64,000 nt of DNA from Bdellovibrionales bacterium. Lineage in GTDB: Bacteria; Bdellovibrionota; Bdellovibrionia; Bdellovibrionales; UBA1609. Under the pieces are notes generated by a model. It was given only the letters and a program-made list of their open reading frames with translations. It had not been told where the DNA came from and did no database searches. Made by a program: the position numbers and the translations under genes. Shown here one piece after another: positions 1 through 64,000 of the stretch (the stretch's first letter is position 1; each line of letters starts with the position of its first letter). The DNA lies in assembly GCA_020628165.1 (NCBI GenBank), contig JAHDFM010000017.1, positions 17,690 through 81,689 of the forward strand, written 5' to 3'.

Positions 1-167
1 TCGCTTTAGAAAAGATTAAAAGTGATGAGTTTGGTATCTGTGAGTACACCGGACTTTCTATTAGCTCATCTCGACTATTGGCGATACCTTGGACTCGACT
101 TAGTATTGAAGGCGCTGAGACAATAGACCAAATACGTAGAAAATTTAAACAACACAGACCTAGCTAA
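1..167 (+). CDS. DksA/TraR-family regulator, C-terminal fragment (5' end outside window)
   Basis: Frame 3 is open from the window edge to TAA at 165-167: ALEKIKSDEFGICEYTGLSISSSRLLAIPWTRLSIEGAETIDQIRRKFKQHRPS. The layout resembles the DksA C-terminal finger region by eye, but only one Cys is retained. Confidence 0.45.
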   Translation, partial: ALEKIKSDEFGICEYTGLSISSSRLLAIPWTRLSIEGAETIDQIRRKFKQHRPS

Positions 168-268
168 AGTTTAATTCTTTCATAATACAAATTAATACTT
201 CAAGCTCTCCGCTTATAAACCGAAGAGGTTTGTAAGAGACAACAGAACGTCATTATGGAGGGCTACTA

Positions 269-2665
269 GTGACGAATGAAAACAAAATACCAGAATCATT
301 GCCGATGTTGCCTGTGCGCGATATTGTTATCTTTCCATACATGATCTTGCCTTTGTACGTAGGCAGAGAGAATTCCATCAAGGCCGTCGAGACAGCACTC
401 GCTAACAATCGAATGATCTTTTTAGCTTCCCAACAAGAAGTCACTGAAGAAAATCCGAGTCCTGATACCATCTACAAAACTGGAACTGTCGCCATGATTA
501 TGCGCATGCGCAAGTTATCTGATGGTCGTATTAAGATTTTAATTCAAGGCTTATCAAAAGCAAAAATTGATGAGTTCAAACAAGTGGAACCTTACTTTGA
601 AGCTAAGATCACAAAAATAGAAACGGACGAAACCAAGTACTCAGAAGAAGAGCTTGCTGAAACTATCAAAAACGTAAAGTCCAAACTTGAAAAAGTCATT
701 GCCCTTGGAAAATTAATTTCACCAGATATTTTATTAGTTCTTGAAGACATCAAAGAACCTGGTCGTCTCGCCGATTTAATTGCCGGTAATTTAAATTTAA
801 AAATTTCAGATTCACAAAAAGTTTTAGAAACAGATGACCCTAAAGAACGTTTAATATTAATTGATGAACTCTTACAAGATGAACTTGAGCTCTTACAAGT
901 TCAATCAAAAATCAACAGCACCGCTAAAGATGAAATGTCAAAATCGCAAAGAGAATACTTTTTAAGAGAGCAAATGAAAGCCATTAAAAATGAACTTGGC
1001 GAAAATGACTCTAAGAGTGAAGAGCACGACGAGTTAAGAAACAAAATTAAAAACTGCGGCATGCCTGAAGAGGTTGAGGCCGAAGCCATCAAACAACTTA
1101 ATCGTTTAGAAAGAATGCACCCAGATGCCAGTGAAGCCTCTATGGTAAGAACATATTTAGACTGGATGATTTGTTTGCCATGGAACGTCAGTACAGAAGA
1201 TGTTTTAGACCTTAAAAAATCTAAAGAAATTTTAGATGATGATCATTATGACTTAGAAAAAGCTAAGAATCGTATTTTAGAATTTTTAGCTGTTAGAAAG
1301 CTCAACGATAATAAACTTTCAGGACCTATCTTATGTTTTGCAGGGCCTCCCGGTGTTGGTAAAACATCACTTGGGAAAAGTATTGCTAAAGCCATGGGCC
1401 GTAAGTACTTCCGCATTTCGTTAGGTGGGGTTAAAGACGAAGCTGAGATTCGCGGACACAGACGCACTTATGTTGGTGCTATGCCAGGAAAAATTGTACA
1501 GTCTTTAAAACAAGTTAAATCTAACAATGCTGTTATCGTTCTTGATGAGATAGATAAATTAGGCTCTGACTTTAGAGGGGACCCAAGTGCCGCCATGCTA
1601 GAAGTTCTAGACCCTGAACAAAACTCTACATTTAGAGACAACTATTTAAATGTTGATTTTGATTTAAGTAACATTTTGTTTTTAGCAACTGCCAACGTTT
1701 TAGAAAACATCCCTGCAGCTCTTAGAGATCGAATGGAAATCATCAATATTTCTGGTTACACAGACAATGACAAAGTCATTATCGCCCAGAAACATTTAGT
1801 GAGAGAGCAAATCAAAGTGAACGGTTTGAGATCAGATCAAATCACTTTTACTGAAGAGGGTTTGCAGTACTTAATTTCTCATTACACACGAGAAGCTGGA
1901 TTAAGAAACTTAAAGCGTGAAATTGGTTCAGTCTGCAGAAAAATTGCAAAGAACATTGTGATGGAAGAAGGTACATCTTATACCGTCACACCTGAATTAG
2001 TATCACAACTCTTAGGTGCACCAAGATTCTTAAAAGAAGAAGCGCTTAAAGAAAATCAAGTGGGCATTACGACTGGCCTAGCTTGGACACAAGCGGGTGG
2101 TCAGATACTTTATGTTGAAGCCATTAAAATGCAAGGGAAGGGTGGTTTAATCTTAACCGGTCAGTTGGGCGATGTGATGAAAGAATCTGCTCGTGCAGCT
2201 ATGTCTTATGCTAAAGCCAACGCAAAAAGCTTAGGTATTCCTGAAAACTGGTTTGAAAATAATGAAATTCACATCCATTTACCGGCAGGAGCGATTCCTA
2301 AAGATGGTCCATCTGCAGGTGTTACGATGTCGACATCATTGATCTCATTAATGACAGACACACCAATTAGAAAAGATGTATGTATGACTGGTGAAGTGAC
2401 TTTAACAGGACGAGTTTTACCAGTCGGTGGAATTAAAGAAAAAGTTTTAGCGGCACTCAGCCACGGTGTAAAAACAGTGATCTTACCAATAGCCAACAAA
2501 AAAGACATCGAAGACATTCCTGAACACTTCAAAGATGGAATGAACTTTGTCTTCGCCGAAAACTTAGACGAAGTGATCGCCGTAGCATTTGATAAAACTA
2601 ATCAAAAAGACAACAACCAAAAGAAAAAAGGCAGAAAGAAAAAAGACGTTTCTGCCGCAGCATAA
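269..2665 (+). CDS. lon: ATP-dependent Lon protease
   Basis: 798-aa ORF. Lon N-domain LPVRDIVIFPYMILPLYVGR, Walker A GPPGVGKTS, protease motif PKDGPSAGV. GGAGGG lies 6 nt upstream of GTG 269. Confidence 0.95.
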   Translation: MTNENKIPESLPMLPVRDIVIFPYMILPLYVGRENSIKAVETALANNRMIFLASQQEVTEENPSPDTIYKTGTVAMIMRMRKLSDGRIKILIQGLSKAKIDEFKQVEPYFEAKITKIETDETKYSEEELAETIKNVKSKLEKVIALGKLISPDILLVLEDIKEPGRLADLIAGNLNLKISDSQKVLETDDPKERLILIDELLQDELELLQVQSKINSTAKDEMSKSQREYFLREQMKAIKNELGENDSKSEEHDELRNKIKNCGMPEEVEAEAIKQLNRLERMHPDASEASMVRTYLDWMICLPWNVSTEDVLDLKKSKEILDDDHYDLEKAKNRILEFLAVRKLNDNKLSGPILCFAGPPGVGKTSLGKSIAKAMGRKYFRISLGGVKDEAEIRGHRRTYVGAMPGKIVQSLKQVKSNNAVIVLDEIDKLGSDFRGDPSAAMLEVLDPEQNSTFRDNYLNVDFDLSNILFLATANVLENIPAALRDRMEIINISGYTDNDKVIIAQKHLVREQIKVNGLRSDQITFTEEGLQYLISHYTREAGLRNLKREIGSVCRKIAKNIVMEEGTSYTVTPELVSQLLGAPRFLKEEALKENQVGITTGLAWTQAGGQILYVEAIKMQGKGGLILTGQLGDVMKESARAAMSYAKANAKSLGIPENWFENNEIHIHLPAGAIPKDGPSAGVTMSTSLISLMTDTPIRKDVCMTGEVTLTGRVLPVGGIKEKVLAALSHGVKTVILPIANKKDIEDIPEHFKDGMNFVFAENLDEVIAVAFDKTNQKDNNQKKKGRKKKDVSAAA

Positions 2666-2680
2666 TTTTAAAAACCTAAA

Positions 2681-2709
2681 AAGCTTATTTACAACTGATA
2701 AATAAGCTT
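2681..2709 (+). terminator. Hairpin downstream of lon (candidate intrinsic terminator)
   Basis: Perfect 11-bp stem AAGCTTATTTA / TAAATAAGCTT with a 7-nt loop, 16 nt after the lon stop. The trailing T-run is weak. Confidence 0.45.
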
Positions 2710-2782
2710 CAAAATTCTTTGATAAATTAAATCTTATCTCAAATTATCATTTTGTGTTAAAACATTGTCTTTTATCGTAAAG

Positions 2783-2882
2783 ACATCCCTAGCAGAGCAA
2801 CGCCATCCTCAGCTTTAGTGAAGGACCTCAACATAAAATCCTAATTTTTTCGATACGCCCTTTGCTAACGCTCAGGATGACA
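2783..2882. repeat. REP-like palindromic intergenic element (CATCCTGAGC..AGCGAAGGAC-type units)
   Basis: Two direct diverged units (acatccctagcagagcaacgc, catcctcagctttagtgaaggacc) and one inverted unit (gccctttgctaacgctcaggatgaca). Related to the element at 5923-6015. Confidence 0.45.
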
Positions 2883-2905
2883 GGACAAAATATTCTATTT
2901 ACTGA

Positions 2906-3172
2906 CTATAAACTTACAGTCTCATCGTTATCATATGTGACAGTTTCTATGCACGTGTATGTGAAAGTATCTAAACCCATATCCATTTTACAACCTTCAG
3001 AATTCAATTTATTGAACTCTTCATTAGTCATCTCATCAATGAGACCCTTACAAGTCACAACTACTTTATCAAAACCTAATGGTTCTTCGATACAAGTGGT
3101 GTTGCTTTCGCTGGCTAAAACACTTTGCCAAAAAAATAAAGTAAGTGCACAAATGATTATTTTTTGAAACAT
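2906..3172 (-). CDS. Small secreted Cys-containing hypothetical protein
   Basis: 88-aa ORF with signal peptide MFQKIIICALTLFFWQSVLASE. GGGAGGA Shine-Dalgarno lies 6 nt upstream of the ATG. Confidence 0.55.
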   Translation of the reverse strand: MFQKIIICALTLFFWQSVLASESNTTCIEEPLGFDKVVVTCKGLIDEMTNEEFNKLNSEGCKMDMGLDTFTYTCIETVTYDNDETVSL

Positions 3173-3309
3173 TGATTATCCTCCCGTATGCTTATTGAGT
3201 TCTATCAATATTCCAAACAGGGTAATTTTGTAGGAAAAACGAACAAAGCGTAGTTTTTACATTTGTATAAAATTATTTTATATAGAACTTTTTATATTTA
3301 CTTAGGTAC

Positions 3310-3630
3310 CTAGTAACACTTATAGGCTATGCCGGTAGATGAAGTACCAGTTTCTGAAAACTCTTCGACTTTTAAGTAGTTTGCGCCCTTGCTCATCGCT
3401 GTCTGTTTGAGGTCATCAAGTGCGTCTTGCTGAGTGCCCGTTACAGACATAGTTGTTCCTCTCAATAAACCTAATTCTTCACAATTACCCATAGGAAGCT
3501 CGCGACTCACAGTGAGTTCATCTGACTTCATGATAGCACTGGGAGTTTTATAAGTAGAACCACAACTTATAAGTAAGGTTGTTATGGTTAGTAGAAATAA
3601 GTTTTTATAAATCGTCTTCAAGCCAATCAT
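3310..3630 (-). CDS. Small lipoprotein (possibly DUF4156-like)
   Basis: 106 aa. Lipobox LLISC after a hydrophobic N-terminus. The C-terminal GANYLKV...GIAYKCY recalls small lipoprotein families; this family call is from memory only. Confidence 0.55.
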   Translation of the reverse strand: MIGLKTIYKNLFLLTITTLLISCGSTYKTPSAIMKSDELTVSRELPMGNCEELGLLRGTTMSVTGTQQDALDDLKQTAMSKGANYLKVEEFSETGTSSTGIAYKCY

Positions 3631-4213
3631 TTGCCAATTCTATCGCTGGTGTTGGTATATATTCAAGTTCTATTGGTTCTGGCTGTATGGATTCAATCAC
3701 ATCATGAGCAGAGCTTTGTGGCTCTTGTAAATGATCGTCTTTATCAAATGCTTTATAACCCTCAACTTGTTGCTCAAGAGCGTGCACTAACATTTTCAAG
3801 TCTGTGATCTCATCTTTAAGAACTAAGATCTGCTCTTCTTTTTCTTTTAAGTTTAAGGTGTAAGCATTTTTCAGCTCAGTGACCATAAATAAAACCTCTG
3901 GTGAAATTTCATTTTTTATATCTGACGAGTTTACAGGCGGCATAGCTTCTGATTTCATCGCAATGTCATCCTCTTGGCTACTAAAATTTTGTGGGGGGGC
4001 GGTCGTAGCTTTGGGGGTCAATTGGTGATGAGTTAAGTCACCTTGCGTATTATTTAACCTGTGGTCACTTAACGGTAGATTCTCTAAGTAGTATTTGCCG
4101 TCTTCATAGACACAATTGACCTTCTTAGATTTAATTCTTCGACGCAACGTGGAAACACTCACTTTATATGAATTTGAATACTCAGATAATGTTAACCACT
4201 TATTATTTTGCAC
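3605..4213 (-). CDS. Putative DNA-binding protein (N-terminal MerR/excisionase-type HTH, C-terminal coiled coil)
   Basis: 202 aa. N-terminus WLTLSEYSNSYKVSVSTLRRRIKSKKV looks like an HTH. The heptad-like segment LKEKEEQILVLKDEITDLKMLVHALEQQVE looks coiled-coil. Confidence 0.55.
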   Translation of the reverse strand: MQNNKWLTLSEYSNSYKVSVSTLRRRIKSKKVNCVYEDGKYYLENLPLSDHRLNNTQGDLTHHQLTPKATTAPPQNFSSQEDDIAMKSEAMPPVNSSDIKNEISPEVLFMVTELKNAYTLNLKEKEEQILVLKDEITDLKMLVHALEQQVEGYKAFDKDDHLQEPQSSAHDVIESIQPEPIELEYIPTPAIELANDWLEDDL

Positions 4214-4230
4214 CTAATTCTCCCATTAAA

Positions 4231-4256
4231 TGACTATGCTTAAATTAGCATAGTCA
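4231..4256. promoter_or_regulatory. Perfect 10-bp inverted repeat, candidate operator upstream of the HTH gene
   Basis: TGACTATGCT-6 nt-AGCATAGTCA, ending 18 nt upstream of the start codon at 4213. Confidence 0.35.
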
Positions 4257-4466
4257 AAAATATTGTAAAGTGAACTACTCAAACTCTAGACTCAAGGCCT
4301 AACCATATGGGTTAAAATACCTATAAATACAGTATTTCGTCTAGTCCAGAGAAATCTGCATAGGCATTCTACATTTCTGTGGACAATGAATATTCTCTCA
4401 TTCTTATGAATGCCTATTCAAAATTAGAGATTCTTAAAAAAACTGTCCTAATGCCCTTTTGACCAC

Positions 4467-4480
4467 TTTGACTAGTCAAA
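4467..4480. promoter_or_regulatory. 14-bp perfect palindrome upstream of the patatin gene
   Basis: TTTGACTAGTCAAA, preceded by a related TTTGACC half-site. Lies in the divergent intergenic region. Confidence 0.3.
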
Positions 4481-4543
4481 CACATCTGGCTAGCCAAGAT
4501 ATGTAAATGTTTAAAATTACTTATTTTGTACTGAATAGTCATC

Positions 4544-5800
4544 GTGACACGCAATGTGTTTGTTCTTACGGCTGAATCAGTTACTATATTTGAGATGAAG
4601 CTCAGCGAGTACAAATCACCAGCATTAGTCTGCAGCGGAGGCGGTATAAAAGCAGCTGCCTTTCATATTGGGGTTAGCCTTGCCCTCAAAGAGCTTGGCT
4701 TTAATTTTGCCGGTGGCTCCAAAAATTATGTGAAATCTAACTATGAAAAAACAGACCCCCTGACATTTAAGACCTATGTTGGTTCCAGTGCAGGCTCTGT
4801 GGTTTGTAGCTTTCTTGCAGCCGGTTATAGCATTGAAGCCATCATTGAAGCATTCACACAAGGCAATGGGATAGAGGGCTTCAATACCCAAAGTGAAGAC
4901 TCAAACCTCAAGCCTATCAGCTATAAAGATATTTTCTCGGTGAACCTTAATGCCTCGCCACTTAAAATTTTTAAAAGTGTCTTTAAAAAAGGCATAAATA
5001 TTAAAGGTGGATTTGAAGTTTTACTCAAAAAAAACCTCAAATACAGTGGTTTTTTTTCGACTCAAAATTTAGAACGCTACTTCAGAGAACACGTTTTAAC
5101 AGATGTGAATCAATTTGAAGACTTAGGGGTGAACCTTTATATCGTAGCCACTCAGCTCAACCATTCACGCAAAGTGATCTTTGGCCCTCATAAAAAGTTT
5201 AGCCAAAATGAAAGATCACAAAAAGCAGGCTATGCTAAAATTAGTGAAGCTGTGGCGGCCTCAACAAGTTTGCCACCAGTGTTTTCACCTTTTGGTATCG
5301 AGAATGAACGCGGAGATATGGTTTATTTTTTTGATGGTGAAATCCGTGACACTCTTTCTACTCATGTGGCCGCTGACTCTGGATCTGACTTAATTATCTC
5401 GTCTTATTCCATTCAGCCATATCACTACAACGAAGAAATGGGCTCACTGCACGAATACGGAATCCCCGTCATTATCAACCAAGCTTTGTATCAATGTGTT
5501 CAGCAAAAAATTGATGCCCACCGCAAAAACAGACAAAACATCAAAGATGTGATCAACACGGTGGATGGTTACCTAAAAGAAATCAACTTAGATAAAGAAC
5601 ACCGAGAAAAACTTATAGAAATTATTATTAAAAAAACCAAACACAAACACGATGTTGAGTTCATATACATCCACCCAAGCCCTGAAGACTACGAAATGTT
5701 TTTCGCCGATCACTTCAGCCTCAACCCAGACATTCTCAATGCCATAGTAAAAACAGGTTTCCGTTCGGCCATGAACAAACTACGCCACTATAAAATTTAA
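4544..5800 (+). CDS. Patatin-like phospholipase
   Basis: GGGIKAAAFHIG (oxyanion hole), GSSAGS (GxSxG nucleophile), FFDGEIRD (catalytic Asp). Start is uncertain: GTG 4544 or ATG 4595. Confidence 0.85.
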   Translation: MTRNVFVLTAESVTIFEMKLSEYKSPALVCSGGGIKAAAFHIGVSLALKELGFNFAGGSKNYVKSNYEKTDPLTFKTYVGSSAGSVVCSFLAAGYSIEAIIEAFTQGNGIEGFNTQSEDSNLKPISYKDIFSVNLNASPLKIFKSVFKKGINIKGGFEVLLKKNLKYSGFFSTQNLERYFREHVLTDVNQFEDLGVNLYIVATQLNHSRKVIFGPHKKFSQNERSQKAGYAKISEAVAASTSLPPVFSPFGIENERGDMVYFFDGEIRDTLSTHVAADSGSDLIISSYSIQPYHYNEEMGSLHEYGIPVIINQALYQCVQQKIDAHRKNRQNIKDVINTVDGYLKEINLDKEHREKLIEIIIKKTKHKHDVEFIYIHPSPEDYEMFFADHFSLNPDILNAIVKTGFRSAMNKLRHYKI

Positions 5801-5922
5801 ACTTATTCGCTCTTTATTGGCAAAATGAAAAGTGAACAGCGCAAAACTGTTTATTTCTTTAGTTAAAAGAGAAGATTTTAAAAATTATCACCGTATGGAC
5901 ATCTTGAGTCTAACTCAATAAT

Positions 5923-6015
5923 CCTAAACAAATCCTATCGTCCTGAGCAGAGCGAAAGACCTATCGCATAATTTGGAATTGTTTGTTTAGGTCCTTTACT
6001 TCGCCCAGGATGACA
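5923..6015. repeat. REP-like palindromic intergenic element, second copy
   Basis: Arm tcgtcctgagcagagcgaaagacc and inverted arm gtcctttacttcgcccaggatgaca. A nested inverted repeat cctaaacaaa / tttgtttagg is also present. Lies between the convergent patatin gene and nuoN. Confidence 0.45.
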
Positions 6016-6087
6016 TAGCTTCTCTCAAGAAGATAATACTTACTTCAAAATGACAGTAATTTGATGAGCTAAGGAACTCTTAGTATT

Positions 6088-7575
6088 TTAAAACAACACC
6101 ATCGTTGATTTTAAGACATACAAGTAAAGCTTGTTGGCAAAGATACCAAAGATCACTAATAAGCTAGCGCATGAAATCACTGCCATCATAGAAAATCTCT
6201 TCTCTCTAAAGTTAATAGTTTCCGTTAACTTTGATGGCATGTCTGCAAAGTACATATTCACAATTGGTCGTAGATAGTAATAAACACTGATCACTGAACC
6301 GACAACAGCCCAAATACTTAACCAAATAAAACCTTGTTGCAATGACGCTGAAATCACAAAGAACTTAGAGAAAAAGCCCATCAACGGCGGTATGCCTGCC
6401 AAGCTTAAAAGCGTGATCGTAAGAGCTGCAGCTAACCACGGATGGTTGTAGCCCATGCCTTTTAAGTCATCCACGCTCAATATGGTGTTATGTCTTTTTT
6501 CTAAAATATTTACTATTCCAAAACTAGCCAACGTCATAAAAGCATAAGCAGTTAGGTAAAATAACATCGCAGTAACACCTGCAGCAGAATCTGTGCTCAC
6601 CCCTGCTGCTAATAAACCCAACAAGGCATAACCTGTGTGTGCCACACCAGAATAAGCAAGAAGACGTTTTAAATTACTTTGAATAATCGCCGCAAAATTA
6701 CCAACTAAAATTGTTAAAGCGGCTAACCACTCAAGGCTATTTAAAATTACAATTGAGTCTTCGTTGATTAAAAATTGCGTGCCAAACCACCTTAACAAAG
6801 CATAGAAGCTAACAATCTTCACACCCGTTGCCATGAAATTAGTGATCGCTGTCGGAGAGCCTTGATAAACATCAGGAGTCCAAGAGAAAAATGGGAACGC
6901 AGCCACTTTAAAAAATAAACCTAAGGTCACCATCAGGCTTCCAATCAGAAAGATACGACTTGTAGAAATCAACTCTGGAGCTACACCAGCAATTTCTTGC
7001 AAGTAAGTAGAACCTACTGAACCATAGATAAAAGAAATCCCATACAAGAAAATCGCAGACGCTAAACTTCCCAAAACAAAGTACTTAAGAGCACTTTCCT
7101 TAGATAGCCTCTCTTCGTAGGTTAACGTGATGGCCATATAAATACACAGTGACATCACCTCAATACCAATGAATAAAACGATCAAATCATTGGCCCACAA
7201 AACCACTAGCATTCCAAGTGTGGAGTTCATTATTAAAAACAAAAGCTCAGAGAATAAATTACGATCTGTGAACGAGCTCTCTTTAGCATAAATTACTGAA
7301 AATGCAGCCGTGATCAAAACCACTAGGCTTGCAAAAGTGGCCGAAGAGTCTACTTTCAAAGCATTTGAAAAAACATAAGAATTGGTTTTTTCCATTAGCA
7401 ATACCAAACCAAATGAAATTAAAATGCCTGTAAGAGCATATAAAACTGAACCAGCATGATTTATTTCTCTGTTGTTGCTAAACACTTTAGTTAACAAAGG
7501 TGGTAAACTAAAAATAAATAAAGTTATCAGTGGTAGTATTAAAACTAAATCTTGAATGCCAATATTAATATTCAT
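6088..7575 (-). CDS. nuoN: NADH-quinone oxidoreductase subunit N
   Basis: 495-aa polytopic antiporter-like ORF. Last gene of the nuo array; 4-nt overlap with nuoM. Confidence 0.88.
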   Translation of the reverse strand: MNINIGIQDLVLILPLITLFIFSLPPLLTKVFSNNREINHAGSVLYALTGILISFGLVLLMEKTNSYVFSNALKVDSSATFASLVVLITAAFSVIYAKESSFTDRNLFSELLFLIMNSTLGMLVVLWANDLIVLFIGIEVMSLCIYMAITLTYEERLSKESALKYFVLGSLASAIFLYGISFIYGSVGSTYLQEIAGVAPELISTSRIFLIGSLMVTLGLFFKVAAFPFFSWTPDVYQGSPTAITNFMATGVKIVSFYALLRWFGTQFLINEDSIVILNSLEWLAALTILVGNFAAIIQSNLKRLLAYSGVAHTGYALLGLLAAGVSTDSAAGVTAMLFYLTAYAFMTLASFGIVNILEKRHNTILSVDDLKGMGYNHPWLAAALTITLLSLAGIPPLMGFFSKFFVISASLQQGFIWLSIWAVVGSVISVYYYLRPIVNMYFADMPSKLTETINFREKRFSMMAVISCASLLVIFGIFANKLYLYVLKSTMVLF

Positions 7576-9152
7576 TGATCTTCCGCCTTGTTCACAAACG
7601 CAAACTGATTCTTATCCTGAGTTATCGTTTTATTTTCGTAGGTTAAATAGTAGTTATCTTTGTTGTTCATTAAATGGTTGATGCTCTTTTCAGACCACTT
7701 TAAAAAATGTCCTGGCAGCAAGCCCATCCAGAAAACTAGAACTACTAAAGGTGCCAGTACTGCTACTTCACGTTTGTTGATCTCTAGTTTGTCTCTGTAC
7801 TTTTCAACCAGCTCTCCATCAGTTCCAAAAAACACTTTCTTAACCATCCACAACATATAAGTGGCGCCAAGAACAACACCCAATGCTGCAAGAGCCGCCA
7901 ACACTTTGTTGGCCTGGAAGGCTCCCATCAAAATTAAGAATTCACCGATAAAACCATTGGTCATTGGCACTGCAATACTTGAAAAAGTAATAATCATAAA
8001 AATAATCGTGAACCAAGGAGCGGCTTTGGCAAGACCACCGTACTTACTGATTTCACGGTTGTGTGTTCTTTCATAGATAATACCCACTAATAGGAACAAA
8101 GCCCCAGTGCTAACACCGTGGTTGAGCATTTGATACAAACCACCTGTCACTCCGTAATGGTTCAAAGCAAACAAACCCAATACTACATACCCCATATGAG
8201 ACACAGACGAGTAAGCGACAAGCTTTTTTATGTCTGGCTGAACCATAGCCACTAAGGCACCGTAAATAATTCCTATCACAGCAAGCAACATCATTAACCA
8301 AGCCCAGTAAGCCGTTGCCTCTGGAAACAAAGGAAGCACAAGCCTTAAGAAGCCATAAGTTCCCATCTTCAACATAACACCGGCTAAAATGACAGAGCCC
8401 GCAGTTGGAGCTTCAGTGTGCGCATCTGGTAACCATGTGTGCACTGGAAACATTGGGCACTTAATGGCGAAAGCCAAGCAAAAAGCGAAGAACAATAAGG
8501 TTTGTGAGTTAATTAGTGTGTTACCGACAAAAGGAATGTCTAATTTATAGAAGTCCAAAATACTTGCACTCATCGCACCACCTTCAAGAGTGGTGGTCAT
8601 GACCATTAAGGTGATGATCGCTAAAAGCATAAATACTGAACCAAACATAGTGTATATAAAGAACTTGATTGATGCGTAGATTTTTCTAGGACCACCCCAA
8701 AGACCAATTAAAAAGTACATTGGAATTAGTGCTGCTTCAAAAAATACGTAAAACAAAACGGCATCCATCGCTAAAAACGTTCCCAACAAAGTGGTTTCCA
8801 TCGCTAAGATACTTGCAAAAAATATTTTTTGTTTTTCTTTAACCGCGGTCCAACTTCCTAAGATCGTAATTGGAGTTAAAAAGGTGGTTAGAATTACAAG
8901 CCACAGAGAAATACCATCAATACCGACAAAATAATTAATACCAAATGCCTGCACCCAACTGTACTTCTCGACCATTTGCAAACTGGCTGTGCCAATGTCA
9001 AAATCTCTCAATATCCTTAGGCTTAAAATAAAGACAGAGCTTGAAAAGCCAAGGGCGTACCATTTGGCGTTCTTTTCTTTTGCGAAAAACAAAATATACA
9101 GTGCAAAAAATAAGGGAATAAATATGACTAAAGAAAGCGTCCAACTGAACAT
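7572..9152 (-). CDS. nuoM: NADH-quinone oxidoreductase subunit M
   Basis: 526-aa antiporter-like membrane ORF (WLPDAHTEAPTAGSVILAG motif). Confidence 0.9.
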   Translation of the reverse strand: MFSWTLSLVIFIPLFFALYILFFAKEKNAKWYALGFSSSVFILSLRILRDFDIGTASLQMVEKYSWVQAFGINYFVGIDGISLWLVILTTFLTPITILGSWTAVKEKQKIFFASILAMETTLLGTFLAMDAVLFYVFFEAALIPMYFLIGLWGGPRKIYASIKFFIYTMFGSVFMLLAIITLMVMTTTLEGGAMSASILDFYKLDIPFVGNTLINSQTLLFFAFCLAFAIKCPMFPVHTWLPDAHTEAPTAGSVILAGVMLKMGTYGFLRLVLPLFPEATAYWAWLMMLLAVIGIIYGALVAMVQPDIKKLVAYSSVSHMGYVVLGLFALNHYGVTGGLYQMLNHGVSTGALFLLVGIIYERTHNREISKYGGLAKAAPWFTIIFMIITFSSIAVPMTNGFIGEFLILMGAFQANKVLAALAALGVVLGATYMLWMVKKVFFGTDGELVEKYRDKLEINKREVAVLAPLVVLVFWMGLLPGHFLKWSEKSINHLMNNKDNYYLTYENKTITQDKNQFAFVNKAEDQ

Positions 9153-9156
9153 GCTA

Positions 9157-11094
9157 TCACCCCATCAAAATAAAAGTTAAAACTACGATCAAACCAAAAG
9201 ACATGTACATTGCATATCTTTGAATATTTCCATTTTGTAACTCGCGAATGCCGCGACCACATCCAGTGGCAAAGTCACTGGCCAAATGAGTGATCTTATC
9301 TATGAAGTTCACATCAATATAGAGCCACAAGCTTTTGCTAATATCGATCAACGGGTTAATGATGCCAGCAAAGTAAAACTCATCAATGAAATATTTATTC
9401 TTAGATTGGTTATGCAGTGGTGCGAGAGCTTTTGTGAACTTATCTGCAAGCCCATCTTTCATTACATACATAAAGTAAGCGAGTAGAGAAGAACCAATCA
9501 CAACGGCCATGCTCAAAGTCATACCCATGATCTCATCAGCCATATTCACTTCACCCAAGTTGATACTTTCAACCGCAGGTTTTAACCAATACTTGAGAAC
9601 ATTTGGAATGTGTCCTGGTAAAAATTCTGAAATTACATGCGGAATTCCAATCCAACCACCAACAAAAGACAACACTCCTAAAACTATTAAAGGAATGGTC
9701 ATCGACTTTGGCGACTCATGTGGATGCACATCTTTAGGCACACGGCTTTTGCCCCAAAAAGTCAGAGCCATTAAACGTGTCATATAAAATGCTGTCATTC
9801 CAGCAGTAACTACCCCGAGGATCCATAAGATCTTGCTTCCTGCAGGGCTTGCATAGGTGTACCAAAGGATTTCATCCTTACTAAAGAACCCAGCCAGAGG
9901 TGGAATACCAATGATGGCAAGCCAGCCAAGAACAAAGGTAAAGTGGGTGATTGGCATATGTTTCTTGAGTCCACCCATTTTGCGAATGTCTTGCTCTTCA
10001 TGCATAGCATGAATCACACTTCCTGAACCTAAGAACATAAGAGCCTTAAAAAAGGCATGAGTCATTAAATGAAATAAGGCTGGAACAAAAGCTCCGACAC
10101 CCACTGCTAAAAACATATAACCCAGCTGTGAAACCGTTGAATAAGCCAAGACTTTTTTAATGTCATTCTGAGTGATACCAATGGTTGCTGCAAAAAAGGC
10201 AGTCAATGCACCAATGATGGCAATCAACATCATTACATCGGGGGCTAACATATAAAGACCGCTCATACGAATGATCAAATAAACCCCAGCTGTCACCATG
10301 GTCGCTGCGTGAATCAATGCCGACACAGGAGTTGGCCCGGCCATCGCATCAGGAAGCCATACATAAAGAGGAATCTGCGCAGATTTACCTGTTGCACCGA
10401 TAAATAAAAACAAACAAGCTAAAGTAATTGGGCCTGTCCAACCAGACTCTGGCGTTGTAGGTAATAATGAATTGATCGCACTGAATTCAATAGTGCCAAA
10501 AGTTTGAAACACTAAAAATAAACCAAGTAAAAAAGCAGCATCACCGATTCTGTTAGTGATAAAGGCCTTCATACCAGCAGCCGCTTTTTCGACATCAGTG
10601 AACCAAAAACCAATCAATAAGTACGAACAAAGTCCAACACCTTCCCAACCCACAAATAATACAAGTAAGTTGTCACCGAGAACTAATAAAAGCATGTTGA
10701 ATAAGAATAAGTTCAAATAGGCAAAATACTTAGAAGGCCTATTGTCGTGAGACATATAACCAATACTAAATAGATGAATCAATGTTCCCACACCGGTGAT
10801 GATTAAAATCATCACGGCACTGATTGGGTCCAATAAAAAGGACGCATTGGCTTTAAAATCGCCGATGTTGATCCAATCAAAAAAGTGCACACTCATCGCA
10901 CGAGCGGAAGGCTCAAGGCCGACCAACTTGATCACCAAAAAGACGGCGGTTAAAAATGATAAGAACACTGCCGAAGTGGCAACCGTACCAGCCAGCTTAT
11001 AGTTCTTGCTTTTAAAACGAAGTCCGTTAAATAAAAATCCAAGTAACGGAAACGTAAATAATAGAATAAAAGCTATTTTAATATCCATCTTCAC
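9157..11094 (-). CDS. nuoL: NADH-quinone oxidoreductase subunit L
   Basis: 645-aa antiporter-like membrane ORF (WLPDAMAGPTPVSALIHAATMV), with the long C-terminal extension typical of NuoL. Confidence 0.9.
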   Translation of the reverse strand: MKMDIKIAFILLFTFPLLGFLFNGLRFKSKNYKLAGTVATSAVFLSFLTAVFLVIKLVGLEPSARAMSVHFFDWINIGDFKANASFLLDPISAVMILIITGVGTLIHLFSIGYMSHDNRPSKYFAYLNLFLFNMLLLVLGDNLLVLFVGWEGVGLCSYLLIGFWFTDVEKAAAGMKAFITNRIGDAAFLLGLFLVFQTFGTIEFSAINSLLPTTPESGWTGPITLACLFLFIGATGKSAQIPLYVWLPDAMAGPTPVSALIHAATMVTAGVYLIIRMSGLYMLAPDVMMLIAIIGALTAFFAATIGITQNDIKKVLAYSTVSQLGYMFLAVGVGAFVPALFHLMTHAFFKALMFLGSGSVIHAMHEEQDIRKMGGLKKHMPITHFTFVLGWLAIIGIPPLAGFFSKDEILWYTYASPAGSKILWILGVVTAGMTAFYMTRLMALTFWGKSRVPKDVHPHESPKSMTIPLIVLGVLSFVGGWIGIPHVISEFLPGHIPNVLKYWLKPAVESINLGEVNMADEIMGMTLSMAVVIGSSLLAYFMYVMKDGLADKFTKALAPLHNQSKNKYFIDEFYFAGIINPLIDISKSLWLYIDVNFIDKITHLASDFATGCGRGIRELQNGNIQRYAMYMSFGLIVVLTFILMG

Positions 11095-11435
11095 TAACCC
11101 TTTAGTTGCTCAAAAAACTCAATGTTCACTTCTTTAAATCGCTTGAATATAGTCACGGCAATGGCAAGACCAACTCCAGCTTCAGCCGCTGCAATGGTCA
11201 TGACAAAAAAGACCATGATCTGCCCATTGATATTTTGAGTGAAGTGACTGAAGGTCACAAAAGACAAGTTCACTGCGTTTAACATTAACTCGATACTCAT
11301 TAAAATAACCAAAACGTTTCTACGCCTTAGAACACCTACCATTCCAATGCAAAACAATATGGCCGACAAACCTAGGTAATGATTGATACCAACAGGGCTT
11401 AGAAAAAAATCACCCAACATATTTAAACTATTCAT
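11094..11435 (-). CDS. nuoK: NADH-quinone oxidoreductase subunit K
   Basis: Start trimmed to the ATG at 11435, which has AAGGAGG 5 nt upstream. Sequence [11 protein letters not shown]...[12 protein letters not shown] is typical of NuoK. Confidence 0.85.
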
Positions 11436-11955
11436 GTGTGCCTCCTTTGATGCGCGACACAGCCACGGCACCGACGGCAATCAATAAAAGCAGTAAGCCC
11501 AAAAGTTCAAAGGCAAAAATGTAGTCCGTATAAAGTAAGATCGCGAGCTCTTTAGTAGATGTGTCCGCAACTGCTTGAGGAGTGTTCGTATTAGCTAACG
11601 GCAGCATGCCCTTTGACAACATGATTGAAGCAAAGATCAAACCGCATAACCAACCAGCTGATCCCACCTTAATGAAGTTGGCAAACTTTCCTTTGGAAAA
11701 ACTGTTCTTTTCTTTTTTCAGGTCGAACATCATCATGACCATAACGAATAGAACCATCACGGCCCCGGCATAAACAATGAGCTGCACCCCTGCGATGAAA
11801 AAGGCTTTCAATAAGAAGTAGACAAACGCTAAAGTCACCATAGTTATAGCTAAGTAGAGTGCTGAATAAATCGGGTTATCTGAAATTACAACGGCCAAGG
11901 CAAAAAAGACAATTATGGTGGCCAAGCCATAAAATAATAAAATTGATACGTCCAT
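11428..11955 (-). CDS. nuoJ: NADH-quinone oxidoreductase subunit J
   Basis: 175-aa membrane ORF located between nuoH and nuoK, with a NuoJ-like TM pattern. Confidence 0.8.
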
Positions 11956-11958
11956 TCA

Positions 11959-13119
11959 TTAACTCCAGTTCGTTCTCATTATATAGATAACAATTGCGGT
12001 GATGATCGTGTTTGCAAGAGCCCAAGGAAGCATGGTCTTCCAACCGAGATCCATCAACTGATCGTAGCGGAAGCGTGGTATTGTCCAGCGAACCCAAATA
12101 AAGACCCATAAGAAAAATAGAATTTTAGCAAACATGGATACATGAAATAAAAAGGCCGTAGCAATAGCTGCCTTATTAGCACTCAAACCCCAACCTAAAA
12201 AGGTCTCTCTCACGCTATCAGGTGATAAAAACGGAATGTCATAACCACCAAAGTAAAACACAGCCATCAGTGCCGAGGCGGCCATCATATGCCCGTACTC
12301 ACCGATGTAAAACATATTCATTTTTAAGCCACTGTACTCAGTGTGGTAACCAGCTACGAGCTCGGCTTCGGCCTCTGGCAAGTCAAAAGGAGTTCTATTG
12401 GTTTCTGCAAACACCGCAGTGAAAAATAATATGGCACCTAAAGGTTGATAAAAAATTCCCCAGTTAGGTAAAAATGGAACCGACACTTCTTTGCCTAACA
12501 ACATAAAAGTAAGTGGGCCCTGTTGGGCATCGATCATGGTGGCGAAATCAAACGTTCCGTAAAGCAACAAGATACCAACAATAGATAAACCAAGTGCCAA
12601 TTCATAACTGATCATTTGCGCGCAAGATCTTAAAGCTCCCAACAAAGAGTACTTATTGTTTGAAGACCAACCGGCCATTAGCATGGAGTAGGCACCCAAA
12701 GATGAAATCCCTAAAACAAAAACAATACCAATGCCCACTTCAAAACTTTGGAAAGCAAAGCGGTATGGGCCAAAAGTGCTGCCGAACATTTCAAATTGCT
12801 CAATGTTAATTGGCAATGAAAGTGGAATCGCACCAAAAGCGATCGCAGCAGGCACAAGTGAAACAACGGGTGCTGCATAAAACAAAAAGCGCTTGGTTTT
12901 TTCTGGGACGAACTCTTCTTTGAAAATAAACTTTACGGCATCCGCTAAAAGTTGCGTCAAACCTAAGGGCCCAACACGGTTAGGACCTAGGCGGTTTTGA
13001 ATGAAAGCCGACCCACGTCGCTCTACCCAAACTAACAACGGCACTAATTGCACCATCATTACAAAGATGATTATCATTTTTACTAAGTTAACAGAGACTT
13101 CAAATAAATCAGCACCCAT
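11959..13119 (-). CDS. nuoH: NADH-quinone oxidoreductase subunit H
   Basis: 386 aa. VWVERRGSAFIQNRLGPNRVGPLGLTQLLADAVKF is the conserved NuoH/ND1 N-terminal signature. Confidence 0.92.
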   Translation of the reverse strand: MGADLFEVSVNLVKMIIIFVMMVQLVPLLVWVERRGSAFIQNRLGPNRVGPLGLTQLLADAVKFIFKEEFVPEKTKRFLFYAAPVVSLVPAAIAFGAIPLSLPINIEQFEMFGSTFGPYRFAFQSFEVGIGIVFVLGISSLGAYSMLMAGWSSNNKYSLLGALRSCAQMISYELALGLSIVGILLLYGTFDFATMIDAQQGPLTFMLLGKEVSVPFLPNWGIFYQPLGAILFFTAVFAETNRTPFDLPEAEAELVAGYHTEYSGLKMNMFYIGEYGHMMAASALMAVFYFGGYDIPFLSPDSVRETFLGWGLSANKAAIATAFLFHVSMFAKILFFLWVFIWVRWTIPRFRYDQLMDLGWKTMLPWALANTIITAIVIYIMRTNWS

Positions 13120-13122
13120 AGA

Positions 13123-13494
13123 TCAATCCCACTCCAAAGCTTTGGACTTTATTTCCCAAATCAAACCAATAATAAAAATCAATAAGAAAACACCCATTGC
13201 GCCTAAGATGTAAAGGCCGTGTCCTTCTTTAATAAAATCACCGTAAGCAAGGGCCCACGGATACATAAAAATAATTTCAATATCAAAAAGAATAAACAGG
13301 ATAGCGGTGAGATAATAACGAACAGAGATTTTTGAGTGCCCTGTTGTTTGAACATCGATACCACATTCGTAAGTTGAGTTTTTTGCTGAAGAGTTTTTTG
13401 GTTTCGGACCCACCAAAGAAACTAAAAAAAGTAAGCCCGCACCAAACAACAATACAAAAATTGTTAGGGCTATAATAGGAACCAAGCTGTTCAT
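13123..13494 (-). CDS. nuoA: NADH-quinone oxidoreductase subunit A
   Basis: 123 aa. YECGI...YYLTAILFILFDIEIIFMYPWA is the NuoA/ND3 signature. Confidence 0.9.
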   Translation of the reverse strand: MNSLVPIIALTIFVLLFGAGLLFLVSLVGPKPKNSSAKNSTYECGIDVQTTGHSKISVRYYLTAILFILFDIEIIFMYPWALAYGDFIKEGHGLYILGAMGVFLLIFIIGLIWEIKSKALEWD

Positions 13495-14077
13495 AACGAC
13501 CTCTTAAACCACGTATAATTTGAGTTAATATCTTATACCCCTAAGATTTTTAAAGATCTATGATCCTATCTATTTACTGCCTCGCGAAATATCTCTGAGC
13601 ACGCCCCTTTTTTTTGAAAAAATTAAAGGATTAAATCACACAATAAAACTCGTTATGTGCCTTGAAGTTCCTTGCAAATTTTTCAGAGTCTGAGGTTTTT
13701 TTAGTGAGTGTGTAACAAGCTTATTTTGTTACCTTTATTATTGGTTGGATTTATTTTTCAGTTGTTTCTAAAAGCCTCTTTAGCTTCTTAAATACATAAT
13801 ATCATTGAATTAAATGCCGTTTACTTGTGCCTAATTTTTTGATTTTTTAAACGGCTTTATGCTACTTGATATTCTATATGTCCACTTCCACTTGAACTTT
13901 TAGAGTTAGTTTAAACTCAAAAAAAACCAATCACTGAATGGGAGTTCATTTCAGCTTTTAGAAAACATAATTAGCTAAAATTAAAACCCTTCTTATTTTA
14001 TCATCTTCTTGAGGTTATCTTCTTCCTCATATATCAAGCATAATGAGTTGAATCTTTGAACGTGGCTATATACCAAA

Positions 14078-17000
14078 ATGAATTTTAATACAGATATAAA
14101 TCAGTTTTTAAACAAGCTTAGCACAAATAATAAGCAAAATTTTGATGTTGTCGGCGTTGATAACTTATTCTCATGTGCTTATCTTTTGAGCGAGTTTTTA
14201 AAAAGATCATCGAAGTCACCTTTGGTAGTTGTGCCTAATGAAAAGAGTTTTTTGGAACTTAAAAACTGCCTGCAGTTTTTAGATAGCACTTTAAAAGTTA
14301 ACTACTTACCTAGCTTTGGCGCTCAGATGTATTCAGAGTTAACGCCACCTGTCGATACCGTTTACAAACGACTTCATTGGATTGCAAACACGCAAAAGAT
14401 GACGGACTACAAAGATAGTTTATTGGTTGCCACTCCTCAAGCTCTCCTGCAAAGAACTCTTCCTCAAACTGTCTTTTATGAAAACAGCTTTGATTTAACT
14501 AAAGGTGAAGAGCTGCCAGAGAGCATATCTAAATCTTTGCTTAGAAAAGGGTATAACCAAACACCTCTTGTTGAAGATCCAGGAACATTTGCCTTAAGAG
14601 GAGGCATTTTAGATATCTTCTCGCCAGCCTACGAACAGCCTTTGCGCTTAGAGCTTTTTGGCGACACTATTGAATCGATTAAGTATTTTAATCCTAACTC
14701 TGGTCGCTCCAATGAAGAACTCAATCACTGCACTATCATTCCAGCCAAAGAAACTCTGTTAACGGATGAAAACAGACAACTGTTAGTCAAACAAATCAAA
14801 GACTCTGCACTAGAGCGAAGCTTTGATGATCAAGATGTCAGTGAGATTCAACAAGACATTGTTCATTGGAAGTACTTTTTGGGTTGTGAATACTTTCCTA
14901 ACTATTTTTATAAAGAGACTTGTTACACCTATGAATACTTAACGTCTGACACGGTAGTTTTTCATTACAACAAACAATTGCAATTGAACAACTTTGACAA
15001 ACTCGTTTCATCATTAAAAGAGCATGAAAAGTACAATAAAAATTTATCGGTGCTCTTGCCGGCTCATGTTGAACTCTACAACACTGAGTTTGACAGTTTA
15101 AACCTTGTGGGCGGTAGCTCCGTAAGCCTTGCACCTATACTTATGGGCGAAGTGAATGAAGACACTTTAGTGAACTTTTCTAGCAACACGCTGAATGAAT
15201 TCACCAATCAGTGCAAAAGCTTAAGCCTGACTGAAACGGGCAGTTACTTAAAAGAAAAAATTGCTAAATGGAAACAGCAAGACAAAACTTTATTCTTTGC
15301 CTCACAATCAGAAAGCAACATCAAAAAATTTCAATTGTTATGTGAAGACAATGATTTGCAGTTTGAAGAGATTGAAAGCCTTGCCGATCACAATATTGAA
15401 AATGAAGTTGTGAAACAAAATAAAAATAGTAACTACATAACTCTTATAAAAAAAGACTGCCCTTACTCGGTTGAATTTAAATATCAAAACATTGTTTATA
15501 TCACTCTAGAAAATATCTTTGGCAAAGAAAACCACAGCAAAAGAAACAAACAAAAAAAGAACAGTTTTAAAAAAGCCAAAAGTTTACATTTTGCCGATTT
15601 AAAAATAAATGACTTTATTGTTCACCGCGATCACGGGGTGGGAGTTTATAAAGGCCTCACCATAATGAAGCTCGGTGAGATAGAGGCTGAGTACTTACAA
15701 CTGGAATACAAAGACAAAGATAAGCTTTACCTACCCATATACCGCATTGGTCAAATTCAAAAATTTACCGGCGCGGGTAAAGATCGACTGATCGACAAGC
15801 TCGGTGGAAAGTCGTTTGAAAAAGCCAAAATAAAAGTTAAAAGTAAGCTCAAAGACATTGCAGCCGACCTATTAAAACTCTACGCCGAAAGACAAGAACT
15901 CACTCGCCCGCCACTGCCTGAACCGGATCAAAATTTTAATAAGTTTGTTAAGCTCTTTCCCTTCACTGAAACCAATGACCAGCTCAACGCCGTCGAACAA
16001 ATACTAAATGATCAAAGCTTAGATAAACCTATGGACCGATTGGTCTGCGGAGATGTGGGTTTTGGTAAAACAGAGGTCGCTATGCGAGCTGCTTTTCAGG
16101 CGGCCTACAACGGACAACAAGTGGCCGTCATTGCACCCACCACCATTTTAACGTTTCAACATTTCGAAACTTTTAAAAAACGTTTTCAGCCCTGGGACTT
16201 TGAAATTTGTTGTCTCAATCGCTTTGTCTCAACGGCACAAATAAAAAAGAACAAAGAGAGTATCAAATCTGGAAAAGCTAAAATTGTTATCGGCACCCAC
16301 CGTTTGTTTAGCAAAGACATTGAATTTAATAATTTAGGTTTGTTAATCATCGATGAAGAGCAAAAGTTTGGAGTTAAACACAAAGAAAAAATCAGAACGC
16401 TTAAAAAGTCTGTGGACACACTCACCCTTTCGGCCACTCCAATTCCTAGAACTTTAAATATGAGCTTCTTAGGACTGCGTGATTTCAGTTTGATCACCAC
16501 GCCGCCAGTAGACCGCTTACCGATACGAACCTTCTTGAGTAAGTACGACTTACAAACCATTCGCCGTGCTATTACCAATGAAATTGACCGTGGCGGACAG
16601 GTGTTTTTTCTACACAACCGAGTGAACAACATTGAAACCATTGCCAGTGAGTTGAGAGAAGAGCTACCAAGTGTGCGCTTTGCCATCGGCCACGGGCAAA
16701 TGAAAGAAACTGACTTAGAAAAAGTGATGGTTTCTTTTTACGACAAAAAAGTGGATGTACTGATTTCAACAACTATCATTGAATCTGGTATGGATATCCC
16801 TAACGCCAATACTATCATTATTAATAACGCGCAAAACTTAGGGCTCAGTCAGTTGTATCAAATTCGCGGACGTGTGGGTCGTAGCACAAAGAGAGCTTAC
16901 TGTTATTTGATGGTTCCACAAAAAAAGCCCATCGATAAAACGGCATTAGAGCGATTAAAAGTCATACAACAAAACACTGAACTTGGCAGTGGCATCACCA

Positions 17001-17596
17001 TCGCCCAATACGATTTAGAACTTCGTGGGTCGGGTGACCTTTTAGGAGAGAGCCAAAGTGGTCACATCAATGCTGTCGGTTATGAGCTCTATATGGACCT
17101 TCTAAAAGAAGCCATTGCCGAACAAAAGGGTGAACCAGCAACTCACAATCAATTGGAACCAGAAATTAATTTACGCATTCCAAGCCTATTCCCAGATAAG
17201 TATATGTCGGACATTCGTTTACGCCTTTCGTATTACAAGCGTCTTTCAGACATCGATTCCATGTCTGAGATTGATGACATCGAAGATGAATTGCGTGAAC
17301 AGTTTGGCAAACCTCCAGAACAAGTGCAAAACTTGTTAGGCATTATGCTTATTCGTTTTATGTGTAAAAAATTGTGCATTCAAGATTTGTCGGAGGCTAA
17401 AAAAGGAATTACTCTGAGTTTTACATCAGACACACCACTTTCGACCGAACAAGTTTTTCAGTTAGCACAACGAGCTGATGAAAAATACAAGCTCACTCCT
17501 GAAAGTAAATTATTAGTTCATATAAAAAATAAAACTTGGGAAAGAATTTTTGAGGAACTCACTTTTTTAGCGAAAAAGTGTGATGTCGATTTTTAA
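14078..17596 (+). CDS. mfd: Transcription-repair coupling factor
   Basis: 1172 aa. Helicase motifs GDVGFGKTEVA, IIDEEQKFG, QLYQIRGRVGRS. CarD-like segment FIVHRDHGVGVYKG. Confidence 0.93.
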   Translation: MNFNTDINQFLNKLSTNNKQNFDVVGVDNLFSCAYLLSEFLKRSSKSPLVVVPNEKSFLELKNCLQFLDSTLKVNYLPSFGAQMYSELTPPVDTVYKRLHWIANTQKMTDYKDSLLVATPQALLQRTLPQTVFYENSFDLTKGEELPESISKSLLRKGYNQTPLVEDPGTFALRGGILDIFSPAYEQPLRLELFGDTIESIKYFNPNSGRSNEELNHCTIIPAKETLLTDENRQLLVKQIKDSALERSFDDQDVSEIQQDIVHWKYFLGCEYFPNYFYKETCYTYEYLTSDTVVFHYNKQLQLNNFDKLVSSLKEHEKYNKNLSVLLPAHVELYNTEFDSLNLVGGSSVSLAPILMGEVNEDTLVNFSSNTLNEFTNQCKSLSLTETGSYLKEKIAKWKQQDKTLFFASQSESNIKKFQLLCEDNDLQFEEIESLADHNIENEVVKQNKNSNYITLIKKDCPYSVEFKYQNIVYITLENIFGKENHSKRNKQKKNSFKKAKSLHFADLKINDFIVHRDHGVGVYKGLTIMKLGEIEAEYLQLEYKDKDKLYLPIYRIGQIQKFTGAGKDRLIDKLGGKSFEKAKIKVKSKLKDIAADLLKLYAERQELTRPPLPEPDQNFNKFVKLFPFTETNDQLNAVEQILNDQSLDKPMDRLVCGDVGFGKTEVAMRAAFQAAYNGQQVAVIAPTTILTFQHFETFKKRFQPWDFEICCLNRFVSTAQIKKNKESIKSGKAKIVIGTHRLFSKDIEFNNLGLLIIDEEQKFGVKHKEKIRTLKKSVDTLTLSATPIPRTLNMSFLGLRDFSLITTPPVDRLPIRTFLSKYDLQTIRRAITNEIDRGGQVFFLHNRVNNIETIASELREELPSVRFAIGHGQMKETDLEKVMVSFYDKKVDVLISTTIIESGMDIPNANTIIINNAQNLGLSQLYQIRGRVGRSTKRAYCYLMVPQKKPIDKTALERLKVIQQNTELGSGITIAQYDLELRGSGDLLGESQSGHINAVGYELYMDLLKEAIAEQKGEPATHNQLEPEINLRIPSLFPDKYMSDIRLRLSYYKRLSDIDSMSEIDDIEDELREQFGKPPEQVQNLLGIMLIRFMCKKLCIQDLSEAKKGITLSFTSDTPLSTEQVFQLAQRADEKYKLTPESKLLVHIKNKTWERIFEELTFLAKKCDVDF

Positions 17597-17721
17597 TGCC
17601 AGACTCGTTTTAGGTCTGATAACTCTCTTTTTAAAAATGTTTAGTTAATAGATCCTATTTTGAATTTAAACGCACTACACTCTTGCAAAGTTCATAACGG
17701 CTATGAACTTAGCCCAGTATA

Positions 17722-18312
17722 TTAGCGTGTAATGAGTTCTATGAGATTAAGAACCTTGTTTAAAGCATTTGAATTTATATCTAAATCACAAAACTTATGT
17801 TTATTTTCTTTCATGTTATTTTCAAAAACATGTAAAAAAGTATCCACCCAATGAAAGTCACTTGTACCTCGTTCAAAGTACCCTTTGAAGTATTCTAACG
17901 CATCTCTGTTTATAACTCTTTTTTTAGAAGTACTGGGAAGTCTATTCTCTACTAATGAAATAAAAGAGTAATGTTTATATACTTCAGTAGACAATTCTAA
18001 ACGTTTAAGCCACTTATCATTTTTTAAATAATTAGATATTGAAAGAAATAATTAAGACTTACTTTCCTCGGCCATAAAAGATGCACTTAATTTAGTTTCA
18101 TTTGATTGATTTATAAGCCATTTTGTAATTTTCCAACTATCTTCATTAATAGGTGATTGTATGTGACTTTCAAACTCTGCAATCACTTGGTCTTCTGATC
18201 GAGTTGGATATTCATTGCCATATTCTTAATACTTTGCTGCACATTCACTAAAGTCTTCTGCAACTAATGAAAAACAACCCAAAATGACAGTAACTAAAAC
18301 TAAAAATTTCAT
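17722..18312 (-). pseudogene. Secreted-protein gene interrupted by two in-frame TAA codons
   Basis: A single frame runs from ATG 18312 (AAGGTGA Shine-Dalgarno upstream; signal peptide MKFLVLVTVILGCFSLVAEDF) to TAA at 17722. It contains in-frame TAA codons at 18228-18226 and 18054-18052. The track ORF 17722-17994 is its 3' part. Confidence 0.5.
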
Positions 18313-18528
18313 ATTCACTCACCTTTAAATTACGTCCTGAACTAATGATGCAATGTATAATTGACTATTTTCTGACTAACAACTTTTGATCGATCACTTG
18401 TAATTAATACAGCGCACTAAACAATCACGAGTAACTAAGTAATCAAAATCATTTGGTATTTTCAGGTGGTAAAGGTGCTTCCAGGTATTGAACCTTCTCA
18501 TACTGTGCAAAGATTTAGAACCTGAAAC

Positions 18529-19617
18529 CTAAAATTCGAGTTTTACACCAGCGCTATAATAAAGGCTGCTAAGGTCTGGATCTTTTTCGGCGGCTTCATC
18601 TATATCAACTAATGATGATGACATGTAATTAACTTCTGCAAATAAAAATGTGTTTTCAATACCACCATCTTGATATGCAACTCTTGCTGCAAGATCATCA
18701 ATCCAATCGAGTTGAAACATGAGACCAGCTGTCATGTAGTAAGCCAAAAAGGAAGAACCGTCGACGGAGGTGAACTCAGACTCTTCAGAGTATTGTGAAG
18801 CATAAACACCTGCATGACCATAAGGAACTATATAAGGTTCACTAAATAGTGTGTCTAACTCAATGAATGCACCGATCTTTAATGGGATAAATGTTAGATC
18901 TGAAACGGCACCTGTCAAAGTGTTCGTTAGTTCTGATTTAAAGTAACCCAATGAGGTAAATAACCCTAATGACATCGCTGAAAAATTATATTTGAATGCT
19001 AGTTCTAAAGAGATTAGACCAATACTACTGGCATCTACTTCTTCGTATGTCACTGCTTGTTGATCTAGTACATAGTCGTTGGGCTGAAACAGACCATAGG
19101 ATAAGCCCCATATCACACCCCAGTTTTTTCTTCTCGCACGATAAGGAACCATTTCCATCTTATTAGAGTTTGATGAAATAGGAATTATATTTCTTGGTTC
19201 TACTATGACTTTGTTACCATCATTGCCATTGGAAATATTCTCACTGGGCTTTAATATACCCTTAAATTCTTTTGGTTCTTGTAACTCATCTGAGGCTAGC
19301 TGTCTTTCGATAGCTTCAGTGTTTAACCCTTCTTCCTGGGCAACAGAATTATCTATTTTCTCAGTTTCTAGGATTTCTTTTTCAGCTTCGTCAAGTTGCT
19401 CTTCGAGAGCTTGCCTTTCTACTCCTTCGTTATTTATAAATACTGATTTATTTTGAACATCATTTTCAGAGGATTCCTCAAGAAAATCGTCGTCAAAATC
19501 TAAATCCTCATCGATAAACTCAGACTCAGTTTCTGCGTAAAGCAATGTTTCGAAGTGTGTTTGAATAACTATAAAAGAAAATAATAGAAGAAACTTAACG
19601 AAAAAAGTTTTATTCAC
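18529..19617 (-). CDS. Putative outer-membrane beta-barrel protein with highly acidic N-terminal region
   Basis: 362 aa. Signal peptide; D/E-rich first ~130 aa; C-terminal half has alternating hydrophobic strands and ends in ...AGVKLEF (terminal aromatic residue, OMP-like). Confidence 0.5.
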   Translation of the reverse strand: MNKTFFVKFLLLFSFIVIQTHFETLLYAETESEFIDEDLDFDDDFLEESSENDVQNKSVFINNEGVERQALEEQLDEAEKEILETEKIDNSVAQEEGLNTEAIERQLASDELQEPKEFKGILKPSENISNGNDGNKVIVEPRNIIPISSNSNKMEMVPYRARRKNWGVIWGLSYGLFQPNDYVLDQQAVTYEEVDASSIGLISLELAFKYNFSAMSLGLFTSLGYFKSELTNTLTGAVSDLTFIPLKIGAFIELDTLFSEPYIVPYGHAGVYASQYSEESEFTSVDGSSFLAYYMTAGLMFQLDWIDDLAARVAYQDGGIENTFLFAEVNYMSSSLVDIDEAAEKDPDLSSLYYSAGVKLEF

Positions 19618-19783
19618 TTCTTTATAATAAACAAATCCCTATTTATTCTCAAAATAAGGTCCTTAGATTATTACTTAAGACTCGTCCAGTTTAGACTTAG
19701 CTCCAAAATTGAATTCTACCCAATTACTTTGTCCTTATTTGTATATATTATTAAGGATGACAACAAATTTGATAAGGTGATCT

Positions 19784-21382
19784 ATGAAATACATTTTAAT
19801 CACACTGCTATTGATTTCAAACAGTGCTTTTTCAGCTGATAATGCCAAAGACATTTTAAATAAAATGACCTTAGAAGAAAAAGTGAAACAACTTTTTATC
19901 TTTAACGTTTACCAGAATAAATTTAATAAAACTTACGCCAACATTTTAAAAAAGCACCGACCGGGTTCTTATATATTATTTAGTAAGGACATTCCTTCGA
20001 TAAAGTCTCTACACAATTTAACGTCTGGCTTGCACAATACTTATTTAAAAGCTGACGGTTTACCACCTTTAATAATGATTGATCAGGAAGGCGGGCATAT
20101 TACTCGAATTCGTACCAAACCAAATCTGCCAAGCCCTCTTGCTGTGAGTATGTCCGGAGACCCCAGCCTTAGTTACTCTGCTGGCTCTGATGTGGCAAAG
20201 ATCTTACAACTTCTCGGTATTAATATGAACCTCGCACCCGTTGTAGATCTTTCTGACCCCTTCATTAAGAATTTTATAGGTAACCGATCTTTTGGTAACG
20301 ACCCTGACGATGTAGTTAAATTTGCAAGCACACAAGCCTTAGCTTTTGAAGAGCAATATATTATTCCAACTTTTAAACACTTTCCTGGCCATGGTGGTGT
20401 CATTCAAGATAGTCACAAAAAACTTCCAAAGAAATTATCTACTTTAGAAGAGCTCAGAGAGCATGACTTAAAACCATTTCAAGAGTTAATTAAACGACAC
20501 CCTAACGCCTCAATCCTTATAGGCCACCTTGCCTTTCCAAACATCGACGCCAGTGGTATGCCTGCAACATTTTCTAAACTCCTGCTCACAGATCTTTTAA
20601 AGAAAGAGCTTGGTTTTAAAGGACTCATCATCACCGATGATTTACAAATGAAAGCTTTAAAAAGCTATGGTCGTTTACTCAATCGCTCCCGCCTCGCTTT
20701 TAATGCAGGCTCTGATTTACTTATGATAACTGGCAGTTATGGGCTCCAGCGCAAACTTATCAAGGGTTTTACAAAATTGGTTCAAACAAAAAAAGTGTCA
20801 ATAGACCGAGTTGATGAATCTGTATTAAAGGTTATCAAAGCTAAACTCAGCCTGAAAGAAAATTTTTATAATAAGAAGAGAAGTTATAAACAGGTATTGG
20901 CTGAAATAAAAACACATGTGAAAAGTTTGAAAGGAAGCGCCGATAACATCATTAATAACAATTTAAAGAAAGATCTCAATGATGTGATTTCACAAATAAG
21001 TACTGACCTTAACGATTCAAAAAAAGTGAAAGTCTTCTCAGCCTACAAAAGTTTCTTTAACCAAATGAAAACAAAATTTCCAAAAAAGAGTTTCCAACAT
21101 CATTACTTGAGTCGTAAGAGAGGCCTTAGCTCTAAAAAATTCTCAAGGGAAAAATCAAACGAGTTAAATATATACTATGCCACAGGATTGGGAACCCTAC
21201 GTATGTTAAGACGACTCCCAAACAGTGTTAAACGTAACACCATAGTCATAAATTCTACTCATCCAGGAGCGTTACCCAACCAAAACCTTTACAAAAAAGT
21301 AGTGAACTTAAATACACCTTATTCATATTCTGGAAAGCTCTTTGCTACTATCTTGAAAGCAAAAGGCAAAATGGTTAAGTAA
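19784..21382 (+). CDS. Secreted glycoside hydrolase family 3 (NagZ-type beta-N-acetylhexosaminidase) with C-terminal extension
   Basis: Signal peptide MKYILITLLLISNSAFSA. GH3 motifs KHFPGHG and GLIITDDLQM. About 190 Lys-rich C-terminal residues have no recognisable domain. Confidence 0.8.
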   Translation: MKYILITLLLISNSAFSADNAKDILNKMTLEEKVKQLFIFNVYQNKFNKTYANILKKHRPGSYILFSKDIPSIKSLHNLTSGLHNTYLKADGLPPLIMIDQEGGHITRIRTKPNLPSPLAVSMSGDPSLSYSAGSDVAKILQLLGINMNLAPVVDLSDPFIKNFIGNRSFGNDPDDVVKFASTQALAFEEQYIIPTFKHFPGHGGVIQDSHKKLPKKLSTLEELREHDLKPFQELIKRHPNASILIGHLAFPNIDASGMPATFSKLLLTDLLKKELGFKGLIITDDLQMKALKSYGRLLNRSRLAFNAGSDLLMITGSYGLQRKLIKGFTKLVQTKKVSIDRVDESVLKVIKAKLSLKENFYNKKRSYKQVLAEIKTHVKSLKGSADNIINNNLKKDLNDVISQISTDLNDSKKVKVFSAYKSFFNQMKTKFPKKSFQHHYLSRKRGLSSKKFSREKSNELNIYYATGLGTLRMLRRLPNSVKRNTIVINSTHPGALPNQNLYKKVVNLNTPYSYSGKLFATILKAKGKMVK

Positions 21383-21581
21383 AATTAATTGAACTCAATG
21401 AAGCTTTAAATTCATATTGGTTTATAAATATTTTATACTTTAAATAATTTAGCAATTGGTCGTTTCATAATTCCAAAATCGAGGATTAATGAAGCGACGA
21501 CTAGTTTGGGCGCCTATGATACGGTCACTAATGACTTTATTTAGTCGAATTAGTTAAATTCTATTTAAAAGATAATAGAAC

Positions 21582-21983
21582 TTATTTTGTGATACTTAGG
21601 CGGGTGATGGCTCGCTTCATTTTGTTCATATATTTTGCGAGATCTTCGGCACCTAGATCTTTGAAATTATCTAGTTTGTCTTCTGAGTCTTTCAAAGCTT
21701 TTTCTGAACGGGCTTTATCGATCTCTGCTGAGCTTTCTGCTTTTTCAGCTAAGACTTCAATTTTGTTTGCATTGATTTCGCAATAGCCCCAGCTGATTGC
21801 AAAATTCTGATAGTCTGAACTTTCGGTTTCTTTATATTTTAAAACTCCAATGTCTAGTGTTGTAATGAGCGGTGAGTGACCGTCAAGAACAGTGAGCTCA
21901 CCTCTGTGTGCAGGGACAACAACCTCACACACTTCTTTATCAACTAATAATTTTTTATTTGGAGTTACAATATTTAAAACCAT
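21582..21983 (-). CDS. atpC: F1 ATP synthase epsilon subunit
   Basis: 133-aa ORF directly after atpD, with an epsilon-like N-terminal beta-domain and C-terminal helices. Confidence 0.88.
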   Translation of the reverse strand: MVLNIVTPNKKLLVDKEVCEVVVPAHRGELTVLDGHSPLITTLDIGVLKYKETESSDYQNFAISWGYCEINANKIEVLAEKAESSAEIDKARSEKALKDSEDKLDNFKDLGAEDLAKYMNKMKRAITRLSITK

Positions 21984-21991
21984 TTTTTATC

Positions 21992-24287
<2,296 letters not shown>

Positions 24288-24303
24288 TCTTCAGTTTACC
24301 TTA

Positions 24304-26361
<2,058 letters not shown>

Positions 26362-26362
<1 letters not shown>

Positions 26363-26913
26363 TATTGAACCGCCTCAATGTTTCTTATGAATTCGTCTTT
26401 TAATTTTTGTAAATCCGGTTGTGACATACCTTCACTTAAACCTACTTTAGCCTTCTTAAAAGATTTAGAGAGCAAGTCCATTTTAAGCTCACTCACTATT
26501 TTATTTTTCTCATTCATAATTTTACTTTCAGAATCGATGATGATTTTTTTAGCCTGTTCGTTGGCATTATTAATTAGAGTTTCAGAGTTATTTTTGGCAT
26601 TCACTTTAGCTTCAGAGATTGACTTATCAGCGTTCACTTTGAGCTGCTCTAAACGCTCTTTGATTTCATCTCTATTTTTTATTGCCAGTTCTTTTTGCTC
26701 TTGAGCTTTTCTAAACTCTTCATCAAATTTATCAACTCTGCCAACGAAAAGTGCTTTGATTTTGTCTTTTAATAACCAAGTGAGTATCCCAATCGCTAAG
26801 ATCACATTCACAGTTTGGGCAGTGATCATTGACCATGGAATGCCTTCTCCGCCACCAGCTGAAAAAGCGGCTGTGCTGTATAATAATATGCTAAGAACTA
26901 AAATTAATTTCAT
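26362..26913 (-). CDS. atpF: Fo ATP synthase b subunit
   Basis: 183 aa. One TM segment followed by a long charged helix. Extra N-terminal signal-like segment MKLILVLSILLYSTAAFSAGGGEG. Confidence 0.78.
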
Positions 26914-26925
26914 GCATTCACTCCA

Positions 26926-27357
26926 TCAGCCGATCACTGATTCTTTGATCAGTTTTGCAAGAGGTTCAACTTCACCACTCAATTGATTCATTAAATTCTT
27001 TTTGGTTTCTTCTAATTGATTTTCAGATGATTTTTTAAGCTCAGAAGATTTTAATAAAGCATCTTTTATAATGTCGTCTTGTTTTAAAAGAGCGTCTTTT
27101 TTTTCATCGTCAAAAATTTTCTTGATTTTGAAGTTGAGAGCTTTCGCGTTTTCTTCATATTCTTTTTCAAGGAGAGCTGTTTCTTCAACAATTTGAGTGG
27201 CTTTTTCTTCGCTACCGGTTGTTCGATTGTAGCGCTCTAGATAAGCATCAAAATACGGTTTAAACACTAAGCGAGTCAGTATTATGTAACCGATAAGAAA
27301 CAATAAAAACTGTATAAAAATGGTATTATCAATACCAAGGGCTTTCAGCATTTCCAT
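26926..27357 (-). CDS. Fo ATP synthase b-prime-like subunit
   Basis: 143 aa. Single N-terminal TM segment plus a charged coiled helix. First gene of the atp(F'FHAGDC) array. Confidence 0.68.
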   Translation of the reverse strand: MEMLKALGIDNTIFIQFLLFLIGYIILTRLVFKPYFDAYLERYNRTTGSEEKATQIVEETALLEKEYEENAKALNFKIKKIFDDEKKDALLKQDDIIKDALLKSSELKKSSENQLEETKKNLMNQLSGEVEPLAKLIKESVIG

Positions 27358-27382
27358 CTATATGTACCTCAGGTTTGAGCTA

Positions 27383-27411
27383 GAGTTAACTTGAGGGTGG
27401 TTCTTGGTCAA
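27383..27411 (-). promoter_or_regulatory. Candidate sigma70-type promoter for the atpF' operon
   Basis: On the minus strand: TTGACC, 17-nt spacer, TTAACT. The -10 element ends 26 nt upstream of ATG 27357. The -10 is weak. Confidence 0.25.
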
Positions 27412-27445
27412 GCCAAATTATTGATTTTAGATAAGATTAATTTTA

Positions 27446-27826
27446 TTAATATGAGGCGTTAGCAGGGGTAGATTTTTCACTATTTTGGTTGTTACTCATA
27501 TATGAAGCGCCTTCAAAAACAACCCCTTCAGCTATGTCTAAAGTTGGGCTCGATAGAGAACCTCTGAAAATGGCAGGAGGCCTCATTGTAACGCTTTCTG
27601 AGGCACTAATATTTCCTTCAAAAGTACCAGATATTATTACTTTACGCGCTTCAACTTCAGCATTCACTTGGGCGGTGGAAGAGATCACCAAAGTGTCTTT
27701 GGTAAAAATCTCACCCTTAAATTGACCACCTATACGAACACAGCCTTCAAAACTCAAATTACCTTCGAAGCTGGTGCCGGGACTAAGCAACCCCGTGATA
27801 CTTTCATTGATTTTTAATTCTTCCAA
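27446..27826 (-). CDS. Bactofilin (polymer-forming cytoskeletal protein, DUF583)
   Basis: 126 aa. Repetitive beta-helix pattern FEGNLSFEGCVRIGGQFKGEI...VIISGTFEGNISASESV...DIAEGVVFEGAS. Start overlaps the parB stop by 13 nt. Confidence 0.8.
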   Translation of the reverse strand: MEELKINESITGLLSPGTSFEGNLSFEGCVRIGGQFKGEIFTKDTLVISSTAQVNAEVEARKVIISGTFEGNISASESVTMRPPAIFRGSLSSPTLDIAEGVVFEGASYMSNNQNSEKSTPANASY

Positions 27827-28851
27827 TGATCCCTCAGATTATTAACAAAGCTATTGAGTTCAGATACAGAGTAAAATTGAATCTGAACTTTTGATTTCCC
27901 TTTGTCATATTTTAAATTCACTTTTGTACCAAGAATTTTCTGCATTTCCTGTTCAAGAGATTGAATTTGTTTGCCAATGCCTGAATTTATTTCATTTTTA
28001 CTAACAACCTTTGCACCTTGCAGCCTCTTAATTAGCTTTGATGCTTGTTTAACGCTCAGTGAACTTTTAAAAATCTTTCTGGCAATCTTATGTTGCAATC
28101 TCCTGTCATCAACAGACAGAAGAAGCTTGGCATGCCCCATAGAGATTTCATTCTTTTTCACCATTTCCATGACTTCAAAAGATAAGTTTAGAAGACGTAA
28201 AACGTTAGCAATAGTTGCTCTTTCTTTACCAACTTTTTGAGCCACATCTGACTGCGTGAGATCAAATTCATCCATTAAATTTTTATAGGCTTTTGCTTCT
28301 TCAATTGGATTTAAATCTTCTCTTTGAATATTTTCAACCAGAGCCACTTCTAATGTTTTTTGAGCACTCAATTCTTTTACAATAGCAGGTACTTCATGAA
28401 GGCCAGCCATTTGCGATGCTCTCCATCTTCGCTCTCCAGCTATGATTTCAAATTGATCTTTATTGAGTATCTTAACGGTAATAGGTTGAATCACTCCATT
28501 TTCTTTAATGGACTGACTAAGTTGAGCTAATTTTTCTTTGTCAAAGACTTTTCTTGGTTGATCTTTGTTTCCCGTAATTTTCTCGATAGGTAAACTGATC
28601 ACCTTATTAATAAAGTCATCTTTTTTATCCGAAACTTTTACTTGCACTGCTGGTTCTGGTGTTTGCTCTGTTTTTACAACTTTTTGTTCTTCTGACTTAT
28701 CAGTTGTATTAGGTCTAGAAATCACTCTAGCATATTGAGTTGTTTCTTCTGTTTTACTCTCCTCATTACTCAGAGCATCATTTGCTCCTAATAAACTTCC
28801 TAAGCCACGGCCAAGAGCATTTTTCTTATTTTTATTTGCTGATGTATTCAT
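27814..28851 (-). CDS. parB: Chromosome partitioning protein ParB
   Basis: 345 aa. N-terminal LGRGLGSLL, ParB box IIAGERRWRAS, HTH region. Confidence 0.93.
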   Translation of the reverse strand: MNTSANKNKKNALGRGLGSLLGANDALSNEESKTEETTQYARVISRPNTTDKSEEQKVVKTEQTPEPAVQVKVSDKKDDFINKVISLPIEKITGNKDQPRKVFDKEKLAQLSQSIKENGVIQPITVKILNKDQFEIIAGERRWRASQMAGLHEVPAIVKELSAQKTLEVALVENIQREDLNPIEEAKAYKNLMDEFDLTQSDVAQKVGKERATIANVLRLLNLSFEVMEMVKKNEISMGHAKLLLSVDDRRLQHKIARKIFKSSLSVKQASKLIKRLQGAKVVSKNEINSGIGKQIQSLEQEMQKILGTKVNLKYDKGKSKVQIQFYSVSELNSFVNNLRDHWKN

Positions 28852-28866
28852 TGTGCACCTTTCACC

Positions 28867-29709
28867 TTATAGTTGAGCATGTTGTGGAGGGGTTTGATTA
28901 TTCATAACCTGGTTATTTTGACTATCCTGACTACTCTGACTAGCTACTACTCGCTGATCAAGTTCAGAAGCTAATTCAAGATAACGCTTGGCACCAATTG
29001 ATTTCGGATCATATTGAACAATCGACTTGCCATGACTAGGCGCTTCACTCAATCTAACATTCCTAGGAATGATAGCATTGAAGACCTTGTCGCCAAAATG
29101 TGATTGAATTTCTGAAACAACCTGATGACTCAAGTTATTTCTCTTATCAAACATAGTTAGAACGATTCCTTCTATCTTTAACTCTGAGTTGAGGTTCTTT
29201 TTAATAATGCCAGCGGTATTTAGTAACTGACTTAAACCTTCTAATGCAAAGTACTCACACTGAAGTGGCACCAAGAAAGACTGGGCCGAACAAAGTGCAT
29301 TTACTGTAAGTAGTCCTAGTGAGGGGGGGCAATCAATGATGACGTAATCATAATCATCAGCTACCCTTTGAATAGCATCCTTTAATCTGTACTCTCTTCG
29401 AGGCATATCAACTAATTCAATCTCTGCACCTACTAAGTCAGGGGTTGCACAGACAATATCTAAGTTTTTATGTCCTGTTTTCTTTATAACATCTTGAATG
29501 GTCTTTTCACCAATCAATACATGGTATACGTTTGAGTCTTGTGACTCAATTCTGCGAATTCCAATGCCAGAAGAAGCATTTCCTTGCGGATCCATATCTA
29601 TAATAAGGACTCTTCTGTTTAATTCCGATAAAGAGGCAGCTAAGTTAACAGACGTTGTGGTCTTGCCTACTCCACCTTTTTGGTTGGCTATGCAAATAGT
29701 TTTGATCAT
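28867..29709 (-). CDS. parA: Chromosome partitioning ATPase ParA (Soj)
   Basis: 280 aa. Deviant Walker A IANQKGGVGKTTTS. AAGGAGGG Shine-Dalgarno 6 nt upstream. Confidence 0.95.
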   Translation of the reverse strand: MIKTICIANQKGGVGKTTTSVNLAASLSELNRRVLIIDMDPQGNASSGIGIRRIESQDSNVYHVLIGEKTIQDVIKKTGHKNLDIVCATPDLVGAEIELVDMPRREYRLKDAIQRVADDYDYVIIDCPPSLGLLTVNALCSAQSFLVPLQCEYFALEGLSQLLNTAGIIKKNLNSELKIEGIVLTMFDKRNNLSHQVVSEIQSHFGDKVFNAIIPRNVRLSEAPSHGKSIVQYDPKSIGAKRYLELASELDQRVVASQSSQDSQNNQVMNNQTPPQHAQL

Positions 29710-29786
29710 GACTAACCCTCCTTTGACTAATCAGGGTATTCAATTTGGTCCATTAGTTACTCAAGTTTTGTAACTAATGTACCGAT

Positions 29787-29802
29787 TGTTCCACGTGGAA
29801 CA
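29787..29802. other. parS: parS centromere-like site
   Basis: Perfect 16-bp palindrome TGTTCCACGTGGAACA, within 2 nt of the TGTTNCACGTGAAACA consensus (from memory). Lies 78 nt upstream of the parA start. Confidence 0.85.
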
Positions 29803-29832
29803 TTGTAAGTCCATAAAAATGATTGTCTCATT

Positions 29833-30342
29833 ATGAATATTTTTTATACGACCCTTATTTTAGCTCTCTTTTTAACATCTTGTGTAAATACTAAGATGAA
29901 AAACCCAGAAGTAGAGGATTTAGTCTATTTGGATATCCAAAAGGATATAGCTGCTATTGATAGAGTAGTAAAACTACGAGAAACAGAAATACAAGTTATA
30001 AGAGATGAAATGAGGTCACTCAAAGTACGCTCACCACTTTTAAACGTTAAACAGAAAAGAATTGATAATATGTCAGATGACGTAAAAAGATTCGTACAAT
30101 TAAAGAAGTACTTACTGATTAAGAAGAAGAAAAGAAGCGTTTACGCTAAAATACTCTATGAACTTCACTATAATGACAAAGATGCCTACCCATGGCCTGA
30201 TCAAGCTGAGTATTCATCTTACTTAGTTGAAAAAGAAAGTAATATGCTGCCAATCAGAGAAATCAACAAAGCCGATAGCAGTAGAGAACTCACTCACAAA
30301 AAGGATGTAAGTAAAATCCTACGAGAAAATGGCTTAAACTGA
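29833..30342 (+). CDS. Hypothetical lipoprotein
   Basis: 169 aa. Signal plus lipobox LALFLTSC; charged coiled-coil-like body. Opposite strand to all neighbours and flanked by both parS sites. Confidence 0.5.
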   Translation: MNIFYTTLILALFLTSCVNTKMKNPEVEDLVYLDIQKDIAAIDRVVKLRETEIQVIRDEMRSLKVRSPLLNVKQKRIDNMSDDVKRFVQLKKYLLIKKKKRSVYAKILYELHYNDKDAYPWPDQAEYSSYLVEKESNMLPIREINKADSSRELTHKKDVSKILRENGLN

Positions 30343-30343
30343 A

Positions 30344-30359
30344 TGTTCCACGTGGAACA
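30344..30359. other. parS: parS centromere-like site
   Basis: Second identical palindrome TGTTCCACGTGGAACA, starting 2 nt after the stop of the lipoprotein ORF. Confidence 0.85.
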
Positions 30360-30452
30360 ATGGCTAGTTCTTCCCCTCTACACCTCTTTTTTATATTTTG
30401 TAATTTTTGGTTTAATTTGGTGCTAATTATGAGGGTGTTTGAATAAAAACCC

Positions 30453-30566
30453 AATGAGTTGGCGTGTTTATTTTCCGTACTCAGACAGCTATGGACAGCA
30501 CCGCTCGCCATTGGCGAGCAGCGCACCCACAGAACTCCGTGCGGACAATAAACACGCCAACTCATT
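30453..30566 (-). repeat. GC-rich 114-nt extended-hairpin module, copy 1 (candidate structured RNA or element terminus)
   Basis: Perfect 20-bp outer stem AATGAGTTGGCGTGTTTATT / AATAAACACGCCAACTCATT. Conserved GC-rich core with apical stem GCTCGCC-ATT-GGCGAGC. G-T wobbles favour the minus strand 4 to 1. Confidence 0.6.
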
Positions 30567-31441
30567 TAGAATATGTATTTTTTTAGATATACTCATATTT
30601 ACCCCTTTGTAATAGCTGGCTTTTATGAGTCATATTTACTTTTATTTAATTAGTTATTACTAATTAACCTACATTACTCAAAATTATTCTCATAATACAA
30701 AGAGCTTGGTGTATAGGCTCAGAACAGTGGCTGCGTGGTGGTAGAGAAACTTAATGTAGTAAACATTTATAAACCTGATTATTTAAGATTCATCATAGTT
30801 TTACTATTAAATTCTATGAACTACTTACTAATAATCTTTTTAGGCTACCTATCAAGAGCCACCTTCCAATAATACATATAAAACTATTAGGTACTCCATA
30901 TATTGAAGATAAACCTATAAAGGACCATAAAGATATTTTAATGGACTAGCTCTTATTACGTTGGATAGCGTTTTATTGATAGTTTAGTAATGTGGCTAAC
31001 GAAGTGTCTACTGTATAAATATATAACTTCTAAAACTATTATTCAGGATTGTTGATTAGTAAAAAGAGTAAAATCTATTCAAGATTCACAACACATTATA
31101 CCACATAGTAAATGGACTCTTTTAAAATATAGATCATTGTATATACTAATTTAATCAGAGACAGCTTTAAACAATTTATAAACAAGACATAGCTATGATA
31201 GTAACTAACTAGTTCAACTAGCGTTTGTGCTTGCCAAAACCAAAAGAACTAGGCTTTAAAAAAAGTTTAAGGAATTTCTTTATGAGTTATTAACCAGCTA
31301 AAAATCCAAAATTCCTTTTCAGCAAAATAAGCCCAAAAAACACCACCACGCGAGAGTAGAAACGCAGCCCTGTCTTTCTTAATAACAGCGAAGTAGAGCA
31401 TAGTTATTGTTTAATTTAACGGTTTTGTTTAGAGATATCTA

Positions 31442-31555
31442 AAAGAAATCAAATACTTGTGTTCTGCACGCAGTTCCGCGGGTGTGCTGCTCGCCGACGG
31501 CGAGCGGTGCTGCCCGAGGCTGTCTGAGTACGGGACATAAGTATTTGATTTCTTT
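31442..31555 (+). repeat. GC-rich 114-nt extended-hairpin module, copy 2 (inverted relative to copy 1)
   Basis: Perfect 17-bp outer stem AAAGAAATCAAATACTT / AAGTATTTGATTTCTTT, unrelated to the copy 1 stem. Same core and apical stem GCTCGCC-GAC-GGCGAGC. G-T wobbles favour the plus strand 6 to 1. Confidence 0.6.
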
Positions 31556-31603
31556 GAGTTTTACTGCAACACTGGCAAATAAAAAGCAAGAAACGAAGGC
31601 GGA

Positions 31604-32320
31604 CTACAAAGAAAAACAGGTCGTTTTTACGATATGTCTTTCTCCTAGATCATTAGAAAGCTTATAAGTGTGAATATGCTCAGGCTTCCAAACACTTAAT
31701 AATTGTGACGGCATATCCGCAACCTCATTGGACCAAAGTGGACCCTTTAAATGATAGTATGTTCCACCAACAGCAAAGGCTTTTCTTGTTAGAAGACATG
31801 ATTTTGTGATGGAGGCAAAACCTCGACTAACAGCTGTTTGTATTCCATTGCCGAGAACCTTACCTACGTCTTGGTTATGGACAGCTACATTTTTCAAGGC
31901 AAGCTTTGTAGTCATGTACTTTAAAAATTCAAGCTTGCGATTATCGTTGTCCATTAAAACAAATTTTCTATTCTGATCTAGAATTGCCATGATCAACCCT
32001 GGAAAACCATTTCCGGAACCAAAGTCGTATATAATATCTGAATCAGTGTCTTCCAGAATTTGTTCACTTGCTAGGTAGCTGTCTAAAAAATGTAAGACAT
32101 CAGCATCATAAATTGAGTTTTTTGAAACTAGATTAATCTTCTGGTTAAATTTGACTAAATCTTCGTGATAAACCTCAAATCGTTTTTTGTGTGGATTATC
32201 AGGTAGTATTTCATTAAGACGCCAAAATATTTTTCTTGGACCATCTAGGTTTTTTTCGAGAATCAAAGCCTGTTGCTTTTCCTCATCTGTTGCTTCTAAG
32301 AAGATGTATCTACCTTTCAC
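31604..32320 (-). CDS. rsmG: 16S rRNA (guanine527-N7)-methyltransferase RsmG (GidB)
   Basis: 238 aa. SAM motif [11 protein letters not shown]. Directly downstream of mnmG, with an 11-nt overlap. Confidence 0.88.
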
Positions 32321-34193
32321 TTAAGCTTACCTTTTTATTATTATTCTTAGATTTTAAATAAATCATAAGTGTATGTATAGCAGATGGATTAACACCACTA
32401 ATTCTTGAGGCCTGTCCCAAAGTTTTTGGTTCTATTTCAGTGAGCTTCTCTTGCTCTTCAAGGGAAAGACCTACTAGGTTATAGTAATTCAGTTCTTGTG
32501 GAATTTTAAGTGATTCAAGTCGACGAGCCTGTTTTATTTTTTCTAACTCTAAATTGATATATCCAGAATACTTTATTTTTATTTCTACGGGATCACTAAT
32601 CTCTCTTCTGTCGCAGACTACGCCAAATCGCGTCAAGTCTAAACTTTTTACTTCAGTGCGCCTTAGTAAAGTACTTAAATTTATAGGCTTGTTTAAAACT
32701 GGCGTGCCAATTTCAAGCAATTTATCATTGGTATTTTGATTAGGTGTGATAACTGTGTCATTTAATTTTGTATAGAGTTTATCGCGCTCAGACAAGTTTT
32801 CTGCGATGATCCTTTTACCACTTTCATCGAGTAAACTAAATTTATTTGCAATATCAAAAAGTCGCTCATAGGTGTTGTCTTCACGCAAAAATAATCTGTG
32901 CTCCGCTCTCGAAGTCATCATTCTATAGGGTTCTTTGGTCCCTTTTATAACAAGGTCATCAACTAATACACCCATATATGAGTTATGTCTTTTTAAAACA
33001 AACTCTTCACCATCAAATATTTTTTGAGCGGCATTCACACCGGCAATCAAACCTTGAGCACCCGCTTCTTCATACCCACTGGTTCCATTAATTTGACCAG
33101 CTAGATAAAGGTTTTGGATAGCCTTGGTCTCCAAGGTGTGACTAATCTGAGTAGGCTCTATAAAGTCGTATTCAACTGCATATCCAGGCCTGATCATCTT
33201 AACTTGCCCAAGTCCAGGTATAGTCTTAAGTATCTGATATTGTATATTTTCTGGCAAACTCGTTGATAGTCCTTGTAAATAAATAGAGTCTGTATTTAAA
33301 CCTTCAGGCTCTAAGAAGGTGAGATGACTACTCTTATCTGCAAACCTGACCACCTTATCTTCTATGCTTGGACAGTACCTTGGACCGTGACCAGTGATTT
33401 GACCTGAGTACATTGGTGACCTATCCAGGTTATCCATGATCAATTTATGAGTAGTCAAATTGGTCTGAGTTAAGTAACAACTGATTTGTTCAAGACTGTA
33501 CTCAGCCTTTGATTGATGACTGAATGGAAAAAAGTCTTTATCACCAGATTGTTCTATAGTTTTTGACCAATCAATACTGTCTTTATATAGCCTAGGAGGA
33601 GTCCCTGTCTTAAGTCGAGTCACTTTAAAATCAAAATCTGCCAACTGATCAGAGATTCCAGTAGTGGCTTTATCACCTACACGGCCACCGGCAATTTTCT
33701 GGTCACCAATATGCATGATGGCATTCATAAATGTGCCCGTAGTTATAATCACAGATTTTGACCTAACTTCACTGCCATCTGTAAGGCGAACACCTATAAC
33801 TTTCGTATCTTCTAGTAATAAGCTCACAACCTCAGCCTCTAAGAGGTCTAAATTTTTTTGCTGTTTGAGTCTTTTAGACATGTAAGCAGAGTACATATCT
33901 TTGTCGCACTGAGAGCGAGACCCTCTCACTGCTGGTCCTTTTTTAGTATTTAATCTGCGAAACTGAATGCAAGTGGCATCAGCGGCTTTGCCCATTTCAC
34001 CACCCAAAACATCAATCTCACGAACCATATGACCTTTGGCTAGGCCACCAATGGATGGGTTACAACTCATATAACCAATTCTTGCAATATTATTAGTGAT
34101 GAGAAGTGTTCTACAATTTAAGCGAGAGGAAGCCAAACAAGCTTCAATCCCTGCATGACCACCACCGACTACAATGACATCAAAATTTTCCAT
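32310..34193 (-). CDS. mnmG: tRNA uridine 5-carboxymethylaminomethyl modification enzyme MnmG (GidA)
   Basis: 627 aa. FAD motif [15 protein letters not shown]; conserved [16 protein letters not shown]. Confidence 0.97.
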
Positions 34194-35582
34194 TCATTTA
34201 CCTATGCAAAATTGTTGAAACACCTTATCCATCACTTGATCCGTGTACTCTTTACCTATGATGGAATATAAATTTTGTAATGCCGAGTGAAGATCGTGAG
34301 CAATGAACTCAGGACTTAATTCAGATTTAATATTTGTTAATGATTTTTCTAAACTTTCTTTGCACTTTAATAAGTGTTCTAAATGTCGTGTGTTTGAAAC
34401 CAAGCCAGATGTTTCACTAAAATTTGTTTGTGATAATGTTTCAAGCTCTTGCAAAATGCCATTTAAACCAATTTTGCTGATGTTACTCACATCCATCACT
34501 CTTTTAAAATCATATGTGCTCTCATCTAAAAATTTTTGTTCATTAATTTTTTTAGAATCTTGTAAATCAATTTTATTATTTACTAGTAAAATTTCTGCAT
34601 CACTGATTTCGTCTAAAATGGTCTCATAATCATCTATAGAAAAACCTTCTGTGGTTGAGTCATGAACCAATACAATCAAATCAGCCAAACTCATTTTTTC
34701 TTTAGTTTTTAAAATTCCAAGTTTCTCGACTGGATCATCCGTATTATGAATCCCTGCAGTATCTATAAAATTAATTTTTAAACCATTTATAAAGATTGAA
34801 TCTTCGACAACATCACGAGTTGTACCAGGAACATTAGTTACAATGGCTTTATTGTGACCTAAAAGATTATTGAGTAAGCTCGACTTACCGGCATTGGGTT
34901 TTCCGACCAAAACCACATTAAAGCCATCTTCAATCTTGCGACCATTTTCATAACTTGTAATTAATTGATCAATATCTTTTAACACTCTGTTCACTTGCTG
35001 AGTGAATTCTTTCACTGGTAAAACTTCTATATCTTGCACCGAAAAATCAATGTTCGCTTCAAAATTAGCAAGCACATGAGTGACTTCTTCTATAACGTGA
35101 TCGAGTTTTTTTGAAAGCTGGCCTTGAATATTTGCCAATGACAAACTTGATGACTTTTTAGATGTGCTATTAATGAGTGAGAGAACACTTTCTGCCTGAA
35201 CTAAATCAATCCGGCCATTGCTAAAAGCTCTGTATGTAAACTCACCCTTTAAAGCGGGTCTTGCCCCGTGATGAATTAAACTCTCTAAGATTTGTTGGCA
35301 AATGTTCATATTGCCGTGACTTGTGATTTCAATAACATCATTGCCTGTGAAAGAACGACCTTTTTTAAAATAGGTCACCATCACTTCGTCGATAGTTATG
35401 TCTTTATCTTTTAAAAACCCATAATAAACTTTATGGCTTTCTAAGACCTCTGGCAGAAAATTACTGATTTTTCTTACAATAGATACAGATTGTTCACCAC
35501 AGACACGAATTATAGCTAACCCTCCTACGCCCGGAGGGGTGGCCACTGCACAGATTGTGTCTTCTAAGTGATATAATTCCAT
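34194..35582 (-). CDS. mnmE: tRNA modification GTPase MnmE (TrmE)
   Basis: 462 aa. G1 GKPNAGKSSLLN, G3 DTAG, C-terminal CIGK. Confidence 0.95.
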   Translation of the reverse strand: MELYHLEDTICAVATPPGVGGLAIIRVCGEQSVSIVRKISNFLPEVLESHKVYYGFLKDKDITIDEVMVTYFKKGRSFTGNDVIEITSHGNMNICQQILESLIHHGARPALKGEFTYRAFSNGRIDLVQAESVLSLINSTSKKSSSLSLANIQGQLSKKLDHVIEEVTHVLANFEANIDFSVQDIEVLPVKEFTQQVNRVLKDIDQLITSYENGRKIEDGFNVVLVGKPNAGKSSLLNNLLGHNKAIVTNVPGTTRDVVEDSIFINGLKINFIDTAGIHNTDDPVEKLGILKTKEKMSLADLIVLVHDSTTEGFSIDDYETILDEISDAEILLVNNKIDLQDSKKINEQKFLDESTYDFKRVMDVSNISKIGLNGILQELETLSQTNFSETSGLVSNTRHLEHLLKCKESLEKSLTNIKSELSPEFIAHDLHSALQNLYSIIGKEYTDQVMDKVFQQFCIGK

Positions 35583-35589
35583 AAAACCT

Positions 35590-36138
35590 TTAGGCGTGAG
35601 ACTCTTTGCTGTCTTTATTATTGTTATCTTTCGTAAGAAAGATTTTTACTTTTTTAAAGTGACCATCACCGATAGAGCGACTTTTCACACGGTCATCGTC
35701 TGCTAAAAATTGATGTACTATTTTTCTTTTTGCTGGTGGAAGAGCCTTCACATAAACAGGTTTACCTTTTTGAAGAACGATACCTTTTAATTTATTAGCT
35801 AATTTAAGCAAAGACTCATCTGATCTTTCTCTGTAACTATCACAATCTAATATAAGGTCTACTTTTTCGTCAGGCATTTGATGTTGTACGACACGTCTCA
35901 AATAAAGTTGCATACCATCTAAGAGCTGACCATCTCTATTTAATAAAAGACCTTCGTCTTTCCCGTATAAATCAATTTTGATTCCACCTGACTCCTCATT
36001 CACGAGCACATCAAATGAAAGCTCTAGCTTTGCAATGCTAATAATAGTTTCTAACACATCTGCCAGTACCCCAGCAGGAGAATTATCTGTTTTTGTTTCT
36101 TCTGAACCACCGAACAACTTACCTAAAAAACCTTTCAT
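35590..36138 (-). CDS. jag: Jag/KhpB-type RNA-binding protein (KH + R3H)
   Basis: 182 aa. R3H-like KRKIVHQFLADDDRVKSRSIGDG. Conserved position after yidC. Confidence 0.78.
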   Translation of the reverse strand: MKGFLGKLFGGSEETKTDNSPAGVLADVLETIISIAKLELSFDVLVNEESGGIKIDLYGKDEGLLLNRDGQLLDGMQLYLRRVVQHQMPDEKVDLILDCDSYRERSDESLLKLANKLKGIVLQKGKPVYVKALPPAKRKIVHQFLADDDRVKSRSIGDGHFKKVKIFLTKDNNNKDSKESHA

Positions 36139-36176
36139 TTCTTTTTCCTCTTGTTTAAAATTTCAAAAAAATATGC

Positions 36177-37823
36177 TTATGCTTTGCTCAAGACAGGTGC
36201 CTTTGAGGAATTGTCTCTCATAATTATAAAATGTTGAAGGATACCAAAAAGTGTACTCACAAATATATAGAGAGTTAAACCACTTGGTAGGGCCAACATA
36301 AACAAACCAAACAATAACGGCATAAACATCATAACTTTTTTCTGCATTGGATCCATTGCACTTGGAGAAATTTTCATTTGAAAGAACATCGCGATACTCA
36401 TCAACACCGGAAGAATATAGTATGGATCTTTCAAGCTTAGATCTTGTATCCATAGTGCAAACGGAGCTTGGTACAAATCAATGCTTTGACCTAGCACCCG
36501 GTAAAAAGCAAAGAATATAGGTATTGGTATAATCATCGGCAAGCAGCCACTGACGGGGTTTGCCTTATGATCACGCATCAACTGCATCACCTTTAAATTC
36601 ATTTCTTGAGGAGTGTCTTTAAATTTTTCTCTGATTTTTTTAATCTCTGGTTGAATCGCCTGCATACGCTTCATAGATTTAGATGAATAAATGTAAAAAG
36701 GCAGTAAAAGGACTTTAATTATAATCGTCATAATAACGATAGAAAAGCCCCAATTTCCTACGTAGGTGTTGATCGACTTTAATAACTTTAACAACCACCT
36801 AGAAATAGTATCAAACCAACCATAGTCAATGATCGCTAACAACTTCTCATCTGTTCTTTTAAGGAACTGAGTGTCTTTAGGACCAACAAACCCAGTCACT
36901 AGCACTTCTTGAAATGAGTTTTCTCTGTTGAGATAGGGATAATTGATCTGACCGTTGATCACATTGTCTTTCACAAAATGGTTGAATGTAGGCAGCGTGT
37001 TTGAATTATTAACCAGTGCAGTAGAAAAATAAGTTTCTCCTAAGTTCACTAAATTGACATTCTTGAGATTTAAATTTTCCTCAGTGATAGAATCACCATA
37101 CAATCTTTCATCGGTGTTCTCATAACTTACAAACAACTCTTGTCCCATCATCATGGGATTCATAATAGAGGTTTTATCTTCTGTTTTTTCAGCTGTTAGA
37201 TAAAGCTTTATACCTTTGTAGTTAGGTGAATTTTGAATGCCATCCACACGTGTTTTAATTTTAAGATTGTAATCGGCAGGGTTCACTTCAAGGGTTTTAA
37301 CAATGTTCACACCCGCAATGTTTGCTGTCCCTTCATAGCGGTTATCACTGATTTTAGTCACATTGAAAATGATTTTCTCATCTCGCCCCATTAACTTTGT
37401 TTCAAAGGAGTTATTTTCAAAGTTCGTCTTTATTTTTTTAACTTGGTAGTCTCTGTCTTTGTAATTATTTAAGACAATGTTTTTAACAGCCATTCCATAC
37501 GTAGAGATCTCAAAATTTAAGTTGTCACTTTGGTAAGGAATAATTTGCTCTTTAGCCACAGTATCAACATTCACATTTTGTGAGTTATTCACAGTTTTAC
37601 CGGAGGTATTCACATTCTCCACGGAATTATTAACGTTATTCGTGTTGGCAACTGTTGATTGAGTTGTGGATTGCTGTTGATTAACTTGTGTGGCTTGTTC
37701 TTTTTTGTATAAATGTGGGTATTTTTTCTTCATATACCCATCCCAAACAAACCAACACAAAGCGACAAACACGATTGCAAAGATTGATTTTGTGTCTAAA
37801 AAAGATTTAGGAGGCTGATTCAT
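36177..37823 (-). CDS. yidC: Membrane protein insertase YidC
   Basis: 548 aa. N-terminal TM segment, large periplasmic domain, C-terminal 5-TM core (...KANPVSGCLPMIIPIPIFFAFYRVL...). Confidence 0.93.
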   Translation of the reverse strand: MNQPPKSFLDTKSIFAIVFVALCWFVWDGYMKKKYPHLYKKEQATQVNQQQSTTQSTVANTNNVNNSVENVNTSGKTVNNSQNVNVDTVAKEQIIPYQSDNLNFEISTYGMAVKNIVLNNYKDRDYQVKKIKTNFENNSFETKLMGRDEKIIFNVTKISDNRYEGTANIAGVNIVKTLEVNPADYNLKIKTRVDGIQNSPNYKGIKLYLTAEKTEDKTSIMNPMMMGQELFVSYENTDERLYGDSITEENLNLKNVNLVNLGETYFSTALVNNSNTLPTFNHFVKDNVINGQINYPYLNRENSFQEVLVTGFVGPKDTQFLKRTDEKLLAIIDYGWFDTISRWLLKLLKSINTYVGNWGFSIVIMTIIIKVLLLPFYIYSSKSMKRMQAIQPEIKKIREKFKDTPQEMNLKVMQLMRDHKANPVSGCLPMIIPIPIFFAFYRVLGQSIDLYQAPFALWIQDLSLKDPYYILPVLMSIAMFFQMKISPSAMDPMQKKVMMFMPLLFGLFMLALPSGLTLYIFVSTLFGILQHFIIMRDNSSKAPVLSKA

Positions 37824-38103
37824 TTTTCATTCCTTTCTGTAGATTAAAGCTGTCAGGCACTGGGTCGTATTTAGGTTGAAACAATGGGTTGCATTTGAGC
37901 AATCGAATCACTGTTAAAAAAAGGCCAATTAAAAATCCATGTTTCTTAAATGCTGTGTGGGCATAACAAGAACAGGTAGGAATGTAACGACAACGAGGCG
38001 CTGTTTGTGATGAAATGTTTTTTTGATACAATCCAATTAAAATACAAACACCGTTAACGGCGCGTGTGTTTGCATTTTTTAATAAAGAACTGAACTGCTT
38101 CAT
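37807..38103 (-). CDS. yidD: Membrane protein insertion efficiency factor YidD
   Basis: CRYIPTCSCYAHTAFKKHG motif. Located between rnpA and yidC. Confidence 0.82.
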   Translation of the reverse strand: MKQFSSLLKNANTRAVNGVCILIGLYQKNISSQTAPRCRYIPTCSCYAHTAFKKHGFLIGLFLTVIRLLKCNPLFQPKYDPVPDSFNLQKGMKNESAS

Positions 38104-38413
38104 CGAATTCCGAATACCTTATAGATTTAAAGTTTTGAATTTTGCTTCTCGGGAAAATAATATTTAAATTAACACTAAGTTCATTGAGATTTAATAAATG
38201 TTGCCTGAGAGACTCACGACAATAACGCTTTAGTTTATTTCTTAAAACCGCATTCCCAATATATTTTGGAACGGTCCAAGAACATTGCGTAAAATCACTG
38301 TTGATATAACTAAAAATAAGGCCTTGTCGAGTGTATATCTTTTGGCCTGATTGCTTTAAATTTATAAAATCTTTTTTGGACTTAATAGTTTTTAAACTAT
38401 TACTTTCCACCAA
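38054..38413 (-). CDS. rnpA: RNase P protein component
   Basis: 119 aa, basic. RNR-type motif [14 protein letters not shown]. Start is uncertain: TTG 38413 or GTG 38410. Confidence 0.85.
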
Positions 38414-38549
38414 CTGTAACCGTTAATCTTTTACGGCCTTTAGCGCGTCGACGTGACAAAACTTGGCGTCCATCTTTAGTAGCCATTCTTGAACGAAATC
38501 CGTGAACTGACTTTCTTCTTTTTTTACTCGGCTGATAAGTTCTTTTCAT
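38400..38549 (-). CDS. rpmH: 50S ribosomal protein L34
   Basis: Not in the ORF track (49 aa): [49 protein letters not shown], read by hand from ATG 38549 to TAA 38400. Overlaps the rnpA start. Confidence 0.88.
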
Positions 38550-38724
38550 TGTTAAATCCTTTCATAACATTTTGAGATATTAGACTCAGAGTTTCTCTTT
38601 ATCAGAAGATAGTTTTTTAGCGAAATATCACTGATAAAGCAAGTAAGAATCACTGTTTAACAGAGTCTTTGCTCATAAATTAAACAGGGCATTTTTAAAC
38701 TGATAATTTCTCTCAATTTTAGAG

Positions 38725-38855
38725 TTATTCACAACTTAGTGTTCCACGTTATATATGTATATAATTGATATTACTTATATTTTGAGATGGGAGATTAATT
38801 TTTGCTCTTTCCATATTTGAAAATATTATATGATCATGATACAAAGTTTTCCACA
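38725..38855. promoter_or_regulatory. dnaA upstream region with DnaA-box-like 9-mers
   Basis: TTATTCACA at 38725-38733 matches TTATNCACA. TTTTCCACA at 38847-38855 has one mismatch. Lies in the divergent rpmH/dnaA intergenic region. Confidence 0.4.
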
Positions 38856-38873
38856 TTTTAACCTGGGGATAGG

Positions 38874-40274
38874 ATGAATAAAGACAATCTATGGAATCAA
38901 ATCAAAAATTCTCTCAAATTAAAGAACTCAAACAACGCCCTAGTGCAAACATGGTTTGAACCAACCGAGCTCATTTCTATTGAAAACGATGATGATGGCA
39001 GCCGTTTTAAGTTATCTGTACCAACTGAGTTGCATCGTTATTGGATCAATGAACATCTATTAGATACTATTTTCCTTGAAATATCAGCTATTTATGGGAA
39101 GCCTTTTCAAATAGAGTTCATTGTTGACGAAACTAAAAGCAACGATCAAAGCTCGGATCAACCAAGCACTCCATTTAATGAAAATCCAGTCTTTGTTAAT
39201 TCTCAACCTCAACGACCTACCTTCATTCAACAACCAAAAAATAAAGACACTTTAAATTCAGAATACACCTTTAACACTTTTGTCGTTGGTCGAAACAATG
39301 AATTTGCCCATGCAGCCTCCTACAGTATTTCTCAAAATCCTGGCGGCAATAACTATAACCCACTATTTATATGTGGACCGACTGGTATGGGTAAAACTCA
39401 CCTTCTCAATGCTGTTGGCAATCAAATAAAGTTAAAGTTTCCTCATTTACGAGTGAATTATATTTCGTCGGAACGTTTTTTAAATGAGTGCATCTCTGGC
39501 ATTCAAAGACAACAAATGGACAAGTTCAGGAAAAAATTCCGACAGGATTGTGATGTCCTATTAATGGATGACATTCAATTTTTAGGTCGTGGTGAAGCAG
39601 TCCAAGAAGAATTTTTCCACACACTCAATGACTTCTTCGAAAAGAAACATCAGGTAGTGGTTGCCAGTGACCGTATGCCAAAAGATATCTCTGGCCTCGA
39701 AGAAAGAATTCGAACTCGCCTTGAGTGGGGCTTAATCGCCGACATCCAAATGCCAGATATCGAAACTCGTGTTGCTATTTTAAAGTACAAAGCTGAAAGA
39801 ATTAAACTTAACATCAATCAAGAAGTGATCACTTACATTGCCCGCATCTCTAAACGCTCCATTCGTGAACTTGAGGGCAATTTAAATAAGGTCAAAATGT
39901 TTTCTGAGCTGCAAGGTTTAAACATCACCATTGATCTCGCTAAAAAAGTATTAGCTACACATGATGACACCACAGCTATGACGGTTTCTGAAATTCAAAA
40001 AATGGTTGCTGAACATTTCAGCGTAAGAGTTAGCGACTTAAAGTCTAAATCAAGAACTAAACAATTAGTGATCGCACGACAATCTGCTATGTATTTGGTC
40101 AAAAGACATTTAGATAAATCCTTAGTTGATATCGGTAAAGCCTTTGGCGGCAAGGATCACTCAACAGTGATCAATGCCATCAAAAAAATCGAGAATCAAC
40201 TGACAAAAAATTCAGATTTAAAGAGTGATATTAAATATTTAGAGACCAAAATACACAATATCACAGGGGTGTGA
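38874..40274 (+). CDS. dnaA: Chromosomal replication initiator DnaA
   Basis: 466 aa. Walker A GPTGMGKTHLL; domain IV ...GGKDHSTVINAIKKI. Confidence 0.97.
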   Translation: MNKDNLWNQIKNSLKLKNSNNALVQTWFEPTELISIENDDDGSRFKLSVPTELHRYWINEHLLDTIFLEISAIYGKPFQIEFIVDETKSNDQSSDQPSTPFNENPVFVNSQPQRPTFIQQPKNKDTLNSEYTFNTFVVGRNNEFAHAASYSISQNPGGNNYNPLFICGPTGMGKTHLLNAVGNQIKLKFPHLRVNYISSERFLNECISGIQRQQMDKFRKKFRQDCDVLLMDDIQFLGRGEAVQEEFFHTLNDFFEKKHQVVVASDRMPKDISGLEERIRTRLEWGLIADIQMPDIETRVAILKYKAERIKLNINQEVITYIARISKRSIRELEGNLNKVKMFSELQGLNITIDLAKKVLATHDDTTAMTVSEIQKMVAEHFSVRVSDLKSKSRTKQLVIARQSAMYLVKRHLDKSLVDIGKAFGGKDHSTVINAIKKIENQLTKNSDLKSDIKYLETKIHNITGV

Positions 40275-40496
40275 ATAACCAATGTTTAAAACTATGCAAA
40301 TAACTCTGTGGATAACTTGTTCATTGTATTTATCCACAAAAAAAAGAGTAAAAAGAAGAAATTATAACAAAATTTATACACACCAATTTATTAATATTTT
40401 TAATTACTTAACTTGTTAAATGAGTTACTAACACTACTACTACTATTACTAATTTATAAATAAAAGAAATAGTAAATAAAGAGGGGTTTTTGAAAG
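40270..40496. other. oriC: Candidate oriC (DnaA-box cluster plus AT-rich unwinding region)
   Basis: Four 9-mers fit TTATNCACA: TGTGAATAA 40270-40278, TGTGGATAA 40307-40315, TTATCCACA 40330-40338, TTATACACA 40374-40382. They are followed by a very AT-rich run up to the dnaN start. Confidence 0.6.
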
Positions 40497-41624
40497 ATGA
40501 ACTTTGAAGTCGAAAAAAATGAGTTTTTAAAGATGATCACAAGGGCACAAAATATTGTTGAGAAAAGAAACACAATGCCCGTTCTTGTTAACATATTGAT
40601 TGAAGCCAAAGATAATAAACTAAAAATATTTGCAACCAATTTAGAAGTGAGTCTCACTGATTCTTGTTCAGCTAAAATAAATGTTGAAGGACGAGTAGCA
40701 ATTGCTGCTAAAAATTTATATGACCTCACAAAAGAACTTTCTGATGGAACTTTAAAGTTTGAAAAACAAAAAAACAATTGGTTAAGAATTAAACAAGGTA
40801 AATCGATGTACAATATTGTGGGTATTAATCCAGATGAATACCCAGTGTTTCCCACATTTGAAACCAATGAATTCACAAAAGTTCAGTCATCATTGTTAAA
40901 AGAGATGATAGAAAAAACCATTTACAGTGTTTCGAATGATGAAACTAGATACCACCTCAATGGAGTTTACTTTGAAAACCATCATGAAGGATCTTTGTGG
41001 AACTTTCGTATGGTGGCAACAGATGGACACCGTTTAAGTTTGATAAATCGAAAGTTTGAAAAACCAAGCACATCAAAAAATCAAATGCAAAATGGTGTGA
41101 TCATTCCTAGAAAGGGATTGTATGAAATAAAAAAACTCATTGATCAATCTGACTTTGAAGAACTAGAAATGGCAATTGAAGGTGCACAACTTTTCTTCAA
41201 AACAGATACTACCATTTTAATGATTCGCCTCATTGAAGGGAAATACCCAAATTATAAACAGCTTATTCCACAAAACTTGAAAGAAAACATTTCTATCGAT
41301 AAAGAAAGTTTACTTGCTTCTTTAAAACGAGTGTCTTTGTTATCCAACCAAAAATCTAAAGGGGTGACTCTTAATTTTTCTGGTGGAAAAATGGAAATCA
41401 CCTCGAACAATCCTGAACTGGGAGACGCTAAAGAAGAGTTAGACATCAATTACAGCGGAAAGGATTTTAAGATTGGTTTCAATGCAAGGTACATTCTTGA
41501 TGTGTTATCAAACATTGATGAAAACGAAATTCAATTTTCTTTGAAAGATCACTTATCACCTGGTTTAATGCGACCGAACAATGATCAAAACTACACCTGT
41601 GTGATCATGCCGATGAAAATTTAA
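40497..41624 (+). CDS. dnaN: DNA polymerase III beta sliding clamp
   Basis: 375 aa, in the conserved position after dnaA. Typical clamp N-terminus ...RAQNIVEKRNTMPVLVNILIEA. Confidence 0.95.
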   Translation: MNFEVEKNEFLKMITRAQNIVEKRNTMPVLVNILIEAKDNKLKIFATNLEVSLTDSCSAKINVEGRVAIAAKNLYDLTKELSDGTLKFEKQKNNWLRIKQGKSMYNIVGINPDEYPVFPTFETNEFTKVQSSLLKEMIEKTIYSVSNDETRYHLNGVYFENHHEGSLWNFRMVATDGHRLSLINRKFEKPSTSKNQMQNGVIIPRKGLYEIKKLIDQSDFEELEMAIEGAQLFFKTDTTILMIRLIEGKYPNYKQLIPQNLKENISIDKESLLASLKRVSLLSNQKSKGVTLNFSGGKMEITSNNPELGDAKEELDINYSGKDFKIGFNARYILDVLSNIDENEIQFSLKDHLSPGLMRPNNDQNYTCVIMPMKI

Positions 41625-42773
41625 ATGCGAACGATCAAGAATATTGAATTAACTCACTTTAGAAATTTAAAAAAACTAAATTTAAGTTTTAACGAGCGAG
41701 TTAATTTAATTATTGGTCAAAATGGTCAAGGTAAGACAAGCATCTTAGAAGCTATATCTTTGTTAGTGTCTGGGCAGAGCTTTCGTCAAGGAAAGTATGT
41801 TAATTACATTCATTTTGATGAGTCCTATGCAAGAATTAATTTGCATATGTTTGATGAGATTTCTAACTATGCCATTGAATATCGTTTTTTTAACAACAAA
41901 AAAGAATTTTATTTTAATCAAAAAAAACACAGTGCGAGCAAAGTCTTTCAAAAATTAAATTATGTTTTGTTTTCACCTGAAAGTTTGTCCGTGATCAAAG
42001 ATGGCCCTGAGCAAAGGCGCAACTTGATTGATTGCATTTTAGCAAGCTTTAGTGTTACTAATCACAAAATCATTAAAGACTTTAAGCAATGTTTGAAAAA
42101 TAGAAATAAAATATTGCGTGATATTAGAACAGAAAAGGTGTCTAAAGACCAAGGTATGACTGTGCTCGCCAGTTTAGATGAGATATACCTAGGTTTATCC
42201 ACAGAACTTTGTGTATTGCGCATAGAAATTTTAAATAAGCTAAAGCCATATATTGTAAATTCTTTAAGTTTCATTCTTGGTAGTGGTGAAAATGTGGATA
42301 TATCCGTGGATTATGTTATTTCCTCGAAAATCTCGAATCACCTAAGTAAACAAGAAATTTTACAAGGGTTAAAAGCTAGACGAAATGAACTGCTCAATGC
42401 TGAAATGGCGATGGGTACAAGTTTAATTGGCCCGCATAAACACGACATAAAATTCTTGTTCAACGACAATGATTCAAGGTACTTTTGCTCACAAGGGCAA
42501 CAAAGAGCTTACATTTTAGCAATAAAAATGGCCCAAATTGTTTACTATCATGACCTTATCAAAAAATATCCGATATTACTTTTGGATGATGTCATGTCTG
42601 AGTTGGATGAAACAAAGCGCCAAAATTTATTGCAGTTTTTAAAGCAAATAAAAGCACAAATATTTATCACTACAACGGACTTTGATTTGCAAAATTCTAT
42701 AGATCATTCTAATCTATCCGTTTATGAATTAAAGTCAGGAAATAATTCCGGACTTATTCAAACCCATCTTTAG
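41625..42773 (+). CDS. recF: DNA replication and repair protein RecF
   Basis: 382 aa. Walker A GQNGQGKTSILEAISLL; Walker B LLLDDVMSELD. ATG abuts the dnaN TAA. Confidence 0.92.
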   Translation: MRTIKNIELTHFRNLKKLNLSFNERVNLIIGQNGQGKTSILEAISLLVSGQSFRQGKYVNYIHFDESYARINLHMFDEISNYAIEYRFFNNKKEFYFNQKKHSASKVFQKLNYVLFSPESLSVIKDGPEQRRNLIDCILASFSVTNHKIIKDFKQCLKNRNKILRDIRTEKVSKDQGMTVLASLDEIYLGLSTELCVLRIEILNKLKPYIVNSLSFILGSGENVDISVDYVISSKISNHLSKQEILQGLKARRNELLNAEMAMGTSLIGPHKHDIKFLFNDNDSRYFCSQGQQRAYILAIKMAQIVYYHDLIKKYPILLLDDVMSELDETKRQNLLQFLKQIKAQIFITTTDFDLQNSIDHSNLSVYELKSGNNSGLIQTHL

Positions 42774-42782
42774 CAGATGTGA

Positions 42783-45227
<2,445 letters not shown>

Positions 45228-45243
45228 AAAGGTATTTTAATCT

Positions 45244-47694
45244 ATGGATATGAACCAAGGTCAAATCACTGAAATTGATATTAACAAAGAAATGCGTGAG
45301 GCTTACCTTCAGTACTCGATGAGTGTAATTGTTGGTCGAGCCCTGCCGGATGTGCGCGATGGCTTAAAGCCAGTTCACAGACGTGTGTTGTTTGCTATGG
45401 AAAAACTGAGCAACCAACACAATAAGCCTTACAAAAAATCAGCACGTATTGTTGGTGATGTCATCGGTAAATATCACCCACACGGTGACACAGCTGTGTA
45501 CGATACCATTGTTAGAATGGCTCAAGACTTTTCTCTTCGTTACACTCTTGTGGATGGTCAAGGGAACTTCGGTTCTATTGATGGAGATTCGCCAGCTGCG
45601 ATGAGGTACACCGAAATTCGCATGACCAAGCTCGCTGAAGAGCTGTTGGAAGATATCGATAAAGAAACGGTCAGTTGGGGTTTTAACTACGATGACTCTT
45701 TATTGATTCCACAAGTTCTTCCGGCGAAATTGCCTAACTTATTAGTGAATGGTTCTGCCGGTATCGCTGTTGGTATGGCAACCAATATTCCACCACATAA
45801 TTTAGGTGAAGTGGTTACTGGTTGTATTGAATTAATTAAAAATCCAGAGATGACCATTGACGAACTGATCAATTTTATTCCTGGTCCAGATTTTCCAACA
45901 GCGGCAACGATCACTGGGCGACAGGGGATTTTATCGGCATATAAAAAAGGCCGCGGGATCATCAAATTAAAAGCTGTCACAGAGATTGAAGAGTCAAAGG
46001 GTCGCGAAAGAATCATTGTTTCTGAAATTCCGTATCAAGTGAACAAAGCAAAGCTCATTGAAAGTATTGCTTCTCTTGTAAGAGATAAAAAAATAGAAGG
46101 CATTGCTGACGTCAGAGATGAATCCTCTCGTGACGGAATGAGAATTGTTATTCTGTTAAAGAAGAATGAAAACGCTCAAGTCATTTTGAACAGGCTTTAT
46201 AAGTTCACTCAAATGCAAACAAGCTTTGGTATTATAATGCTGGCTCTTAACAATCAAAATAAGCCAGTTGTCTTTAATTTAAAAAACATGCTGCAAGCAT
46301 TTATTGATCACAGAAAAGAAGTGGTCACGCACAGATGTATTTTTGAATTAAAAAAGGCTGAAGCTAGAGCTCACATTTTAGAAGGTTTAAAGTTAGCTCT
46401 CGATAACATTGATAAAGTCATTTCGATCATTAGAGCGAGTAAAGAAACAGCCACTGCGATGGCCAACTTGATCGCCGAGTTTGAATTTAGCGAAAAGCAA
46501 GCCAAAGCCATTTTAGAAATGCGTTTACAAAGATTAACAGGCCTTGAGCGACAAAAAATTCTTGATGAGTTAGAGGCCATCAGAAAAGAAATCGAACGAT
46601 TAAAAATGATCTTAGCTGATGTTAACGAAATCTATAAAATCATTATTGATGAGTTAACGGAAATCAAAGACAAGTACGCCGACGAAAGAAAAACGCAACT
46701 AATTCAAGACGAGGGCGAAGTTGAAATTGAAGACCTCATTTCAAAAGAAGAAGTGATTGTTTCGATGACGTACTCAGGAAATATAAAAAGAATTCCAGTC
46801 GAGCAATACAAACTGCAAAAACGTGGTGGTAAAGGAGTGAAAGGCTCCGGCTCCAAAGAAGAAGACTTTGTTTGGAAGATCTTCTCTGCCAACACTCACA
46901 CAACCTTATTGATTTTCTCTGACCGCGGTAAGATGTACTGGCAAAAGGTGCACAAGTTGCCAATGGGTTCACGAACCTCTAAAGGAAAATCGATAAAAAA
47001 TGTCGTGCAGTTAAGTCAGGGTGAAAGCACAAGAGCACTTGTAACAGTGGATAACTACAACAAAGACAATTATATCGTTATGCTAACAGAAAAAGGAATC
47101 ATCAAAAAAACATCTTTAGGTCTTTTCTCAAAGCCAAGACCGTCTGGTGTGATTGCTCTTAAAATTGATCTTGATGATAATTTAGTTGATTCAAAGCTCA
47201 GTACATCCAGTGATGATATACTTATTGTCACAAAAAGTGGAATGTCCATTCGTTTTGATGAGAATGACGTGCGTGGCATGGGCCGCTCAGCTCGTGGCGT
47301 GAAAGGGATAACTCTCGGTAAGGATGACCGTGTGATTGGTATGACTGTAGTTCCTAAGAGCTGTAGTGACACCTTATTGATTGTCACTAAAGGTGGATAT
47401 GGTAAGCGCACAACATTAGATGAGTATCGCGTACAGAGCCGTGGTGGTGTAGGTATCATCACACAAAAAATCACCGACAAGGTGGGCGATGTTGTGAGTG
47501 CAAGACGCGTATCTGAAGGTGATGAGGTCATCATTACTACTAATGAAGGCCAGGCCATTCGCATGGCTTGCAAAGGCATCTCCACTTTTGGTCGCAACAC
47601 CCAAGGTGTGCGTTTGATCAACTTGAAAGAGGGTGAGTATGTCACAGGTATCGCGGTGATTTCTGAGTCGGAAGCTGAAAGCACTGAAGATTAA
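45244..47694 (+). CDS. gyrA: DNA gyrase subunit A
   Basis: 816 aa. [11 protein letters not shown]; active-site region AAMRYTE; C-terminal beta-pinwheel repeats. Confidence 0.97.
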
Positions 47695-48170
47695 TGCCAA
47701 AAAATTACATCACGCCCAGAGGCTTTAAAAAACTTCAAGACGAGTTTAAGGAGCTCTATTACGGAGAAAGACCTAAACTGGTAGAGACCGTTGCTTGGGC
47801 AGCAGGTAATGGCGATCGCAGTGAAAATGGTGATTACATTTACGGTAAAAAACGACTGAGGCAAATCGACAGTCGCTTGAAGTTCTTAAGAGATAAAATC
47901 GAGTCAGCTATAGTTGTTAAACCAGAAGATATCAATATAGAAAAAATAGTGTTCAGTTGTTTAGTCACTGTTGAAGATGATGACGGGAAGGAAAGTATTT
48001 TTCAAATTGTTGGTGAAGACGAATTTGATATCACGGAAAATAAAATATCTTGGAAGTCACCACTCGCACGAGCCATGTTGGGAAAGTCAGTCGATGATGA
48101 AGTTGTTGTAAAAACTCCAAAAGGTCTTGTGAATTATATTATTTTAGATATTCAAAAACCCAATGAGTAA
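47694..48170 (+). CDS. greB: Transcription elongation factor GreB-like
   Basis: 158 aa. WAAGNGDRSENGDYIYGKKRLRQIDSRLKFL matches the GreB rather than the GreA coiled-coil tip, by eye. TAATG overlap with gyrA. Confidence 0.82.
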   Translation: MPKNYITPRGFKKLQDEFKELYYGERPKLVETVAWAAGNGDRSENGDYIYGKKRLRQIDSRLKFLRDKIESAIVVKPEDINIEKIVFSCLVTVEDDDGKESIFQIVGEDEFDITENKISWKSPLARAMLGKSVDDEVVVKTPKGLVNYIILDIQKPNE

Positions 48171-48966
48171 ATTTTTTTTATCGGTCATTTTTTTAGTAGT
48201 AACTTCTTGTTCTTTAGACCCAGTTAAGAATGAGTTTAGAATATACCATCAACATAAAAAAAGTAAAAAATATAAACTCGCTTTAAAGAGTCTTAATAAG
48301 ATTTTATTAAAAAAAACTACAGAAAAACATAAAGAAAAAGCTCTCATTGAAAAAGCCTATTTGTTGTTTCATCACACCCAAGGGTTTAAAGAGCTGATTG
48401 ATGTCTATCAAGATCTTTACAACCTTACTCAAGTTCCAGTTAAAAAAATAGATTACAAGCTACTAAAAGTAGATGTGTACGTGAATAAACTTGGTGAACT
48501 GGAAAGGCCTATAAAAGAACTCAATGATTTGAAGTTGAAGTATAAAAATGTAAAACAAATAGAAGTTCAGCAAAAGTTAATTGAACTTTACATTAAAAAA
48601 AAATCTTACTACCAAGCGAGCGTTGAATTAAAACAAGTTTTAAAGCTCAGTGATCTTCCGCTAGATAAGACATTTGCATTGAAAGCCTTGCAAGCTGAAG
48701 TTTTAGCTCTTGATGGAAAAGAGAATAAAGCGATTGTGGCTTATGAGACTTTGATTGAAGAACATCCAACGAAAGCAAAGTTTAATGAGGTGCACATCAG
48801 TTTGCTGAATCTTTATGAGTCAGAAAACAAAATCAAAAAAGCATTGAAGCTGATTGGAGCTATGAAGGGGCATTATCCAGACAAAAAAGACTATTTAATT
48901 AGCAAAGAGAAGCGCTATAAAGAGTTAATGCGCAATATGCCAGGGGCTAAAGGGTTGATTCGATGA
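48163..48966 (+). CDS. Hypothetical helical-repeat (TPR-like) lipoprotein
   Basis: 267 aa. Lipobox LVVTSC; helical repeat composition. Confidence 0.5.
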   Translation: MSKFFLSVIFLVVTSCSLDPVKNEFRIYHQHKKSKKYKLALKSLNKILLKKTTEKHKEKALIEKAYLLFHHTQGFKELIDVYQDLYNLTQVPVKKIDYKLLKVDVYVNKLGELERPIKELNDLKLKYKNVKQIEVQQKLIELYIKKKSYYQASVELKQVLKLSDLPLDKTFALKALQAEVLALDGKENKAIVAYETLIEEHPTKAKFNEVHISLLNLYESENKIKKALKLIGAMKGHYPDKKDYLISKEKRYKELMRNMPGAKGLIR

Positions 48967-49175
48967 AAAGAAAGCGTGGAATAATTTTTACAGGCATTGG
49001 CTTTGAGCTTGTTGCTCTTATTTTAGCTGCTATATTTGTAGGCCAAATGCTCGAAGAAAAATACCCGCAAGGTGGGCTGTGGAACGCAGGCCTTATTATT
49101 GTGGCTTTGATCGTTTGGCTAGTCCATGTGATTGTACTCGTGAAGGTGATGGAAAGGAATGATCAAGAAGAATAG
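48963..49175 (+). CDS. AtpZ/AtpI-like small membrane protein (ATP synthase gene 1 family)
   Basis: 70 aa, two TM segments (GIGFELVALILAAIFVGQML...). Positioned ahead of atpI-atpB-atpE. Confidence 0.55.
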   Translation: MKRKRGIIFTGIGFELVALILAAIFVGQMLEEKYPQGGLWNAGLIIVALIVWLVHVIVLVKVMERNDQEE

Positions 49176-49527
49176 CATAGTGTTTTCAAATGTTTATGCC
49201 ATAGTAGGGTCTCTTATGCTACTGGCTGTCTTGTACTATTTATTACAAAGTTTACAAGTGACGACTTATTTTATGGGGGCTTTATTCGGCCTTCTCAATT
49301 TCAATGTCATTCTTTGGGCATGGAGTCGTATATTTATTAAAAAAAGGATTGCCTTAGCTTTAGGTGTCATTGTAATCAAGTACGCAATAGTATTATTAAT
49401 TTTGTACTCTTTTGTTATTAGGTACGAGCTCGATGTTTTAAGCCTAATATTGGGAATGACAACAATGTTAACTGTCACCATGGCTATGGCATTATTGGTC
49501 GCTCAAGATAAAAAAGAGACCGTATAG
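49159..49527 (+). CDS. atpI: ATP synthase protein I
   Basis: 122 aa, four predicted TM segments, directly upstream of atpB. Confidence 0.6.
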   Translation: MIKKNSIVFSNVYAIVGSLMLLAVLYYLLQSLQVTTYFMGALFGLLNFNVILWAWSRIFIKKRIALALGVIVIKYAIVLLILYSFVIRYELDVLSLILGMTTMLTVTMAMALLVAQDKKETV

Positions 49528-49536
49528 GAAATAACT

Positions 49537-50226
49537 ATGGTTCATTTTAACTGGACTCAATTGATCCCTGGAGTTGGTCACCATTATGTTCACGTGGCAA
49601 CTGCTGTTGTTCTCGTCGGACTATTTCTTGTTGTTGCCTGTGTTGCAAGAGTGTCTCTAGGAAAAGGCGAAGCTGCCATTCGACCTGCTGGGAGTTTATC
49701 ACTTAAGGGCATTTTCGAATTATTTACCGAGTTTATTGCCAGCCTCAGTAACATGGTTGTCGGAGAGAAAGGCCGTAACTTTGTTCCACTGTTTGCAGCG
49801 ACATTCACTTTTATCTTATTAAATAACTTAGTTGGTTTGTTACCAGGAATGACTCCTCCAACAGATAACATAAACTCAACTGTCGGTTTTGGTATATTTT
49901 CTTTCATTGCCTATAACGTTTACGGTTTGAAGGAGCACGGCTTAGCTTATTTCAAACAATTTCTGGGTCCTTTGATATATTTAGCTCCACTTATGGTTGT
50001 TATTGAATTGATCAGTCATATTGTTCGACCTATATCACTTGGACTCAGACTCCAAGGTAATATGATGGGTGACCACACAGTTCTAGGTATCTTCCTAGAT
50101 CTCGTGCCATATGGTGTCCCTGTTATATTTTATTTTTTAGGAATGTTTGTCTGCTTTATGCAGGCGTTTGTTTTTACAATGTTAACCATGATATATGTCG
50201 CGATGGCAATATCTCATGATCACTAA
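49537..50226 (+). CDS. atpB: Fo ATP synthase a subunit
   Basis: 229 aa. Conserved stator Arg region ISLGLRLQGNMMGDH. Confidence 0.92.
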   Translation: MVHFNWTQLIPGVGHHYVHVATAVVLVGLFLVVACVARVSLGKGEAAIRPAGSLSLKGIFELFTEFIASLSNMVVGEKGRNFVPLFAATFTFILLNNLVGLLPGMTPPTDNINSTVGFGIFSFIAYNVYGLKEHGLAYFKQFLGPLIYLAPLMVVIELISHIVRPISLGLRLQGNMMGDHTVLGIFLDLVPYGVPVIFYFLGMFVCFMQAFVFTMLTMIYVAMAISHDH

Positions 50227-50239
50227 GAGGAGAAATGAA

Positions 50240-50539
50240 ATGTTAAATAAAGCATTATTGATAATGATCGCATTATTAAGTTTGCCAGCTTTTGCCCAAG
50301 ATGGTGGTGCTAGTAGTTCAGGTTATATTGCTATGGGCGCTGCACTCGTATTAGCTGTCGCTGCTTTAGGTGGAGCACTTGGACAAGGTAAAATTGGTAG
50401 TTCAGCTGTTGATGGCATCGCTAGAAACCCAAAAGCTGCTAAAGAGATGTTTGTACCAATGATCTTAGGTCTAGTTTTGATCGAATCATTAGTGATCTAC
50501 GCCTTCGTTATTGCCTTCATGCTTGTTGGTAAAGTTTAA
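50240..50539 (+). CDS. atpE: Fo ATP synthase c subunit (with N-terminal signal-like extension)
   Basis: Start trimmed to ATG 50240, with GAGGAG 7 nt upstream. Hairpin motifs LGQGKIG...ARNPKA...LIESLVIYAF. N-terminal extension MLNKALLIMIALLSLPAFAQDGG. Confidence 0.9.
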   Translation: MLNKALLIMIALLSLPAFAQDGGASSSGYIAMGAALVLAVAALGGALGQGKIGSSAVDGIARNPKAAKEMFVPMILGLVLIESLVIYAFVIAFMLVGKV

Positions 50540-50550
50540 TTATGATTCAA

Positions 50551-50582
50551 TATAAAGTGTAAGCTATTAATTACACTTTATA
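50551..50582 (+). terminator. Hairpin after atpE
   Basis: Perfect 12-bp stem TATAAAGTGTAA / TTACACTTTATA with an 8-nt loop, followed by TTT. Ends 3 nt before ATG 50586. Confidence 0.4.
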
Positions 50583-50585
50583 TTT

Positions 50586-51908
50586 ATGAAAGTTAAAAAA
50601 AAGATAGTGGCTCTTTTGGTAAAACAAGCTCAATCAGAGTTTGTTGCATCCACAAAGAGCTCTCTTGAAAACTCTGGATTCTCTGTAAAAATATTTGATA
50701 ACAAAGATAGCTTATTTCTTTTTGTTGTTTCAAAAAATCCTCAAGCTGTGTTCGTCAGCAATAAATTCTCAAATTATATAGATTTAGTAAAAAACTTAAA
50801 ACATAGATATAAGATCAATGCTGTCGAACTTAATGAGACTCTTTTTGAACAAGAAGTTGTAGAAAAAAAGAATCCATTATTAACAAACAATAAGAAAACT
50901 TTAGAAAATAAAAAGAGTAGGTCTGGTTTAGATCGTTTATTAACTAATAAAAACAAGACTTCTCATTTATCAGGTGATAACAGTTTAGATGATAAGAGTT
51001 TGAAAATCTTCGAAAGTAATGGGTTAGAAACAAGCTCACAAAGTAATCAGGGCATTATTAAAATTGGTGGAACTAACTCTGATCTTAAAAAAAACGCTCA
51101 AACTAAGAAAAAACCTAAAAAGAAAAGCAATATTTTAATGAGTAAGAGTCACGGCCTAGTTGATGTCTCTGATAAAGAAAATGAAGACGGCAAACTCACT
51201 CATCTTCAGCCTGAAAGCAAAGACCCAACAAACACTTTAATGAGTCCTCAAGATAAAATTGGTGATCAGAAATTACATACGGCTATAAAAAAAGGCATCG
51301 ATAGTTCAACGTTAACAAATTTAGATAATGAAGACGTTGGAGTAATAAAAACAGGTCCTATTGACCACTTGTTAGAGAACTCAAGTAATTCTCAACCAAT
51401 CAATTCGGAGTCTATACAAAAAAGCTCACTTCTCATGTGCAGTGCTGTTTACAAAGAGACAAAAGGATATTTGTTTTTTGAAACAGACAATATGAATTTT
51501 GTAGAGGAGTACGTTAAATCATCACAAGATAAAGTTATTTTAGGTGATGTAATACTCACTCAAAAAAAAATGTTGGGTGATCTCGAACTAGTATCTTTAG
51601 GATTGACTGAGGATGTGCCCGTCTACTTTTTAGATTCATACATTATTGATATCAAATTCAAAGAATTTGTCGACAAAGTTGAATTGAGTACAGAACATTT
51701 CGATGACAATGAAGAAATCCCTTTTGCGATTTTCTTGCATCTTAAAAACAGTGGCAAAGATATTAAAATACTCAACGCTAATTCCAAAATGACCAAAAAA
51801 GTTCTCAGCATGTATGTCGAAAACAAAAAGAACATACGAGTGAGTAAAGTTGATAAAGACAAAGCTTTAACATTCATTTTATTCAAAAAATTAAATAAAG
51901 CGTCCTAG
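50586..51908 (+). CDS. Hypothetical protein
   Basis: 440-aa ORF co-directional with the atp genes. Lys/Ser/Asn-rich central low-complexity region. No motif I can recognise. Confidence 0.45.
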   Translation: MKVKKKIVALLVKQAQSEFVASTKSSLENSGFSVKIFDNKDSLFLFVVSKNPQAVFVSNKFSNYIDLVKNLKHRYKINAVELNETLFEQEVVEKKNPLLTNNKKTLENKKSRSGLDRLLTNKNKTSHLSGDNSLDDKSLKIFESNGLETSSQSNQGIIKIGGTNSDLKKNAQTKKKPKKKSNILMSKSHGLVDVSDKENEDGKLTHLQPESKDPTNTLMSPQDKIGDQKLHTAIKKGIDSSTLTNLDNEDVGVIKTGPIDHLLENSSNSQPINSESIQKSSLLMCSAVYKETKGYLFFETDNMNFVEEYVKSSQDKVILGDVILTQKKMLGDLELVSLGLTEDVPVYFLDSYIIDIKFKEFVDKVELSTEHFDDNEEIPFAIFLHLKNSGKDIKILNANSKMTKKVLSMYVENKKNIRVSKVDKDKALTFILFKKLNKAS

Positions 51909-51944
51909 CGAATTTTTTTGCCTTAAAAATTATAGAATTTGATC

Positions 51945-52628
51945 TTAATCAGTTTGATTTCTAATTTTTGAAGAGCCTGAAACCTTCTTATTCTTTATAT
52001 TACTGTTTTTAACTTTTGATGCACCAGACACAATTGATGTTTCCACAGTAGAGTCTTCAATTTTACTTGCACCAGATATTACAGAGGTTATGATTTCTGA
52101 GTCTTCAACATCAGTTGCTCCAGAAATAGAAGATGAATTTACGGACGAATTATCGATTTCACTAGCACCAGAAATAGAAGAATTACGGATAGTTGAACTT
52201 TCGATTTCACTCGAGCCTGAAACATTTGAATTTTCAATGGTAGTATCTCCATAAATTTCTGCATCACCAGAGACCTTTGATCCTTCTATTATTTTAGCTT
52301 CAGGTGAGATAGTAACATTTCCACAAATAATTGAACTTTTATCAATAAAAGCATCAGGTGAAACTGTTTCCGAAGAACATAATGAAATCATACCTCCACC
52401 ATTGCCATGAGTGGACATAACTTCATACCCACATACAGTTTCATTTTCTGATTCACATTCAGATTTTTGTGACCCTTCAGTAATATTTTTCCCGTTGCAA
52501 GTTGCAATGCCATTTATTACGCTGAGTGAGCCATCACACGTATACGACTGCCCATTTACAGTAACACTTGCAGCAAAGATGGTAGGGGTAAAGATAATAA
52601 TTCCAAATAATAAAGCTAACGATTGCAC
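51945..52628 (-). CDS. Secreted Cys-rich protein with tandem 16-residue Ser-rich repeats
   Basis: 227 aa. Signal peptide MQSLALLFGIIIFTPTIFAAS; 8 Cys in the N-terminal half; six to seven units of the type xSxISGASxIxDSxVx in the C-terminal half (48-bp DNA repeats, about 51948-52232). Confidence 0.55.
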   Translation of the reverse strand: MQSLALLFGIIIFTPTIFAASVTVNGQSYTCDGSLSVINGIATCNGKNITEGSQKSECESENETVCGYEVMSTHGNGGGMISLCSSETVSPDAFIDKSSIICGNVTISPEAKIIEGSKVSGDAEIYGDTTIENSNVSGSSEIESSTIRNSSISGASEIDNSSVNSSSISGATDVEDSEIITSVISGASKIEDSTVETSIVSGASKVKNSNIKNKKVSGSSKIRNQTD

Positions 52629-52908
52629 AGGGTCTCCTTAGTTAAATTCTAAATATTTAGGCAGTAAATGAACTTTTTTCATAATTGACTAGACTCAATA
52701 CAGTCAATCTAGTGCTATATAAATGTTTTTATGCTTTTTAATTATTATGATTAATTACTGCAATAGCTGAGCCATAAATTTTAACTGTTAGATAATTAAG
52801 ACATGCATATGTTTAAACAGCATATTTAAGTTTATTTCTTTATCAAGATTACCAAGAATAAATTTCAAACCATTTTTTAAATCTTAGTTTGCTTGTTATC
52901 ATTATTTT

Positions 52909-54279
52909 TTAAAGCATCGGATTTACGATATCTTCGACTTGCTTACGGATGTGAGCTAAGTTTTCTTCGCTGTCGGCTTCAAACCTTAGAACTAGAACGG
53001 GTTGCGTGTTAGATGCGCGAGCTAATGCCCAACCATTTTTAAAACTCAAACGAATGCCATCGATGAGATTTACATGGTACTCATCTGTGTTTTCTCTGAA
53101 TTTTTCTTTGATGGCTGCAACGATGGAATGCTTTTTTTCTTCGGTTGTATCGATGCGGAGTTCTGGTGTGTTATATCCTTTTGGAATTTTAGCGATGATA
53201 TCTGACAATGATAAACCAGTCTCATTTAAAATTTCAATCACTCTTAGACCAGCATAAAGAGCATCATCATAGCCATAGTTTCTGTCGGCAAAAAAGATAT
53301 GGCCGCTCATCTCACCACCAAAAGGTGATTTTTCAGACTTGATTTTTTCTTTAATAAGACTGTGGCCTGTCTTCCACATGATGGCTTCAGCACCATTTTC
53401 GTTAAGATAATTGTACATTCTGTCAGAACACTTAACGTCTCCAATGATTTTTTTATTTTCAGTCTTTTGTGCAACATGGGCACCAATAATGGCAATTAAA
53501 TCATCGCCGTAAATCATGTTGCCTTTGTCATCAACAACACCTATGCGATCAGCGTCGCCGTCAAAACCAATTCCTATAGCGGCATTGTTTTCAAGCACGG
53601 CTTTTTTTAAATCTACTAAGTTTTCTTCAACAGTTGGATCTGGGTGATGGTTGGGGAAATCACCATCTGGCTTTTCAAATAGAATAACTGGATTTAAACC
53701 AACGGCTTCATAAAGTCTTTTAGCTACACAACCGGCAGCACCATTGCCACAGTCTAAAACAATAGGAGTGTCTTTTAGATTTTTAAACTCTTCTTTGTAG
53801 CGATTGACGTAGTCATCAAAGATGTTGAGTTCTTGCACAGAACCCTCGTCTTCGTTGGTGTAACTTTGAGCGGTGATTATATTTTTTAAATCAATGATGT
53901 CTTTACCGTGAATGGTAGAGTTACCAATGGACATTTTAAAACCGTTGTATTCAGGTGGGTTGTGGCTCCCAGTCACCATGATAGCGCTGTTGATTTGGTC
54001 GTAAAAGAAAGTGGTGAAGTAATTCATTGGGCTGGTCACTAAACCTATATGATAAACATGACCGCCAAGAGCCTGGATACCTCTTGTGAGTGCATCAGCA
54101 AGCTCAGGGCTTGAGTGACGAGCATCGTAACCAATGGCTACATGAGGAGCTGTCGAAAATTTATTTTTTACTTTAGTAGCAAAGGCCTTACCTAAGTGAA
54201 AGGCAAAGTCGGAGTCGTAATCTTTGTCAACAATTCCACGAATATCATACTCTCTGAAAATCACATTATTTAAAATCAT
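52909..54279 (-). CDS. Phosphomannomutase/phosphoglucomutase (alpha-D-phosphohexomutase)
   Basis: Phosphoserine loop TGSHNPPEYNGFK; metal loop GFDGDADR. Start trimmed to ATG 54279 (MILNNVIFREYDIRG), overlapping the pdxA stop by 14 nt. Confidence 0.9.
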   Translation of the reverse strand: MILNNVIFREYDIRGIVDKDYDSDFAFHLGKAFATKVKNKFSTAPHVAIGYDARHSSPELADALTRGIQALGGHVYHIGLVTSPMNYFTTFFYDQINSAIMVTGSHNPPEYNGFKMSIGNSTIHGKDIIDLKNIITAQSYTNEDEGSVQELNIFDDYVNRYKEEFKNLKDTPIVLDCGNGAAGCVAKRLYEAVGLNPVILFEKPDGDFPNHHPDPTVEENLVDLKKAVLENNAAIGIGFDGDADRIGVVDDKGNMIYGDDLIAIIGAHVAQKTENKKIIGDVKCSDRMYNYLNENGAEAIMWKTGHSLIKEKIKSEKSPFGGEMSGHIFFADRNYGYDDALYAGLRVIEILNETGLSLSDIIAKIPKGYNTPELRIDTTEEKKHSIVAAIKEKFRENTDEYHVNLIDGIRLSFKNGWALARASNTQPVLVLRFEADSEENLAHIRKQVEDIVNPML

Positions 54280-55195
54280 GGTCTGATCCTTTTTTGATAG
54301 CGTATTCAATCGCCATTTGCATTGACCCAAAATCTGCCTTGTCTTTATTAAATATATCAGAGGCAGTTCCATGATCAACACTTGTTCTCAAAAAAGGGAG
54401 GCCTAAAGAAACTTGAATGCCGTCATTCAAACCATGTACGGTTTTAAAGGCCGACAAACCAATGTCATGAAATGGACAAAAGTACAGTCCGTACTTGTCC
54501 CAGTTGTGTTCTAAAAAAGCAGTGTCAGCAGGTAGTGGCTGAGAAAATTCAAAGTTTGATTTTTGTTGTTCAATAAATGGCAGGAGAATTTCATTTTCTT
54601 CGTGGCCTAATAAACCAGACTCACCAGCGTGAGGATTGATACCAACAAGTGCGATGTTTTTATTTTTAAAGTTGAGTTGATCGATGCACTTTAAAGCTTC
54701 GTTATATAGGTTGATATCAATTTTATCTAAGGCCACTTTAAGGGGCATATGATCAGTGAGTAAAAGTACGTTAAATTTTTGCCCGACAAACGACATAAAA
54801 ATTTGATCTTGTAAAAGTTTACGAAAGAGCTCGGTATGACCATTCACTCGATGAGTTGTGAAAGAATTCACTTTTGATATCGGACCAGTGACAAGAGCAT
54901 CGACTTTATATTTTTGATGATTTAATACAATCTCTTCCACCCAATGAGTGCCAGTCGTTGAAGAGGTAATCACATTAAGGGTGTTTTTTTCAGGTGTAGC
55001 AGGATTGTACTCATCACTCACACGCAAAGAAAATTTTTGTTTTAACAAATTAAAATAATGTTGTTGTTGATGAGCTTTAGAAACATAAATTGTGAAATGA
55101 ACATCATCGATGGGGCCAAGTGCGTGTAGAGCTTTTGCAGTGACTTCTAAGCCAACGCTATCGCTATCTCCGGTGGTTATAAAAATGTTTTTCAT
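54266..55195 (-). CDS. pdxA: 4-hydroxythreonine-4-phosphate dehydrogenase
   Basis: 309 aa. GINPHAGE and RTSVDHGTA motifs. Sits downstream of surA, as in the enterobacterial surA-pdxA arrangement. Confidence 0.88.
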   Translation of the reverse strand: MKNIFITTGDSDSVGLEVTAKALHALGPIDDVHFTIYVSKAHQQQHYFNLLKQKFSLRVSDEYNPATPEKNTLNVITSSTTGTHWVEEIVLNHQKYKVDALVTGPISKVNSFTTHRVNGHTELFRKLLQDQIFMSFVGQKFNVLLLTDHMPLKVALDKIDINLYNEALKCIDQLNFKNKNIALVGINPHAGESGLLGHEENEILLPFIEQQKSNFEFSQPLPADTAFLEHNWDKYGLYFCPFHDIGLSAFKTVHGLNDGIQVSLGLPFLRTSVDHGTASDIFNKDKADFGSMQMAIEYAIKKGSDHDFK

Positions 55196-56163
55196 TAATT
55201 TATTTTAATAAAAGCAGAGCTTCTTTTACGGTCAAGCCAGTTTTGAAAGTACCGTTTAAAAGACATGGCAAAAAGCTTTTGTCTGATTTCACCTTTTTTC
55301 TTATCTAGCTCTGGGTCTTTCACTAGTTTCTTCTTATTCAACTTTAAAATATGATATCCATATGATGATTTTACAATTTGTGAGGTCTCTCCAGCTTTTA
55401 AATTTTTAATTCCAGCCTCTAATTGGGCATTCATCTCACCAGCCTTAAAACTACCTAACAAACCACCTTCAGTGAAGTTGGGATCTTCGCTGAACTGCCG
55501 AGCTGCTTGTTCAAAAGTGATAGTGTTGCTTGTGAGCTTGCCTAAAATATTTTGTGCTTTGCTGTAAGCAGCTTTACCATCTTTATTTTTTGGCAAGAAA
55601 AGAATGTGCGATATTTTATACTCATAAACTTGAGTTGCAGATTCTTTAGAGTTTTGGGTGTAATAAGCAATGACGTCTTCTTCAGTGATCTTAATATTTG
55701 AGGTGATGTTTTTTTCAATCAAAGCTTTTCTTTCCAACGATTTACCGATGAAGGCTTGATAATCAGAAAACTTAATGCCTTGGCTTTTAAGCGACTGAAT
55801 GAGGTCATTACGGCTGATGTTGTTGCGGTTAGTGATGTTGCGAACCTCTTGCTCGACCTTTTCAATGGTGGCTTCTAAACCATCAGCCTTCACTTGTGAA
55901 TCGAGCAGTTTTTCGTCAATCAAGTGTTGCACTATATATTTAGAATCAGTGGCTAATTTTTTTGGGTCGCGAAACTGCAGTAAGGCATCATCGAGAAGAG
56001 CATTTTTTTCTTTGAATTTCTTTTTAAACTCAAAAACTTCAGACTGAGTGATGATCTCGCCATTGATAATGGCAACAATCTGATCAACAACAGTGGCTTG
56101 TGATATTGAACTTACTAAAAGAGTTAACATAAAAAAGAACTTTTTAATCACTTGAATCTCCAT
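55195..56163 (-). CDS. surA: Periplasmic chaperone / peptidyl-prolyl isomerase SurA-like
   Basis: 322 aa. Signal peptide, SurA-type N-domain, parvulin domain (YKISHILF...SYGYHILKL). Confidence 0.78.
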   Translation of the reverse strand: MEIQVIKKFFFMLTLLVSSISQATVVDQIVAIINGEIITQSEVFEFKKKFKEKNALLDDALLQFRDPKKLATDSKYIVQHLIDEKLLDSQVKADGLEATIEKVEQEVRNITNRNNISRNDLIQSLKSQGIKFSDYQAFIGKSLERKALIEKNITSNIKITEEDVIAYYTQNSKESATQVYEYKISHILFLPKNKDGKAAYSKAQNILGKLTSNTITFEQAARQFSEDPNFTEGGLLGSFKAGEMNAQLEAGIKNLKAGETSQIVKSSYGYHILKLNKKKLVKDPELDKKKGEIRQKLFAMSFKRYFQNWLDRKRSSAFIKIN

Positions 56164-57073
56164 TTTTTGAATTGAATGCTATCTATTAATTTTTGATTCA
56201 CCATCATAGTGACATTCATTTCTTTGAGCATAATGCTATTGTAATCCAGCCTTAGTTGCGACGTTAAAATCTGTTTGATCTTATTTTTACTGTCGGCATA
56301 AGACAAAGCTTTGCTCTTTTTAATAGCAGCTAATTGGCTGATTTGAAACCCAAATTTTGTCTTAACCAAAGAGCTGACAGCTCCTTTGGATTGCCCAGAC
56401 AATTCCTGCCAAGGGGTTTCAGACAGACTTTGCAATTGTATGGATTTTAGAGCACTTGGCTCTAGTTTTTGGCGCTGGATGGCTTTTTTAAAGTTGTAAC
56501 CATTTCGCAGAGCATCTAAGATCTTTTCAGCCTTAGATTTATCATTTAACAGAAGATAATTGATCACATAAGTCTCTGGCGTTTTAAACTCTCTTTTGTT
56601 CTTTTTGTAATAGGCTTCAAGGTCTGACTCTTCAATTAAGAGGTTATTGCTATTAATATGGTTGATGATTTTTTTCTCAAGCAATGTTGTGTTGAGTTTT
56701 TGCTTCCATTGATCAAAAGATCCTTTCAAGTTTTTTTCAAATGTAGCGTCATCGGGGTACATGCTTTTAATATTTGTGATCTCTTTATTGAGCTCATCGG
56801 GGTGGATAAATAATTTTTTATGAGCAGCATAGAGAGTTGAAACTTTCTCATTGATAAGTTGATTCAATGCTACAGTTTTAAATGTGTTAAATTTATCTTC
56901 ATTGATTTCATTTGTTGTTGGAAAGACTTTCAACTCGCGGTTGAGTATTTCGGCATAATCCTTAAATGAGTAAGAGGATTTACCGATTTCTAAAATGGTT
57001 TGGGTGGAATAATTATTCTTTGCCGTGCAGGCAACTAAAAAAAAAAGATTAAAAAAGGTGCTCGAGAAATCAC
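56148..57073 (-). pseudogene. SurA/parvulin-like lipoprotein gene with reading frame broken in a T10 (A10 on plus) tract
   Basis: GTG 57073 (GTGA overlap with the upstream stop) gives MISRAPFLIFFF then TAG at 57037-57035. The track ORF frame (56148-56933) reads ...FFLVACTAKNN... upstream with no start codon. One extra T in the run at 57037-57046 would fuse them into a lipoprotein signal with lipobox LVAC. Confidence 0.6.
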
Positions 57074-57882
57074 TTTAATTTTTTGACTTCCTTTTTATTG
57101 GTTTTGATTGAGTATTTTTTCTTTAACTTTTTGAAGTAGTTATTGAAGTAAACCTTTCGTTTGCTATCAAAAACTGCGGCTTTAGCTTGTCGTTTGTTAG
57201 CATTTTTATACTTTTGAATGCCAGTTAATTTAATAATATGAAAGCCAAAACGCGTGCGAATAGGTTTGGAGATTTGACCAATCTTTAATTTTTTTGCTGC
57301 AGAATAATACGTTGGGGCTAAGGTGATGCTTGATTGAAAACCAATGTCGCCACGATTTCGTTTGCTAATGTTGTCGTCGGAATAAAGTTTTACCAGATCA
57401 GAAAACTTGCGTTTGCTTTTCTTCACTTCAGCGTAAATTTCATTAGCTCTTTTTTTAGCAATAGCGATTTCTTTTTCTGTAGAGTCTGGTTTGAATTGAA
57501 TAAGTATGTGACTAGTTTTAAGCTCAGGATTTTTTTTATAATACTTTTGAACTTCACCTTCAGTGACATTGATTTTTTGAATTTTACCCCCAATTTCTTT
57601 TTCAAGCAGTGCTTTATAGAGCTCTTGTTCAAAGCGGTCTAGCACAATTGGGTCTTTATCTAATTTTTGGCGACGAGCTTCTTGAACACCCACTTCAAAT
57701 TTAATGAGATCTTCAAGAAAGAGCTGAGGTGGTGGTGGGTTAAAAACATTTTTTCTAAGTTCAGCGTATTTCTTATCGAAATGCTGTTTAGTGATCTTTT
57801 TTTTGCCTACCGTGGCTAATACTTGAGCTTGTGCTGTGTATCCAGCCATTCCAAGCATAACACAGACCAATACTTTCAACAT
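57070..57882 (-). CDS. Parvulin-type peptidyl-prolyl isomerase (PrsA/PpiC-like), secreted
   Basis: 270 aa. Signal peptide MLKVLVCVMLGMAGYTAQA. Parvulin domain TSHILIQF...RFGFHIIKL. Confidence 0.78.
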   Translation of the reverse strand: MLKVLVCVMLGMAGYTAQAQVLATVGKKKITKQHFDKKYAELRKNVFNPPPPQLFLEDLIKFEVGVQEARRQKLDKDPIVLDRFEQELYKALLEKEIGGKIQKINVTEGEVQKYYKKNPELKTSHILIQFKPDSTEKEIAIAKKRANEIYAEVKKSKRKFSDLVKLYSDDNISKRNRGDIGFQSSITLAPTYYSAAKKLKIGQISKPIRTRFGFHIIKLTGIQKYKNANKRQAKAAVFDSKRKVYFNNYFKKLKKKYSIKTNKKEVKKLK

Positions 57883-57904
57883 AGGTTCCTCCAGTGTCGT
57901 CTAT

Positions 57905-58570
57905 TTAGGCTATCACTTGGTTTTTTGGCTTAGCAATGAGTTTAACTGCCTTTTGCCTAGCGTCATTTAGCATATTTTCTAAAGTTTTCGAGAGTTTATC
58001 AAAATCGTTGCGCTCTTGTTTTGTCACAATGGCCATTGGTTTATCTAAGTTCACCACGATCTTAGCAAAGGGCTTGGGTAAGAATGTTTTGTTCCATGAC
58101 TTTGGAAAATCAATGCGCGAAACACAGGCAATGCCAGCAGGGTAAATACGAGCCTTAGTTAATAAAGATAACTCAAATACTCCTGGTTTTACTTTATAAA
58201 TTGGGCCTCGCGGGCCATCCACTGCCATAGATGACGGGTGCCCAGAGCGACATAAGCGTATCAACCCTTTCAGCGCAGAAACACTTCCTCGAGAACTAGA
58301 GCCTTTCGAGGTCACACCACCTAGTTTTCGAATAACAAAATCGATGAGCTGGCCATCTTTACTCATGGAAGTCATAGTTGATAATTTGTAACGCGAAACC
58401 AACTGCACGATTGAGAGTTCGTCACCATGCCAATGGGCAAAAATTATGGGCTTTTTGTCAGCAAGATCCTGTTTGAGTTCTTCTGATTCAATCACTTGTG
58501 TTCGCCATGTCCAACTTAAGAGTTTATAAGTGACGAGCACAAGCCAAGGTAAAATGTATTTTCTAAACAT
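57905..58570 (-). CDS. DUF374-like membrane-anchored protein (lysophospholipid acyltransferase-related)
   Basis: 221 aa. N-terminal TM segment; IFAHWHGDEL and DGPRGP motifs, recalled from the DUF374 family. Confidence 0.55.
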   Translation of the reverse strand: MFRKYILPWLVLVTYKLLSWTWRTQVIESEELKQDLADKKPIIFAHWHGDELSIVQLVSRYKLSTMTSMSKDGQLIDFVIRKLGGVTSKGSSSRGSVSALKGLIRLCRSGHPSSMAVDGPRGPIYKVKPGVFELSLLTKARIYPAGIACVSRIDFPKSWNKTFLPKPFAKIVVNLDKPMAIVTKQERNDFDKLSKTLENMLNDARQKAVKLIAKPKNQVIA

Positions 58571-59527
58571 TTATAAAACTTTTTTGAATTCCTCAGTTAG
58601 CTTAGGAACAACTTCAAACAAGTCACCAACAATGCCATAAGTGGCTTTTTGGAAAATAGGAGCTTCAGGGTCATTGTTGATTGCGACAATCACTTTACTA
58701 CTGCTCATGCCAGCTAAATGTTGAATGGCTCCTGAAATTCCACAAGCAATGTACAAATTAGGGGCAACAGTTTTACCTGTTTGGCCCACCTGCATGCTGT
58801 GCGGAACCCAACCTGCGTCACATACGGCACGGGAAGCTCCAACCGTCGCACCTAAAACTCCGGCAAGATCATCAAGCATTTTAAAGTTATCCGCTTCTTT
58901 CATACCACGACCGCCGGCCACGATGATGTTGGCTTCAGTGAGGTCCAATTTTTCAGAAGTGTTTTGTACAATGTTTTTGATAATAGTTTTGAGGTCCGTT
59001 TTAACATCGTTAGATTCTCTGATATCACAAGTTGCACTTGTGTCAGCGTCATTGATGCTCAACTGGTTTGGTCGCATTAAAATAAATTTAATCGGACTGT
59101 TTTGAAACTCTACAGTGGCAGTGCACTTACCAGCGTAAAGCGGCTTCGTCACTGTTAAGTCATTCCAATCGATGCTGGTGCCGTCGCTGACGTAACCTGT
59201 ATTAAGCCCGGCAGCCACTCTCGGCATAAGATCTTTTGCAAGTGAGCCAGAACTAGCAAGAACGACTTCAGCACCAGAGTCTTTCACCCAAGTATTGACG
59301 AGTTCAAGGTAAGTTTCAGGGTTGTAGTTATCAAGATCAGCGTTTGAATTGATAAAGGCTGTGGTTGCACCGTAATGAGCCGATTGTTCGGCGAGAGTTT
59401 TGGCGTTGGACCCAAAAGCCATTGCGTAAATTTCAGCGCTTGCATTTTTGGCTTCTGACAAAAGCTCTTTGCAAGAGTTTTTTAAATCGTTGTTTCCTTC
59501 AAGTAATACGAGAACTTTTTTAGACAT
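58571..59527 (-). CDS. etfA: Electron transfer flavoprotein alpha subunit
   Basis: 318 aa. C-terminal FAD-binding region [15 protein letters not shown]...[13 protein letters not shown]. Confidence 0.93.
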
Positions 59528-59556
59528 GATAATCCTTTTTTAGTGAATGAAATGAG

Positions 59557-60330
59557 TTATAAGACTTTGGCTTCGTTTTTTAGGAGGTTAACTAGCTCTG
59601 CAGCTTGGTTAGCAGCTTCTCCTGAAATGTACTTCACCTCTGGCTTTTCAGCAGGCAATTGAAAGCTTTTGTAAGTGACTTTGTTAATCTCGTTGGAAAC
59701 ACCAAGGTCAGCAAAAGCCACTTCTTTTAAAGGCTTCTTTTTGGCCTTCATAATGCCGGGAAGGCTAGCGTATCTAGGTGTATTCAAGCCTTTGTTGGTT
59801 GAAAGCACACAAGGGCCTGTCACTTGATATGTTTTGCTAGATCCAGATTCAGCTTCACGAGTCACAGTGAAAGTGTTGTCAGCAGTTTCAAACTCGTGAA
59901 TCACAGAAACGTGTGGAAGATTTAAATACTCAGCGAGAATCTGTGGTAAACCAGCGCCGTTGTCATCGATAGAAAGCTTACCAGCAAAAACGATGGCAGG
60001 CTCGCCCTCTTGCTTGATGGCTTCAGCAATGGCCTTAGCAGTACCATTTTGGTCAAGGTCGTCTTCGCAGTCGATGAGGATGCCATCATCAGCACCCATG
60101 GCAAGGGCTGTGCGAATAGCATCTGTGGTTCTTTTTTTAGGTCCCAAGCTAACGATGGTGACTTTTGAGTCGGTTAACTTAGTTTTTAGGTTCAAAGCTT
60201 CTTCAATTGCAAACTCATCATAAGGGTTAACCACCCATTTGACGCCATTTAAGTCTATTTTCCCATCGCCAGTGAGTTTGATTTTGGTTTCAGTGTCTGG
60301 GACTTGTTTCACACATACGTAGATTCTCAT
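59557..60330 (-). CDS. etfB: Electron transfer flavoprotein beta subunit
   Basis: 257 aa. MRIYVCVKQVPDTETKIKL... is a typical EtfB N-terminus. Confidence 0.93.
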   Translation of the reverse strand: MRIYVCVKQVPDTETKIKLTGDGKIDLNGVKWVVNPYDEFAIEEALNLKTKLTDSKVTIVSLGPKKRTTDAIRTALAMGADDGILIDCEDDLDQNGTAKAIAEAIKQEGEPAIVFAGKLSIDDNGAGLPQILAEYLNLPHVSVIHEFETADNTFTVTREAESGSSKTYQVTGPCVLSTNKGLNTPRYASLPGIMKAKKKPLKEVAFADLGVSNEINKVTYKSFQLPAEKPEVKYISGEAANQAAELVNLLKNEAKVL

Positions 60331-60586
60331 CTTCTTATCCTTTTTACAGAGTTAAATCCTAATACCAACCGGTCTGAAGTTATATGAAACTTGATCAAGC
60401 GTCATCAGACCCTAGAGATTTACTTATTTACATAGTGTTATATGCTCAAAAAGTAAAAACTGTCACTCAGTGGCGTAAACAAGACATAACGCGCTAATTT
60501 TCAATAAATTTTCATTATTAAAATTGTCTACAAAAAGGGAATTAGGTATATTTGAAAATAAAATAACGCTATCTAAAAGGATCTCC

Positions 60587-61240
60587 ATGTCTTATCTCGC
60601 GACGACAATTGGGCGTAAACAAATAGTCGGAATTTGTGGTTTAGGCCTCAGTCTTTTCATTCTCGTACACATGCTCGGTAACTTACTCGTTTTTGTTAGC
60701 CCCCAAGCTTACAATGAATATGGCTACCTACTGACAAGTAACAAACTCATATACATAGCTGAAGCTGGTCTTTTGGCCATTTTCTTAGGGCATGTTGTGT
60801 ATACCATAATTCTTTCATTAAAGAATAAAAGTGCAAGGCCAAGCAAGTACGCCGTCACTGCCAAGGGAGAGAAAAAAACGAGCATGGCTTCAAAAACCAT
60901 GATCTATCAGGGCATTATCATTCTCATTTTTATTGTTCATCACCTGATTACTTTTAAATTTGGCGAAGAGTACGAAGTGCAGTACGGCGAAGTAGTAATG
61001 CGTGATCTTTACCGTTTGATGACAGAAGTGTTTGCACAACCACTCTACGTTGCTTGGTATGTTGTCGCAGTGATTTTGCTTGGCTACCATTTGAGTCACG
61101 GTTTTAGCTCATCGATAAAAACATTGGGCTTTTATCACCCGAAACACACACCAAAAATTGATATGCTTGGCTGGTTGTTTTCAGCCATTGTGACCTTAGG
61201 ATTTATTTCGCAACCGCTATTTATCTATCTGAACAACTAA
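60587..61240 (+). CDS. sdhC: Succinate dehydrogenase/fumarate reductase cytochrome b subunit (single large b-type anchor)
   Basis: Start trimmed to ATG 60587, with AAGGA 5 nt upstream. Five hydrophobic segments with His residues ([25 protein letters not shown]). Directly upstream of sdhA. Confidence 0.78.
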
Positions 61241-61253
61241 GAAGGATTTTAAG

Positions 61254-63176
61254 ATGTCAAAAATTTTAAGTTCAAACGAGCCGACGGGACCCATAGAAAG
61301 TCGATGGGAAAATCACAAGTTCAATATGAAGTTGGTCAACCCAGCTAATAAAACAAAGTTTACAGTGATTGTTGTAGGAACTGGATTAGCTGGTGCTTCT
61401 TCGGCGGCAACTCTTGCAGAGCTTGGTTATAACGTAAAAAGCTTCTGTATTCAGGACACACCAAGACGGGCTCACTCCATTGCCGCACAAGGTGGGATTA
61501 ACGCTGCTAAAAACTATCCCAATGATGGTGATTCTGTCTTTCGATTATTTTATGACACAGTAAAGGGTGGTGACTTTAGAGCGAGAGAATCTAACGTATA
61601 CCGTTTGGCTCAAGTTTCTAACAACATCATTGATCAATGCGTGGCTCAAGGTGTGCCTTTTGCTCGCGAATATGGCGGGACGTTAGCTAACCGCTCGTTT
61701 GGTGGTGCTCAAGTTTCTCGTACGTTCTATGCCAAAGGTCAAACAGGACAGCAGTTACTGTTAGGTGCCTACGCCGGTATGATGAAACAAATTGCTAATA
61801 AAAAAATTCAACAGTTTTCTCGTCGTGAAATGTTAGACTTGGTGACGGTGGATGGAATCGCTCGAGGAATCACAGTTCGCAACTTAGAAACCGGTGAAAT
61901 TGAATCTCACGCAGGTGATGCCGTTCTTTTATGTACTGGCGGTTACGGTAACGTTTTTTACTTATCCACCAATGCCATGAACTCCAATGTCACAGCTTCT
62001 TGGAGATGCCATAAAAAGGGCGCTTACTTTGCCAACCCTTGTTTCACTCAGATTCATCCAACCTGCATTCCAGTTTCAGGTGGTTATCAATCAAAACTGA
62101 CTTTGATGTCAGAGTCATTGCGTAACGACGGACGTGTTTGGGTGCCAAAAGAAAAGGGCGATAAACGTCATCCCAATGAAATAACAGAAGCAGAAAGAGA
62201 TTATTACTTAGAAAGAATTTACCCAAGTTTTGGTAACCTTGTGCCAAGAGACGTGGCTTCTAGACAAGCTAAGTTTCGCGTTGATGAAGGGCGCGGTGTA
62301 GGTTCAACAGGTGTTGCAGTTTATTTGGACTTCAAATCAGCCATTGAGAAAAAAGGTGAGAGTGCTGTTAGAGACAAGTACGGCAATCTCTTTCAAATGT
62401 ACGAAAAAATCACGGGTGAAAATCCATATAAAGTGCCTATGCGTATTTTCCCTGCGGTACACTACACTATGGGTGGTTTGTGGGTTGATTACAATTTGCA
62501 GAGCTCTATTCCTGGTTTGCATGTTCTGGGTGAAGCGAACTTCTCTGATCATGGCGCCAATAGACTTGGGGCTTCTGCACTTATGCAAGGTTTAGCTGAC
62601 GGTTATTTTGTTATTCCTTACACTTTGGGAAATTTCATTGCGAACCATGATTTAAAGCCGGTCTCCACTGAAAGTGACGAGTTTAAAGAAAGTAAAAAGC
62701 AATGCGAAGATCGCTTAAACACTCTTTTAAATATTAAAGGTGACAAAACGGTTGATTCTTTCCATAGAAAACTTGGTAATATTATGTGGGAAAACGTCGG
62801 AATGTCGAGAAACGAAAAGAGCTTGAAATCAGCCATTGCTGATATTCAGTCCTTGCGTGAAGAGTTCTGGCAAGGTGTTCGTGTCACAGGAGAAAACGGT
62901 TTTAAAAACGCAGAGCTTGAAAAAGCAGGCCGTGTAGCTGATTTTCTAGAGCTCGGAGAGTTGATGGCAAAAGACGCCCTCAATCGTGAAGAGTCGTGTG
63001 GTGGTCACTTTAGGGAAGAGCACCAAACTTCAGAAAACGAAGCCCAAAGAAATGACGAAGATTACTGTTATGTTTCTGCTTGGGAAATGAATGATCAAAA
63101 AAAGATAGATTGGATTGAAAATAAAGAAGAGCTAAAATTTGAGTACGTGAAGCTCGCTTATAGAAGTTACAAGTAG
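61254..63176 (+). CDS. sdhA: Succinate dehydrogenase/fumarate reductase flavoprotein subunit
   Basis: 640 aa. FAD fold [12 protein letters not shown]; covalent-FAD His region [10 protein letters not shown]; HYTMGG. Confidence 0.95.
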
Positions 63177-63188
63177 TAGAGGTTTAGT

Positions 63189-63962
63189 ATGGGTGGTTCT
63201 GATAATACAAAAATCAATTTAAAATTAAAAGTTTGGCGTCAAAAGGGTCCCAATGATGCGGGCATGTTTCAAGACTATGATGCCAAAGACATTTCTGTGA
63301 ATATGTCGTTCTTAGAAATGCTAGACGTCATGAATGAAGACTTAATTTCAAGCGGCCAAGAGCCGATCGAGTTTGATCACGACTGTCGCGAAGGTATTTG
63401 TGGAACATGTTCTCTAGTTATCAATGGTGAGCCCCACGGTCCAGATCGTGGCGTAACAACTTGTCAGTTACATATGAGACGTTTTCAAAATGGTGACACG
63501 GTAGTTATTGAGCCTTTCCGTGCAAAAGCTTTTCCGATTGTAAAAGACCTTGTGGTTGATCGCAGTGCCTTTGATCGTATCATTCAAGCGGGTGGTTATA
63601 TTTCAACCAACACGGGCAACGCCGTCGATGCTAATGCCATGCCGATCGGTAAAGACATTGCCGATGAAGCTTTTAAATCTGCAGCTTGCATTGGTTGTGG
63701 TGCTTGTGTGGCTGCCTGTAAGAATGCTTCAGCGAGTTTGTTCACTTCAGCTAAGATTTCACATTTGGCTTATGTTCCTCAAGGACAGGCCGAAAAATCA
63801 GAGCGTGCATTTAACATGGTTGTGCAGATGGATGAAGAGGCCTTTGGTGCTTGCACCAATACAGGAGCCTGTTCTGCGGCATGTCCTAAAGAGATCAGCT
63901 TAGAGAACATTGCTATCATGAACAGAGAATTTGCTAAAGCTTCGGGCAAAAGACGCAAATAA
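63189..63962 (+). CDS. sdhB: Succinate dehydrogenase/fumarate reductase iron-sulfur subunit
   Basis: 257 aa. Cys clusters [33 protein letters not shown]. Confidence 0.95.
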
Positions 63963-64000
63963 AATTCTTTACAAAAACTTAACAAAATCTAAAATTCTTA

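Follow-up and report, generated by a model that had tools for sequence, protein, structure and literature searches.

Two long, GC-rich hairpins of 114 nt (here M1 and M2) face away from each other across an AT-rich stretch devoid of genes in the chromosome of a Bdellovibrionota bacterium, and the question that they raise is what such a pair of structures is for. We tentatively favour the reading that M1 and M2 are outward-facing RNA hairpins that would end or stabilise transcripts, and in doing so would shelter parS and the genes on either side; judged from the DNA alone, we hold this at somewhat less than even confidence. The analysis covered one window (i.e., the whole 64-kb stretch of DNA), in which the hairpins occupy the spacer between rsmG and parS, about 9 kb from oriC. 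The host is known solely from assemblies, and the modules are known from two copies.

A lineage-specific insert beside parS

The features that define the locus are as follows (coordinates are those of the window).

29833-30342, plus strand: left flanking gene, encoding a 169-aa protein and pointing toward the insert
30344-30359, unstranded: parS palindrome TGTTCCACGTGGAACA, with the layout seen in B. bacteriovorus (PMC10547168)
30360-31603, unstranded: lineage-specific spacer from parS to the rsmG stop codon, 1244 nt
30567-31441, unstranded: AT-rich interior between M1 and M2, 875 nt, 29% GC
31604-32320, minus strand: right flanking gene rsmG (gidB), pointing toward the insert

The 169-aa protein belongs to no Pfam family, has a lipoprotein-like N-terminus (by eye) and is encoded at a position like that of bd3907; parS abuts the stop codon of its gene, and M1 lies 93 nt from parS. 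On the other side, rsmG is the final gene of an mnmE-mnmG-rsmG run, and the extra block sits between these two convergent genes, together with the parS site. The origin itself lies in the dnaA-dnaN spacer, where a cluster of DnaA boxes (40270-40382, two of them perfect) falls at the skew minimum, a placement that matches B. bacteriovorus (PMC5124646). In that species the immediate sequence context of parS has been shown experimentally to control ParB clustering (PMC10547168).

Of five syntenic relatives, four have a parS-rsmG spacer of 1-35 nt and the fifth has one of about 325 nt; here it measures 1244 nt, which identifies the block as lineage-specific extra DNA. The initial annotation had described the hairpins by themselves; the context missing from its account is this 1.2-kb insertion beside parS and near oriC. 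The locus is no assembly artefact, since an independent Logan contig (L064, run SRR14415275) reproduces window positions 30010-31853 with a single mismatch, at 31772 in rsmG.

The interior of the insert contains no genes: ORFs reach at most 45 aa, and stretches free of stop codons at most 56 aa. It shows no similarity to the rest of the window or to the relatives' loci, where the only matches to the spacer are parS itself. Three readings of the interior were rejected: that of a decayed gene, as none of its stop-free stretches matches a Pfam family; that of a structured RNA, with fold z-scores of -0.8 and -0.9; and that of an origin, with a lone DnaA box carrying one mismatch, the true cluster being the one at 40270-40382.

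Anatomy and stability of the two modules

The modules and the longer units in which they lie are listed here with their favoured sense.

30453-30566, minus strand (favoured sense): M1, 114-nt extended hairpin; outer stem perfect over 20 bp, GC-rich core of 74 nt
31442-31555, plus strand (favoured sense): M2, 114-nt extended hairpin; outer stem perfect over 17 bp, core of 74 nt
30434-30574, minus strand: full homologous unit around M1, forming the left inverted-repeat arm, conserved TCTA inward of the hairpin, GGGTTTTTATTCAAACAC outward of it, U-run at 30442-30449
31434-31575, plus strand: full homologous unit around M2, forming the right inverted-repeat arm, conserved TCTA inward of the hairpin, GAGTTTTACTGCAACAC outward of it, U-run at 31559-31562

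The coordinates, equal lengths and inverted orientation first reported for M1 and M2 are all correct, and both perfect outer stems are present: the arms are AATGAGTTGGCGTGTTTATT / AATAAACACGCCAACTCATT in M1 and AAAGAAATCAAATACTT / AAGTATTTGATTTCTTT in M2, where the helix reaches 25 contiguous pairs if G·U pairs are counted. Equally sound is the description of a common apical stem, GCTCGCC/GGCGAGC, with loops ATT and GAC (M1 30503-30519, loop 30510-30512; M2 31489-31505, loop 31496-31498); read in the outward sense, these unlike 3-nt loops are AAU in M1 and GAC in M2. The inverted arms at 30439-30570 and 31438-31569 are 71% complementary over 132 nt, and homology extends to about 30434 and 31575.

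Folding of both strands bears out that each module forms one long hairpin, with RNA minimum free energies of -72.8 (M1, minus), -62.0 (M1, plus), -70.6 (M2, plus) and -53.2 kcal/mol (M2, minus); compared with dinucleotide-shuffled sequences, the z-scores range from -8.6 to -11.8. A comparison of the strands had been suggested at the outset, and the energies proved unequal: in both copies the outward sense is better by 11-17 kcal/mol, an advantage that holds with DNA parameters as well. M1 and M2 are by far the most stable folds of the 64-kb window. When it was folded in sliding 120-nt segments (n=8518; mean -20.6, SD 6.0), they reached -73.9 and -71.7 at this same scale, about 9 SD from the mean, as against -44.6 for the best unrelated segment.

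As a side observation, M1 and M2 could also pair with each other over long range in read-through RNA (-150 and -153 kcal/mol, compared with -135 and -129 kcal/mol for the local hairpins). We set this pairing aside as it lacks strand asymmetry and is expected of any inverted repeat.

Pairing conserved apart from sequence

M1 and M2 align without gaps over about 139 nt. Their cores are identical at 61 of 74 positions (82%, within the 80-85% initially estimated by eye), and their outer arms at 9/20 and 10/20. In this one pairwise comparison of two copies, the pattern is one of covariation: all 49 pairs are held in both copies, with 12 double changes (10 in the outer stem and 2 in the core), 6 one-sided changes and none broken. 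Each of the six one-sided changes gives a G·U pair when read outward, where the inward strand would have A·C, and controls with slid partners gave 35-46% pairing and 0-3 double changes. The compensatory pairs that the initial annotation had named (C31477-G31518 and C31479-G31516, opposite U-A in M1) are right, and the total exceeds its count. Both copies also keep the same mismatches, the same internal loops and three G·U pairs within the core. With a core that is 82% identical and outer arms that are 45-50% identical yet perfectly paired, core and outer stem are under different constraints.

Correction of a palindrome at the DNA level could mimic covariation in the perfect outer stems, whose Watson-Crick pairing is strand-symmetric. 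The outer stems show no similarity to inverted copies of their flanks (p = 0.3-0.8), and as candidate guides they have no target in the 64-kb window at up to 2 mismatches.

Beyond the variable stem segment, which has exactly the same length in M1 and M2, homology resumes, on the 5' side with TCTA and on the 3' side with GnGTTTT..CAACAC, along with the basal pairs AAnGA/TCnTT. Downstream of each hairpin it extends for about 20 nt, upstream for only 4-7 nt, and this imbalance fits a 3'-end module rather than a gene that carries its own promoter.

Strand asymmetry and adjacent U-runs

G·U pairs are concentrated in the outward sense, with 6 in M1 (minus) and 7 in M2 (plus) as against 1 and 1 inward; the bias toward the outward sense that had been reported is thus upheld, while the counts given for it (4 and 6) are revised upward. 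With the three shared positions counted once, the asymmetry is about 9 to about 2 and is moderately significant (p about 0.03, a binomial estimate).

Each stem continues for 2 bp (C-G plus U·G or U-A) past a single A×G mismatch, and a T-run, as first noted, directly follows this extended stem: TTTTTATT at 30449-30442 (minus) in M1 and TTTTAC at 31559-31564 (plus) in M2. As RNA these runs read UUUUUAUU and UUUUAC, and in both copies they abut the stem in the outward sense only. They are short (5 U and 4 U), they lie beside a stem base that is AU-rich and includes the A×G mismatch, and a simple terminator scanner makes no call on these 114-nt hairpins. An AU-rich mismatched base, short U-runs and hairpins several times the typical length together make the efficiency of termination doubtful. 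The 64-kb window shows no enrichment of canonical terminators, and a search of the region for sigma-70-like promoters gave 3 matches against 5.6 expected, none of them convincing.

Searches for relatives

M1 and M2 are orphans in the collections searched: no relative was found in Rfam or among genomes, metagenomes, viruses, plasmids and phages. Rfam, one of the checks initially proposed, returned 0 matches at gathering thresholds over the whole window, and thus no known RNA family; at E<10 over 30300-31700 it gave sub-threshold noise, the best match being Trp_leader at 21.5 bits against a gathering threshold of 41. A covariance model of the modules (R1), likewise proposed, was run with filters off on the 64-kb window and nine relatives' loci and recovered M1 and M2 only. 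Among GTDB representative genomes an exact 20-base core pattern had 54 single matches, all in GC-rich genomes and none with a second motif, and at these 54 the model matches the apical stem alone, as expected by chance. Pattern scans of JGI metagenomes yielded 0 matches, those of IMG/VR viruses yielded 0, 0 and 65 chance matches, and a blastn search of plasmids and phages with the entire spacer yielded none. Copies were also sought through spurious ORFs: two same-frame peptide alignments gave no candidates in a 5.8-billion protein set, and a 57-aa module ORF gave one low-complexity chance match (P0076) among 1.84 billion representatives. Literature on Bdellovibrio repeats or hairpins contained nothing relevant that we could find.

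As for mobility, inspection by eye of every plausible boundary, for the block and for each module, shows no target-site duplication, and the 64-kb window holds no transposase, integrase, recombinase or reverse transcriptase gene, all scanned ORFs being housekeeping. Because an independent k-mer assembly passes straight through M1 and M2, that genome has no near-identical copies of them. Among the hallmarks of MITEs, terminal inverted repeats are present; no target-site duplication is visible, the window has no transposase, and no dispersed copies turned up in the window, the nine relatives' loci or the collections scanned.

Three known classes were considered and rejected on these grounds. REP/REPIN elements do not fit a pair with two copies only, a tip rather than a base that is conserved, and no Y1 transposase in the window; integron attC sites do not fit inverted copies that lack core sites, with no integrase in the window; and SRP, 6S or Y RNA, which the shape of a 114-nt hairpin brings to mind, do not fit in that Rfam gives no match and their conserved motifs are absent.

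A reading as outward RNA hairpins

The initial annotation had proposed strand-specific RNAs, with transcripts diverging from the AT-rich centre. Pairing, G·U bias and U-runs favour this proposal, on two copies only. From the same features we infer transcription of the region, termination or stabilisation at its hairpins, and a benefit of insulation. M1 and M2 would be paralogous elements that work as single strands, in all likelihood of RNA, and point outward from a non-coding 1.2-kb insert, such that a transcript starting in or crossing the interior would finish in a hairpin of 49-51 pairs followed by a U-run. On the minus strand, M1 would be encountered by leftward transcription, read-through of mnmE-mnmG-rsmG included; on the plus strand, M2 would be encountered by rightward transcription, read-through of the 169-aa gene included. 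In either case the hairpin may act by termination, by protecting the RNA from 3' exonucleases, or in both ways. An extra block placed between convergent genes without outward stops would send antisense transcripts into both neighbours, and the hairpins would insulate parS, the 169-aa gene and rsmG from transcription that would otherwise reach them. The central 13 bp of each outer helix would be constrained by pairing alone, their sequence being free, while the GC-rich core, which retains three G·U pairs and its internal loops, is constrained in sequence and thus probably has a specific partner, e.g., a protein or a nuclease.

Alternative explanations

The main rival, possible though rather unlikely, is that the 1.14-kb block (about 30434-31575) is a non-autonomous mobile element of the foldback type, with M1 and M2 as terminal inverted repeats of about 140 bp that are recognised, possibly as single strands folded from opposite strands at either end, by a transposase or recombinase encoded elsewhere; the RNA-like features would then be by-products. 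The block is absent from five of five syntenic relatives, its interior is non-coding, AT-rich and without matches, and the 132-nt, 71% terminal repeats are homologous out to their very tips (GTGTT(T)G...). Mirrored strand asymmetry, too, is expected of ends that are processed on opposite strands. Against mobility stand the lack of a visible target-site duplication at plausible boundaries, of any transposase, integrase or reverse transcriptase gene in the window, and of another copy in the window, the nine relatives' loci or the genome, metagenome and viral collections searched; the independent assembly that spans both modules further speaks against near-identical copies in that genome. Moreover, terminal repeats bound by a transposase conserve their sequence, and ten compensatory changes in the stem are not what such binding would leave.

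We regard as decidedly unlikely that M1 and M2 are paralogous small RNAs in which the outer helix serves as a processing stem, constrained in pairing only (e.g., for RNase III), that releases the GC-rich core of about 75 nt as a stable RNA, whose partner would be sequence-specific. The split constraint is what this predicts, with a perfect, sequence-free outer helix around a sequence-conserved core bearing G·U pairs and internal loops, and strand asymmetry is present. The minimal substrate of RNase III measures about two helical turns, a length that the outer helices reach. The two copies have no promoter in common, however, since homology ends 4-7 nt upstream; the unlike apical loops (AAU, GAC) leave no conserved loop-based recognition, there is no Rfam family, and two copies in one lineage are thin support for a family of RNA genes.

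More improbable still is that the palindromes have no function, an ancestral palindrome having been duplicated in inverted orientation within a fast-evolving spacer and templated repair from arm to arm having mimicked covariation. Outer stems that are perfect on both strands are as DNA-level correction predicts, the spacer is labile in the clade (1-35, 325 and 1244 nt), and no homologue or gene was found in support of function. Yet correction should have perfected the core too, where mismatches, loops and three G·U pairs are kept in both copies; conservation is much higher in the core than in the stem; and this reading explains neither the mirrored bias in G·U pairs nor the conserved U-runs next to the hairpins.

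The initial annotation's other suggestion, that a mobile GC-rich core of about 75 nt was inserted into the loops of two unrelated AT-rich hairpins, accounts for an 82% identical core between arms whose identity (45-50%) is near random, but we reject it as extremely improbable, since homology continues in the flanks beyond the stems, in register, without gaps and over equal lengths, both modules being exactly 114 nt, and the window offers neither empty long AT-rich palindromes nor further copies of the core. Just as implausible is an invertible switch in which site-specific recombination between M1 and M2 flips the 875-nt interior: inverted repeats with identical blocks of 10 and 14 nt do flank an AT-rich, possibly promoter-bearing segment, but the centre of the common block differs (AAT vs GAC, same sense), the repeats are only 71% identical, no recombinase gene lies in the window, and the orientation is the same in two independent assemblies.

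Relation to known systems

Intrinsic terminators and REP-type 3' stabilisers resemble M1 and M2 in that a stable hairpin between convergent genes is followed by a U-run in one sense, and in that pairing is conserved while the stem sequence drifts. Their differences are of scale and placement: 49-51 pairs over 114 nt compare with the usual 5-15 pairs of an intrinsic terminator, the base is AU-rich and mismatched, the GC-rich tip is conserved in sequence with fixed internal loops, and the modules face outward from a non-coding insert instead of standing right behind genes that they would serve.

MITEs and other palindromic repeats (Neisseria Correia, ERIC, RUP, Rickettsia RPE and Coxiella MITEs) are likewise intergenic units of about 100-150 nt that fold as a whole into one long hairpin, and the Rickettsia RPE shares with M1 and M2 a GC-rich composition relative to an AT-rich host. 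Repeats of this MITE-like type that form RNA hairpins can act as terminators or RNA-processing sites. These families have many copies, conserved terminal repeats and usually target-site duplications; M1 and M2, by contrast, are known from two copies, vary precisely in the terminal stem and show no duplication. Two inverted palindromic units also bracket a unique interior in MITE-flanked mobilisation units and in eukaryotic foldback elements (the analogy to parvovirus-type palindromic ITRs is purely formal), but here there is no cargo gene, known enzyme or second locus, and mobility is suggested solely by absence from relatives.

The end hairpins of IS200/IS605 and REP-RAYT elements and the attC sites of integrons are imperfect hairpins with conserved mismatches in which one strand is functional and part of the stem is conserved in structure more than in sequence, much as in M1 and M2. 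However, the R/L core sites (GTTRRRY) are missing from the modules, and in attC the tip is the variable part and the base the conserved one, opposite to the arrangement here; IS200/IS605 ends are direct rather than inverted, and neither an integrase nor a TnpA/RAYT gene is nearby.

If the favoured reading as terminators or insulators is true, the locus would show a genome tolerating AT-rich extra DNA, capped by long RNA hairpins, beside essential origin-proximal functions, namely the parS/ParAB centromere and the mnmE-mnmG-rsmG operon. If instead the modules have a specific partner, they would form a new family of structured RNA or folded DNA, unusual for its division into a helix constrained in pairing only and a sequence-specific core. 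A distinctly unlikely extension is that M1 and M2 are the founding members of an undescribed class of single-strand elements (either a new RNA family with a specificity stem or the folded ends of a non-coding mobile element), which may modulate the loading or spreading of ParB. Such a class would amount to a conserved GC-rich hairpin scaffold bearing a freely re-programmable 13-bp helix, and in its mobile version the two ends would be processed on opposite strands. The locus is part of a region whose sequence context controls ParB clustering in Bdellovibrio (PMC10547168).

Structure and Covariation of the Paired Hairpins

The sequence of the two modules is as the initial annotation described it, and a repeat finder recovers both internal palindromes and a 132-nt inverted repeat between the modules.

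30453–30566, minus strand favored: hairpin module M1, 114 nt
31442–31555, plus strand favored: hairpin module M2, 114 nt
30567–31441: interior between the modules, 875 nt
30360–31603: parS–rsmG spacer holding all of these (the “insert”)

Folding of both strands, which the annotation had proposed, yields a single extended hairpin per module with energies unequal between strands (M1, −72.8 kcal/mol on the minus and −62.0 on the plus strand; M2, −70.6 on the plus and −53.2 on the minus), at z-scores of −8.6 to −11.8 against dinucleotide shuffles averaging −26 to −34; DNA folding parameters leave the ranking of strands and modules unchanged. In 8518 sliding folds of 120 nt, taken over the full window on both strands (mean −20.6, SD 6.0), M1 (−73.9) and M2 (−71.7) are extreme outliers, the best unrelated stretch reaching −44.6. 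The window contains a 27-nt block (GCTGCTCGCCnnnGGCGAGCGGTGCTG) in exactly two places, and shuffled sequence never contains it. The arrangement is not a mis-assembly, since an independent assembly from a separate sequencing run (Logan contig L064, SRR14415275, 1844 nt) reproduces window positions 30010–31853 bar one base in rsmG. The contig of a near-identical strain (L061, SRR14415273; RsmG differs by one amino acid) ends at window position 31532, 7 nt into the M2 core, perhaps because coverage was low or sequencing dropped out at the hairpin; L064, by contrast, spans both modules.

Read outward from the AT-rich center (i.e., M1 on the minus and M2 on the plus strand), the copies align without gaps over 139 nt. 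Identity is 61/74 (82%) in the 74-nt core, 9/20 and 10/20 in the two 20-nt outer arms, and 80/114 over the whole module. Both copies share the pairs AAnGA/TCnTT at the stem base, TCTA immediately 5′ of the hairpin, and ~20 nt on its 3′ side (GnGTTTT..A.T.CAACAC). As homology resumes beyond the variable part, the variable zone is an internal 13-bp helix segment, of the same length in both copies.

Pairing, evaluated with RNAalifold and an explicit count of 49 pairs in the two copies, is complete: 100% of cells are paired and no pair is broken. Changes are double-sided at 12 of the 49 pairs (10 in the outer helix, two in the core) and one-sided at six, all of these G·U in the outward sense. As a control, sliding the 3′ partners by 1–3 columns lowers pairing to 35–46% and double changes to 0–3. 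Three G·U pairs are kept in both copies, and in the minimum-energy folds G·U pairs number 6 and 7 outward vs. 1 and 1 inward; with shared positions counted once, this mirrored wobble bias carries modest statistical weight. Each stem gains, in the outward sense, two further pairs past one A×G mismatch, and a U-run follows directly (UUUUUAUU in M1, UUUUAC in M2); no T-run adjoins either stem in the inward sense.

The Insert and Its Neighborhood

On one side of the insert lie the atp operon, a bactofilin gene, parB, parA and a 169-aa gene of no known family; beyond it come rsmG, mnmG, mnmE, yidC and rnpA, then, on the other strand, dnaA, dnaN, recF and gyrB. The remaining scanned ORFs are all housekeeping (Lon, nuo subunits, Mfd, gyrA, PGM, SurA, ETF, Sdh), and the ORFs scanned in the window include no transposase, integrase or reverse transcriptase. 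Those rsmG homologues that carry source names are from Bdellovibrionales or Pseudobdellovibrionaceae. Two identical perfect parS palindromes (TGTTCCACGTGGAACA) flank the 169-aa gene:

29787–29802: parS
30344–30359: parS, abutting the stop codon of the 169-aa gene

Paired parS sites around a small gene between rsmG and parA are conserved in all relatives fetched (6755–6770 and 7302–7317 in locus L055; also in L056–L059, L062 and L063). The order rsmG, parS, small unknown gene, parS, parA, parB, bactofilin is also that of Bdellovibrio bacteriovorus (bd3908 to bd3904), where ParB is kept from clustering in attack-phase cells by short stretches of chromosome around each parS (PMC10547168).

We compared five relatives' loci with exactly the same gene order (rsmG proteins 51–67% identical to that of the window). 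The distance from the rsmG stop to parS is 1–35 nt in L055, L057, L062 and L063, ~325 nt in L059 (AT-rich, with seven CTATTCA repeats), and 1244 nt in the window, with parS the only alignable part. Judged from these five loci, the insert is lineage-specific extra DNA. The heptamers of L059, a more distant relative (GCA_020630675.1), stand in tandem at 6780–6840 and look like iterons or binding-site arrays; the rsmG–parS spacer seems to be a hotspot of non-coding expansion in the clade.

The interior has 29% GC, no ORF >45 aa, no Pfam match in its stop-free stretches, no significant RNA fold (z = −0.8 and −0.9), no tandem repeats, and no similarity to the rest of the window, the relatives' loci, plasmids or phages. 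The GC-rich hairpin has few stop codons, which has probably given rise to two spurious, singleton ORF calls: one of 91 aa (30290–30565, minus; no Pfam family) that takes in M1, parS and, in antisense, the 3′ end of the 169-aa gene, called in NCBI- and Logan-derived protein sets, and one of 44 aa in the interior (31267–31401, minus), called in the NCBI-derived set only. Both modules carry a conserved TCTAAA at their inner foot, whose opposite-strand reading is TTTAGA. On the M1 side (30565–30593, plus) this TTTAGA resembles a −35 hexamer with TATACT 17 nt away, and the two may make up a promoter firing inward, at a level not above chance by the scanner's shuffles; on the M2 side (TTTAGA at 31437–31442, minus) there is a weak −10 only.

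Search for Relatives

The initial annotation had placed the hairpins in no family, and the window indeed matches none in Rfam. A covariance model built from M1 and M2, as suggested there, picks up these two alone in the window with filters off, and finds no match in the relatives' loci. Core-pattern scans returned 54 chance matches among GTDB representatives (in GC-rich genomes and never accompanied by the second motif), 0 and 0 in JGI metagenomes, and 0, 0 and 65 chance matches in IMG/VR. On pattern-selected loci the model matches the apical stem alone, as expected, because the loci were chosen by that pattern. Searching for further copies through the translated spurious ORFs found no relatives. 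That the L064 contig passes through both modules argues against further near-identical copies in that genome.

Proposed Function and Alternatives

M1 and M2 stand as an orphan pair: hairpins of unusual length, with a covarying stem and a conserved core, on either side of a non-coding insert next to a centromere site; it is this structure and covariation that are striking, in two copies at one locus of one uncultured lineage. Three features point to a putative single-strand function read outward: pairing is fully retained through 18 variable pairs, the G·U bias is mirrored between copies, and the conserved U-run adjoins the stem in that sense only. Because homology extends downstream but not upstream of the hairpin, the duplicated unit looks like a 3′-end module rather than a promoter-bearing gene. 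The outer helix, sequence-free and perfectly paired, suggests a purely structural role, and the core, conserved and imperfect, a specific partner. We tentatively favor RNA hairpins that may terminate or stabilize transcripts leaving or crossing the insert. The flanking parS, 169-aa gene and rsmG would thus be shielded from antisense read-through. We infer transcription, its ending at the hairpins and this shielding from the features above. Several points weaken this reading: two copies are known, the U-runs are short and the stems AU-rich at their base, the wobble bias is statistically modest, the promoter scan gave no evidence of promoters for M1/M2 transcription, and canonical terminators are not enriched in the window. 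The proposed mode of working resembles that of terminators and of REP-type 3′ hairpins; in build, the pair resembles MITE-type or foldback inverted-repeat elements, and it fits neither class in full.

The first alternative is a non-autonomous mobile element with ~140-bp hairpin-forming terminal inverted repeats. The anatomy matches and relatives lack the insert, but we found no target-site duplication, second copy or enzyme, and covariation is not expected of transposase-bound repeats, so we consider this unlikely. That the cores are small RNAs freed from a processing stem seems to us improbable. Neutral palindromes, their complementarity maintained by templated DNA repair, would account for the perfect outer stems but leave the core's conserved imperfections, the wobble bias and the U-runs unexplained, and we give this little credence. 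Insertion into hairpin tips, raised in the initial annotation, is contradicted by homologous in-register flanks and equal module lengths, and an invertible DNA switch by differing module centers, a repeat identity of 71%, the lack of any recombinase found and two assemblies agreeing in orientation; both are highly improbable.

Origin Region and atp Genes

40270–40382: DnaA-box cluster in the dnaA–dnaN spacer, likely oriC
21582–27357: putative atp b, delta, alpha, gamma, beta and epsilon genes (assigned by size and order only)
49537–50226: ATP synthase a-subunit gene (Pfam ATP-synt_A)

The DnaA-box cluster, with perfect boxes (TTATCCACA) at 40307 and 40330, sits at the cumulative GC-skew minimum in the window's most AT-rich stretch (23–25% GC). 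In B. bacteriovorus, oriC likewise lies in the dnaA–dnaN spacer (PMC5124646). The 875-nt interior, with a single one-mismatch DnaA box, was ruled out as oriC. The a-subunit gene lies ~22 kb from the other atp genes, across oriC, so there are two separate atp loci. Some ~320 nt downstream of the a-subunit gene lies a perfect 14-bp inverted repeat (50549–50584).
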